Assembly: GCA_043807225.1 (NCBI GenBank) | Contig: JAZDGG010000060.1 | Location: forward strand, 1 to 39,865 | Source of the DNA: a bacterium | GTDB taxonomy: Bacteria > Patescibacteriota > Patescibacteriia > CAZCGY01 | Direction of reading: 5' to 3' | DNA: 39,865 bases | Part shown: piece by piece, positions 1 through 39,865 of the stretch | Numbering within the stretch: the first letter of the stretch is position 1 | Layout of the letters: every line of letters starts with the position of its first letter | Made by a program: the position numbers and the translations under genes | The notes under the pieces: generated by a model | The model's input: the letters and a program-made list of their open reading frames with translations, nothing else | The model's database searches: none | What the model was told of the DNA's origin: nothing

Positions 1-1098
1 CTTTGTGATGCTATCCGGCTTAAAGCCGTTGAGATCTTGCGTATTAAATTGCTTGATCGACCCGAGCACCCCCGAGACTCCCCTCCCCTTGTTCAGCAGT
101 TCTTTTTTTGCAAGGTAAATCATCCGAAATTTTGTGAGCCAGCCAATCTTCGCCGTCTTCATTTGGATGGCCTCAACGGTGTTCTTTTCACCGGAGGTGA
201 GATCGCCGAACTTCAGCTTATCCTTCTTCTCCTCCTTTTTTGCTCCCGCCCCCCATTCCGTCGGCGGGAGGATCGACGCAACCATTGATTCGTACAAGCC
301 GGTTGCGACGTTTCGGGGAACATCGCCCATACCAAGCGGGAGCAGCGGTTTTGGCTTTGGTTTCTCACCGAGCAATTCTTTCACTTCACTTTTTGCTCGC
401 GCCTTCCAGCTATCGTCCGATGGAATAATCACCAGCTGCAGCCAGACCTGTTCCGTTGGCCCCAGCCGCCCCATAATTTCGAGGAGTGACGAAAGCGGGT
501 CGAGAAACTGCTGCGTCATCGAGTGTTCAAAAAACGGGTAGGTACGAAAAGGGTAGATATCCTTATTGTAGAGAATCATTTCCGTTCCCCAGAGATCGTA
601 CCCCGCCTCTTGAAAATCCAACGGGATATCTTCGGTGTAGTCGCGCACCTCGGTAATCGCGACATCGGGGTACTGGGCATAGATCGCCGCCTCAACGAGA
701 TCGCGCGCGTCGACCGGGCAGCGGATAAGGAATTGGGTCTGTCCCTCGATGCCGATGATCTCAAGAGAAATCGGGAGCTGGAGGTACCCGTCAAGGTACT
801 TGTCTTTTGCGTTCCCTCCGCGCTGAATGCCGTGGAGGTGCGCAAAGATCGATTCGACGGCTTTTGGCGTCTGCTCGTTCCCTTTTGGAACGTCGAGCGC
901 GAGCAAGACGTACTTTGCTTTCGACAGCCATTTTCGCTGCTGCGACGTCACGAACGAGTGAAAAAGCGAAACAAGGAGGCCGCCCGTTCCGAAGACTGCG
1001 ACAAAAATCCATCCCCCGCTTTGGAAGATGATCCAGAGGAGCAGCAACGGATTCCCGGACGCCTGCTGGAGACGTCCGATATCGATCACAATATCCAT
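1..1098 (-). CDS. Conserved membrane-anchored hypothetical protein (SLEI...YAQYP family); partial, runs off the left edge and is absent from the ORF track
   Basis: Manual translation from ATG at 1098 stays open to base 1: MDIVIDIGRLQQASGNPLLLLWIIFQSGGWIFVAV...LLALDVPKGNEQTPKAVESIFAHLHG...ISLEIIGIEGQTQFLIRCP...LVEAAIYAQYPDVAITEVRDY...YPFRTYPFFE...DPLSSLLEIMGRL...EQVWLQLVI. N-terminal hydrophobic segments. Confidence 0.85.
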   Translation of the reverse strand, partial: MDIVIDIGRLQQASGNPLLLLWIIFQSGGWIFVAVFGTGGLLVSLFHSFVTSQQRKWLSKAKYVLLALDVPKGNEQTPKAVESIFAHLHGIQRGGNAKDKYLDGYLQLPISLEIIGIEGQTQFLIRCPVDARDLVEAAIYAQYPDVAITEVRDYTEDIPLDFQEAGYDLWGTEMILYNKDIYPFRTYPFFEHSMTQQFLDPLSSLLEIMGRLGPTEQVWLQLVIIPSDDSWKARAKSEVKELLGEKPKPKPLLPLGMGDVPRNVATGLYESMVASILPPTEWGAGAKKEEKKDKLKFGDLTSGEKNTVEAIQMKTAKIGWLTKFRMIYLAKKELLNKGRGVSGVLGSIKQFNTQDLNGFKPDSITK

Positions 1099-1128
1099 GA
1101 AGTTCGTCGTTCGGTGTTTGTCCCGGTT

Positions 1129-2253
1129 TTATCCCCTGAGGTCTTTTGACAGCTGGTAGCGACCGTCAGGAAGTTTTTCAAATTTCTTTCTATCCGCGAG
1201 CGCGAGGTAGACGGTGTTCTTCTTGACAATGCGCTGCTCAAGTACCTTGTTCACCAGATCGTCACGCGAGAGTGGCTCTCCTGCGTTTTTCAGTATCTCG
1301 ACCATCACGTCTGCCACAACGCCGGGCTTGTACCCCCATTCGCGCAGCGCGTAGATTCCTCTTCCGACCAAGACGTACTCTGTGTTGAGGATCAGTTCAT
1401 TATGGACGGTGGGCGGGTATGCCTGGCGGTGGTCGAAACCCATCTTGTTGATCATTGCCGTGATCTCGTTGAAGTGCATCGGTTTTCCGTTCTTCTTGAG
1501 GATGAGGTAAATCTTGTCGTTCATCCTCTTCGGGACGATGGTCCCCCACGCAGAAAGTCCATACTCGCCGTAGGGATTTTTTGCAATATCGGGTGAGAGG
1601 TCGATCGAGGAAAGAATGACGTCTTCGGAGAGTCGATCCGTGTGCTGTTGAAAATACGGGAGTTGACGCAATTGCTCGATCAAACCATCGAGCAGCATCG
1701 GCGTGCCAACCTTGCGAATAACTCCCACGATCTGGTCAATCGTTTCATGGACGATGGAGAGCGCTGCGGGTTTGAGCTTCCACCCCGCTCGAAGGCCGGT
1801 TTCAACGTCGAGAGGGTCAAAAGTATCGCAGAGGAGCTCACGGAGAAAAAACAGCACGATGCGCTTCTCTGCCTCACTCGTTCCGGATGGCCGAAAAAGC
1901 TGGTCAAGGAGGTTCTGTTCGGTCATGACGCCTCCGTGCGCCTCAAGAATCTGCCGGAGAAGGTCTTCCGCCAACGCGATGATGCCCGGAAACTCTTTCA
2001 ACGAAAGGATCTTTTTCACAGCTGCATTTTCAATCTGCCGAATGCGTTCGCGGGTGACCGAGTAGCGTTTGCCGATTTCCTCAAGCGTTTCTGGCTTTTG
2101 CCCGTTCAAGCCGAACCGCCGCCGGATCACTTCTTCTTCTTTTGAACTTACATGCCGAAAGAGCGCCGAGAGCGTTTCGGTCGGGTTAAAATTCTCAATA
2201 TCTGCAGTCTGCTTGCTTGAGAGCACTTTATCGAGTATCGAGATGTCGTCCAT
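1129..2253 (-). CDS. Sigma70 region-4 HTH plus C-terminal winged-helix (HARE-HTH / RNAP delta-like) protein; putative transcription factor
   Basis: [10 protein letters not shown]...[21 protein letters not shown] is a sigma region 4.2 motif. C-terminal [19 protein letters not shown]...TVHNELI...[15 protein letters not shown] and a second repeat [17 protein letters not shown]. No sigma region 2. Confidence 0.8.
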
Positions 2254-2279
2254 AGATTGTCGTTAACTCCTCGTTTGTG

Positions 2280-2308
2280 AATATAGCATATTGCGGATTA
2301 CCTGTCAA
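2280..2308 (-). promoter_or_regulatory. Sigma70-type promoter, TTGACA-N17-TATATT with extended TG
   Basis: Minus strand reads TTGACA ggtaatccgcaataTGc TATATT, followed by GAGGAG upstream of the ATG at 2253. Confidence 0.8.
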
Positions 2309-2309
2309 G

Positions 2310-2348
2310 AAATCACTGTACAATAAATCACAAACTCCGTCAAATCAC
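2310..2348. repeat. Three direct AAATCAC repeats immediately upstream of the -35 box
   Basis: AAATCAC at 2310-2316, 2325-2331 and 2342-2348. Confidence 0.5.
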
Positions 2349-2360
2349 CTGCGGGGTCTT

Positions 2361-3248
2361 TTATTTTTTTCTCCAGTAGGGGAGAAGGGGGCTGGCCAGA
2401 AAAATCGATGAGTACGTCCCGATGAGAATGCCGACGATCAGCGCGAGGACGAAATACCGGATGGTCTGTCCGCCGAAGAAGTACAGCGCGACGAGAACGA
2501 GGAGTGTTGAAAGCGACGTGTTGATCGATCGCACCAGCGTTTCGTTGACGCTCCGGTCGATGATGTCGACAAGCTGGTCATTCGGGTGCCGCCGCAGTCC
2601 TTCTCTGATGCGGTCAAAGACCACAATGGTATCATGAACTGAAAACCCAAGAACCGTGAGCAGGGCAGTGACAAACAACGCATCGATCTCGATGTGAAAG
2701 ACGTACCCGAGAAACGCGAACGCCCCAAGGGTGATCCCCACATCATGGATGAGCGCGATAAACGCGTTGATGCCGAATGCCCAGCCAGAAATCTGGCCTG
2801 CGGATTTTCGAAACGCCCAGCTGATATACAGAATAATCCCCACGAGAACGAGCACGACCGCCAGAATCGCCTTCTGCTGTAATTCCCGCCCGAGCGTCGG
2901 CCCGACTTCTGAGTAAGAAACTTCCTCGATCTTTCCGTACTTTCCTTTCAGTACGTCAGTCAGTTTTGTGTGCCGATCGGCGTTCAGCTGTTTTGTCCGG
3001 ATGATCACGTTCTTTTCGCCTGCGGATTGCACGCGTGTATCAAGGTAGCCGTTGTCCGACAGCAGTTTTTCGATATCGGCCACGGCCGGTGTCATCCGCT
3101 CGTCAAACTGAACTTGCAGCAGTGATCCGCCCGTAAAATCCGTGCCGAGGTGCAGCCCGCCGAGCAGAAGAAAAACCAGCCCGCCCGCTACAAGCAAAAA
3201 CGAGAATCCGAACCAAAGATATCGATAGCGCACTACTCTCAGCATCAT
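2361..3248 (-). CDS. secF: Protein translocase subunit SecF
   Basis: LGTDFTGG, VGPTLGRELQ, HDV, GFSVHDTIVVFDRIRE, RSINTS, GTYSSIF. Start overlaps the secD stop (ATGA). Confidence 0.97.
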   Translation of the reverse strand: MMLRVVRYRYLWFGFSFLLVAGGLVFLLLGGLHLGTDFTGGSLLQVQFDERMTPAVADIEKLLSDNGYLDTRVQSAGEKNVIIRTKQLNADRHTKLTDVLKGKYGKIEEVSYSEVGPTLGRELQQKAILAVVLVLVGIILYISWAFRKSAGQISGWAFGINAFIALIHDVGITLGAFAFLGYVFHIEIDALFVTALLTVLGFSVHDTIVVFDRIREGLRRHPNDQLVDIIDRSVNETLVRSINTSLSTLLVLVALYFFGGQTIRYFVLALIVGILIGTYSSIFLASPLLPYWRKK

Positions 3249-4960
3249 GGCTTTTCTTGATCAAGCTGCTTCACGCCGAGGAACCCGGTATGTTTCTGCA
3301 GCCACCGGCCGGCGATCAGCCGGAGGAACGTCCGCGTGACGGTGATTGCCGAAAACATGCTGATGAGAATGCCAATGACGAGGGTGATGGCAAATCCCTG
3401 CACGAGACTCGTCCCAAACCACGCGAGGATGAGGCAGGTGATAATTGAAGAGACATTTGAATCCCGGATCGACAGCCATGCGCGGGCAAAACCCTGCTCG
3501 ATTGCAAGATCCAGGGGTTTTCCCTCCCGCAGTTCTTCCTTCATGCGTTCAAAAATGAGCACGTTGGCATCAACAGCCATCCCAATGGAAAGAATGAACC
3601 CCGCGATACCGGCGAGCGTTAACGTCACCGGCCAGAGCTTAAAGATGGCAAGCACAAGAAGCGAATAGATCCCAAGGGCAAACACCGAAAGGAGCCCTGG
3701 TAGCCGGTAGTAGAGCACCATGAACACCACGACCAGCGCAAGGCCAAGGAGCCCAGCCGCAAAGCTCCGTTCGATTGATTCCTTCCCAAGCGAAGCACCG
3801 ACCCGCTCTTGAGAGATCAGGGTAATGGGGACCGGAAGCGCACCAGCGGTGAGCCGCGCGGCAAGTTGTTTTGCCTCCTGGAGCGTAAACTTTCCCGTGA
3901 TAACCGCTTGCCCAGTCGTAATCGCCTGCTGGACTGTCGGGATGCTGATCGGCTGGCCGTCGAGATAAATCGCCACGGGCTTTCCGACGTTTCTTTTGGT
4001 GATGTCTCCAAAGAGCTTCTTCCCTTCATCGTTAAACGTCAAACTCACCTCTGGCTCTCCCGTGTTCGGATCAAAGGTCACCGATGCGCTCTTCAGGTGC
4101 TGGCCAGAGAGTCCAGTGTTGACGTAGTCAGATTGCGTTTGCGGCCGAAGGTCGGCTTCGCTCATCGTCTTCAAGAGGATGTGCCGTGCATCGATTTCGG
4201 TGATGGCAGATCCATTGGTATCTTTCCCCTGTCGTGAAGTGATTCGCTTGATGAGGTGATACCCAAAGTCGGATTGTACCAAGTTCTGCGTATATTCCCC
4301 GTCTTTCAGTGCGAGGAGCGCGTCGCGGAACGCTGGAACATAGTTATTCGGATCCTGAAAGCCGAGATCGCCGCCTTTCTTCTCTCCGTCGGTACCCGTG
4401 TTGCCTGGATCCTCTGAATACTGGTCTGCAAGGTTTGCAAAATCCTCGCCCGCTTTCACCTTCGCCAGCACTGTCTTCGCGGTCGCTTCTGCTTGTGTAT
4501 TGGTATCCGCAATCAGCTTCTTTTCATCGTCAGTCAACGGTGCCTGTTCCGTTGCCGCTGGTTGTTCACGAAACTCCAAGAGCGGCGTTTCGCCGATCCT
4601 CGTGATCGCATCGTTCACATCGGTTACCCCTGGCAATTCGACAATAACCCTGCTCGCCCCGCCGGCCGTGCTGGTCTGAACGACCGGTTCCGAAACGCCG
4701 AACGTGTTCACGCGACGCTCGATGACGTCTCGGGTCCCTGCGAGCGCCGACGCGCGGTCCGCTTGGGCGATTTTCGACACGTCCGCTTCGTACACCAACT
4801 GTGCCCCACCCGAGAGGTCAAGGCCGAGGTGAACTTTGAGTTCCTTAAAATAACTCCCGATGCGTATGTTCGGGCCTTTTGGCCAATCAACCAGCCCTGC
4901 GCCGATGGCGAGAAGAAGGATGATGCCAAACGTCAGCCATACTTTTCTTCGTACGGTCAT
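3245..4960 (-). CDS. secD: Protein translocase subunit SecD with an inserted parvulin-type PPIase domain
   Basis: LGLDLSGG, IERRVNTFGVSEP, IVELPG, AIYLDG, GALPVP, VGASLG, GMAVDANVLIFERMKEE, IRDSN. Insert at about aa 133-278 contains parvulin motifs. Confidence 0.97.
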   Translation of the reverse strand: MTVRRKVWLTFGIILLLAIGAGLVDWPKGPNIRIGSYFKELKVHLGLDLSGGAQLVYEADVSKIAQADRASALAGTRDVIERRVNTFGVSEPVVQTSTAGGASRVIVELPGVTDVNDAITRIGETPLLEFREQPAATEQAPLTDDEKKLIADTNTQAEATAKTVLAKVKAGEDFANLADQYSEDPGNTGTDGEKKGGDLGFQDPNNYVPAFRDALLALKDGEYTQNLVQSDFGYHLIKRITSRQGKDTNGSAITEIDARHILLKTMSEADLRPQTQSDYVNTGLSGQHLKSASVTFDPNTGEPEVSLTFNDEGKKLFGDITKRNVGKPVAIYLDGQPISIPTVQQAITTGQAVITGKFTLQEAKQLAARLTAGALPVPITLISQERVGASLGKESIERSFAAGLLGLALVVVFMVLYYRLPGLLSVFALGIYSLLVLAIFKLWPVTLTLAGIAGFILSIGMAVDANVLIFERMKEELREGKPLDLAIEQGFARAWLSIRDSNVSSIITCLILAWFGTSLVQGFAITLVIGILISMFSAITVTRTFLRLIAGRWLQKHTGFLGVKQLDQEKP

Positions 4961-4968
4961 ACCACGCT

Positions 4969-4996
4969 ATGTTACCATATGGCGGCTTTCTTTCAA
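4969..4996 (-). promoter_or_regulatory. Putative secD promoter, TTGAAA-N16-TAACAT with extended TG; probably leaderless
   Basis: Minus strand TTGAAA gaaagccgccataTGg TAACAT agcgtggt ATG: 8 nt between the -10 and the start codon, and no Shine-Dalgarno (SD) sequence. Confidence 0.6.
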
Positions 4997-5048
4997 GGAT
5001 ACCTTTTTTTCCCCCGTTGGGATGCTCTCACGCACGATGGAAGCTGCG

Positions 5049-6485
5049 TCAAGAAGAAATGATGACCGGCATCCCCACGTCTGCCCACTCGTAGATCCAC
5101 TTTGCATTCGTGAGATCGATGTTCACGCATCCGTGACTCATCCGGTGGCCGAAGTTGTGGTGCCAAAAGGCATAGTGGAGATAGAATGACGGTGCGAATC
5201 GGAGGTTCCATTCAACGTCCTTGATGTCGTAGTTATCCGGATGATTTTCTCCATAGGACCATTCGTAATCCTTCTTCTGAACCTTCGCAAGAATCGAGAA
5301 CGTTCCGGTCGGCGTCGGGTATTTGTTGATCCCCGTTGACACCAGAAACGTCCGAACGACTTTGCCGTTCTCGTACGCATAGAGCCGCTGTTCGCTGATC
5401 CGCACTTCAACGTACTTTTGATACGCCGTACTCCCTTGGATCGTATTCCTGCCAGGCGCGGTGACAATCTTCACGTTGCCGGTCGCCTCCGTTTTTCCAG
5501 TAGCGATATTGACTCCTCCGAGAAAGGATGACGCGTAGGCGAGAAAATTCGTCCCAAGCGGTTTTCCATACGCTTCGAACGCGCGCAGCTGGGGCTTTCC
5601 TCCGCTGGCGAGTCCGACGAGGATTTCGTCACGATGGTCATTGTCCAGATCCCCTGTCGCCACAGAATATCCACCCTGGAAACTTTCCGGCCACCCTTCA
5701 AACTGCCCGATGATCGTCTGCTGCGCGTTTGCGCGATACACCTTAACGAGCGAGCGACCGAAACGGTGAATGGCCGTGATGATTTCCGATTCCTTCCCGC
5801 CATCGACATTCCCAACCGCAACCGCAACGCCCCCGCGGTCCCGATCCGCATACGGGATGATGGAACTCCCGATCTGCTTCCCGTACCTGTTAAAGACCTT
5901 GACCTGGGGCGATGCTCCGACGCCCACGTCGGCAACGATGTCGGCAAAACCATCGCCGTTCACGTCTCCGCACGCGACGTTTACCCCGCCGCGAAAAGAT
6001 TTTGCAAATGCGGCAAATCCGGGCGTGTATTTCACCTCTCCCCATTCAGAGAAAATGCGCACTTGTGACGTTCCCCCCTGGCCTGGTCCGACGAGGATTT
6101 CGTTGATGCCGTCATTATTAAAATCGCACGACGCCACTTTGACCCCACCGCGAAAGTTTTTGGGATAGCCAAAAAACTGCGAGAGGACTTCCCCACTGGA
6201 CGCAAAGACTCTCACCTGCGGTGTTCCGCCCGGCCCTGCGCCGGCAATGATCTCATCGATGCCGTCTCCGTTGACATCTCCGGTCGCAACCGTTGCCCCT
6301 CCGCGGAATCCACTCCCAAACGCCAAAAAGGATTGCTCCTGTACTGACGTCTGTGCGTTATAGATGTGGATGTCCGGCGAGCGGCTATCGTTGGTTGCCG
6401 CTTGCGCGTCTGCAGTCCACAAAAAGCATACACCTACAAGGAGTCCGCAAAAAAGAAAAGTGTCGTTTTTATGAAAAAGAGTCAC
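5049..6485 (-). CDS. Secreted FG-GAP/VCBS-repeat beta-propeller protein with a C-terminal L,D-transpeptidase (YkuD) domain
   Basis: Signal peptide ending ADAQA; six F..F.GG..VA.GD.NGDG..EII repeats; C-terminal EQRLYAYENG...VSTG...TPTGTF...LHYAFW...MSHGCVN with the catalytic His/Cys motif. Confidence 0.9.
   Translation of the reverse strand: MTLFHKNDTFLFCGLLVGVCFLWTADAQAATNDSRSPDIHIYNAQTSVQEQSFLAFGSGFRGGATVATGDVNGDGIDEIIAGAGPGGTPQVRVFASSGEVLSQFFGYPKNFRGGVKVASCDFNNDGINEILVGPGQGGTSQVRIFSEWGEVKYTPGFAAFAKSFRGGVNVACGDVNGDGFADIVADVGVGASPQVKVFNRYGKQIGSSIIPYADRDRGGVAVAVGNVDGGKESEIITAIHRFGRSLVKVYRANAQQTIIGQFEGWPESFQGGYSVATGDLDNDHRDEILVGLASGGKPQLRAFEAYGKPLGTNFLAYASSFLGGVNIATGKTEATGNVKIVTAPGRNTIQGSTAYQKYVEVRISEQRLYAYENGKVVRTFLVSTGINKYPTPTGTFSILAKVQKKDYEWSYGENHPDNYDIKDVEWNLRFAPSFYLHYAFWHHNFGHRMSHGCVNIDLTNAKWIYEWADVGMPVIISS
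5450..6332 (-). repeat. Six protein-level FG-GAP-like repeats of about 50 aa (approximate bounds)
   Basis: Repeat cores: GDVNGDGIDEII, CDFNNDGINEIL, GDVNGDGFADIV, GNVDGGKESEII, GDLDNDHRDEIL, GKTEATGNVKIV. Confidence 0.85.
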
Positions 6486-6520
6486 TCCAATTGCGTCACG
6501 ATACTCAAAAACACCGCTTC

Positions 6521-6549
6521 ACTGTATCAAATTCTCTTTCGTCTCACAA
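6521..6549 (-). promoter_or_regulatory. Possible promoter, TTGTGA-N17-TACAGT with extended TG
   Basis: Minus strand TTGTGA gacgaaagagaattTGa TACAGT, about 35 nt upstream of the GTG start at 6485. Confidence 0.35.
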
Positions 6550-6737
6550 TATGCAGAAAAGACTCTGTTCTACATCACTCTTACCTATATGCGCTTCCTA
6601 CTTCATTTACGTCTCCCACAGTGATGGATTGTCCAACAATTTCTTGAAGTAGATATCAATATCGTCGAGTGCTGCTGATTCTCCCAGCAAAAACAGTTGG
6701 AGGTATCGTTTTTATTTGTGTCCCGTTATACATTACC

Positions 6738-7094
6738 TCATCTTTGCGGATGCGTATCGTTCCCTTTACCAACTCTTGCCGCATACGCAAAATGGTAAAA
6801 ATAACGATCAAGGTCAGCAAGAGGAGTGTGATATTCCTGACCTCCCGCAGCGGCATCACACAGCAATTCCCGCGCGCGAGTGATTTCTTTCAGACGATGC
6901 TGCCAGCGCGGATCTTGAATCGTCAGATCGAGAAGCTCGAGTGCACGGTTGACCGCGGAATGGAATCTCTCTGGATTGTCCGCTTGCCGTTTCAACGCAC
7001 GGGTAACCTCACTCCCGATATTCCCTAATTGTTCGGTGAGCGTGAGCATTTGCCACAGACCGGAAGCGAGGGTGGCGTGCTGATACGACATCAT
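6738..7094 (-). CDS. Small alpha-helical conserved hypothetical protein, partner of the DUF5674 gene
   Basis: 118 aa; EQLGNIGSEVTRA...RALELLDLT...RLKEITRARE. Start overlaps the upstream stop (ATGA). Confidence 0.8.
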   Translation of the reverse strand: MMSYQHATLASGLWQMLTLTEQLGNIGSEVTRALKRQADNPERFHSAVNRALELLDLTIQDPRWQHRLKEITRARELLCDAAAGGQEYHTPLADLDRYFYHFAYAARVGKGNDTHPQR

Positions 7095-7441
7095 ACTTTT
7101 TTTGTGAGCAGTTGAACGATTGCTTTAATCCGCTCCTGAACAGCAGCATCCTCCACGTCGCGTGAGCGATTTCCCTGAGAGGGACGTATATTGATCATGG
7201 AATCGTACTCAATCCATTGATCGTCGGAAAGGTCAGGATACAGATTAATTCCCCAAAGATCTTTCTGCGCGGAACCGCGCTCGATCAGTAATGCTTCTTC
7301 GTCAGCGTGCAATTCTCCGCCAACCGCCATAATCTTCTTTTCGACGTCAACCACCGCCTTGACCATATCACCGAAGCGCTCTTTGGCAAGTTCGCGTAGT
7401 TGTTCTCGAGTAATCTGCTTTTCGATGAGGTGCATGGTCAT
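7091..7441 (-). CDS. DUF5674 family protein
   Basis: FGDMVKAVVDVEKKIMAVGGELHADEE..L...GS.QKDLWGINLYP...IEYDSMINIRPSQGNRSR; family recognised from motifs. Alternative start at 7435. Confidence 0.8.
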   Translation of the reverse strand: MTMHLIEKQITREQLRELAKERFGDMVKAVVDVEKKIMAVGGELHADEEALLIERGSAQKDLWGINLYPDLSDDQWIEYDSMINIRPSQGNRSRDVEDAAVQERIKAIVQLLTKKV

Positions 7442-7473
7442 GGTAATTGTGGGTGGAATTCAATCCCGCGTCG

Positions 7474-10215
7474 TCACATCTTCTGCGCGGAGAGCCGTCG
7501 ATGCTCTTCCGTTTCGATCATCCCGCACTTCTTGTACTTCTTGCCGGATCCACAGGGGCAAGGATCATTCCTCCCGATGATTTTTCCTTCAGCGTCCTTT
7601 GGTTTTCGGGATGATTGGACTGGTGCGGCTGATGACGACGTCCCGGACGACTGTGGTGCCTGGGTAAAGCTGGTGGTCGCTTCATGCGATTCAGAGAGCT
7701 GCCGTTGTTGCGGCGTCTGAGCTCTGGCGCCGTTCTGCTGCACCCCCGCGACCTTAAACAGCGTGTACACCACTTGGTTCTGAATGCCGCGGCTGAGCTG
7801 ATGAAAGAGCTCAAACGCCTCTTTGCGGTATTCGACGAGCGGATCACGCTGGCCGTACCCGCGGAGCCCGATGCCGCGACGGAGGTGGTCCATCTGATCG
7901 ATGTGCTCGACCCAAAGCGTATCGAGCCCGCGCAGCATGACCGCGCGTTCAATTGCCCCGAGCATCTCCGGGTCACCGATGCGTTGTTCGAAAGCATCAT
8001 ACGTGCCCTTTTCCAGCTTCATCAAATGATTGATGATCGCGTCGCGCGCTTGTACGTCTTGGAGCTTGTCCCCCGCCTTTTCGCGCAGGTCTTCGAGCTT
8101 CAAGCGGTTCGCGAGATCGATCGGGAACATCGTTCCGACGACTTCATAAATCTCGTTAACGTCCCACGCTCCCTCGGCATCGGCGCTCGTATGAAAAGAC
8201 ACCACCTGTTCGATTTCCTGCTCAAACAGTTCTTCGATCATCGTCCGCAATCGCTTTTTCTCGTCATACGTATGCAAAATCTGTTTTCGTCGTTTATAGA
8301 TAACCTCACGGTGTTTATTAATGACATCATCGTACTCGACGAGATGTTTTCGGATGTCGAAGTTATGGCCTTCGACGCGCTTTTGCGCCGATTCGATCGC
8401 CCGAGAAACCATACTGTTTTCAATCGGAAGGTCTTCGGGCAACCCCATACGCTCCATCACGGACTTCATCCGTGTCGAAGAGAAGATGCGCATGAGATCA
8501 TCATCGAGCGAAACGTAAAACTGCGACATGCCCGGATCCCCCTGACGACCCGAGCGCCCACGAAGCTGATTGTCGATTCTCCGCGCCTCATGACGTTCGG
8601 TGCCGAGGACGAACAAGCCGCCGAGCTTTTTGACCTTCTCTGCCGCTTCTCCATCGAAGGGCTTTCCGCCGAGGATGATGTCGACCCCTCGGCCAGCGAT
8701 ATTCGTTGCGAGCGTGACCGCACCCTTTCTGCCGGCTTGTGAAATAATTTGCGCTTCTCGTTCGTGGTTTTTAGCGTTGAGCACTTCATGCGGCACACGC
8801 GCTTCGTGCAATAGCTGCGAGAGCACCTCGTTCTTTTCGATGGAGATCGTGCCAAGAAGGACGGGCTGGCCCTTTCGATGCAGATCCTTCACATGGGAGA
8901 CGATCGCGTGGTATTTTGCGCGCTCGTTGACATAGACGCGATCGGCAAGATCTTTTCGCACCATCGGCCGGTTCGTCGGGATGATCGCGACATCAAGGTT
9001 GTAGATTTTTGCAAACTCTTCGCCTTCCGTCGCCGCGGTGCCGGTCATGCCGGAGAGTTTTGTATACATGCGGAAGTAATTCTGAAAGGTGATGGTCGCC
9101 ATCGTCATGCTCTCTTCTTGAATTTTTACGTTCTCTTTCGCCTCAATCGCTTGATGGAGACCTTCAGAAAAACGCCGCCCGAACATCAACCGTCCGGTAA
9201 ATTCATCGACAATGATCACTTCGCCCTCTTTGACCACGTAGTCCTTGTCGCGATGGAACAACGTACGCGCCTTCAATGCCTGCTCGAGATGATGGACGGT
9301 TTCAATCCCGCGCTCCTCATAGATGTTCCCGACGCCGAGGGCTTTCTCCATCCGCTCAATGCCTTGCTCGGTAAGCGTCGCCGCACGCATTTTCTCGTCG
9401 ACATTGTAATCAACGTTCTCCTGAAGCTGAGAGACTAGTTGCGCAAACTGATAGTACTGTTCCGCCGGTTGCTCCGCGGGGGCAGAGATGATCAGCGGCG
9501 TCCGCGCCTCGTCGATGAGGATGGAGTCAATTTCATCGACAATGCCAAAGTGCTGTCCGCGCTGGACGCGTTCGGCAAGCTCCATCACCATGTTGTCGCG
9601 GAGGTAATCAAAGCCAAACTCATTGTTCGTGCCGTAGGTGATATCCGCGGCGTAGGCTTCTCTTCTACTAACCGGACGGAGGTGCTTTTCGATATCCTCC
9701 GGATCGGCTTGCGGGTCCGGATCATAGAGAAACGCTGCATCATGCTGGATGCAACCGACCGAAAGCCCGAGAAGATGGTGGATTCTCCCCATCCAGACGG
9801 TATCGCGTTTCGCAAGGTAGTCGTTGACGGTCACCACATGAACGCCCTTTCCGCGCAACGCATTGACAAAGCATGGCAGCGTCGCAACGAGCGTCTTCCC
9901 TTCCCCAGTCCGCATTTCTGCGATTTTCCCCTGGTGGATGACGATGCCGCCGAGCAGCTGGACGTCAAAATGGCGCTGCTTGAGCGTCCGTTTCGCCGCC
10001 TCGCGTACCATTGCGAACGCTGCGGGGAGAATGTCGTCCTCGGTGGTATTCTTCGATTGGAGCTCATGCCGAAAACGCTTCGTTTCTTCACGAAGTCGTG
10101 CGTCGCTCATCCCTTCGTAGTGTTTCTCAAGCCCGTTGATTTTTTCAATCAACGGTTGGAGCTGCTTGAGCGCGCGAGCGTTTGCGTCACCAAAAATACG
10201 TGTCAACCAAGACAT
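7474..10215 (-). CDS. secA: Preprotein translocase ATPase SecA
   Basis: MRTGEGKT Walker A, VTVNDYLA, DEIDSILIDEARTPLIIS, NIAGRGVDI, QLRGRSGRQGDPG, C-terminal GRNDPCPCGSGKKYKKC. Confidence 0.99.
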   Translation of the reverse strand: MSWLTRIFGDANARALKQLQPLIEKINGLEKHYEGMSDARLREETKRFRHELQSKNTTEDDILPAAFAMVREAAKRTLKQRHFDVQLLGGIVIHQGKIAEMRTGEGKTLVATLPCFVNALRGKGVHVVTVNDYLAKRDTVWMGRIHHLLGLSVGCIQHDAAFLYDPDPQADPEDIEKHLRPVSRREAYAADITYGTNNEFGFDYLRDNMVMELAERVQRGQHFGIVDEIDSILIDEARTPLIISAPAEQPAEQYYQFAQLVSQLQENVDYNVDEKMRAATLTEQGIERMEKALGVGNIYEERGIETVHHLEQALKARTLFHRDKDYVVKEGEVIIVDEFTGRLMFGRRFSEGLHQAIEAKENVKIQEESMTMATITFQNYFRMYTKLSGMTGTAATEGEEFAKIYNLDVAIIPTNRPMVRKDLADRVYVNERAKYHAIVSHVKDLHRKGQPVLLGTISIEKNEVLSQLLHEARVPHEVLNAKNHEREAQIISQAGRKGAVTLATNIAGRGVDIILGGKPFDGEAAEKVKKLGGLFVLGTERHEARRIDNQLRGRSGRQGDPGMSQFYVSLDDDLMRIFSSTRMKSVMERMGLPEDLPIENSMVSRAIESAQKRVEGHNFDIRKHLVEYDDVINKHREVIYKRRKQILHTYDEKKRLRTMIEELFEQEIEQVVSFHTSADAEGAWDVNEIYEVVGTMFPIDLANRLKLEDLREKAGDKLQDVQARDAIINHLMKLEKGTYDAFEQRIGDPEMLGAIERAVMLRGLDTLWVEHIDQMDHLRRGIGLRGYGQRDPLVEYRKEAFELFHQLSRGIQNQVVYTLFKVAGVQQNGARAQTPQQRQLSESHEATTSFTQAPQSSGTSSSAAPVQSSRKPKDAEGKIIGRNDPCPCGSGKKYKKCGMIETEEHRRLSAQKM

Positions 10216-10242
10216 AACCAGAAGAAAAATTCACGATGGTTG

Positions 10243-10251
10243 ATTCTACCA
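10243..10251 (-). promoter_or_regulatory. Extended -10 element (TGgTAGAAT) upstream of secA
   Basis: Minus strand aataTGgTAGAAT in the 50-bp hpf-secA gap. Confidence 0.5.
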
Positions 10252-10265
10252 TATTGCTCGTCCCA

Positions 10266-10589
10266 TCACAAGCTGAGGGGTTTTCGTCGCCGAGGATTCT
10301 TTTTCTCCTTCCCCTTTATCAGCTGCCGTTCAAGTTTTTCTGCGACGAGATCAATCGCACGACGCATGTCCCTGGCTCGTACAACGGCAAAGACATCGTT
10401 ACCAGGAATCTTAACTATTGCGTCCGCAAGAAATATTTCTCCCTTTTTGTGGTGTTGTTCTACCGTCAGGACGACTGCGGCACCGATGAGGTCAGAACGG
10501 TGCCGCATCAACTTCTCGATACGATCATTGACATGATCACGAATGGTCGGTGTGAGCGTAAAATCTTTTGCACTGATTGATATTTCCAT
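10266..10589 (-). CDS. hpf: Ribosome hibernation factor (RaiA/HPF, short form)
   Basis: MEISISAKDFTLTPTIRDHVNDRIEKL...HHKKG...DMRRAIDLVAEKLERQL. Start moved to the ATG at 10589 because the longer ORF overlaps murB. Confidence 0.9.
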   Translation of the reverse strand: MEISISAKDFTLTPTIRDHVNDRIEKLMRHRSDLIGAAVVLTVEQHHKKGEIFLADAIVKIPGNDVFAVVRARDMRRAIDLVAEKLERQLIKGKEKKNPRRRKPLSL

Positions 10590-10635
10590 AGGGTTGTTGT
10601 TACGTATCGTATGAATGGTGCTTCTGCGTCTCTCC

Positions 10636-11589
10636 TTAAAATCCAAGCATGATGATTTCTTGCTTCAGTTGTACTCCGCCAAATTCCGTTCGCACTTTCT
10701 GTTTGATGATGCTGCAGAGCATACAGACGTGCTCGGCCGTCGCGCGCCCGCAGTTCTCAAGAAAATTTGCGTGCAGTGGGGAAACCCGCACATCGCCAAT
10801 GCGAAAACCTTTCAACCCGCAAGAATCGATGAGTGCTCCGGCACCGAGCTTTCCGTCTCGCGTCGCATGCTCCAAACCGTGTCGTTCAAGCACTCCTCGT
10901 TCAACGTCATTGATTTCCACATTGCAAAAGGTCGATCCGAGGGTCGGTCTCCCCCATGGTTGGTGTTCCCGCCGAAACTGCATATGCTTTTTCTGCTGTT
11001 CGCGGATACTCCGCTGATTACCCTTTTCAAGTCGAAGACGCACCGAGAGGATGATTTCTCCATTTTCTTGAAAAATGCTCGTTCGATACCCGAATCCGCA
11101 TTCTTCGCTCCCGCGCGTGTGCACGGTCCCTCTGTGATCAACGGAGGTCACCTCCTCAATACACTCCCGAAATTCCTTTCCGAAACACCCTGCATTCATC
11201 GTGGTCGCTCCGCCGATCGTCCCAGGAATGCCAAGAGAGAACTCTAAACCGGAGAGCGACGCTTCTGCGGCTTTCAACGCGAGCCGGTTGACACGGTATC
11301 CCGCTCCGACCGTGACGGACGTTTCTTGAAACACCGCATCATCATGAACGGCTCTCACGACCAAACCAGGAATTCCGTTGTCAGAGATCAACACCTTCGA
11401 AAATCCTCCGAGAACGGTCACGGGCAGGCCGTCCTCTCCTGCAGCCAAAATCGCATTCTGCAATTCCTCAACCGACGTTGCGGTAAAGAAGTACTCCGCT
11501 GGACCGCCGATCCGGATCCAGGAGTACGGGGCAAGCGGGACGTTGCGCAGGACCCCTGCAAGGGAGAGTGTGTTTTTAGGATGAGACAT
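10636..11589 (-). CDS. murB: UDP-N-acetylenolpyruvoylglucosamine reductase
   Basis: RIGGPAEYF, SGLEFSLGIPGTIGGATTMNAG, FGYRTS, QP...LGSTF, HANF. Confidence 0.95.
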   Translation of the reverse strand: MSHPKNTLSLAGVLRNVPLAPYSWIRIGGPAEYFFTATSVEELQNAILAAGEDGLPVTVLGGFSKVLISDNGIPGLVVRAVHDDAVFQETSVTVGAGYRVNRLALKAAEASLSGLEFSLGIPGTIGGATTMNAGCFGKEFRECIEEVTSVDHRGTVHTRGSEECGFGYRTSIFQENGEIILSVRLRLEKGNQRSIREQQKKHMQFRREHQPWGRPTLGSTFCNVEINDVERGVLERHGLEHATRDGKLGAGALIDSCGLKGFRIGDVRVSPLHANFLENCGRATAEHVCMLCSIIKQKVRTEFGGVQLKQEIIMLGF

Positions 11590-12955
11590 TTTTTTTCACG
11601 TCAAGCGCTTCGCCGAGCTTCCATGCATCACCTGCGCCGAGCAGGAGAAGGAGATCATTTTCACGAAGTTCTTTCTGTACAAACGCGGCTGCCTCGTCCA
11701 GCGTTGGTTGAACGACCGCGTTGTGCGGTGGGTGCATTGCGCTGAGGATATCCGAACTAGAAACCGTTCCACGTTTCTCCCGCGCCGATCCGTACACTTC
11801 GAGCAGGATGATGAGATCAGCCCTGAGAACTTGCGCAAAATCCGGCAAGAGCGCTTGCGTACGCGAGTACGTATGCGGCTGAAAGACAACCACGAGCCGC
11901 CGCTGCGGAAAACACTCCCGCGCGGCCGCGATGGCCGCAGAGATCTCCGAAGGATGGTGCGCATAGTCGTCAAAGACGAGAGCCCCGCGCGTTGATCCAA
12001 GGAATTCAAACCGCCGTTTGATTCCCGCAAAGCCCTCGAGCGCTTTACGGATCGATGTGGTGCGGACGTCGAGCTCCCGGCACAGTGCAACTGCGGCGCA
12101 CGCGTTAAGTGCGTTGTGCCTGCCGGGCATCTGGAGTGTGAATGTCTCCTCATGTCCCCGATGACGGATCAGGAATACTTCCCGGTTGCCGCGCCAGACG
12201 CTGCTGCAGAGCCGAACGTCCGCATCCTCTTTTGTACCGAAACGCACCGACGTTTGCCCGCTGCGCCCGAGGATCTGCTCGGTGTTCTGGTCGTCAGCGT
12301 TGGTCACCAAGATGCCCCGAGGCGGAATCCTTTCGAGAAAACGCTCAAACGCGGCCACGTAGCTTTCCGCAGACGGGAAAAAATCCGGATGGTCGTATTC
12401 GATGCTCGTTATCAGGCAATGCCTGGGAGCATAGTGGGTGAACTTATTTTGATACTCATCCGTCTCGACAACGAGGAGGGGGCCAGATCCAATTCTCGCG
12501 TTCCCATGAAACTGCGGGACGTTCGACCCGACGATCACCGTTGGGTCACGCCCGTCCGCAGCCAAAATCGCGCCGCACAGAGCGGTCGTCCTCGTCTTTC
12601 CGTGCGTTCCTGCAATCGAAATACCCTCTGACGCACGCAAAAGACTTCCAAGAACTTCCGGGTAGGTAAAGAGCGGGATGCGCCTTCTGATCGCCTCGGC
12701 AAGCTCCGGGTGATCCGTCGTGTACGCCGTGGAGTAGACAACCGCGTCGACCTGCTTGGGAACGTTCTCTGCCGTGAATCCTTGAAGCACAGGAATGCCG
12801 CTTTCTCGCAGAACCGCATCGGTAAAAAACACGTCCGCCACGTCCGATCCGCTGACGTCCTTTCCCCTGGCGCGGAGTACCTGCGCAAGTGACGTCATGC
12901 CGACACCTTTGATCCCGACGATATACATTGACTGCGCATCACGAAGAAGATCCAT
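11576..12955 (-). CDS. murC: UDP-N-acetylmuramate--L-alanine ligase
   Basis: GIKGVGMTSLA, VSGSD, AGTHGKT, VETDEY, EYDHPDFF, HNALNA, RRFE, DDYAHHPSEI, FQPHTYSRT, GAGD. Start placed at the ATG at 12955. Confidence 0.95.
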   Translation of the reverse strand: MDLLRDAQSMYIVGIKGVGMTSLAQVLRARGKDVSGSDVADVFFTDAVLRESGIPVLQGFTAENVPKQVDAVVYSTAYTTDHPELAEAIRRRIPLFTYPEVLGSLLRASEGISIAGTHGKTRTTALCGAILAADGRDPTVIVGSNVPQFHGNARIGSGPLLVVETDEYQNKFTHYAPRHCLITSIEYDHPDFFPSAESYVAAFERFLERIPPRGILVTNADDQNTEQILGRSGQTSVRFGTKEDADVRLCSSVWRGNREVFLIRHRGHEETFTLQMPGRHNALNACAAVALCRELDVRTTSIRKALEGFAGIKRRFEFLGSTRGALVFDDYAHHPSEISAAIAAARECFPQRRLVVVFQPHTYSRTQALLPDFAQVLRADLIILLEVYGSAREKRGTVSSSDILSAMHPPHNAVVQPTLDEAAAFVQKELRENDLLLLLGAGDAWKLGEALDVKKNVSS

Positions 12956-14027
12956 GGCGTTGGAGAATACTGATGACCTCATCAGCAACCCGCTGCGTTG
13001 CGTTGGGCTGACTGCAGGCATGCATCTTCTGGCCGAGAATGGCCCGTTGCTGCGGATGCTGTATGAGGTTGTGGATCGTTGCAACGAAATCGTCGTGCGC
13101 GAGTGTTGCTTGGTCCAAGACAATCGCCGCACGGTGATCCTGAAAGTAGCGCGCGTTCGCTTCTTGGTGCGTTTTCGGCATTGGAATAATCACGCAGCAT
13201 TTCGCGGTAGCGGCGAGTTCCGACAGGGTGGAAAACCCTGCGCGCGTCACAACGACATCCGCAAGTGCAAGAACGTCGGCAAGATCGCGTTCGAGAAACG
13301 GCAACCGACGGTACCGAGCATGCTCGGGAACCTGGAGAACGTTCGACCGTCCGGCCACATGCACAATCTGGCAAAACCCGACAAGACGCTGGTAGGTTGC
13401 AGCCAGCAGCTCCGCAAAAAACCGAGCGCCGCTGGACCCTCCGAGGACCAAAAGGACGGGGAGCGCGTCGGCGATGGAGAGTGTGTGTCGCGCACGATTC
13501 GCGTCCCCCGTCACCATGCTGCTTCGCACGGGATTGCCGGTGACGCGCGTGGCACGGCTCTGAGAAATTTTTTTGAGCGTCAGTTCATTCGTGACCGTGA
13601 TCATCGACGCCGTCCACGACATGAGCTTATTCGCAAATCCCAGCTCAACATCCTGCTGGTGAATCAGCACCGGCAAGCGATACACTGCCGCTGCCCACGC
13701 GATGGGAACCGAGAGAAAGCTCCCCGCACTGACGATGATATCAGGATGGAATCGTCTCAGCAGGACGAGTGCCCGAAAAAAAGCCAAGACCACAACCGCA
13801 AGATCGACGACATTGCGAAGGTCGACGTACCGCCGCCATTTTCCTGCCGGAAACGGTTCAGCAGAATACCCCGCTTCTTCTACAAACGCTTTTTCAGAAG
13901 GAGTATTGGTGACGCAAAAATGCATCACCGTCTGTGGATCTCGCCGTCGAATTTCATCAGCAACAGCAAGGAGCGGGGAAAGCGTCCCACGGGTACCTCC
14001 GCCGGTCATGAGGAGTCGGTACGGCAT
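12939..14027 (-). CDS. murG: Lipid I GlcNAc transferase MurG
   Basis: TGGGT.G, GKWRRY, HQQD, TGNPVR, LGGSSGA, TRAGFSTLSEL, HQEANA; position within the dcw cluster. Confidence 0.92.
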   Translation of the reverse strand: MPYRLLMTGGGTRGTLSPLLAVADEIRRRDPQTVMHFCVTNTPSEKAFVEEAGYSAEPFPAGKWRRYVDLRNVVDLAVVVLAFFRALVLLRRFHPDIIVSAGSFLSVPIAWAAAVYRLPVLIHQQDVELGFANKLMSWTASMITVTNELTLKKISQSRATRVTGNPVRSSMVTGDANRARHTLSIADALPVLLVLGGSSGARFFAELLAATYQRLVGFCQIVHVAGRSNVLQVPEHARYRRLPFLERDLADVLALADVVVTRAGFSTLSELAATAKCCVIIPMPKTHQEANARYFQDHRAAIVLDQATLAHDDFVATIHNLIQHPQQRAILGQKMHACSQPNATQRVADEVISILQRHGSSS

Positions 14028-15131
14028 CTACGTTGTTGTTTGCCGAGAGATGTTCAACAGAAGGCCGACGCCTGCCATCGTCACCACGAGCGAGGATCCT
14101 CCTGAACTGATGAACGGAAGGGTGATGCCGGTCAGCGGAAGGATGCCAGACAGTGCCCCGATATTGATCAGTGCCTGCAGGACGATCCAGAGGGTGACCC
14201 CTGCGGCAATGTAAATGCCAAACGGGTCAGGCGCCTTTCTCGCAGTTGCAAGACCACGCCGCAAGAGGAGGACGAAAACGGCCAGCAGCGCGCACACCAG
14301 GATAAATCCGAGCTCCTCGGCAATCACCGCAAAAATGGAGTCGCCGGTGACCTCCGGCAGAAAGCTGAATTTTTGGCTTGACCCACCGAGACCAACGCCG
14401 AAGAGCCCGCCTGACCCGATCGCAAGCAGCGCTTGGTTGATATGGTAGCCAATCCCCTGCGGATCGAGCTCGGGGTTCAAAAAGACGGTGATGCGCTGCG
14501 CACGGTACGGCGCAATCGTGATCAAGAGCGCGAGGGCAAGACACCCGCCGACAATGATCGTGGCGATATGCTTCCATGGTGCTCCTGCGACAAAGTAGAC
14601 GAGGACGCTCACGAGCGCGATGACCGACACCGTCCCAAGGTCCGGCTGCTTCATCACCAGCGCAACGATGATACCAAGCATAAAAAGGAATGGGAGTAAT
14701 CCATACGTAAAATCGTGCATGCCTTTCCCGCGCTTTTCAAGCCAGAATGCGAGGTAGAGAAGAAAAGTGAGCTTGACGATTTCTGACGGCTGGATGAGAT
14801 ACGATCCAATGTGAATCCAGCGTTGCGCTCCACCGGCGGCAAAGCCGATTCCAGGCAGAAACACCGCGATGAGAAGTGCAATTGAGATGAGGAGGATCGG
14901 AAAAGCGAACCGCCGCCAGACGTGGTAGTCAATCGTTGCCATTATCAGCAGTGCAAACAGGCCGACGAGAAGACTCACAAGCTGCTGCTTGAGAAAATAA
15001 TCGGTCTGACCGAACTTTTCATACCCGATGACCGCGCCAGCGCTTGAGAGCATAATCAGCCCAAAGGCGATGAGGAGGAACGAAAGGCCGAGAAGCCAGT
15101 AATCGGGTTCATGAGAGCGAATGCGCGCCAT
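14028..15131 (-). CDS. ftsW: SEDS peptidoglycan polymerase FtsW
   Basis: GAQRWI, QPSEIVK, QPDLGT, GYHINQALLAIGSGG, LPE..DSIFAVIAEELG, GITLPFISSGGSS. Start placed at the ATG at 15131. Confidence 0.95.
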   Translation of the reverse strand: MARIRSHEPDYWLLGLSFLLIAFGLIMLSSAGAVIGYEKFGQTDYFLKQQLVSLLVGLFALLIMATIDYHVWRRFAFPILLISIALLIAVFLPGIGFAAGGAQRWIHIGSYLIQPSEIVKLTFLLYLAFWLEKRGKGMHDFTYGLLPFLFMLGIIVALVMKQPDLGTVSVIALVSVLVYFVAGAPWKHIATIIVGGCLALALLITIAPYRAQRITVFLNPELDPQGIGYHINQALLAIGSGGLFGVGLGGSSQKFSFLPEVTGDSIFAVIAEELGFILVCALLAVFVLLLRRGLATARKAPDPFGIYIAAGVTLWIVLQALINIGALSGILPLTGITLPFISSGGSSLVVTMAGVGLLLNISRQTTT

Positions 15132-15141
15132 GAGTGGATGG

Positions 15142-16536
15142 TTATCGTAATCGACGGACTTCTTTCTCAAACTGCTCGCCGCGGTCAAACTCATGCAGAA
15201 AAAGTCCAAAGCTCGCTGCGCCAGGCGAGAGAAGCACCGTCGTTCCCGGTCGCGCATTGCGAGCGGCAATTCTGACCGCCTCCCGCATTGAAGCCGCGAG
15301 GTGGAGCGGCCGGTGAAACGATCGCAGGAGCGTCTGGAGTTTTACCGTCGCGGTTCCGGGCAGGAGGATGAGCGACTGCACCGACGAACGGATGGCTTGA
15401 GCCATCTCTCGGTACGGAAGGTTCTTATCAGTGCCACCGGCAATGAGAATAACGGGCTTGCTCACGGTCGCAAGAGCGGCGATGGACGCTGCGGGAGCGG
15501 TCGCCGTCGTGTCGTTCATGTAACGAACCCCGCGGAGGCTGCGGATAATCTCGAGCCGGCCGGGAACGCCAGCAAACGTGCGGAGGCTCTCTCTGATCTG
15601 CCGTGCTTTCATCCCGCAGACTTTTGCCGCAGTGATCGCCGCGAGAGTGTTCATGACATTGTGCTCACCCAGAAGCCGTGAATCAGAGAATGAAGCAACA
15701 AAAGATACTTTTCCATTCTCGCGAAAATAGTATTTTCCTCCTCTCACGAACGCGCCGTTCTCCTCGGGAAAATACCTTCGCGAAAACCAGTACCGTCGTC
15801 CGTGGACCCCCTTCCCGCGGGTGCGCAGCGGCGGGTTATCACGGTTGAGAATGACGCTCATCGTCGGGTCTTGGTATTTCCAAATTTCTTCTTTTGACGT
15901 GAAGTATGCCCGTCGTGAAATATACTGATTCAAGTGGTCGTCGAGTAGATTCGTCACCACCGCTATCTCCGGGCTCCGCCGGATCGAAGAAAGACCCTCG
16001 AGTTGCCACGAGGAGAGTTCAAGCACCACGGTCATCTTCGGCGTGAGACGATCAAGGATCCCGAGCATTGCCGTCGTCCTGATGTTCCCCGCCAGGGAGG
16101 TGGGGGTGCTCTTCTTCAAGAGATGCGCGATGAGCGAGCTTACGGTGCTCTTCCCTTTCGTTCCCGTGACGCCGATGATGCGGCAGGGGCACCGTGAGAA
16201 AAAGAGCGTTGCTTCATTGATCACCGCCACGCCTGCTCGCTGCGCGGTTGCGAGATACGGCGACGTTGAAGGAACCCCTGGATTTGCGACAATCACATCC
16301 GCAGATCGAAAATCCTCGTGCCGATGCCGACCGAGGATAAATGAGAGCCGGCGGGACGTAGGAAGTTTCGCAATGCTCTCTCTGAGGGCTGCGCGTTGCT
16401 GGAGGTCGGTGACCGTCACCCGAGCGCCATGGCGAAGCAGCCATGCTGTCGTCGCAGTGCCACCTCCGTGAAGCCCTAGACCCATCACGACGACGTGTTT
16501 CCCTCGAAGATTTTGGATCTGTTCAAACACAAACAT
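15142..16536 (-). CDS. murD: UDP-MurNAc-L-Ala--D-glutamate ligase
   Basis: GLGLHGGG, NPGV, GVTGTKGKST, ELSSWQL, DHLN, RLE, NDTTAT, LSPGAASF. Confidence 0.95.
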   Translation of the reverse strand: MFVFEQIQNLRGKHVVVMGLGLHGGGTATTAWLLRHGARVTVTDLQQRAALRESIAKLPTSRRLSFILGRHRHEDFRSADVIVANPGVPSTSPYLATAQRAGVAVINEATLFFSRCPCRIIGVTGTKGKSTVSSLIAHLLKKSTPTSLAGNIRTTAMLGILDRLTPKMTVVLELSSWQLEGLSSIRRSPEIAVVTNLLDDHLNQYISRRAYFTSKEEIWKYQDPTMSVILNRDNPPLRTRGKGVHGRRYWFSRRYFPEENGAFVRGGKYYFRENGKVSFVASFSDSRLLGEHNVMNTLAAITAAKVCGMKARQIRESLRTFAGVPGRLEIIRSLRGVRYMNDTTATAPAASIAALATVSKPVILIAGGTDKNLPYREMAQAIRSSVQSLILLPGTATVKLQTLLRSFHRPLHLAASMREAVRIAARNARPGTTVLLSPGAASFGLFLHEFDRGEQFEKEVRRLR

Positions 16537-16543
16537 CGTCGTT

Positions 16544-16552
16544 AGTATACCA
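16544..16552 (-). promoter_or_regulatory. Extended -10 element (TGgTATACT) 7 nt before the murD ATG; probable leaderless internal promoter
   Basis: Minus strand tgTGgTATACT aacgacg ATG, located in the mraY-murD gap. Confidence 0.6.
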
Positions 16553-16575
16553 CAACGACACCACCAAAAGACGAT

Positions 16576-17634
16576 TTACCGCGGAACTTGCACGATGTAG
16601 AACATCACCCCGAGAACAGAGAGCACCGCGCCGATGACCCAAAAGCGCATGACGATCTTTTGCTCAGGCCAGCCGATTGCTTCAAGATGATGGTGAAAGG
16701 GGGCAGAGAGAAACACCTTCTTCTTTCGGATCTTTTTTGAAAGCACCTGCACGATGACCGAAAGCGATTCAAGAAGGAAGAGCAAGCCGATGATCGGGAG
16801 AAGAAGCGCCGTATTCGTTAACATCGCGACGATACCAAGGGTAACGCCGAGGGACATTGCACCCGTGTCGCCCATAAAAAACCGCGCGGGCGGAATGTTG
16901 AACCAGAGAAACGCGAGAAGCGCTCCGCAGATGACCGCGCAAAACGCCGCGAGTTCAATTCTCCCCTGAAGAAATGCGATGGCACCGAACGCAACGAACG
17001 CGGAGAGGAGCGTCCCCCCAGAAAGTCCGTCAAGCCCGTCAATTTCGTTCACCGAGAATGATGAAGCGACAATGATGAACACGAAAATCGGGATGTACCA
17101 GATGCCAACCGAGAGGTCGCCGAAAAACGGTATGTGAAACGTATCCCAATCAAGTTTATAAAAAAACCACACTGCCCCGACGAGCGCGATAAGCGTGTAG
17201 ATCAGCAGCCGGTGTTTCATCGACAGCCCTCCTCCTTTTGGCCCCATCCGCCTGACGTTGAAAAAATCGTCAACGAGCCCGACGAGCGCGGATGCAACCA
17301 GCGCACCGAGCGGCAAAAGCGTCTGCGATCGCGAGAGAAAATTGAGCTGATGAAACAGCGGAATCGTCGTCCATTTGGCGAGGGAGTAGAAGACAAGAGC
17401 GATCACGAGCGTCGTGACCCAGATCAGCAAACCGCCCATGACCGGCGTCCCCGATTTCTTCTGGTGCATCTGGGAGAAGATCGGCGTGTTCGGGTCGACG
17501 CGGATCGTCTTCCCGAGTTTGTATTTGTATAAAAAGTGGGTCAGCAGAGGGGTCCAGCACACGGTGACCACAAACGCAATGGTTGCGAGAAGAAATATTT
17601 TTGTTATCGCGGTGGTGCTGATGATCCCTTGCAT
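16576..17634 (-). CDS. mraY: Phospho-N-acetylmuramoyl-pentapeptide transferase
   Basis: HQKKSGTPVMGG, GLVDDF, VNEIDGLDGL, FLWFNIPPARFFMGDTG, APFHHHLE. Confidence 0.97.
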   Translation of the reverse strand: MQGIISTTAITKIFLLATIAFVVTVCWTPLLTHFLYKYKLGKTIRVDPNTPIFSQMHQKKSGTPVMGGLLIWVTTLVIALVFYSLAKWTTIPLFHQLNFLSRSQTLLPLGALVASALVGLVDDFFNVRRMGPKGGGLSMKHRLLIYTLIALVGAVWFFYKLDWDTFHIPFFGDLSVGIWYIPIFVFIIVASSFSVNEIDGLDGLSGGTLLSAFVAFGAIAFLQGRIELAAFCAVICGALLAFLWFNIPPARFFMGDTGAMSLGVTLGIVAMLTNTALLLPIIGLLFLLESLSVIVQVLSKKIRKKKVFLSAPFHHHLEAIGWPEQKIVMRFWVIGAVLSVLGVMFYIVQVPR

Positions 17635-17638
17635 TGGT

Positions 17639-17992
17639 TTACACTTGTTGAAGCATAAGATAGAGCGCCCAAAAGCAAATTGCTTGAAGAAATATACTGG
17701 TCAGGAGAAGAAAGTACGGAATGACTTTTTCTCTTTTCTGCAGGATGAGAGAGAGAACACTGTTGACGCATAACGCCAGAAGTCCTGCCGCAGGAATCAG
17801 CAAAAGATACCACCACGGACCAACTAGGTCAATGCCAAAGTAGATGTTATAATGGAGCGGAATATTTTGCGTTTGCGGCTCTACTCGCGAAGAGAGAAAG
17901 AGCCAGAGAACGCTATTTTCAAGCAATGCAAAGAGGGATCCAAAAAAAAGAAAACGGTCTTTGAAGAAATCGCGAAGATGGCTCAGCACCAT
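17639..17992 (-). CDS. Small conserved membrane protein (about 3 TM; PLHYNIYFGID motif)
   Basis: Hydrophobic 117-aa ORF from the ATG at 17992, ending 4 bp before mraY. The longer ORF-track start overlaps the divergent gene. Confidence 0.75.
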   Translation of the reverse strand: MVLSHLRDFFKDRFLFFGSLFALLENSVLWLFLSSRVEPQTQNIPLHYNIYFGIDLVGPWWYLLLIPAAGLLALCVNSVLSLILQKREKVIPYFLLLTSIFLQAICFWALYLMLQQV

Positions 17993-18013
17993 TCGTTTAT
18001 GGGTTCTCTGTTC

Positions 18014-19819
18014 ATGAAAAAGTTCTCGGTGGTCTTTATTCTTCCTGCGGTTGCGATTCTCGTTGGCATGTTTGTCGTCCAATTGACAAGCGCGAGAACT
18101 GAATCACAGACTGTCGATGAAGGCGTCCATCTCACCGCAGGGTATTCCTATTGGAAGACGGGAGATTTTCGATTAAACCCCGAACATCCTCCCATTGTCA
18201 AACTCCTCGCTAGTGTACCACTCCTCTTTCTCCCGATCCACCTGCCACTCTCGGATCCCTCATGGAACAACCGAGACGAATGGGCGTTCGCGCGCCACTT
18301 TCTCTACGAGAATACCGTTCACGCCGACTGGATTCTCCTTCTCGGGAGAATCCCCATGATGCTCCTCGGCGTTGTTCTTGCCCTCTGCGTCGGTTTGTGG
18401 TCCCGAAAACTCTGGGGGACGTTGGCCGGCCTTCTCTCCCTCACGCTCTGCGCGTTTGACCCTACCATCCTCGCACACTCTCGGTACGTCACAACGGACG
18501 TCGGCATTGCGCTGTTCTTCTTTCTGACAATCTACTTCTTCGGCCGTTACCTCGAACAGCCGGGCATTCGCCGCTGGTGGCTGGTTGCGCTCTTTTTCGT
18601 TCTCGCACAGCTGTCAAAATTTTCTGCGGTGCTGCTCTGGGGCATCCTCCCGATCATTTGGTTCCTTCGTCATTGGGTCGGCGATCATCAGCATGCGTTC
18701 GGCCTGCGTCGCGCACTGTTGTTCTTTCTCTCCTTGCTGCTCGCAACCAATCTCTCCGCGTTCGTCGTGTACGGATTCGAATTCAAACTCCCATTCGCAG
18801 ATCCCGGGCTTGCGGGGGTCTATCAAAGCGGACAGCCGTGGCAACCAGACGTTCTTCGACAGCAGCCGCCGCTTGCACAGAGCATCCTCAACATCACCAA
18901 GCCCAGGACGATCTCCGGCGCACTCATCCGTTTTGGTTTTGCGCACATCCCACTTCCCGCCTACTCATACTTTCGCGGACTTGCGAGCGTTACCTGGCAC
19001 GAATACTGGGGCCACATGGCGTACCTCCTCGGAAATTTTCGTACGACAGGATGGTGGTATTACTTCCCCGTCGCTTTTCTGGTCAAAACACCTTTTGCGA
19101 CGATCATCCTCCTCGGGCTTACCCTCATCTATCTCGCGCGTCTCTTTTTTGACCGCCTTATCTCCTACCGCCAACGCGGGAGGGATTCTGTACTACAGAA
19201 GGCGCTGTTCAGTTATCGGTCGGCGGATTTTTCGTACACGCTGCTCATCATCCCTCCGCTCGTGTATTTCCTCATCAGCTGCACAAACAAAATTGATCTT
19301 GGTATCCGCCACCTCCTCCCCATCTATCCGTTCCTGTTCGTTCTCATCGGCAGTCTCACCACCGTCAAATTCTCCAGACTCCAACCGGCATGGCACGCGC
19401 TCTTGTATTCCTTTGTGGCTCTCTTTTTCATCGGTTCTGCGATAACCTATCCGTACTATCTCGCATACTTTTCTGAGCTTGTTGGAGGCCCAAACCAGGG
19501 AGCGCGGTATCTCACCGACTCAAACCTTGACTGGGGGCAAGAGCTAAAAGCACTCGGTCGGTACATGGATGACCAGCACATTCCATTCGTCTACATCGTC
19601 TACTTCGGCCAGGCGCCACTCAACGCGTATTTGAAAGGTTATCGTTTTCTGCCGACGATCAGCTCCCCAGATGCGATTGCACAACTCGACGGTTGGGTGG
19701 CAATCAGCGCCACCGCGCTCTTCGACGCATCCGGCAGTTATGACTGGCTCCGCCGGCTCCATCCGACGACAAAAATTGGGTATGCGATCTTTCTCTACGA
19801 TCTGCGCAAACAGCAGTAG
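18014..19819 (+). CDS. GT-C fold glycosyltransferase (ArnT/PMT-like, polyprenyl-phosphate-sugar dependent)
   Basis: TVDEGVH (DE motif), NPEHPP, AHSRYVTTD, LSKFS, WWYYFP..FLVKTP, GIRHLLP, DSNLDWGQ; many TM helices. Start at ATG 18014 or 17999. Confidence 0.88.
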   Translation: MKKFSVVFILPAVAILVGMFVVQLTSARTESQTVDEGVHLTAGYSYWKTGDFRLNPEHPPIVKLLASVPLLFLPIHLPLSDPSWNNRDEWAFARHFLYENTVHADWILLLGRIPMMLLGVVLALCVGLWSRKLWGTLAGLLSLTLCAFDPTILAHSRYVTTDVGIALFFFLTIYFFGRYLEQPGIRRWWLVALFFVLAQLSKFSAVLLWGILPIIWFLRHWVGDHQHAFGLRRALLFFLSLLLATNLSAFVVYGFEFKLPFADPGLAGVYQSGQPWQPDVLRQQPPLAQSILNITKPRTISGALIRFGFAHIPLPAYSYFRGLASVTWHEYWGHMAYLLGNFRTTGWWYYFPVAFLVKTPFATIILLGLTLIYLARLFFDRLISYRQRGRDSVLQKALFSYRSADFSYTLLIIPPLVYFLISCTNKIDLGIRHLLPIYPFLFVLIGSLTTVKFSRLQPAWHALLYSFVALFFIGSAITYPYYLAYFSELVGGPNQGARYLTDSNLDWGQELKALGRYMDDQHIPFVYIVYFGQAPLNAYLKGYRFLPTISSPDAIAQLDGWVAISATALFDASGSYDWLRRLHPTTKIGYAIFLYDLRKQQ

Positions 19820-19848
19820 AGAAGAGCGAACAGGGCACGGAATAGCGT

Positions 19849-19878
19849 TTGACGATGACGGGGTATTTTTGCTATACT
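19849..19878 (+). promoter_or_regulatory. Pilus operon promoter, TTGACG-N18-TATACT with extended TG
   Basis: TTGACG atgacggggtattttTGc TATACT. Confidence 0.65.
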
Positions 19879-19984
19879 GAGCGACCCTGCTGACTCCTGC
19901 GCCGCAACAGAGAAAAGAAAAAATCAATAACAGAGTTGAACGGAGGCATCAGGGAGATTCGGTTCACTTTTCCCGCAATCTTCA

Positions 19985-21724
19985 ATGTTTCGTGATGCGC
20001 TAGTCCAAAAAGTCGTTTCGGAGGCGGAAATTCTCACTCCTCAGCAGATTGAGGAGGCAACGGAACAGGCAAAAGAAAGGCACGAACCGCTTGATCGGTA
20101 CCTCGAGCAGAAGAAGCTTGTCACCGAGAATCTCCTGTACGAGGCGGTCGCAAGTCATTACCACCTGCCGTTTGTCGATCTCAAAAATCAGAATATCCGG
20201 CGAGATGTTCTCCGGCTCATTCCAGAGGCCGTTGCGCAATCGCATGTCCTCGTGCCGTTCGATCAGACTGCCGACGAGATAAAAATCGCTGGAACGAACC
20301 CCGACGATCTGCTCGCAACGGAATTTCTCCGCCGCAAGCTTGGCCCGAAGGCGAAGTTTTACCTTACGAGTCCTTCGAGTGCAAAAGAAGCGCTGCAGCA
20401 GTTCCACAAAGGCCTCAAGGCGGAATTTAAGGAGATCACCAAGATCCAAGAGGGTCAGGTCGGCGCAGAAGCCGAGTCTGGTGAAAAACTCAAGGAGCTG
20501 GCTCACGATCTCCCCGTCGTGCGCATCGTCGATACGTTACTCGAGTATGCAATCTACGAAGGAGCGTCTGACGTCCATATTGAACCGACGGAAAAAGAAT
20601 CCGTCGTGCGCTACCGCGTTGACGGGATTCTCCGCGATGTGATGACGCTGCCGAGAACGATCCAGCCCGGGGTCGTCGCCCGAATCAAAATCCTTGCAAA
20701 TCTCAAACTGGATGAACACCGGCTCCCCCAGGATGGACGGATGAAAATTGCAACGGAGGAATACAAAGTCTCCATCCGCGTCTCAATTATTCCGGTGTAC
20801 GACGGCGAGAAGATCGTGCTTCGCGTCCTCAACGAATCCGCGCAGGTGCTGTCCCTCGAGCAGCTCGGTCTCCTCCCGGCACCGCTGGATATTTTGAAGC
20901 GCAACATCCAAAAACCACACGGCATGATTCTCGTGACCGGTCCGACGGGATCGGGAAAAACGACCACCCTCTACACCGTCATGAACATTCTGAATACGGC
21001 TGACGTGAACATCTCGACGATTGAAGATCCAATCGAATACCGCATGCCGCGCATCAACCAAAGCCAGGTGGCACCAAAAATCGGCTTCACGTTCGCAAAC
21101 GGCCTCCGCTCGCTCCTCCGGCAAGACCCGGATATCATCATGGTCGGGGAAATCCGCGATAACGAAACGGCGGAGATTGCCGTGCACTCAGCAATGACGG
21201 GGCACCTCGTCCTCTCCACGCTTCACACGAACGATGCGGTGACCACCCTGCCGCGTTTGACCGAGATGAACGTTCCGTCGTTCCTCGTCGCAACAACGAC
21301 GAATTTAGTAATCGGTCAGAGATTGGTACGAAAAATCTGTACGCATTGTGTCATGAGCTATACCCTCACGAAAAAAAATATCGAGGAGCTGGAAAAACAG
21401 GTCAACTTTGATTTTATCCTCGACGCGCTCGAAAAACATGGGGCGATCGCGTCAAAGAAGCAATCATTCACTACGCTCTTGTTCTTCCGCGGACATGGGT
21501 GTAAACAGTGCAGCAATACCGGCTACAAAGGTCGAATCGGTATCTATGAGCTCCTGGAGGTGACACCGAAGATCCGTGAAGCGATCACGAACAATGTTTC
21601 TTCTGCGCAGCTTTTTCAACTCGCCCTTGAACAAGGGATGATTACCATGCTTCAGGACGGATTTCTCAAAGCGAAAAACGGCATTACCACCATCGAAGAA
21701 GTCCTTCGCGTTACCAAGGAATAG
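19985..21724 (+). CDS. pilB: Type IV pilus assembly ATPase (PilB/GspE)
   Basis: ASDVHIEP, RYRVDG, RLPQDGR, GPTGSGKTTTLY, EDPIEY, LRQDPDIIMVGEIRD, TGHLVLSTLHTN, and Zn motifs CTHC/CKQC. Confidence 0.95.
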   Translation: MFRDALVQKVVSEAEILTPQQIEEATEQAKERHEPLDRYLEQKKLVTENLLYEAVASHYHLPFVDLKNQNIRRDVLRLIPEAVAQSHVLVPFDQTADEIKIAGTNPDDLLATEFLRRKLGPKAKFYLTSPSSAKEALQQFHKGLKAEFKEITKIQEGQVGAEAESGEKLKELAHDLPVVRIVDTLLEYAIYEGASDVHIEPTEKESVVRYRVDGILRDVMTLPRTIQPGVVARIKILANLKLDEHRLPQDGRMKIATEEYKVSIRVSIIPVYDGEKIVLRVLNESAQVLSLEQLGLLPAPLDILKRNIQKPHGMILVTGPTGSGKTTTLYTVMNILNTADVNISTIEDPIEYRMPRINQSQVAPKIGFTFANGLRSLLRQDPDIIMVGEIRDNETAEIAVHSAMTGHLVLSTLHTNDAVTTLPRLTEMNVPSFLVATTTNLVIGQRLVRKICTHCVMSYTLTKKNIEELEKQVNFDFILDALEKHGAIASKKQSFTTLLFFRGHGCKQCSNTGYKGRIGIYELLEVTPKIREAITNNVSSAQLFQLALEQGMITMLQDGFLKAKNGITTIEEVLRVTKE

Positions 21725-21725
21725 T

Positions 21726-22955
21726 ATGAAAACATTCTCCTACATCGCGCAAACGGCAGTCGGGGTCACCTCGTCGGGATCGATTGATGCGCAGGATGAG
21801 CGAGACGCCCGTCAGCAATTGCAGTCGCACGGGCTGACGGTGAATTCGCTCGAACTCTCATCGAAAGACGCCAAAGGGAAAACGCGCGGATTTCTCCCCA
21901 GATTTCTCGAAAAACTCCAAGGAGTTTCGTTAACCGAGAAGGCGCTGTTTACGCACAATCTCTATATCATGACAAAGAGCGGCATTCCGCTCGCGCAGTC
22001 ACTCAGCATCCTCCGCGAACAGACAAAAAACAAACGCTTTCAATCCGTTCTCCAAGATTGCCAGACGTCGCTCGAACGCGGAGAATCGTTTGCAAAAATC
22101 CTCAGCAGGTACCCAAAATACTTCTCTGAGGTGTACGTGAATATGATTTCTGCCGGTGAGGCGAGCGGAAAGCTCGAAACGATTCTCGAACAACTTGCCC
22201 GCCAGCTCAAAAAGGAGCGCACGCTGATCGCAAAGGTGCGCGGCGCAATGACCTACCCGATCATCGTCGTCACCGCCATGGTTGGTATCGGAGTTGCGAT
22301 GATGATTTTCGTCATTCCAAAAATTACCGACATTTACAAAGAATCTGGAGCAAGTCTCCCCCTCCCGACGCAAATCTTGATCAGGATGAGTGATTTTCTC
22401 ACGAAGAATGGTTTGCTGAGCGCTGGCATCTTCATTGCGCTTCTCTTCTTTCTGCGATTCCTCTTTCGAACGCCAAGGGGAAAATCTGCGATGCATGCGT
22501 TGTTCCTCCGCGTCCCGATCGGCGGGACGATAATAAAGAAAATTCACCTTGCGCGCTTTTCCCGTACGCTGCAATCGCTTTTAAAAACCGACATCCCCAT
22601 CGTTCAATCCTTTCAAATCATCGAACACACCCTCAGCAATGTGCACTATCAGCGTTCAATTCATGAGGCGGCGGAGGCACTGAAAAAAGGCATAACCATC
22701 GTTGAGTCGCTGAGGAAGTGGCCAAAGCTCTTCCCTCCCATGGTGACGCAGATGATTGCTATCGGGGAAGAAAGCGGCCGACTCGACGAGCTGACCGATG
22801 AAATCGCGAATTTCTATGAAGAAGACGTCGATGAAACAATGAACAGTTTCTCCTCGATCATCGAGCCGGTGCTCCTCCTCATCCTCGGTCTTGCCGTCGG
22901 CGCGATGGCGGTTGCCATCCTCCTCCCCATGTACTCGCTCACAGAGCAAATCTAA
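21726..22955 (+). CDS. pilC: Type IV pilus platform protein (PilC/GspF)
   Basis: Two GspF repeats: SGIPL, AGEASGKL, AMTYP, LPLPTQ, IGEESGRL, IIEP. Confidence 0.95.
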   Translation: MKTFSYIAQTAVGVTSSGSIDAQDERDARQQLQSHGLTVNSLELSSKDAKGKTRGFLPRFLEKLQGVSLTEKALFTHNLYIMTKSGIPLAQSLSILREQTKNKRFQSVLQDCQTSLERGESFAKILSRYPKYFSEVYVNMISAGEASGKLETILEQLARQLKKERTLIAKVRGAMTYPIIVVTAMVGIGVAMMIFVIPKITDIYKESGASLPLPTQILIRMSDFLTKNGLLSAGIFIALLFFLRFLFRTPRGKSAMHALFLRVPIGGTIIKKIHLARFSRTLQSLLKTDIPIVQSFQIIEHTLSNVHYQRSIHEAAEALKKGITIVESLRKWPKLFPPMVTQMIAIGEESGRLDELTDEIANFYEEDVDETMNSFSSIIEPVLLLILGLAVGAMAVAILLPMYSLTEQI

Positions 22956-22958
22956 CCG

Positions 22959-24011
22959 ATGCTTTTCTTAAAGAAACGTCATCCGAAAAACCTTCCCGTC
23001 TTTGGCCTTGATATTGAATCCGAGTGCGTCCGATGCGTGTTTTTCGATCCGCGTCACCCACGACAGCGACTTCTCAGAGCGGCAACGCACATCACGCTCC
23101 CCGGTACCGCAATCGAATCCGGAATCATTCGCACCCCCGACGCTGTCGTTGCCGCGCTGAAAGAACTGCTCATGCAAAATAAAAAATTACGTTTGCCTCC
23201 TTCTGCCTCCGTTGGGCTCCCTGATGAGCAGTGCTACGTACTTACGGTCATGCTTGCGCGCTCCGACACTCGTGCGATCGGAGAGGCAATTCGCTGGGAG
23301 ATTGCACAGCACGTTCCTTTTGGCATCGAAGAGTTGTACGTTGACTGGTCAGAAGTGAGCGCAAATGGCGAGCGAAGTATCTACCAGGTTGCTGCTGCCC
23401 CCAAAACCCTTGTTGACCCGCTCATCGCCGTGCTTGATGAGGTAGGGATTCTGCCGGTCGCGCTTGAAGTATCAAGTCTTGCGCTGCTGCGGATGTTGCG
23501 GATACCGCCAGGGAACACTATCGTCCTTTCTACCGGGCAATCCTCGACAACGCTCTCTCTGCTCACGAGCCAAGGAATCCCGCTCTCGCTGAACTCTTCG
23601 GTCTTTTCTGGAAGAACATTGACCTCCATTCTCACGAAGCAGTTACAACTCGACGCGCATGAAGCAGAAATGGCCAAGAGCATCTTTGGCTTTGACCCCA
23701 CAGAAAACCAGGGGGTTGTGCGGCAAGCCCTTCTCCCAGAACTCAAGATGCTCATCAACCTGATCCAGCGTGCTCTCGATTTTCTCGCGACACTCGAACC
23801 AACCGCACCGTGCCGCGATCTGGTGCTCGCTGGCAGTCAGTCAAATATACGATCCCTGAGCGAGGAGCTGAGACTGAAAACCCATCTGCATGTTCACGTC
23901 CAGCCGTACCATCGCTTGACGATCCCCGAACACCACCACCGTGCCCTTCTTGCAGAAAGAGAGCTCGCGGACTATGCGATCTGCTGCGGGCTTGCCCTCC
24001 CACACCAATGA
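22959..24011 (+). CDS. pilM: PilM-like actin-fold pilus assembly protein
   Basis: FGLDI, IESGII, AIRWEIAQHVPF..EELYVDW, VAAAPK, VALEVSSLALLR; position in the operon. Confidence 0.8.
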   Translation: MLFLKKRHPKNLPVFGLDIESECVRCVFFDPRHPRQRLLRAATHITLPGTAIESGIIRTPDAVVAALKELLMQNKKLRLPPSASVGLPDEQCYVLTVMLARSDTRAIGEAIRWEIAQHVPFGIEELYVDWSEVSANGERSIYQVAAAPKTLVDPLIAVLDEVGILPVALEVSSLALLRMLRIPPGNTIVLSTGQSSTTLSLLTSQGIPLSLNSSVFSGRTLTSILTKQLQLDAHEAEMAKSIFGFDPTENQGVVRQALLPELKMLINLIQRALDFLATLEPTAPCRDLVLAGSQSNIRSLSEELRLKTHLHVHVQPYHRLTIPEHHHRALLAERELADYAICCGLALPHQ

Positions 24012-24559
24012 AACCGACTCCATTCCTCAACCTTCTTTCTCCTGACCGCAAGCGACAGCTGCAACAACTGCTCGTCTACCGTGCTCTGCAGCGGTCTTCT
24101 CTCTTCCTTCTCTTCTTCCTCTTCATTGTGACGATCATCCTCTGGGGATCGACGTACACGCTTGAGCGCGAGCGCGAGCAGCAACACGCTCGGACACGGG
24201 AAACGGAGATCCAGCTTTCTGGGAAGAATGGATCGTCGCTTGATCAGCAGATTCTGGACTTCAACACCTTTCTGACAACCGTTCGGGGCCTCCAGGTTGG
24301 GTACACTCGGTGGACGCCCATCCTCTCTGAACTCCTCTCCCAACTTCCGGCCGGAATCGTCCTCGCTCAGCTCGAGTTGCAGTCAGACACAAAAACCCTC
24401 CTTCTCCGCGGCACAGCTGCACAGCGGGACGATCTCCTCCAGCTAGAAGATGCTCTCTCGCGCTCCCGCACGTTTCAAAATCCGACGGCACCAATCTCCA
24501 ACCTTCTGCAAAAAGAGGGTATCGACTTTGAAATTCACGCAACACTCCTTCTCCAATGA
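24008..24559 (+). CDS. pilN: PilN-like protein
   Basis: MKPTPFLNLLSP (NLLP-like PilM-binding motif), one TM, coiled coil, W...L.EL...LP.GI.L, LRGTA. ATGA overlap with pilM. Confidence 0.75.
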   Translation: MKPTPFLNLLSPDRKRQLQQLLVYRALQRSSLFLLFFLFIVTIILWGSTYTLEREREQQHARTRETEIQLSGKNGSSLDQQILDFNTFLTTVRGLQVGYTRWTPILSELLSQLPAGIVLAQLELQSDTKTLLLRGTAAQRDDLLQLEDALSRSRTFQNPTAPISNLLQKEGIDFEIHATLLLQ

Positions 24560-25074
24560 CCAGTTTGCAAAAAAAGATCCTCATTTTCTCCTCGATCGTC
24601 GCGGCAGGAACTCTGGCCTGGACCCTTGTGCTGTTGCTCCCACTCCAACACAAGCTTCAGCAAGAGCATCTTGCGGTCTACAATGAGCGCATCAAGAACG
24701 AGGTGGCAAAGACCCAGCTGAAAAATCTTGAAACGACTCAGCGAGAGTACAAGCGGCTGTCGTCAACGACCGAGCAGCTCCAGCACTTCTTCGTCTCTAA
24801 AACGAACGTCCTTTCGTTTATTTCTTCACTCGAAGCATCAGCGGCAAAAACACATGTATCACAGAAAATCGATAACTTACAAGAGCCGTCTGGAACGACA
24901 AAAAACAGCACCTTTCAGCTTCACGTCAGCGGAACGTCGTTGGATGTACTCTCCTACATTTCCGAAATCGAACGGTCGGAGTACTATCTTTCGATTTCTC
25001 AAATACGCATGACGAGGTCGGAGGGCGCCTCTTCGGTGAACCTCTCACTCCAAGTAACTGTGCAATGGCTATGA
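24556..25074 (+). CDS. pilO: PilO-like protein
   Basis: N-terminal TM, coiled coil, [32 protein letters not shown] overlap with pilN. Confidence 0.7.
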
Positions 25075-25364
25075 CGCGTCTCCCAAAAATCACCATTCGT
25101 CTCAAGAAGCCTTCCGATCCGATCGCCCTCGGCCAGGCCATCGGTGGGTTCCTGCTCCTTGGCTACAGCATCTGGCTGCTCATACTGCTCTACCAAACTG
25201 TAATCAGGGATGTTTATGCACCTCAGCCGATTGACCCTTCTCAATTGACGGCAAACCAGCAACAGGTGAACAAAAAACTCCTCGAAACGATTACGACATT
25301 CGATGCACAGCGAAAAACCCCGACAGATTTTTCCGCGATCCGCGATCCTTTTTCTCCTCTTTGA
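25071..25364 (+). CDS. Short single-TM protein in the pilP position, ending in RDPF
   Basis: ATG at 25071 overlaps the pilO stop; one TM; C-terminus [12 protein letters not shown]. Confidence 0.7.
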
Positions 25365-25391
25365 ACGTGGAATGACGTGTGCGTACTGGGG

Positions 25392-25420
25392 TTGACCCGT
25401 CCGCCCTGTTCGACTATACT
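25392..25420 (+). promoter_or_regulatory. rpmA promoter, TTGACC-N17-TATACT
   Basis: TTGACC cgtccgccctgttcgac TATACT. Confidence 0.7.
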
Positions 25421-25446
25421 GCCAGGGCAATTCATCTTTTTCATCT

Positions 25447-25737
25447 ATGGCACATACAAAAGCCGGCGGATCCACGCATCTTGGACGCGATTCCCAAAGC
25501 AAACGACTAGGCATTAAACGATTTTCTGGAGAGCACATCCGTGCGGGGAGCATCCTCGTTCGCCAGCGCGGAACTAAGTATCATCCAGGGAAGAATGTCG
25601 ATCGGGGGAGCGACGATACGCTTTTTGCGCTCGTTGACGGCGTTGTCGCATTTCAAGAAAAAAAACGCCGCCGGTACAATGGTGTCCTCACCCGGTCGAC
25701 GTACGTCCACGTCCTTCCTGCTCAGCGTGTGACGTAG
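25447..25737 (+). CDS. rpmA: 50S ribosomal protein L27
   Basis: [24 protein letters not shown]...[25 protein letters not shown]. Confidence 0.98.
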
Positions 25738-26215
25738 GTCGTTTCCTTACTTTCGACTCCTCCCGAGGAACAATGGTAATCGGGATGCTCACCATTGCAT
25801 CCCCGACACGGATCTCAACGGTCTCTTTTCCAATTGTCGTAAAGTTTTTTTCAATCTGGACGGATGATGCAGGAATGTCGCAAAAACCTTGTGCTGCGAG
25901 CGCGGCGCAGATTTCACGAGCACCAAGACTGCCGAAGAGGATTCCGCGCTCGTTTGCCCGCGCGTGGATCCTCAATGAAACCGCTGACAACTTCTTTCTG
26001 AGCATCTCATGCTGGCTTGCTTCGCGCGTTTGCTGTTCGCTGCGCTCGTGCCCTGCACGTTCCGCCGTGGCTTTCACTTTCGTCGTCGCGGGTATGGCGC
26101 TGTTGTTCGGAAAGAGAAAATTCTTTGCGAATCCCGCGCTGACCGTCTGGATCTCGCCTTTTCGCCCATGCGGCAGTACGTCGACAAGAAAAAGGACGGG
26201 GATCTTCTTGCTCAT
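25688..26215 (-). CDS. rplI: 50S ribosomal protein L9 with a C-terminal extension
   Basis: [25 protein letters not shown] and G.LFGS. Confidence 0.92.
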
Positions 26216-27435
26216 TGTGCCCCTGTGAAGTGTTCTTTGACCGTTCGAATTGCCTGGTCGAGCTGTGGATCGCGGTCATGATTGTAATCGTCCTCCGTGC
26301 GTTCCACCACGATATCCGGAGAAATCCCGTGATCCTGTATTGATCGGCCGTTCGGGGTCAACCATTTTGCCACCGTCACTTTCATGCTCGCCCCGCCGGG
26401 GAGCTCTTTGACTTCTTGCACCGAACCTTTGCCAAAGCTCGTCGTGCCGACCAACGTAGCGGCTTGTAGGTCTTGGAGCGCTCCTGCGACGATCTCTGCG
26501 CCTGATGCGCTGCCTTGATCGATCAGCACAACGGCCGGGATACCGAGAAGGGTTCCGCCACCCTCAGTCTTCATCGCGGATCGGGCATGATCAGACCCCT
26601 CTTCAAACACCACCGTGGTCCCCTCCTGGACGAACTGCGCCGTAACGCTCACGGCAGCATCCAAGTACCCACCCGGATTATTCCGAAGATCCAGAATGAT
26701 CCCTTTGGCGTTTTTGACGACGGCCTCATTCGACACCGAAAGAAAATCCCTTGCCGTCTCGGGCCCAAAATAGGAGATAGTGATAGCAACGATGCCGTCC
26801 TCGAGATTGCGCATCGTGACGCTTTTGACCGTGATGCTTTCGCGAACGATTTTGACCTCCCGCGGAACGTTCTCGGTGGGTTTTTGCACGCTGAGCACTA
26901 CCGTCGTTCCTTTCTGTCCGCGTATTTTCTGCACCGCTTCGTCAACCGTCATCTCTGCCGTCCCGGCGCCGTCGATTGCCAGGATGCGATCGCCGGCGAG
27001 CAATCCAACCCGCTCTGCCGGCGATCCCGACAATGGAGCGATGATCACCAACAAGTTGTTCTTCATTCCAATTTCCGCACCAATGCCTTCAAAGGTTCCT
27101 TGGATTTCTTCTTGAAAATCTTTTGACTCTCCCGGGGTGAAAAATATCGTATAGGGGTCTTTGAGCGTTGAGAGGAGCCCGCGGATTGCGCCATAGGTTG
27201 CCGCGGTCGCATCGACGGGCTGTGAGACGTAGTTGTGCTGCACAACGTCCCAAACGTTGTCGAGGAGCGAAAAATCCGTCGAGACCGACGATGTCTTCGG
27301 CGTCCGAAAGAGGGACGAAATGCCGCCGGGCTCACCGTGCAGACCGAGGAGATACCCAAAGACAAAACTCCCAAAAAGCAGCAGGACGCCAAGAAAGAAA
27401 AGGATTCTCTTCTGTGGTTTTGGTGGTTGCGCCAT
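26212..27435 (-). CDS. S41A carboxy-terminal processing protease (PDZ, CtpA-like)
   Basis: DPYT, FEGIGAEI, SPAERVGL, LDLRNNPGG, SASGAEI, GKGSVQ, W.TPNGRSI, DPQL; N-terminal TM. Confidence 0.95.
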   Translation of the reverse strand: MAQPPKPQKRILFFLGVLLLFGSFVFGYLLGLHGEPGGISSLFRTPKTSSVSTDFSLLDNVWDVVQHNYVSQPVDATAATYGAIRGLLSTLKDPYTIFFTPGESKDFQEEIQGTFEGIGAEIGMKNNLLVIIAPLSGSPAERVGLLAGDRILAIDGAGTAEMTVDEAVQKIRGQKGTTVVLSVQKPTENVPREVKIVRESITVKSVTMRNLEDGIVAITISYFGPETARDFLSVSNEAVVKNAKGIILDLRNNPGGYLDAAVSVTAQFVQEGTTVVFEEGSDHARSAMKTEGGGTLLGIPAVVLIDQGSASGAEIVAGALQDLQAATLVGTTSFGKGSVQEVKELPGGASMKVTVAKWLTPNGRSIQDHGISPDIVVERTEDDYNHDRDPQLDQAIRTVKEHFTGAQ

Positions 27436-27438
27436 CCG

Positions 27439-28701
27439 CTATTCGTCCTTTCTGGTGATGTGCGCGCCGAGCGAGCGAAGGCGCTCATCGATTGCCTCAT
27501 AGCCGCGGTCGACAATCTGCGCTTCACGGATCGTGGTCGTCCCTTGAGCGATCAGCGCGGCAACAATCAGTGTCGCCCCGGCGCGGAGATCGAAACTGGT
27601 GATGTCTTGGCCGTAGAGTGGTGTTGGGCCGGTGATGAGAACGCGATGCGGATCGCAAATCACCGCGTTCGCGCCCATCTTGATGAGTTCTTGTACATAG
27701 CCAAGACGCCCTTCGTACATAGGGTCGTGGATCAAAGACGTCCCTTCCGCTTGTGTCGCGAGTACCGCAAAAGGCGCTTGCAAATCGGTCGGAAAACCAG
27801 GATACGGCAACGTTTGAACGCGAAAGGCGCGTATCCGGTGCGTTGGTTGGATAGTGAGGATCGACCCGTCAATCGTCGAGGTCACCCCCGCCTGGCGAAA
27901 CTTAAGTAGAAGGAGGTGCAGGTGATCGGGATTGATGTTGTGGATGGCAATCTTCCCCCGTGTGACTGCCGCGACGACCGCCCACGTGCCGATTTCGATT
28001 TGGTCGGGGATCAGTTCATGCCGCGCGCCGTGGAGCTGCTCTTCCCCGTGAATGGTCAGAACGTGGGTCCCGATACCATCAATGCGCGCGCCCATCTTGA
28101 CCAGGAATCTCGCAAGGTCCTGCACATGCGGTTCTGCGGCAGCGATATGGATCGTCGTCGTCCCTTGAGCCGTCACGGCAGCAAGAAGAACATTCTCGGT
28201 TGCCGTAACGCTGAACTCCGACAGAACGATGGCCGCGCCCTTGAGCCGGTCCCCGCGTTGGAAGTGGATCGTTGCTCTCCCCTCTTCGACATCGGCGCCA
28301 AGCGCACGCATCGCGTCAAGATGAACATCCATGGGTCGATTGCCGATGATGCATCCTCCGGGATGGGGAACTTCGATTTCCCTGAATCTGGCGAGCAGTG
28401 GACCGATCAGGAGAACGGATGATCGGAGTTTTCGAACGGTTGACGCGATGATTTTTTGCGGATCGACGCCCTTGCAGCAGATCGACACTGTATGCTCATC
28501 CGTCCACTGCACCGAAGCGCCTAAGCCCTCTAAGAGCTCGAGCATCTTGAAGACATCGACGATTCTTGGTACATTCGATACCACACAGGTCTCGTCGGTC
28601 AGAAGCGTCGCAGCGAGAATGGGCGTTGCAGCATTCTTCATGCCGCCGACGAAGACGTCTCCCTGGAGTTTCTGTTTTCCCTCTATGATGAATTGCGCCA
28701 T
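27439..28701 (-). CDS. murA: UDP-N-acetylglucosamine 1-carboxyvinyltransferase
   Basis: KNAATPIL, PGGCIIGNRP (active-site Cys retained), SVTATEN, AAAEPH, PYPGFPTDLQA, DLRAGA, DRGYE. Confidence 0.97.
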   Translation of the reverse strand: MAQFIIEGKQKLQGDVFVGGMKNAATPILAATLLTDETCVVSNVPRIVDVFKMLELLEGLGASVQWTDEHTVSICCKGVDPQKIIASTVRKLRSSVLLIGPLLARFREIEVPHPGGCIIGNRPMDVHLDAMRALGADVEEGRATIHFQRGDRLKGAAIVLSEFSVTATENVLLAAVTAQGTTTIHIAAAEPHVQDLARFLVKMGARIDGIGTHVLTIHGEEQLHGARHELIPDQIEIGTWAVVAAVTRGKIAIHNINPDHLHLLLLKFRQAGVTSTIDGSILTIQPTHRIRAFRVQTLPYPGFPTDLQAPFAVLATQAEGTSLIHDPMYEGRLGYVQELIKMGANAVICDPHRVLITGPTPLYGQDITSFDLRAGATLIVAALIAQGTTTIREAQIVDRGYEAIDERLRSLGAHITRKDE

Positions 28702-28722
28702 ACGCTTCTCCGGTGAAGCATC

Positions 28723-28751
28723 ATTGTACGGTATTTTTCTTGAAGGGTCAA
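28723..28751 (-). promoter_or_regulatory. murA-S41-rplI promoter, TTGACC-N17-TACAAT
   Basis: Minus strand TTGACC cttcaagaaaaataccg TACAAT, followed by GGAG before the ATG. Confidence 0.7.
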
Positions 28752-28755
28752 AAAG

Positions 28756-30069
28756 ATGCTGACGCTGCGCGTTCGTCGGATTCTCTACATGTCGTTTTCA
28801 GCCGTTTTTGTCCTGATCGCTGCTACGCTGCTCCTCTATGGATCTGGATTCCGTTTCGATTGGTCACGGAAAGCGTTCTATCAGCCAAGTTTCATCGTTT
28901 TCTCAGTTGTACCGCAACCGGATCGCTGTTTCATCGATAATCAGCCGCTGGCGTGTATGGGGACATCTTTTCGCGTTGTTGCGGCCCCGGGGAATCACGC
29001 ACTCCGTCTGGAAAGGTCGGGGTATTTCTCTTGGGAAGGGAGCGTCGCTGCGCGTTCCGGGATCGTATCATCCCTTGGCGACATCCGTCTTTTCCGTCAG
29101 CAATCGAGCCAAGTGATCGCCGACCAGGTAATGCGCGTGACGGCTTCGCCGAATGCAAAATACGCAGTGGTGCTCCGAAAGACGCAACCGGTTCTTCAGC
29201 TGATTGATTTGGAGATGTCGGTCGTCACGCCACTCCCATTTGAGGGCCACGGGGCGGTTGAAGAAATGGCATGGAGCCCATCCAGTACCGAGATCGCCGT
29301 GCAGAGTGTTGATAATGGACAGCAGACGTTGACGTTCCTGCCGGTAACCGGCGCTGCCAGTGTCGTCCCCATTGTTGCCCCCGCGCTGGAGCGTTTTCAA
29401 TGGAGCACGCGTCGTCCACACCACCTTTTCTACCTGCAGGATGGCGTTCTGAGCGATCTTGATCTCGATGCAAGTGTCTCGACCGTCGTTGCAACCAATG
29501 TAGCCGCGTGGACAGAATCCGGGAACGCACTCACCCTGATCTCTCCAGAAGGAAACGTCGAAACGCTCGACGCACAGAATCCTTTCACGTCCTCGCGGGC
29601 TCACCTCGGGACGCTTCTGCATTTTCGTCACCCGCAATTCGTCACGGGATCGTCGTCGTTCCTGGCCATCCATGACCCAGAGAGCAAGCAACTCGCTCTC
29701 TTTCGACTTTCCGACCGCGTGCCGCAACCGCTTCTCTATCACAATATTACGCACTGCTCGTGGTCCGAGGACATGAGCACGCTTCTCCTTGGCAGCGAGT
29801 ATGAGTTGTTTACGTTCAACGTCCTCCGGTCAGAACCGCGGCTGCTGCGCCGTTCAGGCGAGCCGCTCGGTGCCGTTCTCTGGTTTCCGAACTATCCGTA
29901 TCTTCTCGTTCAGCAAAACCGTTCGCTGATCGTCCTGGATGCGCTTGCTCGGAGCACTCCACTCACCATCGGTTTTCTCCAAGGAGTACCGCAGGAGCTT
30001 TTTCTCAACCGGTCGAACAATACCTTTTTTTCGCTCTCGGACGAAAAGGTTGTTGCGCAGTCGCTGTAG
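28756..30069 (+). CDS. Membrane-anchored PEGA-like plus beta-propeller hypothetical protein
   Basis: N-terminal TM, YGSGFRFDW, PG.H.LRLERSGYFSW (PEGA-like), repeated SPNA/WSPS/WSED propeller turns. Confidence 0.7.
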   Translation: MLTLRVRRILYMSFSAVFVLIAATLLLYGSGFRFDWSRKAFYQPSFIVFSVVPQPDRCFIDNQPLACMGTSFRVVAAPGNHALRLERSGYFSWEGSVAARSGIVSSLGDIRLFRQQSSQVIADQVMRVTASPNAKYAVVLRKTQPVLQLIDLEMSVVTPLPFEGHGAVEEMAWSPSSTEIAVQSVDNGQQTLTFLPVTGAASVVPIVAPALERFQWSTRRPHHLFYLQDGVLSDLDLDASVSTVVATNVAAWTESGNALTLISPEGNVETLDAQNPFTSSRAHLGTLLHFRHPQFVTGSSSFLAIHDPESKQLALFRLSDRVPQPLLYHNITHCSWSEDMSTLLLGSEYELFTFNVLRSEPRLLRRSGEPLGAVLWFPNYPYLLVQQNRSLIVLDALARSTPLTIGFLQGVPQELFLNRSNNTFFSLSDEKVVAQSL

Positions 30070-30169
30070 ACATGTTTCTCGTATCGATATACTCCCGAAG
30101 TGCGGTCTCCCAGCCACGCAGAGGGGGGTCTTTGGTATTGACGAGGGTGGAGTATGTTGGACGCATTGC

Positions 30170-30894
30170 CGCGCGGATGTTCATCGCGCGTCAAGTATCC
30201 AAGTTACCGAAGCTGCGAAGGTAATCGAGAACACCTATCGGGATCTGAACATCGCGCTGACCAATGAACTTGCACAGATCTTTGCGCTCATGGGGATCCC
30301 CGTCGCCGACGTTCTGGCTGCTGCGGCAACAAAGTGGAACTTTGCGCGGTACGAGCCCGGGCTTGCCGGCGGGCATTGTATTGGTGTCGATCAATACTAC
30401 CCGACGTTTGCAGCGCAGCGTCTCGGCCATAACCCCAAAGTCATCCTTGCCGGGCGGAGGATGAATGACGGTATGGCTGAATACGTCGTCCAGAGAGTCA
30501 TCAGGATGATCATGTGTCATTGCCGGGCGGAGGATCGAACCGTCCTTGTTCTTGGGATGACGTTCAAACCGGACGTACCCGACATTCGAAACTCGAAAGT
30601 CAAGGAAATCATCCGTCGGCTGCTGGGGTATGGACTCATAGTCAACGCGTTTGACCCGATGCTCGGCGCGGACGCACCAGATTGGGGTCAATACACTACC
30701 TACAGGAGTCTGGATGAGATCCCGGCGCACAGTATTGTCCTCCTTCTCGTCCCTCACACCAGGCCTTCCTCAAAAACCGGCTTGTCCTTCTTCGTCTTTG
30801 CACACCAAGTGGCAAAAGCATTTTCTTTGATCTCAAGGGTGTCGCATCGGAACTTGCGCAGACCAGTCCGGGTTTGATCTACGAAACCCTCTAG
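30170..30894 (+). pseudogene. UDP-GlcNAc/GalNAc (TviB/WbpO-like) nucleotide-sugar dehydrogenase remnant
   Basis: EAAKVIENTYRDLNIALTNEL, TKWNF..PGLAGGHCIGVD, LGMTFKPDVPDIRNSK are present. The N-terminal NAD-binding domain is missing. A 2-nt frameshift near 30758 separates the C-terminus (HQAF...FFDLKG...YETL*). Confidence 0.85.
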
Positions 30895-30983
30895 CTGCAA
30901 CAAGCCGCGCCGATATCGCGGATTGATCGAGGGGAAAAACCACGCAACCTTCGAGGAGCGTGGGAAGCCCGCATCGTAAAACA

Positions 30984-31010
30984 GGGGGAGTACCTACCGC
31001 TCCCTTTTTT
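30984..31010. terminator. Possible intrinsic terminator, perhaps bidirectional
   Basis: AAAAC-AGGGGGAG-tacctaccg-CTCCC-TTTTTT. Confidence 0.45.
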
Positions 31011-31011
31011 C

Positions 31012-31040
31012 TTTACAGAACTGCCTTTTTTTGATAATCT
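31012..31040 (+). promoter_or_regulatory. Putative promoter of the UbiA operon, TTTACA-N17-TAATCT with extended TG
   Basis: TTTACA at 31012-31017; TGaTAATCT at 31032-31040. Confidence 0.45.
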
Positions 31041-31094
31041 ACAGCTCATTGTCTTCTTTATTCGGAAGTAATTCTTGTTAACCGCATCGCTTTG

Positions 31095-31973
31095 ATGTTT
31101 TCTGCGATCGCCGAATCTTTGCGAGTAAAACAGTGGACGAAGAACCTCATCGTTTTCGCGGCGTTAATTTTTTCACTGAATTTTTTTGACACTGCGCTCC
31201 TTCTCCGATCCTTCTTTGCCTTTGCACTCTTTTGTGCGGCGGCGAGTGGAACGTACTTCTTGAACGACGTCCTCGATAGAGAGCAAGATCGTCAGCACCC
31301 GACAAAATCTCTCCGCCCGATCGCCTCTGGGAGACTATCCGTGCAAAAAGCGCTGTTGGTCGGCTTTCTCCTTCTTCTGCTGAGCGTTGCGGGAAGTTTT
31401 CTTCTCACCGCTTGGCTTGGCTGGACGATCACTGGCTATCTCGTTCTGCAGTTTTTCTACTCCAAATATCTCAAGCGTGTCGTTATCCTCGACATCATGG
31501 TGATTGCCTTTGGGTTTGTTCTCCGCGCAGTCGCGGGAGCGGTCGCGATTGACGTGGCGATCTCCCACTGGCTTCTCGTCACCACCCTCCTCCTCGCCCT
31601 CTTTCTTGGATTCGGGAAGCGTCGTCATGAGCTCATGCTGCTCCAGGAAAATGCGAATACCCATCGGCCGGTGCTCACCGACTACAGCCCATACTTTCTC
31701 GACCAGATGATCGGCATCGTGACGGCGTCGACCGTCATCGTCTACATGCTCTACACCACGTCGTCAGAAGCAACCGCACATTTTGGCGGGCCAAAGCTCC
31801 TCTACACGATGCCGTTCGTTCTCTATGGCATTTTTCGCTACCTCTATCTCATCCATCAGAAAGACCATGGCGGCGACCCATCGAAAACGCTGTTGACCGA
31901 CCCTCCGCTGATTATCGACATCATTCTTTGGGCAGCGATCGTCATCATCCTGCTCTATTACTCCCACATATGA
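31095..31973 (+). CDS. UbiA-family polyprenyl-phosphate 5-phosphoribosyltransferase (DPPR synthase / Rv3806c-like)
   Basis: RVKQWTKNL, YFLNDVLD..DRQHPTK..RPIASG, YSKYLKR, GFVLRAVAG, FGKRRHEL, YGIFRY, GGDP; this motif set is typical of the DPPR-synthase subfamily. Confidence 0.88.
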   Translation: MFSAIAESLRVKQWTKNLIVFAALIFSLNFFDTALLLRSFFAFALFCAAASGTYFLNDVLDREQDRQHPTKSLRPIASGRLSVQKALLVGFLLLLLSVAGSFLLTAWLGWTITGYLVLQFFYSKYLKRVVILDIMVIAFGFVLRAVAGAVAIDVAISHWLLVTTLLLALFLGFGKRRHELMLLQENANTHRPVLTDYSPYFLDQMIGIVTASTVIVYMLYTTSSEATAHFGGPKLLYTMPFVLYGIFRYLYLIHQKDHGGDPSKTLLTDPPLIIDIILWAAIVIILLYYSHI

Positions 31974-33049
31974 AATCAAAAGTCGCAGTCCTGTACACAA
32001 AACCGGAGACTGTCTTGGCGGATTACGCGCGGCTCATGGATCTTGCTGGTGCACGGGATGCGCTTCCGCTGGGTAAGCCCGTCATCCTCAAGGATAACAT
32101 CTCGTGGCACTTCCCGATGCCGGGAGCAAACACCACGCCGTGGCAGCTGGAGGGCGTCGTGCAGTATCTGCAGCAGAGCGGATACACAAACACGGTCTGC
32201 GTCCAGAATAAAACCGTGGTCACGAACGCGTTCAAGGGTGAGGATTTGAACAAATACGTCCCCATCTTCAAGAAATACCACATCCCAGTTCTCTATAACT
32301 TCAAAGATCAGGATATGCGATGGATTGAATACGCGCCGAAAGCGGAGATGCTCGTGCTGAAAAAGATTTTTCCCGAAGGTATTCGCATCCCTGATTACTT
32401 CGTCGGAAAAAGTATCATCCATTTGCCGACGGTGAAGTGTCACATCTACACGACAACAACCGGGGCAATGAAAAATGCATTTGGTGGCCTTTTGAACACA
32501 AAACGGCATTATACACACTCGTGGATTCACGAAACGCTCGTTGATCTTCTTGCTATCCAAAAGGAAATCCACAGCGGCATTTTTGCCGTCATAGACGGAA
32601 CAACCGCCGGCAACGGCCCCGGCCCGCGGACAATGTATCCGGAAATAAAAAACGTCATCCTCGCCTCCGCCGATCAAGTTGCCATCGATGCGGTTGCCGC
32701 AAAACTTATGGGATTTGATCCTCTCTCGATCAAGTATATCCGACTCGCCAACGAACGCGGGTTGGGCAACGGCGACCCGCGGAACATTGAGATCGTCGGG
32801 GACGATATTGCCGGTGTCAACTGGCATTTCTCCGTCGGCGACAACTTTGCGAGCCGCGTCGGCGACATGCTGTGGTTCAGCCCGCTGAAAAAGATCCAGA
32901 ACTTCTTTTTCCGCACACCACTTGTGAATCTCTTTATTTTTGGTTCCGAGGCGTACCATGATTACTTTCGTTGGCCGGCGAAGGACCGTCGCATCTTTCA
33001 ACGCTGGCTGCGTGAAACCGAGTGGGGAAAGTTATTTGTACAGTATTAA
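31970..33049 (+). CDS. DUF362 domain protein, without a ferredoxin domain
   Basis: ILKDNISWH, TTPWQLEGV, HLPTVKCH..TTTTGAMKNAFG, DGT.AGNGPGP, DQVAIDAVAAKLMGFDP. ATG at 31970 overlaps the UbiA stop. Confidence 0.85.
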   Translation: MKSKVAVLYTKPETVLADYARLMDLAGARDALPLGKPVILKDNISWHFPMPGANTTPWQLEGVVQYLQQSGYTNTVCVQNKTVVTNAFKGEDLNKYVPIFKKYHIPVLYNFKDQDMRWIEYAPKAEMLVLKKIFPEGIRIPDYFVGKSIIHLPTVKCHIYTTTTGAMKNAFGGLLNTKRHYTHSWIHETLVDLLAIQKEIHSGIFAVIDGTTAGNGPGPRTMYPEIKNVILASADQVAIDAVAAKLMGFDPLSIKYIRLANERGLGNGDPRNIEIVGDDIAGVNWHFSVGDNFASRVGDMLWFSPLKKIQNFFFRTPLVNLFIFGSEAYHDYFRWPAKDRRIFQRWLRETEWGKLFVQY

Positions 33050-33054
33050 ACGGA

Positions 33055-34035
33055 ATGGCTGACGGTCGCGCTGTCCAGAAGCGATTTCTTCTCTCTGTCG
33101 TTCTTGGTGTTGGGGTATTTTTTGCGCTCATCGTTTTTGGAAACGCAAAAGAAACAGGCATCGCCTTGCACCACATTGCCTGGCGGTACCTGCCGTCCGT
33201 TTTTGCGCTGGCATTTCTCAATTATTGTATTCGCTTTATCCGTTGGCATTATTATCTCCGAATTTCAAAAATCTGTTTGCCCTTCGCCCAGAGTCTCACA
33301 GTCTTTTTTTGTGGTCTCAGCATGTCAATTACCCCTGGAAAAATCGGCGAAGTGGTCAAGGCATATTTTGTCAAAACGCTCAATGGGACCCCCATGAGCA
33401 GTACCCTTGGTATCGTATTTGTGGAACGATTCACTGATCTGTTTGCCGTTGTGTTGCTCGCGAGCATTGGAGCACTGAGTTTTCATTATGGCCAAATAGT
33501 CGTATTTATTGGCGCTGCCATTGTTTTTTTCATACTTGCCATTATCATAAACCGACGGCTTTCCGAGAGACTTATCCGCCTGCTTGCTCGTGTTCGCCGG
33601 CTTTCACAATTTTCCGAAAAGCTCTTTACTGTGTATGAGCATTCTCATCGTCTCCTCTCAGCGCGACCGCTCACGATTGGTCTGATGCTGGGCATCCTTG
33701 CGTGGTTCAGTGAATGCTTCGCGTTCTTTCTTGTCCTCCAGAGTCTCCAGATTCCGCTTTCTCTGACGATGGCAATATTTATCTACGCATTTTCAACACT
33801 TTTTGGCGCAATGACGATGCTCCCGGGAGGACTTGCGACAACCGAGGGTAGTATGGCCGGCCTTCTGCTTCTTCGAGGAATCCCCAAAGATGCCGCTGCA
33901 GCTGCGACGATTGTTATCCGCATTGCAACGCTGTGGTTCGCTGTGCTCTTTGGGATTCTCTGGATGCTCCCCTATCGAAAGATGACGGTAAAGGCAAAAA
34001 TGAATAGCGAAAAACAAGCGCATGGAACGTTGTGA
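33055..34035 (+). CDS. Lysylphosphatidylglycerol-synthase TM / UPF0104 flippase-like membrane protein
   Basis: IRFIRW, TPGKIGEVVK, VERFTD, LPGGLATTEG, IRIATLW; about 8 TM. Confidence 0.85.
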   Translation: MADGRAVQKRFLLSVVLGVGVFFALIVFGNAKETGIALHHIAWRYLPSVFALAFLNYCIRFIRWHYYLRISKICLPFAQSLTVFFCGLSMSITPGKIGEVVKAYFVKTLNGTPMSSTLGIVFVERFTDLFAVVLLASIGALSFHYGQIVVFIGAAIVFFILAIIINRRLSERLIRLLARVRRLSQFSEKLFTVYEHSHRLLSARPLTIGLMLGILAWFSECFAFFLVLQSLQIPLSLTMAIFIYAFSTLFGAMTMLPGGLATTEGSMAGLLLLRGIPKDAAAAATIVIRIATLWFAVLFGILWMLPYRKMTVKAKMNSEKQAHGTL

Positions 34036-34669
34036 ACTCCACCTTCATACTGAATTTTCTCGCGACTGCGCGATGAGTCTGCAGACGGTAATTGCGGCGT
34101 GCGAGCGACAGGGCATTACAACGCTTTTTGTGACCGACCATAACGAAATTGAAGGGGCGCGGCAGCTTCAAAAGATCGCGCCATTTCGCGTTATCCCGTC
34201 CGAGGAAATCACGACCTCCGAGGGAGAGCTTATTGGTTACTTTCTCAAAGATCGCATCGCGCCATCCCAGACACCCGAGGCAACCATTGTGGAAATCCGA
34301 CGTCAGGGCGGGATCGTGTCCGTGCCGCATCCATTTGATCGTCTTCGCGGCTCTGCAATTCGTCGTGAGACCCTTGAACGAATCATCTCTCAAATCGACC
34401 TTCTCGAGATATTTAATTCTCGTAACATCTTCCCAAGGGACGACCAAAGAGCCGAGCAATACGCGCGATCGACTGGGAAGCTCTCGACTGTCGGCTCAGA
34501 TGCGCACTCTCGTCAGGAGATTGGCCGTTCGTATCTTGAGCTGGGAGATTTTTCGACACCGGCTGAATTCCTTGAAGCACTCAAAACCGCGAAACGATAC
34601 CCCCGACGAAGTTCTCCGTTTGTGCATGTCGTTACGCTTTTCAAAAAACACGTCCCCTGGTTCCGTTAG
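34022..34669 (+). CDS. PHP-family metal-dependent phosphoesterase
   Basis: LHLHT..S.D, VTDHN, EEI, PHPFD, EIFNSR, GSDAH. Confidence 0.9.
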   Translation: MERCELHLHTEFSRDCAMSLQTVIAACERQGITTLFVTDHNEIEGARQLQKIAPFRVIPSEEITTSEGELIGYFLKDRIAPSQTPEATIVEIRRQGGIVSVPHPFDRLRGSAIRRETLERIISQIDLLEIFNSRNIFPRDDQRAEQYARSTGKLSTVGSDAHSRQEIGRSYLELGDFSTPAEFLEALKTAKRYPRRSSPFVHVVTLFKKHVPWFR

Positions 34670-34703
34670 CCCCCAACCCCTCCATGAGAACCACCACAAG
34701 GAC

Positions 34704-35117
34704 TCAGTCCGACTCGTGGATCTCTTCGGTAATTGCCGTAAGAGCAATCAGTGCAACGATAACCGATGAGGCCGCCCCAAGGAGAATTGCCATCGTAATA
34801 CCCTGGCCTCGCATTTGTAGATACACAAGAAATCCGCACACTATCGCGATCCCGGCAATCACCACCGTGATCGTACGATGATTCTGGGAACCTTTTTGCT
34901 TGGGGGAATCCTTTTCCTGATACGCCGCGAGAAAAGAAAACCCGAAAATTCCCGACCCGATGGCAAGAAAGAGGAGAACGTCGGTATTCAGTGAATGAGA
35001 AACAAACCCAGGACTTACTGATTCAAGAAAAGAAAAAAAGCCGAAGGCAACGAGCGAAACATAAAATAACTCCGTAACAACAAACCGTATAATGATGGCA
35101 GCTTGATTCTTTGTCAT
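34704..35117 (-). CDS. Small multi-TM hypothetical protein
   Basis: 137 aa with about 4 hydrophobic segments; ATGA overlap with the upstream gene. Confidence 0.75.
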   Translation of the reverse strand: MTKNQAAIIIRFVVTELFYVSLVAFGFFSFLESVSPGFVSHSLNTDVLLFLAIGSGIFGFSFLAAYQEKDSPKQKGSQNHRTITVVIAGIAIVCGFLVYLQMRGQGITMAILLGAASSVIVALIALTAITEEIHESD

Positions 35118-36892
35118 TGGGTAGAACGGCGAAAGGAAGATAAAAGCTTCTGTTTCAATTTATCATAAATGGATCCGACGGTTGTTGGTTTTTTATAAAA
35201 ATCAATCTGTATTTCCTGAAGAAGAATCCTTCGATGATTCTCCGAGAGTCTTGGAAGGTTCACTAAAAATTGTACCGTATTGTTTTCATCAAAGGGAAGT
35301 TTTGAGTTTTGAAATGACGTCGTCGCTTTCAGCCATACCCCATCCTGAGCCGCCTGCGGATAATCCGCGATAATATAGTGATATCGATCGAGTGGCGTTG
35401 TTGGGGTGATTGTTTCTATCTTCGGTGTGGGGGTAAAGAGTTGATCCTTTGAAAATGCAAAATATCCGTCCGTGGTGAGCTGAACATCGTTCTTTGGAGA
35501 AACGACTGTGGTAATCCCGGAAAGTCCGTCGATAACTTTTTCCTCCTGGACGTCATCGAGCGTCATCGTGGTTTTCCCGACTTCCACTGTTTGTAATCCG
35601 TTTTCGTGCGCTGTTCGTGCTCTGAGATAACTGCCATCAACAAAAAAACTTGTCGGCTGATTTTTCTGCAAACCGAGGATTTCTTTATATTCAGGATTAT
35701 CCGTAAGATACAGACTTTTATAAAACACGATCAGATGCTGTTGCGTCACAATCTTCTTAATGAACACATCATCCTCGGTGTGAATCTTGAGATAATAGGC
35801 TCCTTCGGGCAACTCCGATTTTCTTACATTGATTTCCCGTTCCTCCGATGGTCTCCCCGTCGCCTTCTCTTCGCCGTATCCATCAATATGCTCAGCAAAT
35901 ATCTGCTTCGTCGTATCCCAGACCTCGATAGAAACTGCGTCCTTCCCAGCATGACGGTTGATATCCTGTATCGTAAAGGTAAAGGACATTGGTTCGTTTT
36001 CGCCAATATACGTCACGATTTCATGACTTCCTCGAAGTGGATATTCAAGCGTTGTTGTTTCGCTCGACGCCTGATATTCGGGTAAGCGATATAGTTTCCC
36101 AAGATCATACTCGTATTGAAGAACTGTCTTCGGATCTGGTAAACTTTTCAAGAAATCGCCAACGCTAGCGAAGGGAACCGACACATTCGAAAGATACTCC
36201 TGGGGCAACCGAATATTCTTTATGGAATCCTGAAACTCCTGGTTCGATCGTTTTCGTCGAGTATTCGCCTCTTGACTCGAAATACTTTTCTTTTTTTCTT
36301 GCTTCTGGATCTCTTTCATCCGCGCGTCATGTTCCTGTTGCAGGCGAGTATGTTCTTTTTCGTAAAACGCGTCGTAAAGTTCTTTGAGATGATCATCTTT
36401 CTGCCATACGGTAAGATTGCTATCCATTTTGCGCACCCAATACTCAGGAAGATTTTCAAGAAACGACTCATTCATGGCCACGTTTTTCAGATAGGGACCG
36501 TCCGCCTGGAGTGACCCGATTTTCATCACTGGTTGATTATCGGGATTCAGATATCGAATCGAGACATCCGCACGAGAAAAAGGACGTGGGAGAGTCACCG
36601 AAAAATATACCGGATCAACGGTAAGGTATTGAAACTGAGTTCTCGTCTGTCCATCAGCAAGTTGGCCGAGTAGTGGATACGGCTCCTTTGACGCAACATT
36701 GGAGAAGTACGGCGACGCGCTCCCAGGATGGTACCGCACCGTGAGGTGACCAAACGGGAGAAAGTATTGATTCAGGAGCCACACGAGCAACAGAACTGGC
36801 ATTGCCCAAAGCACGATGCGAATGCCGACCTTCGCTCCCTTCGAAATCGCCTCAGAGGAGCCCTTTAGAGTATGGGGAGATGTGATGTTCAT
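35114..36892 (-). CDS. Membrane-anchored extracytoplasmic hypothetical protein
   Basis: 592-aa ORF; N-terminal TM, beta-rich body, and a charged coiled-coil insert (EKEHTRLQQEHDARMKEIQKQEKK). Confidence 0.85.
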   Translation of the reverse strand: MNITSPHTLKGSSEAISKGAKVGIRIVLWAMPVLLLVWLLNQYFLPFGHLTVRYHPGSASPYFSNVASKEPYPLLGQLADGQTRTQFQYLTVDPVYFSVTLPRPFSRADVSIRYLNPDNQPVMKIGSLQADGPYLKNVAMNESFLENLPEYWVRKMDSNLTVWQKDDHLKELYDAFYEKEHTRLQQEHDARMKEIQKQEKKKSISSQEANTRRKRSNQEFQDSIKNIRLPQEYLSNVSVPFASVGDFLKSLPDPKTVLQYEYDLGKLYRLPEYQASSETTTLEYPLRGSHEIVTYIGENEPMSFTFTIQDINRHAGKDAVSIEVWDTTKQIFAEHIDGYGEEKATGRPSEEREINVRKSELPEGAYYLKIHTEDDVFIKKIVTQQHLIVFYKSLYLTDNPEYKEILGLQKNQPTSFFVDGSYLRARTAHENGLQTVEVGKTTMTLDDVQEEKVIDGLSGITTVVSPKNDVQLTTDGYFAFSKDQLFTPTPKIETITPTTPLDRYHYIIADYPQAAQDGVWLKATTSFQNSKLPFDENNTVQFLVNLPRLSENHRRILLQEIQIDFYKKPTTVGSIYDKLKQKLLSSFRRSTQ

Positions 36893-38535
36893 AACTGGAC
36901 CCTATAGAGCACGCCGGATTCATACGCCGCAAAACGCGAAAGAGACGCACTGGCTCGCAAAAATATCATGCGATTCCATGATACCACATCGCTCGAATCA
37001 CCCTGTTCCTCAAAATAGTACACTGGGATATCCAGAAAGGAGTTCTTGAGAGCAGAATAGGATGTCGAGGGATATTCAGGAAGCGCAACAAGAACATTGC
37101 GCTTTGGGAAAAAAAGTTTATCCGCATACCCGCTCACAATCAAGGCATTCGGTTCAACGTGCTTGAGCAGTGTAGACTGCGCAACGACGCTTGTTTCAAG
37201 ATTCTGCTTGATACGAATGAGGCCATGAAGTGGGTCTTTGTAGACTAATTGCATCGTGGTCACCACAACGACCACTGAGAGGAATATCGTGAGTGCGCGC
37301 TTCAGCAGCAACCCGGGGAGCAACTGGAGTATTTGGATGATTCCGTACGAAACAAAGGGGACGCCGAAGAGAAGAACTGGTAACCAGTAACGAAGATACG
37401 ACGACGCAAGAATAACTTTTTCTGCTTTGGCGTATTCATGCAATTCCCAAGACCCGTAATAGAGGATCAGGTAGGCCGTTACTACACCGGAGAGCACCCC
37501 GAAAAAAATCGTACGCCGCCTTACTCTCCGCTTCCATGCGCCAGAGATTGCCACCCCGAGCCCAGCGCACCCCAAGATAAAGAAAAATGGCAAGAGCGTC
37601 GCCGAATACCGAATAAAATTCCAAAATGCTTGAGCGAGATGAAATCCGAATGGAAAAAAGGCTCGCGAAAACGCGGTCAGAGTGTTTGTCGCAACCTCGG
37701 CGCCATCCCCCGACGACGTGGCCGCGGGAATATATGCAGACGAGAAAGGCCCGCCATATATTATGTTATTACTGATCATGAGCGCAGAAATCGCAAGAGC
37801 GCCCACAAGACAAAAACTGACGAGACTCCGGACTGAGTACTGATGACGAAAGGCAAGAAAGACTGCAACAAGAATCGCAATGACCCAAGGGGCTTCTGAG
37901 GTACGGACCCACAGTGCAAGTGAGAGAAAAAGTGACGCAAGCACTGAAATCCATACTGAGTTCCTTCTTATCATTTGGAGCATCAAATAAAATCCGAACA
38001 CAAGTAGCGATACAAACAGGCTATTGTGATACATGGGTCGGCTTGCGTAATACCAAAAAGCAGGGAGCAGTGGAACGAGTATCGCTGAAAAATATGCACC
38101 CCTCTCCCCAATGATCTCGCGCATGAGAAAATAATACACAACAATCGAAAGAGCCGCGGCAAGGGGCGTCACGCTGATCATCCCGACAGTACCAAACGCT
38201 CGTCCAACAATCCCGATGAGAATTGGAAAACCAATAAAACTCCCTGGGACCATATTCCCATCCACAACCGTGGTGCTCCTCGGATGAATCAGCGGAGCGC
38301 TCTCCTGACCAACCGTGGTGGGGGCACGAAGCGATTGACCGTTCGCGACTCGCTGTGCGAAAAAGAAGTTCGCTGTTTCGTCAGGGGAATTGAACAGCGT
38401 CGGCATGCGTAGCGACGACCAAAGATACACGCCAAGCAAGAGTGCGCTCAGGCAGACAATCACTGCAACGTGCCGACTTGACTGCCTTCTCAAGCGTTGT
38501 ACTATCCATTTCCTCATATATACCCACCTCTTCAT
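36889..38535 (-). CDS. Polytopic membrane protein, probable GT-C glycosyltransferase
   Basis: FNSPDETAN (DE motif after TM1), HPRS, PGSF.G.P, VRTSE, SYLRYWLP; more than 10 TM. Alternative start at 38517. Confidence 0.7.
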   Translation of the reverse strand: MKRWVYMRKWIVQRLRRQSSRHVAVIVCLSALLLGVYLWSSLRMPTLFNSPDETANFFFAQRVANGQSLRAPTTVGQESAPLIHPRSTTVVDGNMVPGSFIGFPILIGIVGRAFGTVGMISVTPLAAALSIVVYYFLMREIIGERGAYFSAILVPLLPAFWYYASRPMYHNSLFVSLLVFGFYLMLQMIRRNSVWISVLASLFLSLALWVRTSEAPWVIAILVAVFLAFRHQYSVRSLVSFCLVGALAISALMISNNIIYGGPFSSAYIPAATSSGDGAEVATNTLTAFSRAFFPFGFHLAQAFWNFIRYSATLLPFFFILGCAGLGVAISGAWKRRVRRRTIFFGVLSGVVTAYLILYYGSWELHEYAKAEKVILASSYLRYWLPVLLFGVPFVSYGIIQILQLLPGLLLKRALTIFLSVVVVVTTMQLVYKDPLHGLIRIKQNLETSVVAQSTLLKHVEPNALIVSGYADKLFFPKRNVLVALPEYPSTSYSALKNSFLDIPVYYFEEQGDSSDVVSWNRMIFLRASASLSRFAAYESGVLYRVQL

Positions 38536-38539
38536 TATC

Positions 38540-38567
38540 TTGTCTTTTGCTCACCTTATGATATAAT
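38540..38567 (+). promoter_or_regulatory. Promoter, TTGTCT-N16-TATAAT with extended TG
   Basis: TGaTATAAT at 38559-38567 in the divergent gap. Confidence 0.55.
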
Positions 38568-38615
38568 ACTCGGCATCTTTCCACAAAAGATCATTGTTGC
38601 CATCAACAAGACCGA

Positions 38616-39056
38616 ATGAGAACACCGAGTGACACTCCACGCGGACGGTTAGGACCAAGGTACCACCAACAAACGCTCCTCCACCTCTTCGTGATCGGTG
38701 TTGTTTTTTTGCCACTTCTTTTTTGGCAAACGCCGCTTCACGCCGGACAAATTGCATTTGGCACCTGGATTGTCGCGTTCCTTCCTGGTTATCTCTTTAC
38801 CTTTCTCCTCTGGGATCGCGATGGACAGCCCATAGCGATACGTTGTTCTCTCTCGGTCATTCTTTCGCTGCCCCTTCTCGCACTCCCAATTCTTCTCCTG
38901 AGCAAGACTGCACTATTTTTTTATTCCTCGTCCATGTTCGTCACCATTCTTTTCGTGAATCTTGTGCTCCTGGTTTTGGTCATCATGAAGAATCGACAGA
39001 GACACCAATCAACACAATCAGCCGCATCACGTCTTTCACCGCCAACATCTTCATGA
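38616..39056 (+). CDS. Small membrane protein (LPGY motif)
   Basis: About 4 TM; VAFLPGYLFT...IAIRCSLSVILS. Stop overlaps the next ATG. Confidence 0.7.
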   Translation: MRTPSDTPRGRLGPRYHQQTLLHLFVIGVVFLPLLFWQTPLHAGQIAFGTWIVAFLPGYLFTFLLWDRDGQPIAIRCSLSVILSLPLLALPILLLSKTALFFYSSSMFVTILFVNLVLLVLVIMKNRQRHQSTQSAASRLSPPTSS

Positions 39057-39865
39057 CGCAACAGAACATGGGTGCGCTGACAATACAGTTCCTTGACGAA
39101 TGGGAAGGCGCCCACGGATTTGTACAACGGACAATGCCGACTCCAACCCTTGATGAGAAGGAACGCGCTGATGACGCTTCTGCTGTCATTGTCAAACTTC
39201 GTTATGCTGGCGTATGTGGCACCGATCGCGGCATCTGGTTCCGAAACGTCTTTGGTGATGCTATCAAGAAATCTCTTGAAGAAGAACGGGTGTCCGTGCG
39301 AATTATCGGACATGAGCTGTTCGGCGAAATCGTTGACGCGGGGTCGGCGGCGCTCCGCGATGGTTGGATTGTTGGTGACACGGTTACAGCCGAATCGCAT
39401 ATCACGTGCGGCACATGCTACCAATGCCTTCGAAAAGAGTTCCACGTCTGCACGCAAGAAAAAATACTCGGTATCTCGTATCAAGGTTGTTTTGCAGAAT
39501 ATATAAAACTGCCCGCAAAGGTCCTTTGGAAGACGGATCTTTCTCGGATTCGAACTGAGCTCGCGTGCCTGCAGGAACCATTTGGGAATGGAGTGCATGC
39601 GGTGACGTCCGTTGGCGTGCAAGAAAAAAACATTGCCGTCTTGGGGTGCGGCCCTGTCGGATTATATGTCATTCTTGTTGCGCGCGCACTTGGCGCAAAG
39701 CAGATTATTGCCGTTGACCCTCTTGAATCACAAAGAAAGCTCGCCCTGTTGTACGGCGCGTCGGTTGCCCTCTCCCCAGCCTCCGACAAGACGGATTCGT
39801 TTGACGAAGAACTCCAACGCCGGATAGTCGAAAACACGGATTCCGTTGGGGCAGATTGCATCTTT
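39053..39865 (+). CDS. Zn-dependent medium-chain dehydrogenase, threonine 3-dehydrogenase-like; partial, absent from the ORF track
   Basis: Manual translation: AGVCGTD, IIGHELFGEIV, AESHITCGTCYQC...HVC, GCFAEY, QEPFGNGVHA, GCGPVG. Open to the window end. Confidence 0.9.
   Translation, partial: MTQQNMGALTIQFLDEWEGAHGFVQRTMPTPTLDEKERADDASAVIVKLRYAGVCGTDRGIWFRNVFGDAIKKSLEEERVSVRIIGHELFGEIVDAGSAALRDGWIVGDTVTAESHITCGTCYQCLRKEFHVCTQEKILGISYQGCFAEYIKLPAKVLWKTDLSRIRTELACLQEPFGNGVHAVTSVGVQEKNIAVLGCGPVGLYVILVARALGAKQIIAVDPLESQRKLALLYGASVALSPASDKTDSFDEELQRRIVENTDSVGADCIF

Follow-up and report, generated by a model that had tools for sequence, protein, structure and literature searches.

A parvulin domain of permuted strand order lies within the P1 domain of SecD in Patescibacteria

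We found that the SecD protein encoded in a 39,865-nucleotide stretch of a patescibacterial genome (assembly GCA_043807225.1, contig JAZDGG010000060.1; the whole stretch is here called the window) carries a parvulin-type peptidyl-prolyl isomerase (PPIase) domain between the base and the head of its P1 domain, and that the strand with which a parvulin normally begins follows the last strand of this domain. SecDF is thought to draw chains out of SecYEG. Judged from its sequence and that of its relatives, the protein is probably a SecD with a circularly permuted parvulin in P1 that works as an active foldase or holdase at the translocon exit.

Results

The gene and its neighbor have the layout expected of secD and secF: the P1 base, the P1 head and the RND-type membrane domain follow one another in this order, and secF is adjacent, its start lying within the secD stop in an ATGA overlap. 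The gene and its SecD domains are as follows.

3245..4960, minus strand: secD, open reading frame of 571 amino acids (P0001), stop codon included
4565..4960, minus strand: SecD residues 1-132, with TM1, the GG motif and the N-terminal part of the P1 base up to strand PLLEFRE (Pfam SecD_1st at residues 76-132; alignment to residues 30-117 of Thermus thermophilus SecDF, TtSecDF)
3830..4117, minus strand: SecDF P1 head subdomain, residues 282-377 (Pfam PF22599, E 1.8e-32, profile positions 19-114 of 114)
3314..3823, minus strand: SecD transmembrane (RND-type) domain, residues 380-549 (Pfam SecD_SecF_C over the same residues)
2361..3248, minus strand: secF, 295 amino acids (Pfam SecD_SecF_C, E 1.9e-60)

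The product matches the SecD equivalog profile of NCBIfam, TIGR01129, over its full length and above the curated cut-off (404.2 bits against 244.4; residues 45-546 on profile positions 1-397 of 397), and the SecD_1st (E 7.3e-17) and P1 head matches flank a Pfam Rotamase match. Alignment to TtSecDF (3aqp, E 1e-78) resumes at the P1 head from TtSecDF residue 159 and runs through the membrane domain to residue 428, with the conserved membrane-domain motifs of SecD aligned. On these matches the protein is a genuine SecD, for which we predict a role in PMF-driven export.

The first-pass annotation of this DNA, made from the letters alone, had placed a parvulin in the SecD P1 domain, at positions 4127-4564 of the window (SecD residues 133-278), and the Pfam and TIGR01129 matches bear this out. 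Every string that it quoted occurs in the 571-residue translation in the quoted order: GETPLLEFRE (to residue 132), AKTVLAKVKAGEDFANLADQYSEDPG, GGDLGF and YVPAFRDALLALKDGEYTQNLVQSDFGYHLIK (to residue 238), then EIDARHILLK (residues 255-264) and TGLSGQHLKSA (from residue 282). The insert matches the parvulin family in two Pfam profiles, both beyond their gathering thresholds: Rotamase (PF00639) at residues 151-239 (E 4.2e-17, 63.3 bits against a cut-off of 21.7, profile positions 12-95 of 97) and Rotamase_3 (PF13616) at residues 152-240 (E 2.1e-18, 67.4 bits against 22.5, profile positions 31-113 of 116). The match strength of the inserted Rotamase and of the SecD domains on either side is far beyond chance. 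Reading along the protein, the insert consists of the following parts.

4511..4564, minus strand: entry linker and conserved 'LT.EE.K' helix leading into parvulin helix 1, residues 133-150
4241..4510, minus strand: parvulin body without a beta1 of its own, residues 151-240 (Pfam; alignment to SurA P2, 49 bits)
4409..4411, minus strand: codon of D184 (in YSEDPG), equivalent of the parvulin active-site Asp/Cys
4271..4273, minus strand: codon of S230, the Ser/Thr five residues before the beta4 histidine, which we take to be the parvulin active-site Ser/Thr
4256..4258, minus strand: codon of H235, the beta4 histidine (in GYH), invariant in an alignment of 68 SecDs (A1)
4199..4240, minus strand: connection from beta4 to the trailing strand, residues 241-254 (…SRQGKDTNGSAIT), read as a hairpin tip
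4166..4198, minus strand: trailing beta1-type strand EIDARHILLKT, residues 255-265
4181..4183, minus strand: codon of H260, the histidine of the trailing strand
4118..4165, minus strand: exit linker, residues 266-281 (MSEADLRPQTQSDYVN), rejoining SecD

Within the body, helices 1-3 are followed by beta2 (GGDLGF), helix 4, beta3 and beta4 (GYHLIK). The entry segment is part of the insert, as it is seen in the fusion SecDs and absent from five insert-less SecDs of Patescibacteria, whereas the exit linker has a counterpart in the insert-less proteins, their 'VTLD.NSQ[WF]..T' segment. Where the window's SecD has 150 residues, TtSecDF has 41 (the two align on both sides) and the five insert-less SecDs have about 25, with nothing like the trailing strand among them. 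We considered PLLEFRE as the parvulin's own beta1 and rejected it, because this strand is covered by the SecD_1st profile and SecDs without the insert have it too. Pfam searches with E values up to 0.1 gave no match in SecD to SurA_N, SurA_N_2/3 or Trigger_C, that is, to the flanking SurA_N-like chaperone domain of PrsA, SurA and PpiD.

Canonical parvulins have the order beta-alpha3-beta-alpha-beta2 (excerpt of PMC2678132), with the histidine-bearing strand first. The SecD insert departs from this order, and we therefore file it as a permuted variant rather than a canonical member: its Rotamase match begins at profile position 12 of 97, which means that the body is not preceded by a first strand, and a histidine-bearing beta1-type strand lies 20 residues after beta4. 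The SurA counterpart of EIDARHILLKT is 'VTEVHARHILLKP', the strand with which P2 begins, and the trailing strand by itself matches residues 2-18 of P2 in isolation (4g2p), so the earlier claim that the first strand had been shifted behind the last is correct in that the trailing strand is homologous to parvulin beta1. A 36-residue fragment with the trailing strand had no Pfam match when searched alone, being too short. The Protein Data Bank matches 8hm3/8hm4 and 6vj4 also extend beyond beta4.

From this order we infer a path for the chain. P1 would have a short hairpin linking its base strand PLLEF to its head, and the permuted parvulin would take the place of the tip of this hairpin; the chain would enter it at helix 1, run through beta2, helix 4, beta3 and beta4, turn back via a hairpin, and supply the normally first strand ARHILLK. 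This strand would dock between beta4 and beta2, as the histidine-bearing strand does in the four-stranded antiparallel sheet of parvulins, and from its end the chain would go on to the P1 head. A different account is that ARHILLK is the leftover of a lost second tandem parvulin and that the body is three-stranded or a partly disordered remnant. The insert is indeed colinear with the body of SurA P1, the linker and the first strand of P2, as a truncated tandem would be, and tandem or more complex forms do exist (the long forms described below and P0095). An unconstrained remnant should decay, yet H260, I261 and L262 are each at least 90% conserved in A1, in which whole-protein identity to the window's SecD goes down to about 51%.

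The histidines also change together. A hydrogen bond joins the histidines of S1 and S4 in canonical parvulins, and single mutants destabilize the fold while double mutants restore it (excerpt of PMC2678132). The first-pass annotation had stated that both conserved histidines are kept, and we identify them as H235 and H260. Both were present in 56 of 60 short forms, and among 118 non-identical short forms the two positions were His and His in 110, Asn with Arg in six and mixed in two; in the long forms, Asn was paired with Arg in all seven cases among the 23 examined. Contrasts of Asn against Arg on a backbone tree numbered four independent, with 3.6 in the same direction and none opposite (sign test, p ~0.125), and the independent contrasts for His/His came to two pairs (p = 1); the direction was consistent, with both tests underpowered. 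The His/His co-variation comes from few lineages.

Across the fold, the trailing-strand columns paired best by MI-APC with columns of beta2 and beta3/4, which supplied 11 of the 15 best partners (p = 0.0019, Mann-Whitney), the beta2/beta4 column set being our own definition after the general parvulin topology; there was no enrichment in two of three control windows (p = 0.94 and 0.82), and the helix-4 control gave p = 0.015. The strongest single pairs lie near the hairpin (I240-R259, T241-D257 and R243-E255); they are offset by three to four residues from the His-His register and perhaps reflect lineage. We accordingly rejected pairs inside the hairpin as contacts, those at Q244/S251-I253 being gap artifacts. 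All length variation between beta4 and the strand falls at one point, with 0 to more than 30 extra residues among the 118 short forms; this point is probably the tip of the hairpin, and the shortest His-to-His connection, of 16 residues, fits a tight one.

The number of bodies equals that of beta1 strands in every form, and the first body is never preceded by a beta1. Together with the conservation, the joint change of the two histidines, the co-variation with beta2 and beta4, and the recurrence of the same unit in stand-alone proteins, this makes a leftover strand improbable, and we favor a strand that completes the permuted fold.

That recurrence begins in the genome itself. The first-pass annotation had asked whether a stand-alone PrsA is present, and there is a PrsA-like protein (G000:C22, 385 residues) with the same permuted order, GYHILK … ASDILIR. 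It matches SurA_N-like chaperone domains (the Pfam set of SurA_N, SurA_N_2/3 and the Trigger_C family), and two of its four active-site positions are changed, the strand histidine being replaced by Asp and the residue at -5 being Ala. Across the phylum, many stand-alone matches are colinear through the trailing strand, the body-then-strand order occurs in 14 of 17 single-parvulin matches outside SecD, and the C22-type unit has only about 40 residues after the strand. Because this order is found in proteins without SecD, the strand belongs to the parvulin and not to SecD, and the permutation is not specific to insertion in SecD. The earlier remark that a permuted order suits a domain insertion is thus a poor argument; canonical parvulins are themselves already inserted in SurA and PrsA. 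A membrane-anchored cyclophilin is encoded in the same genome as well, so the SecD parvulin is not its sole outward-facing PPIase.

The fusion is a feature of the family and not of one contig. The SecD+Rotamase architecture was seen in 70 of the best 120 database matches. Of the 24 further genomes sampled within the class, 23 carry it (nine short and 14 long forms), some of them on contigs of 0.4-1 Mb. We retained 80 fusion loci from named metagenome-assembled genomes, and the fusion recurs on numerous independent contigs, whose names include Komeili-, Falkow-, Kerfeld- and Moranbacteria. As the window's genome is a draft of 90 contigs, we considered a chimeric join of secD and parvulin genes by assembly or binning as another explanation. 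The 70 database proteins, on separate contigs, run through the same junctions in an uninterrupted frame, and each of the two junctions is conserved in A1 and in a further alignment, A2. Misassembly at the junctions, which the first-pass annotation had named as a way in which it could be wrong, therefore has a negligible probability. Occurrence outside Patescibacteria was not accepted for the 25 of the 80 loci labeled Gammaproteobacteria, Bdellovibrionales, Lysobacteraceae or Bathyarchaeia in their record titles, because the five that were checked came from genomes of only 0.7-1.2 Mb. One ESM-Atlas cluster labeled Thermodesulfobacteriota, of four members, may be a case outside the phylum.

Long forms (n = 23) contain a second parvulin, probably nested in the first, although two permuted domains side by side are the alternative topology. 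Their first body lacks its histidine in all 23 and their trailing strand retains its own in only eight, and the nested beta1 and second body keep both histidines in all 23. At least one parvulin with both histidines is kept in 79 of 83 SecDs (60 short and 23 long forms). The four short forms of family f2 (L008, L009, L013 and L014) have only an Asn/Arg-degenerate domain, yet retain it. In the protein P0095, a beta1-like strand is followed by a helix-1-like stretch.

The four active-site positions of the insert, namely two histidines, an Asp/Cys and a Ser/Thr, align with those of SurA P2. D184 aligns to the Asp of QDPGS in P2 and is at least 90% conserved in the 68 SecDs (Asp in 58 of 60 short forms), and Ser or Thr stands five residues before the beta4 histidine in all 60 short forms. 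Given these matches, the domain most likely binds unfolded chains as they emerge and catalyzes prolyl isomerization. Its predicted place of action is the outer side of the Sec translocon, adjacent to the P1 head and its proton-driven pull on substrates. It is possible, though clearly less likely, that the insert is mainly a non-catalytic holdase or scaffold, in the manner of inactive parvulin domains such as that of PpiD or SurA P1, and one which enlarges the grip of the P1 head and isomerizes prolyl bonds incidentally or not at all; the architecture and the permutation would be the same. The f2 domains and the degenerate scaffolds of the long forms do indicate that part of the domain's role is non-catalytic. 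The altered active site of the genome's own PrsA-like protein points the same way, as does the view, ascribed to Bailey et al. in the excerpt of PMC2678132, that the role of the parvulin histidines is a structural and not a strictly catalytic one. Against a mainly passive role, the window's SecD matches SurA P2 at all four positions, nearly all short forms keep both histidines, and the lineages whose scaffold has decayed carry a second, intact parvulin in every case (23 of 23), which suggests selection for an intact active site. We therefore keep to an active, permuted parvulin as the better account of the insert.

Discussion

The window's SecD resembles solved SecD and SecDF proteins (3AQP/5YHF; Deinococcus 5XAN; Escherichia coli SecD 5MG3) in TM1, in the base strand and head of P1 and in its RND-type domain of six helices, and secF follows it directly with an overlap. 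It differs from them in the added length within P1, which is parvulin. Among solved structures, the insert is matched best by E. coli SurA (PDB 1M5Y, E 2.9e-22), to whose P2 the body is closest; the active-site His, Asp, Ser and His stand at the same positions, and the SurA P1-to-P2 junction resembles the SecD run of beta4, linker and strand nearly letter for letter. SurA has two canonical domains, each with its own leading beta1, and N- and C-terminal chaperone segments, whereas SecD has one body without a leading beta1 and then a single beta1 strand. PrsA (a lipoprotein of Bacillus and Staphylococcus) and PpiD (membrane-anchored in E. coli) are, as the SecD insert is likened to them, extracytoplasmic parvulins at the Sec exit, but they are separate proteins with a canonical-order parvulin in a chaperone domain, while the SecD parvulin is covalently attached and permuted. 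The stand-alone PrsA-like proteins of Patescibacteria share the body-then-strand order of the insert; in place of SecD they carry a membrane anchor at the N terminus and a chaperone domain of SurA_N-like type. Mpn444 and Mpn436 of Mycoplasma pneumoniae are surface parvulin PPIase lipoproteins of a minimal genome; they are large multidomain proteins that associate non-covalently and share with the fusion only the parvulin fold.

Several of these proteins have been linked to SecD. In the available excerpts, PpiD contacts the periplasmic domain of SecD (PMC9643414), AlphaFold models place the SurA parvulin domains on the P1 head of SecDF (PMC9987972), and Mpn444 cross-links to SecD (bioRxiv 10.1101/2024.09.05.611430). 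A natural covalent fusion found across a family is independent 'Rosetta-stone' support for the partnership of SecD with parvulins such as PpiD, SurA, PrsA and Mpn444, and offers a compact system in which to study it. We found no description of a permuted parvulin or of a SecD-parvulin fusion in the literature searched; if our reading is right, the domain is a circular permutant of the parvulin fold. The permuted proteins that stand alone, the degenerate scaffolds and the canonical domains in nested position would then be natural intermediates or derivatives from which the evolutionary route can be read.

A bolder and rather improbable extension is that the SecD cycle gates capture, prolyl isomerization and release by a permuted parvulin on or beside the P1 head, which would make the protein an energy-coupled foldase/holdase in a compartment without ATP. 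The same proposal holds that the catalytic cleft, situated beside the beta1-helix1 loop by which the domain is tethered, would be turned by the permuted wiring to face the path of substrates through P1. A second stage would then be seen in the nested long forms, whose old domain would serve as a pure scaffold for a fresh catalytic one. For Patescibacteria, with genomes of about 1 Mb, the fusion suggests how envelope proteostasis may have been economized.

A parvulin domain lies inside SecD

The secD gene is an uninterrupted frame whose product matches the NCBIfam secD equivalog from end to end (404 bits, cut-off 244), and secF comes after it with an ATGA overlap. All the strings that the first-pass annotation had quoted from SecD are present, in the quoted order, in the translation of the 571-aa frame, and its coordinates (4127-4564) correspond to aa 133-278. 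The observation of SecD plus parvulin is real and well past chance.

Features of secD and its neighbours (window positions) and Pfam domains of SecD
3245-4960, minus strand: secD, 571 aa (ORF translation)
SecD aa 76-132: SecD_1st
SecD aa 151-239: Rotamase, E 4.2e-17
SecD aa 152-240: Rotamase_3, E 2.1e-18
SecD aa 282-377: SecDF_P1_head, E 1.8e-32
SecD aa 380-549: SecD/SecF membrane domain
5049-6485, minus strand: 478-aa protein directly upstream of secD; FG-GAP repeats, then YkuD L,D-transpeptidase, E 1.5e-25
6738-7441, minus strand: two small overlapping ORFs; the one of 116 aa is DUF5674, E 1e-40
7474-10215, minus strand: 913-aa ORF two genes upstream of secD, judged SecA-like by eye on its translated sequence

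Among these neighbours, the YkuD protein has an N-terminal hydrophobic segment, the SecA-like ORF ends in a Cys-rich tail (CPCGSGKKYKKCG), and the 118-aa ORF of the overlapping pair has no Pfam match.

To locate the insert, we aligned SecD with Thermus thermophilus SecDF (TtSecDF, 3aqp). Residues 30-117 and 159-428 of TtSecDF align with aa 40-132 and 283-552, on either side of the insert, and thus 150 residues lie between the aligned blocks in the window SecD versus 41 in TtSecDF. Five SecDs of other Patescibacteria genomes lack the insert; their corresponding stretch has only about 25 residues, with the pattern '…PLLEFK…AT-VDKNGK-VTLD.NSQF..T.LTG', which we read as a small hairpin. In the fusion SecD, 'LT.EE.K helix - parvulin body - hairpin - ARHILLK' takes the place of the hairpin tip, with the return into SecD at 'MSEADLRPQTQSDYVNTGLSG'; the trailing ARHILLK strand has no counterpart in the five insert-less SecDs.

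The fusion is widespread in the class

A misassembly at the junctions, which the first-pass annotation had named as a possible objection, is excluded for practical purposes, since the fusion recurs on separate contigs, in 23 of the 24 other sampled genomes of the window's own class (9 short forms with one parvulin body, 14 long forms with two; G046 is the lone exception) and at 80 loci. Specifically, 70 of the best 120 matches to aa 125-285 are SecD+Rotamase proteins on separate contigs, with identity to the window SecD in the insert region down to 36%. Across the 401 phylum genomes that we sampled, the fusion also occurs outside the class in G077, G298, G376 and G389, and another six genomes have larger SecD variants (707-1035 aa). 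The SecDs of most remaining genomes are 437-546 aa long and lack an insert. The 80 loci, kept from named assemblies on near full-length junction matches, bear titles including Komeili-, Buchanan-, Magasanik-, Kerfeld-, Veblen-, Falkow-, Kuenen- and Moranbacteria, and 25 of the 80 titles name groups other than these Patescibacteria. Five loci of this kind whose genomes were checked (L050, L056, L083, L090 and L096) are titled Gammaproteobacteria, Lysobacteraceae, Bathyarchaeia or Bdellovibrionales. These five genomes measure 0.7-1.2 Mb and carry a Patescibacteria-type SecD fusion; given these sizes, we distrust the non-Patescibacteria titles, and the five are probably mislabelled.

The parvulin strand order is permuted

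The Rotamase profile matches the window SecD only from position 12 of 97, and hence the first strand is missing ahead of helix 1. The best PDB match of the insert is E. coli SurA (E 2.9e-22), to whose second parvulin domain (P2) the body is closest (49 bits). The insert can also be aligned colinearly across the P1 body of SurA, its P1-P2 linker and P2's first strand, which sets 'ITEIDARHILLKT' against 'VTEVHARHILLKP'. Searching with a 64-aa fragment repeats this colinear alignment (E 3.7e-05), and the strand by itself matches residues 2-18 of 4g2p, the isolated P2 domain (E 0.041). From the SurA P1-to-P2 and 4g2p alignments, we take the trailing strand (aa 255-265) to be parvulin beta1 by homology. 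The permuted order proposed in the first-pass annotation is thereby upheld, with a beta1-type strand following beta4, as is its claim that both conserved histidines are kept: H260 and H235, together with D184 and S230, coincide in position with the active-site residues of SurA P2. The insert looks like a 'body + next domain's first strand', the pattern expected of permutation by duplication and truncation.

The same body-then-strand unit is present in stand-alone proteins without SecD. The window's own genome encodes one such PrsA-like protein, a check suggested in the first-pass annotation, and its parvulin is permuted in the same way ('…GYHILK…ASDILIR…', then about 40 residues).

Other PPIases of the window's own genome
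L001:1315-2472, minus strand: C22, PrsA/PpiD-like protein, 385 aa
L047:1486-2172, minus strand: C55, cyclophilin, 228 aa, N-terminal hydrophobic anchor

C22 has an N-terminal membrane anchor, a SurA_N-like region just below cut-off and a Rotamase profile match over 16-96. Of the four active-site positions, two differ in C22 (Asp for the strand histidine, Ala at -5). Permuted order was found in 14 of 17 single-parvulin non-SecD matches, and at least ~55 of ~80 stand-alone matches are colinear through the strand, judged by eye among the matches listed (401 phylum genomes, with 134 further matches beyond the listing). The genome also encodes an FKBP in a 434-aa frame and, in C55, a probable second outward-facing PPIase of the roughly 1 Mb genome; given the membrane-anchored cyclophilin and the FKBP, the SecD insert is not its sole PPIase.

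The trailing strand probably completes the fold

We consider it likely that the insert adopts a permuted parvulin fold that includes the trailing strand. Across 68 fusion SecDs (whole-protein identity to the window SecD down to about 51%), H235 is invariant, and conservation is 90% or more at H260, I261 and L262. In canonical parvulins, according to PMC2678132, the S1 and S4 histidines are hydrogen-bonded to each other, and single substitutions destabilise the fold while double substitutions restore it. The two corresponding positions are HH in 56 and NR in 4 of 60 short forms. In a set of 118 short forms, enlarged with named MAG loci and freed of identical sequences, they are HH in 110, NR in 6, HE in 1 and HN in 1. 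The paired changes stem from few lineages: kinship contrasts of N versus R gave four independent cases, 3.6 in the same direction and 0 opposite (p about 0.125).

We also calculated co-variation (MI with APC) in the 118 short forms. Of the 15 top partner columns of the trailing-strand columns, 11 fall in beta2 (aa 196-207) or beta3/beta4 (aa 224-243), which we take to be the strands flanking beta1 in the canonical parvulin sheet. A Mann-Whitney test of this enrichment gave p 0.0019, or 0.036 once non-HH rows were dropped. Control windows gave p 0.94 (helix 1), 0.82 (helices 2/3) and 0.015 (helix 4; 0.14 without non-HH rows), and the strongest pairs inside the beta4-to-strand hairpin are out of register. 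In short forms, the connection from beta4 to the strand varies in length at one point only (0 to >30 extra residues), and the shortest His-to-His spacing is 16, like a tight hairpin.

Long forms probably nest a second parvulin

Long-form SecDs
Other genomes (P0020, P0048, P0065 etc.; L015-L028): 668-731 aa

The 23 long forms, with inserts of 245-269 residues, have the order body1 - beta1a - body2 - beta1b. Both histidines are kept in beta1a and body2, which stand in canonical order, in 23/23; the body1 histidine is lost in 23/23, and beta1b retains its His in only 8. N in body1 is paired with R in beta1b in 7/7 cases, and E with H in 6/7. In every form, bodies equal beta1 strands in number, and the first body always lacks a preceding beta1. 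The most economical reading suggests a degenerate permuted scaffold (body1 and the last strand) whose beta4-to-beta1 connection houses an intact canonical parvulin. The scaffold alone is what four short forms (L008, L009, L013 and L014) resemble.

In a SecD backbone tree (FastTree alone, insert columns removed, many open forks), short and long forms are intermixed, and the four N/R short forms are nested within a long-form clade (support 99-100). This topology is consistent with a nested domain that was gained or lost repeatedly. The variants of 707-1035 aa (L029-L034 and P0095), with more complex inserts, form one starred clade; P0095, named 'peptidylprolyl isomerase' by NCBI (Altimarinota), contains a coiled-coil-like linker plus an additional beta1 + helix-1-like stretch.

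Possible role at the translocon

Databases annotate both domains automatically, and the protein is named simply SecD. Prior characterisation of the architecture was a further objection named in the first-pass annotation; literature searches found no description of a SecD-parvulin fusion, and full-text searches none of a permuted parvulin, the looser matches listed being irrelevant by title. The residue at -5 is S or T in 60/60 short forms, D184 is present in 58/60, and at least one dual-His parvulin is kept in 79 of 83 SecDs. SecDF P1 is believed to catch the chain as it emerges and to draw it off the pore by PMF (review PMC6028853), PpiD contacts the SecD periplasmic domain (PMC9643414), AlphaFold models dock the parvulin domains of SurA onto the P1 head of SecDF (PMC9987972), and SecD cross-links to Mpn444, a Mycoplasma parvulin lipoprotein (bioRxiv 10.1101/2024.09.05.611430). 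Based on the active-site positions and these published parvulin-SecD links, we read the insert as a putative translocon-tethered holdase/PPIase for chains leaving SecYEG. Because degenerate scaffolds are kept in some lineages, a non-catalytic binding or scaffold role would be at least part of the story.

Follow-up and report, generated by a model that had tools for sequence, protein, structure and literature searches.

Organization of the locus

The window considered here is the whole 39,865-nucleotide stretch of contig JAZDGG010000060.1 (GenBank assembly GCA_043807225.1), which derives from a CPR-type bacterium with a tiny genome, represented by a 96% complete assembly. Four plus-strand genes, all of whose predicted products match a Pfam or NCBIfam family, lie in it next to a convergent unit that encodes a GT-C fold glycosyltransferase, and a second gene of the latter type lies further upstream. 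The features needed for the present analysis are as follows:

17852..19819, plus strand: second PMT_2-type GT-C, 655 aa, beside a cell-wall gene cluster (PF13231 36.3 bits, PMT 23.1 bits)
30983..31007, plus strand: terminator-like hairpin with T-run (9-pair stem with 4 G-C pairs, T-rich tail), ending the upstream gene
31095..31973, plus strand: UbiA-family polyprenyl-phosphate phosphoribosyltransferase of 292 aa with about 7 hydrophobic helices, DPPR/PPPRS synthase type (NF008977, PDB 8j8j)
31970..33049, plus strand: DUF362 protein, 359 aa, soluble, candidate sugar-remodelling (epimerase-type) enzyme (PF04015, 92 bits)
33055..34035, plus strand: membrane protein of 326 aa, flippase-like (UPF0104 / LPG_synthase_TM), candidate translocase of the lipid-linked sugar (PF03706 158 bits, TIGR00374 116 bits)
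34022..34669, plus strand: soluble metal-dependent phosphoesterase of the PHP family, 215 aa, candidate for the 5-phosphate phosphatase (PHP and PHP_C)
34704..35117, minus strand: 137-aa protein without family assignment, 4 predicted membrane helices, encoded last in the convergent GT-C unit
35114..36892, minus strand: protein of 592 aa without Pfam family, single N-terminal membrane helix, large outside domain
36889..38535, minus strand: PMT_2 GT-C fold glycosyltransferase, 548 aa, about 11 helices (PF13231 33.2 bits, cut-off 26.1)

The tight coupling of the four genes that had been noted in a preliminary description of this DNA is real. When the junctions were read again directly from the ORFs, the ATG of the DUF362 gene at position 31970 was found to overlap the TGA of the UbiA gene (ATGA), the DUF362 and flippase-like genes were separated by 5 bp, and the flippase-like and PHP genes overlapped by 14 bp. 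The terminator-like hairpin at 30983..31007 ends the upstream gene and marks where the operon's own transcription unit starts. The promoter that had been proposed for this unit did not emerge from a consensus scan, which found 4 sites in the interval 30700-35300, where 3.8 were expected, and 0 upstream of 31095; a TTTACA (31012-31017) and a GATAAT (31033-31038), spaced by 15 nt, can be seen by eye downstream of the hairpin. The same gene order and coupling occur in one of 80 other DUF362 loci (L001), which belongs to a related genome (G001) whose SecA is 73% identical and is encoded about as far from the operon, on one contig with it.

Two GT-C genes had been described in the window; both were found, and both are of the PMT_2 type. 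The one that adjoins the operon, for which a sequence search found no relative in the PDB, is the likely user of a lipid-linked donor, and the one at 17852..19819, which has a weak match to the Agl23 family, is a possible further user. The ORF for the 592-aa protein overlaps the adjoining GT-C gene by 4 bp and has a homolog of 35% identity at the same position in L001. It was considered as a GT-C itself and rejected on account of its one predicted membrane helix and large soluble domain; in the atlas it is assigned to a hypothetical family for which the commonest named phylum is Candidatus Uhriibacteriota.

A UbiA-family enzyme that should use PRPP

The first protein of the operon scores 305.8 bits against NF008977, where the NCBIfam cut-off is 234 (306.6 bits in the genome search), and matches the structure of Rv3806c (PDB 8j8j) with an E value of 2e-34. 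Rv3806c binds PRPP and Mg through R22, K28, Y70, N73, D77, K87, R90, Q135, Y138, K143 and Y157, and these phosphoribose sites are described as not conserved among ordinary UbiA enzymes (PMC10994848). In the alignment with 8j8j the first ten of the eleven are kept, as R10, K16, Y54, N57, D61, K71, R74, Q119, Y122 and K127, and the eleventh, Y157, is replaced by F141; nine of the sites are invariant in 28 relatives. The family assignment and the binding residues thus uphold the earlier identification of a DPPR-synthase type of UbiA, and predict that the enzyme should use PRPP.

The DUF362 protein and its genomic link with UbiA

The DUF362 protein has no predicted membrane helix and belongs to a clade that maintains 70-80% identity across 80 loci in many phyla; at least 542 genomic relatives were detected in one scan. 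In 31 of the 80 loci the DUF362 gene is immediately preceded by a UbiA gene on the same strand, with an ATGA overlap in 11 of these pairs and a gap of 2-9 nt in 10, and in 23 of the 80 an EamA gene is located directly 3' of DUF362, in the candidate transporter slot. By counts that are uncorrected for shared ancestry, as are all counts in this report, the UbiA type is present in 46 of 50 genomes that carry DUF362, in 32/34 carriers versus 70/117 non-carriers within a sample of one phylum, and in all six carriers versus 45 of 245 other genomes in the phylum to which the present bacterium belongs. Since only 6 of the 51 UbiA-positive genomes in that phylum carry DUF362, the protein is an accessory part of the system.

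The present copy of the gene appears to be well maintained. It is 80% identical to its counterpart in G001, exceeding the SecA identity of these genomes; dN between the two is 0.15 and dS 2.2; and neither this copy nor those of five further carriers in the phylum have lost any of the conserved His, Lys and Asp residues of the clade.

The DprE1/DprE2 slot

The preliminary description had placed DUF362 in the position that DprE1 and DprE2 occupy in mycobacteria, and had predicted that DUF362 and dprE1 would tend to exclude each other. This prediction was largely borne out. Among 102 UbiA-positive genomes in the sample of one phylum, 31 have DUF362 only, 35 a DprE1-like protein only, 35 neither and 1 both (odds ratio 0.03, naive p 1e-6). 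Neither DprE1 nor DprE2 was found in the present genome: a search with NF053785 gave no match, nor did tblastn with the DprE1-like and DprE2-like proteins of Candidatus Chlorohelix (L067), and the sole FAD_binding_4 gene is MurB. The idea is weakened by genomes that have both: true DprE1-DprE2 pairs co-occur with DUF362 in 4 of 50 genomes, and in Candidatus Chlorohelix such a pair directly adjoins the DUF362 gene, which argues against simple redundancy. The 35 UbiA-positive genomes without either accessory gene also count against it. DUF362 seems to take the place usually filled by a two-enzyme sugar epimerase.

The co-occurring pairs would also fit a lipid-linked ribose module in which DUF362 is not an epimerase and has a different, non-redundant role on the lipid-linked sugar or its carrier, such as oxidation to a lasting keto sugar, a rearrangement, or support of UbiA as an indispensable soluble partner. 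The strong association with UbiA is silent on chemistry, and two observations presented below (the scarcity of cofactor genes in the present phylum and the departure of DUF362 from LarA at two residues) accord with such a role as well. We consider it less likely, because the near-exclusive distribution of DUF362 and DprE1-like proteins is what a functional stand-in predicts, and because the characterised members of the LarA family, as surveyed in PMC11770544, all catalyze racemization or epimerization.

Possible kinship with LarA and the nickel-pincer cofactor

A relationship between DUF362 and the N-terminal domain of LarA, which had been suggested earlier, receives support from the literature, where DUF362 and the LarA N-domain (DUF2088) are placed in one Pfam clan, CL0471 (PMC11770544). 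It did not reach significance in our own sequence comparisons. The LarA superfamily comprises nickel-pincer-nucleotide racemases and epimerases with Lar_N (PF09861) and LarA_C domains (PDB 5HUQ, 9EIA, 6D6Z). Against Pfam, the protein matched only PF04015 even at E values up to 5, with no match to Lar_N or LarA_C; PDB searches with it gave no LarA match; and profile comparison by hhalign returned probabilities of 0.2 and 0.4. In the best of these non-significant alignments, H158, K168 and H180, which form a His-x9-Lys...His motif invariant in the DUF362 clade, fall on LarA H174, K184 and H200. The roles described for the LarA residues are cofactor holding for Lys184 and His200 and catalysis for His108 and His174 (PMC11770544); no conserved DUF362 residue corresponds to H108 or R75 in the forced alignment. 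Inteins are inserted one residue ahead of H158 in 7 of 12 long relatives.

DUF362 resembles the LarA superfamily in its clan, in an H/K/H motif that is colinear in a non-significant alignment, and in the enrichment of larC among its carriers. It differs in being shorter and in its presumed substrate, which would be a lipid-linked sugar instead of a 2-hydroxy acid. The enrichment of larC, a gene for the nickel-pincer cofactor, is seen in 44 of 50 DUF362 carriers, and in the sample of one phylum in 30/34 carriers versus 45/117 non-carriers. In 12 of the 50 carriers larC is present and a Lar_N protein absent. DUF362 probably uses the nickel-pincer nucleotide in most of the genomes that encode it. 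Other users of the cofactor exist and could account for larC (PMC13524815), and no larC was found within 6 kb of DUF362 in the 80 loci.

The present lineage departs from this pattern. Searches of the genome found no larC, larB-type, larE or LarA gene (no PF01969, no PF00731, and TIGR00268 at only 25 bits, where the cut-off is 150), nor were any of these found in G001 or in the other tested DUF362 carriers of the phylum, 1 of whose 251 genomes has larC. These missing genes count against a LarA-type mechanism, which would need the nickel-pincer cofactor. They might also mean that DUF362 is an inactive, cofactor-less leftover in a plain ribofuranose system composed of the UbiA, PHP, flippase and GT-C proteins, in keeping with how common UbiA systems without DUF362 are in the phylum. 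Such a decayed role is improbable for a gene that is intact, translationally coupled and conserved to the degree described above; judging by its substitution pattern, DUF362 is under strong selection in a lineage without the cofactor genes. The more specific proposal, that the DUF362 clade epimerises polyprenyl-phospho-ribose by LarA-like hydride shuttling within one protein, that it replaces DprE1/DprE2 in many phyla, and that it operates in CPR-type bacteria with a host-derived nickel-pincer cofactor or with none, is one that we offer tentatively.

The flippase-like and PHP proteins

The flippase-like protein scores 158.4 bits against PF03706 over profile positions 1-302 and has about 9 hydrophobic segments. 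Its family (UPF0104/COG0392/MprF flippase domain) comprises predicted glycosylation flippases (Makarova et al. 2015, PMC5898192), and, as that paper describes for archaea, the present member of PF03706 is encoded beside a PMT/STT3-like GT-C. The flippase function is itself a prediction in that source; unlike the cases described there, the present gene shares its operon with a PRPP-dependent UbiA and with DUF362. Genes of the LPG_synthase_TM family are found near DUF362 in 5 of 80 loci, and 4 of 19 loci of the present phylum have a UPF0104 gene next to UbiA, with GT-C genes adjoining. This recurrence, together with the published family prediction, favors the flippase step to which the protein had been assigned.

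The phosphatase step that had been assigned to the PHP protein fared less well. The protein matches PF02811 (33.1 bits) and PF13263 (46.4 bits) above their cut-offs, and the CehA/McbA metallohydrolase domain at 66.5 bits, below the cut-off of 80. In the present phylum only 4 of 32 PHP-positive genomes are UbiA-positive, where 6.5 would be expected by chance. From its position in the operon, the PHP enzyme is probably the 5-phosphate phosphatase. The 28 of 32 PHP-like genes that occur without the UbiA type, and the rarity of the full four-gene order, would agree with a chance or mosaic neighborhood in which the product of UbiA is an unrelated prenylated compound and the DUF362, UPF0104 and PHP proteins belong to other pathways. 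That the PRPP-contact residues of UbiA are kept, that its pairing with DUF362 holds across phyla, that UPF0104 genes recur beside it, and that GT-C genes are adjacent make such a coincidence very unlikely.

A proposed pathway

We propose, with a probability of roughly one half, that the operon supplies that half of a lipid-linked pentofuranose glycosylation system which covers the cytoplasmic steps and translocation, with DUF362 as a substitute for DprE1/DprE2. UbiA would transfer 5-phosphoribose from PRPP onto polyprenyl phosphate, and a phosphatase, probably the PHP enzyme, would remove the 5-phosphate. The soluble DUF362 protein would then alter the lipid-linked ribose, most likely by inverting one hydroxyl through a transient keto intermediate, and so do alone the joint job of DprE1 and DprE2; this step is suggested by the gene distribution and the distant LarA kinship. 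The UPF0104 protein, by virtue of its family, would flip the donor outward, where the PMT_2 GT-C and its 592-aa partner might place the sugar on a surface acceptor.

Among the papers listed in literature searches, none connected DUF362 or the nickel-pincer cofactor with polyprenyl-linked pentoses. If the proposal is correct, a large and very conserved DUF362 clade would acquire a function, and a widespread non-homologous enzyme would occupy the DprE1 slot. LarA/nickel-pincer chemistry would extend beyond 2-hydroxy acids to lipid-linked sugars, and some of the "orphan" larC genes, those in carriers without a Lar_N protein, would be explained. The present lineage poses a puzzle in retaining DUF362 under selection and being unable to make the cofactor; if the LarA-like reading is true, ultra-small bacteria might scavenge it.

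Comparison with known pentofuranose systems

Lipid-linked pentofuranose donors supply cell-envelope glycans, and in the mycobacterial decaprenyl-phospho-arabinose pathway this is accomplished by Rv3806c, Rv3807c, DprE1/DprE2, Rv3789 and the Emb/Aft GT-C enzymes, with the DprE1 epimerase step serving as a drug target. The present operon shares with that pathway the family of the first enzyme and its PRPP-contact residues (except for the Y157 to F change), and presumably also the feeding of GT-C enzymes by a lipid-linked donor. It differs in that the operon lacks a PAP2 phosphatase and a GtrA-type protein, and in that neither DprE1 nor DprE2 was found in the genome.

Another parallel is provided by the three-component systems exemplified by Citrobacter youngae O1/O2, in which ORF15, ORF14 and ORF12 are joined by the auxiliary epimerase ORF13 (Kelly et al. 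2024, PMC11127046). The logic, as described there, is the same: a PRPP-using UbiA-type synthase, loss of the 5-phosphate, a cytoplasmic epimerase that is optional and determines which pentose results, a flippase and a GT-C acting outside. The parts differ. The phosphatase is a fused HAD domain in the systems of Kelly et al. and here a candidate encoded by a separate PHP gene next to a UbiA of 292 aa without HAD; the flippase is of the MATE family there and here a candidate of the UPF0104/MprF type (PF03706/TIGR00374); and the GT-C is GT136 there and matches PMT_2 here. Since DUF362 takes the position of an SDR epimerase or DprE1/E2, all the accessory parts would belong to families other than those of the systems of Kelly et al., and the host, unlike theirs, is a CPR-type bacterium with a tiny genome. 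On this evidence the operon may be viewed as a variant of the known three-component pentofuranose systems that is new in its accessory families.

Organization of the operon and of the convergent GT-C unit

The four plus-strand genes for the UbiA, DUF362, UPF0104 (LPG_synthase_TM, flippase-like) and PHP proteins are tightly coupled, as the preliminary description had stated, and the ATGA overlap, 5-bp gap and 14-bp overlap between them are all seen in the sequence.

Features of the operon, the convergent unit and a second GT-C gene
30983-31007: terminator-like hairpin ending the gene upstream of the operon
31095-31973, plus strand: UbiA of the polyprenyl-phosphate phosphoribosyltransferase type (ORF read from the sequence)
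31970-33049, plus strand: DUF362, start ATG at 31970, ATGA overlap with the UbiA stop
33055-34035, plus strand: UPF0104 flippase-like gene, 5-bp gap after DUF362
34022-34669, plus strand: PHP, 14-bp overlap with the UPF0104 gene
34704-35117, minus strand: 137-aa four-helix protein, same convergent unit as the GT-C gene
35114-36892, minus strand: 592-aa single-helix protein whose large domain lies outside, overlapping the GT-C gene by 4 bp
36889-38535, minus strand: PMT_2 GT-C of ~11 helices, in the unit that converges on the operon
17852-19819: second PMT_2 GT-C, adjoining the cell-wall cluster

The promoter that had been proposed for the operon was not recovered by a scan for sigma-70-like consensus sequences, which placed no site upstream of 31095 and gave 4 hits in the whole region where 3.8 were expected; a TTTACA-15 nt-GATAAT pair upstream of the operon was seen by eye only. 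A search for public sequencing runs that cover the operon listed none. The 592-aa ORF was considered as a GT-C enzyme and is ruled out by its single helix and large soluble outside domain. Its gene, in translational coupling with that for the GT-C enzyme, is conserved in L001, a locus with the same four-gene operon; the product falls in a hypothetical-protein family for which the commonest named phylum is Candidatus Uhriibacteriota, and one nearby cluster is half archaeal. PDB sequence searches yielded nothing useful for the GT-C, the PHP or the flippase-like protein.

The operon resides in a genome of 1.035 Mb (90 contigs, estimated completeness 96.3%), and the window also carries Sec, peptidoglycan and type IV pilus genes. 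Immediately 5' of the operon, a nucleotide-sugar dehydrogenase gene (29939-30877, plus strand) encodes central and C-terminal domains only (TviB-like, model positions 192-360 of 425); none of the upstream frames was found to encode its NAD-binding N-domain, and the overlapping 437-aa ORF at 28756-30069 (plus strand) has no family match. In the SecD protein (3245-4960, minus strand), SecD_1st is separated from the P1 head domain by an inserted PPIC-type (parvulin) peptidyl-prolyl isomerase domain (residues ~150-240).

PRPP as the probable substrate of the UbiA protein

Use of PRPP by the UbiA protein, as originally proposed, is well supported at the sequence level: it scores 305.8 bits on NF008977, the NCBIfam model for decaprenyl-phosphate phosphoribosyltransferase (cut-off 234), aligns to the solved structure of Rv3806c (8j8j) with an E value of 2e-34, and retains residues R22, K28, Y70, N73, D77, K87, R90, Q135, Y138 and K143 (Rv3806c numbering). 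The residues of Rv3806c that bind PRPP and magnesium have been named, and the phosphoribose sites are described as not conserved in other UbiA enzymes (PMC10994848). Y157 of Rv3806c is replaced by Phe, as it is in some mycobacteria.

DUF362 as an accessory to UbiA

PF04015 is the sole family match of the DUF362 protein. Scanning a single genome per species detected at least 542 relatives among 592 candidate stretches, and the best 80 of these (70-80% identity) come from Chloroflexota, Ignavibacteriota, Bacteroidota, Acidobacteriota, Eisenbacteria, Binatia, Myxococcota and others. Only one other genome among those 80, G001, has all four genes in this arrangement (at L001), together with a homolog of the 592-aa protein; we regard it as a relative of the source bacterium because its SecA is 73% identical and the distance between SecA and the operon, ~20 kb, matches that in the window. 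DUF362 is more conserved than SecA, with 80% identity between these two genomes, and SecA matches to two of the other DUF362-carrying phyla are at 43-67%. Intact and coupled, the gene is also conserved, with dN 0.15 and dS 2.2 relative to L001. The ESM Atlas returned no model for DUF362, and its feature matches were below 0.8.

In a quick tree the gene and its L001 counterpart fall within a tight clade drawn from many phyla and stand well away from five further DUF362 carriers of their own phylum, which suggests that the gene came from outside the phylum. However, an AU test on 31 of 86 rows did not reject a tree uniting all seven small-genome rows (p 0.548), so that horizontal transfer into this lineage is not established.

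UbiA lies directly 5' of DUF362 on the same strand in 31 of the best 80 loci, and 4.6 kb off on the opposite strand in one more. The junction is ATGA in 11 of the 31 and a gap of 2-9 nt in 10, with the start left unresolved by the script in the other 10. Among the same 80 loci, a gene for an EamA-type transporter is found downstream of DUF362 in 23 and an LPG_synthase_TM gene nearby in 5. In two predicted proteins (P0049 and P0021), a C-terminal DUF362 part is joined to an LPG_synthase_TM domain in the order seen in the window; these may be real fusions or artefacts of gene calling, and were kept out of the evidence.

Co-occurrence extends beyond adjacency. With related genomes treated as independent, as in all counts given here, NF008977-type UbiA is present in 46 of the 50 DUF362 genomes examined (43 above the cut-off) versus 1 of 14 control genomes, in 32 of 34 DUF362 carriers versus 70 of 117 others in a 151-genome sample drawn from the G007 phylum, and in 6 of 6 carriers versus 45 of 245 others among 251 genomes (0.4 to 2.1 Mb) of the phylum of the source bacterium. 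The 151-genome sample takes in two unpublished genomes, G338 (DUF362, larC, UbiA) and G444 (DprE1-like, UbiA), without which each count shifts by one. Since UbiA is found in nearly all DUF362 carriers and also in many non-carriers, DUF362 is an accessory that almost never occurs without NF008977-type UbiA, whereas UbiA often occurs without DUF362.

Proposed occupancy of the DprE1/DprE2 slot

DUF362 had been proposed to take the place of DprE1/DprE2, the epimerase that converts lipid-linked ribose to arabinose. The genome of the source bacterium has no match to NF053785, the model used for DprE1-like genes, no FAD_binding_4 gene other than MurB, and no tblastn match to the DprE1-like and DprE2-like proteins of the Candidatus Chlorohelix locus L067. 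In the 151-genome sample, 39 genomes carry DprE1-like genes (NF053785 matches with E up to 1e-50), and 36 of these are UbiA-positive.

Accessory genes in the 102 UbiA-positive genomes of the 151-genome sample
DUF362 only: 31 of 102, larC in 28
DprE1-like only: 35 of 102, larC in 16
DUF362 and DprE1-like: 1 of 102 (G428)
Neither accessory: 35 of 102, larC in 14

The expectation of mutual exclusivity thus held almost completely in this sample, with an odds ratio of 0.03 and a naive p of 1e-6 that ignores kinship among the 102 genomes, but it did not hold everywhere. The L067 DprE1-like protein was matched (E up to 1e-20) in 6 of 50 DUF362 carriers from many phyla, four of which (G044, G027, G024 and G020) have true DprE1-DprE2 pairs. 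In Candidatus Chlorohelix (L067, 2697-7116), genes for flippase-like, DprE1-like, DprE2-like and DUF362 proteins stand in a row, and this is the only locus seen in which both candidate epimerase devices are adjacent. DUF362 and DprE1/DprE2 can therefore work side by side, which suggests that where they coexist DUF362 may have another position to invert or another glycan to serve.

Kinship with LarA and the cofactor genes

The suggested relation of DUF362 to the N-terminal domain of LarA, the nickel-pincer-nucleotide racemase/epimerase, proved right in that DUF362 and DUF2088 are placed in the same Pfam clan, CL0471, with DUF362 taken as outgroup (PMC11770544). Direct comparison of the sequences was not significant (hhalign probability 0.2 with 12 LarA homologs and 0.4 with 26), and PDB sequence searches, whether run with the single DUF362 sequence or with a profile of 35 rows, did not return LarA. 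The best local alignment in the non-significant comparison at probability 0.4 is the motif around H158, where H158 pairs with LarA H174 and K168 with K184; its forced extension pairs H180 with H200 and offers no conserved counterpart of H108 or R75 (roles of the LarA residues are from PMC11770544).

Ten DUF362 rows that include five distant carriers of the phylum of the source bacterium share invariant H151, K156, H158, K168, R179, H180, H183, H187, D192, D209, R220, D235 and D240. Inteins interrupt 7 of 12 long relatives (P0006, P0007, P0012, P0020, P0022, P0089 and P0090), five of them with a LAGLIDADG endonuclease. In P0022, where the insertion was aligned, it separates K156 from residue 157, so that a single residue stands between it and H158, a position typical of a critical site.

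The cofactor gene larC is present in 44 of 50 DUF362 carriers, 12 of the 44 being devoid of a Lar_N protein, and in 30 of 34 carriers versus 45 of 117 others in the 151-genome sample. NCBIfam confirms LarC in six genomes, where larC stands alone amid housekeeping genes, and tblastn with four LarC queries gave no match less than 6 kb from DUF362 at any of the best 80 loci. There are other users of the nickel-pincer cofactor, since some aldo-keto reductases, for example NphT, employ it (a 2026 paper, PMC13524815, in which NphT was examined by intact mass for a +450 Da adduct). The genome of the source bacterium lacks larC, AIRC-type larB and Lar_N, and no larE in it reaches the cut-off; the cofactor genes and Lar_N that were tested for in G001 and other small-genome DUF362 carriers are likewise absent, and larC occurs in 1 of the 251 genomes of the phylum, one without DUF362. 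In this lineage, either the cofactor comes from outside or the DUF362 clade needs none.

Two further arrangements were observed in Chloroflexota and Chlorohelix genomes. An aldo-keto-reductase gene recurs ~4-6 kb downstream of DUF362 in the Chloroflexota loci L009, L020, L025 and L046, and the lone larC of Chlorohelix (G044; L137, 3435-6322) adjoins genes for a DedA-family protein and a UptA-type undecaprenyl-phosphate transporter.

Candidate phosphatase and flippase partners

With its PHP and PHP_C domains and no membrane helix, the PHP protein is plausible as a cytoplasmic phosphoesterase. As a dedicated partner of UbiA in general it is rejected: 32 of the 251 genomes of the phylum encode PHP-like proteins (E up to 1e-15), and 4 of the 32 have UbiA versus 6.5 expected by chance. 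PHP adjoins DUF362 in 1 of the best 80 loci, and the phosphatases beside UbiA in 19 loci scanned in the phylum were PHP (1), HAD (2) and PAP2 (1). The step seems to be taken by whichever phosphatase is at hand.

The UPF0104 family has been predicted to act as a glycosylation flippase beside PMT/STT3-like enzymes (PMC5898192). Of the same 19 loci, 4 have a UPF0104 gene and 4 a PMT_2 gene no more than 3.3 kb from UbiA. In five genomes of the phylum (L113-L116 and L121), Bac_transf, UbiA and GT4 genes form a common core, with DUF4012 seen in all but L114, and further GT4 and UPF0104 genes follow in all except L115. None of the five loci has DUF362, and they look like a second setting, free of DUF362, for this type of UbiA.

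Proposed pathway and its place among known systems

From the observed family assignments and gene distributions we infer every chemical step of the most likely pathway, which would have five. UbiA would join PRPP to polyprenyl phosphate, forming polyprenyl-phospho-ribose-5-phosphate, and the 5-phosphate would be taken off, here by PHP. DUF362 would then remodel the lipid-linked sugar in the cytoplasm, possibly, by analogy with LarA, by drawing a hydride off a carbinol carbon and returning it to the opposite face. The UPF0104 protein would flip the donor, and the GT-C enzyme and its 592-aa partner would use it.

In the literature searched, we found no paper that gives DUF362 an epimerase-slot role in a lipid-linked pentose pathway. 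The present analysis contributes the test of exclusivity with DprE1, the nesting of the DUF362 distribution within that of UbiA carriers, and the finding that the cofactor genes are missing in the lineage of the source bacterium. The operon follows the same logic as the three-component pentofuranose systems, as these are presented by Kelly et al. 2024 (PMC11127046), and as the mycobacterial arabinan pathway, but its parts differ from those of both, with DUF362 as the candidate in the epimerase slot.
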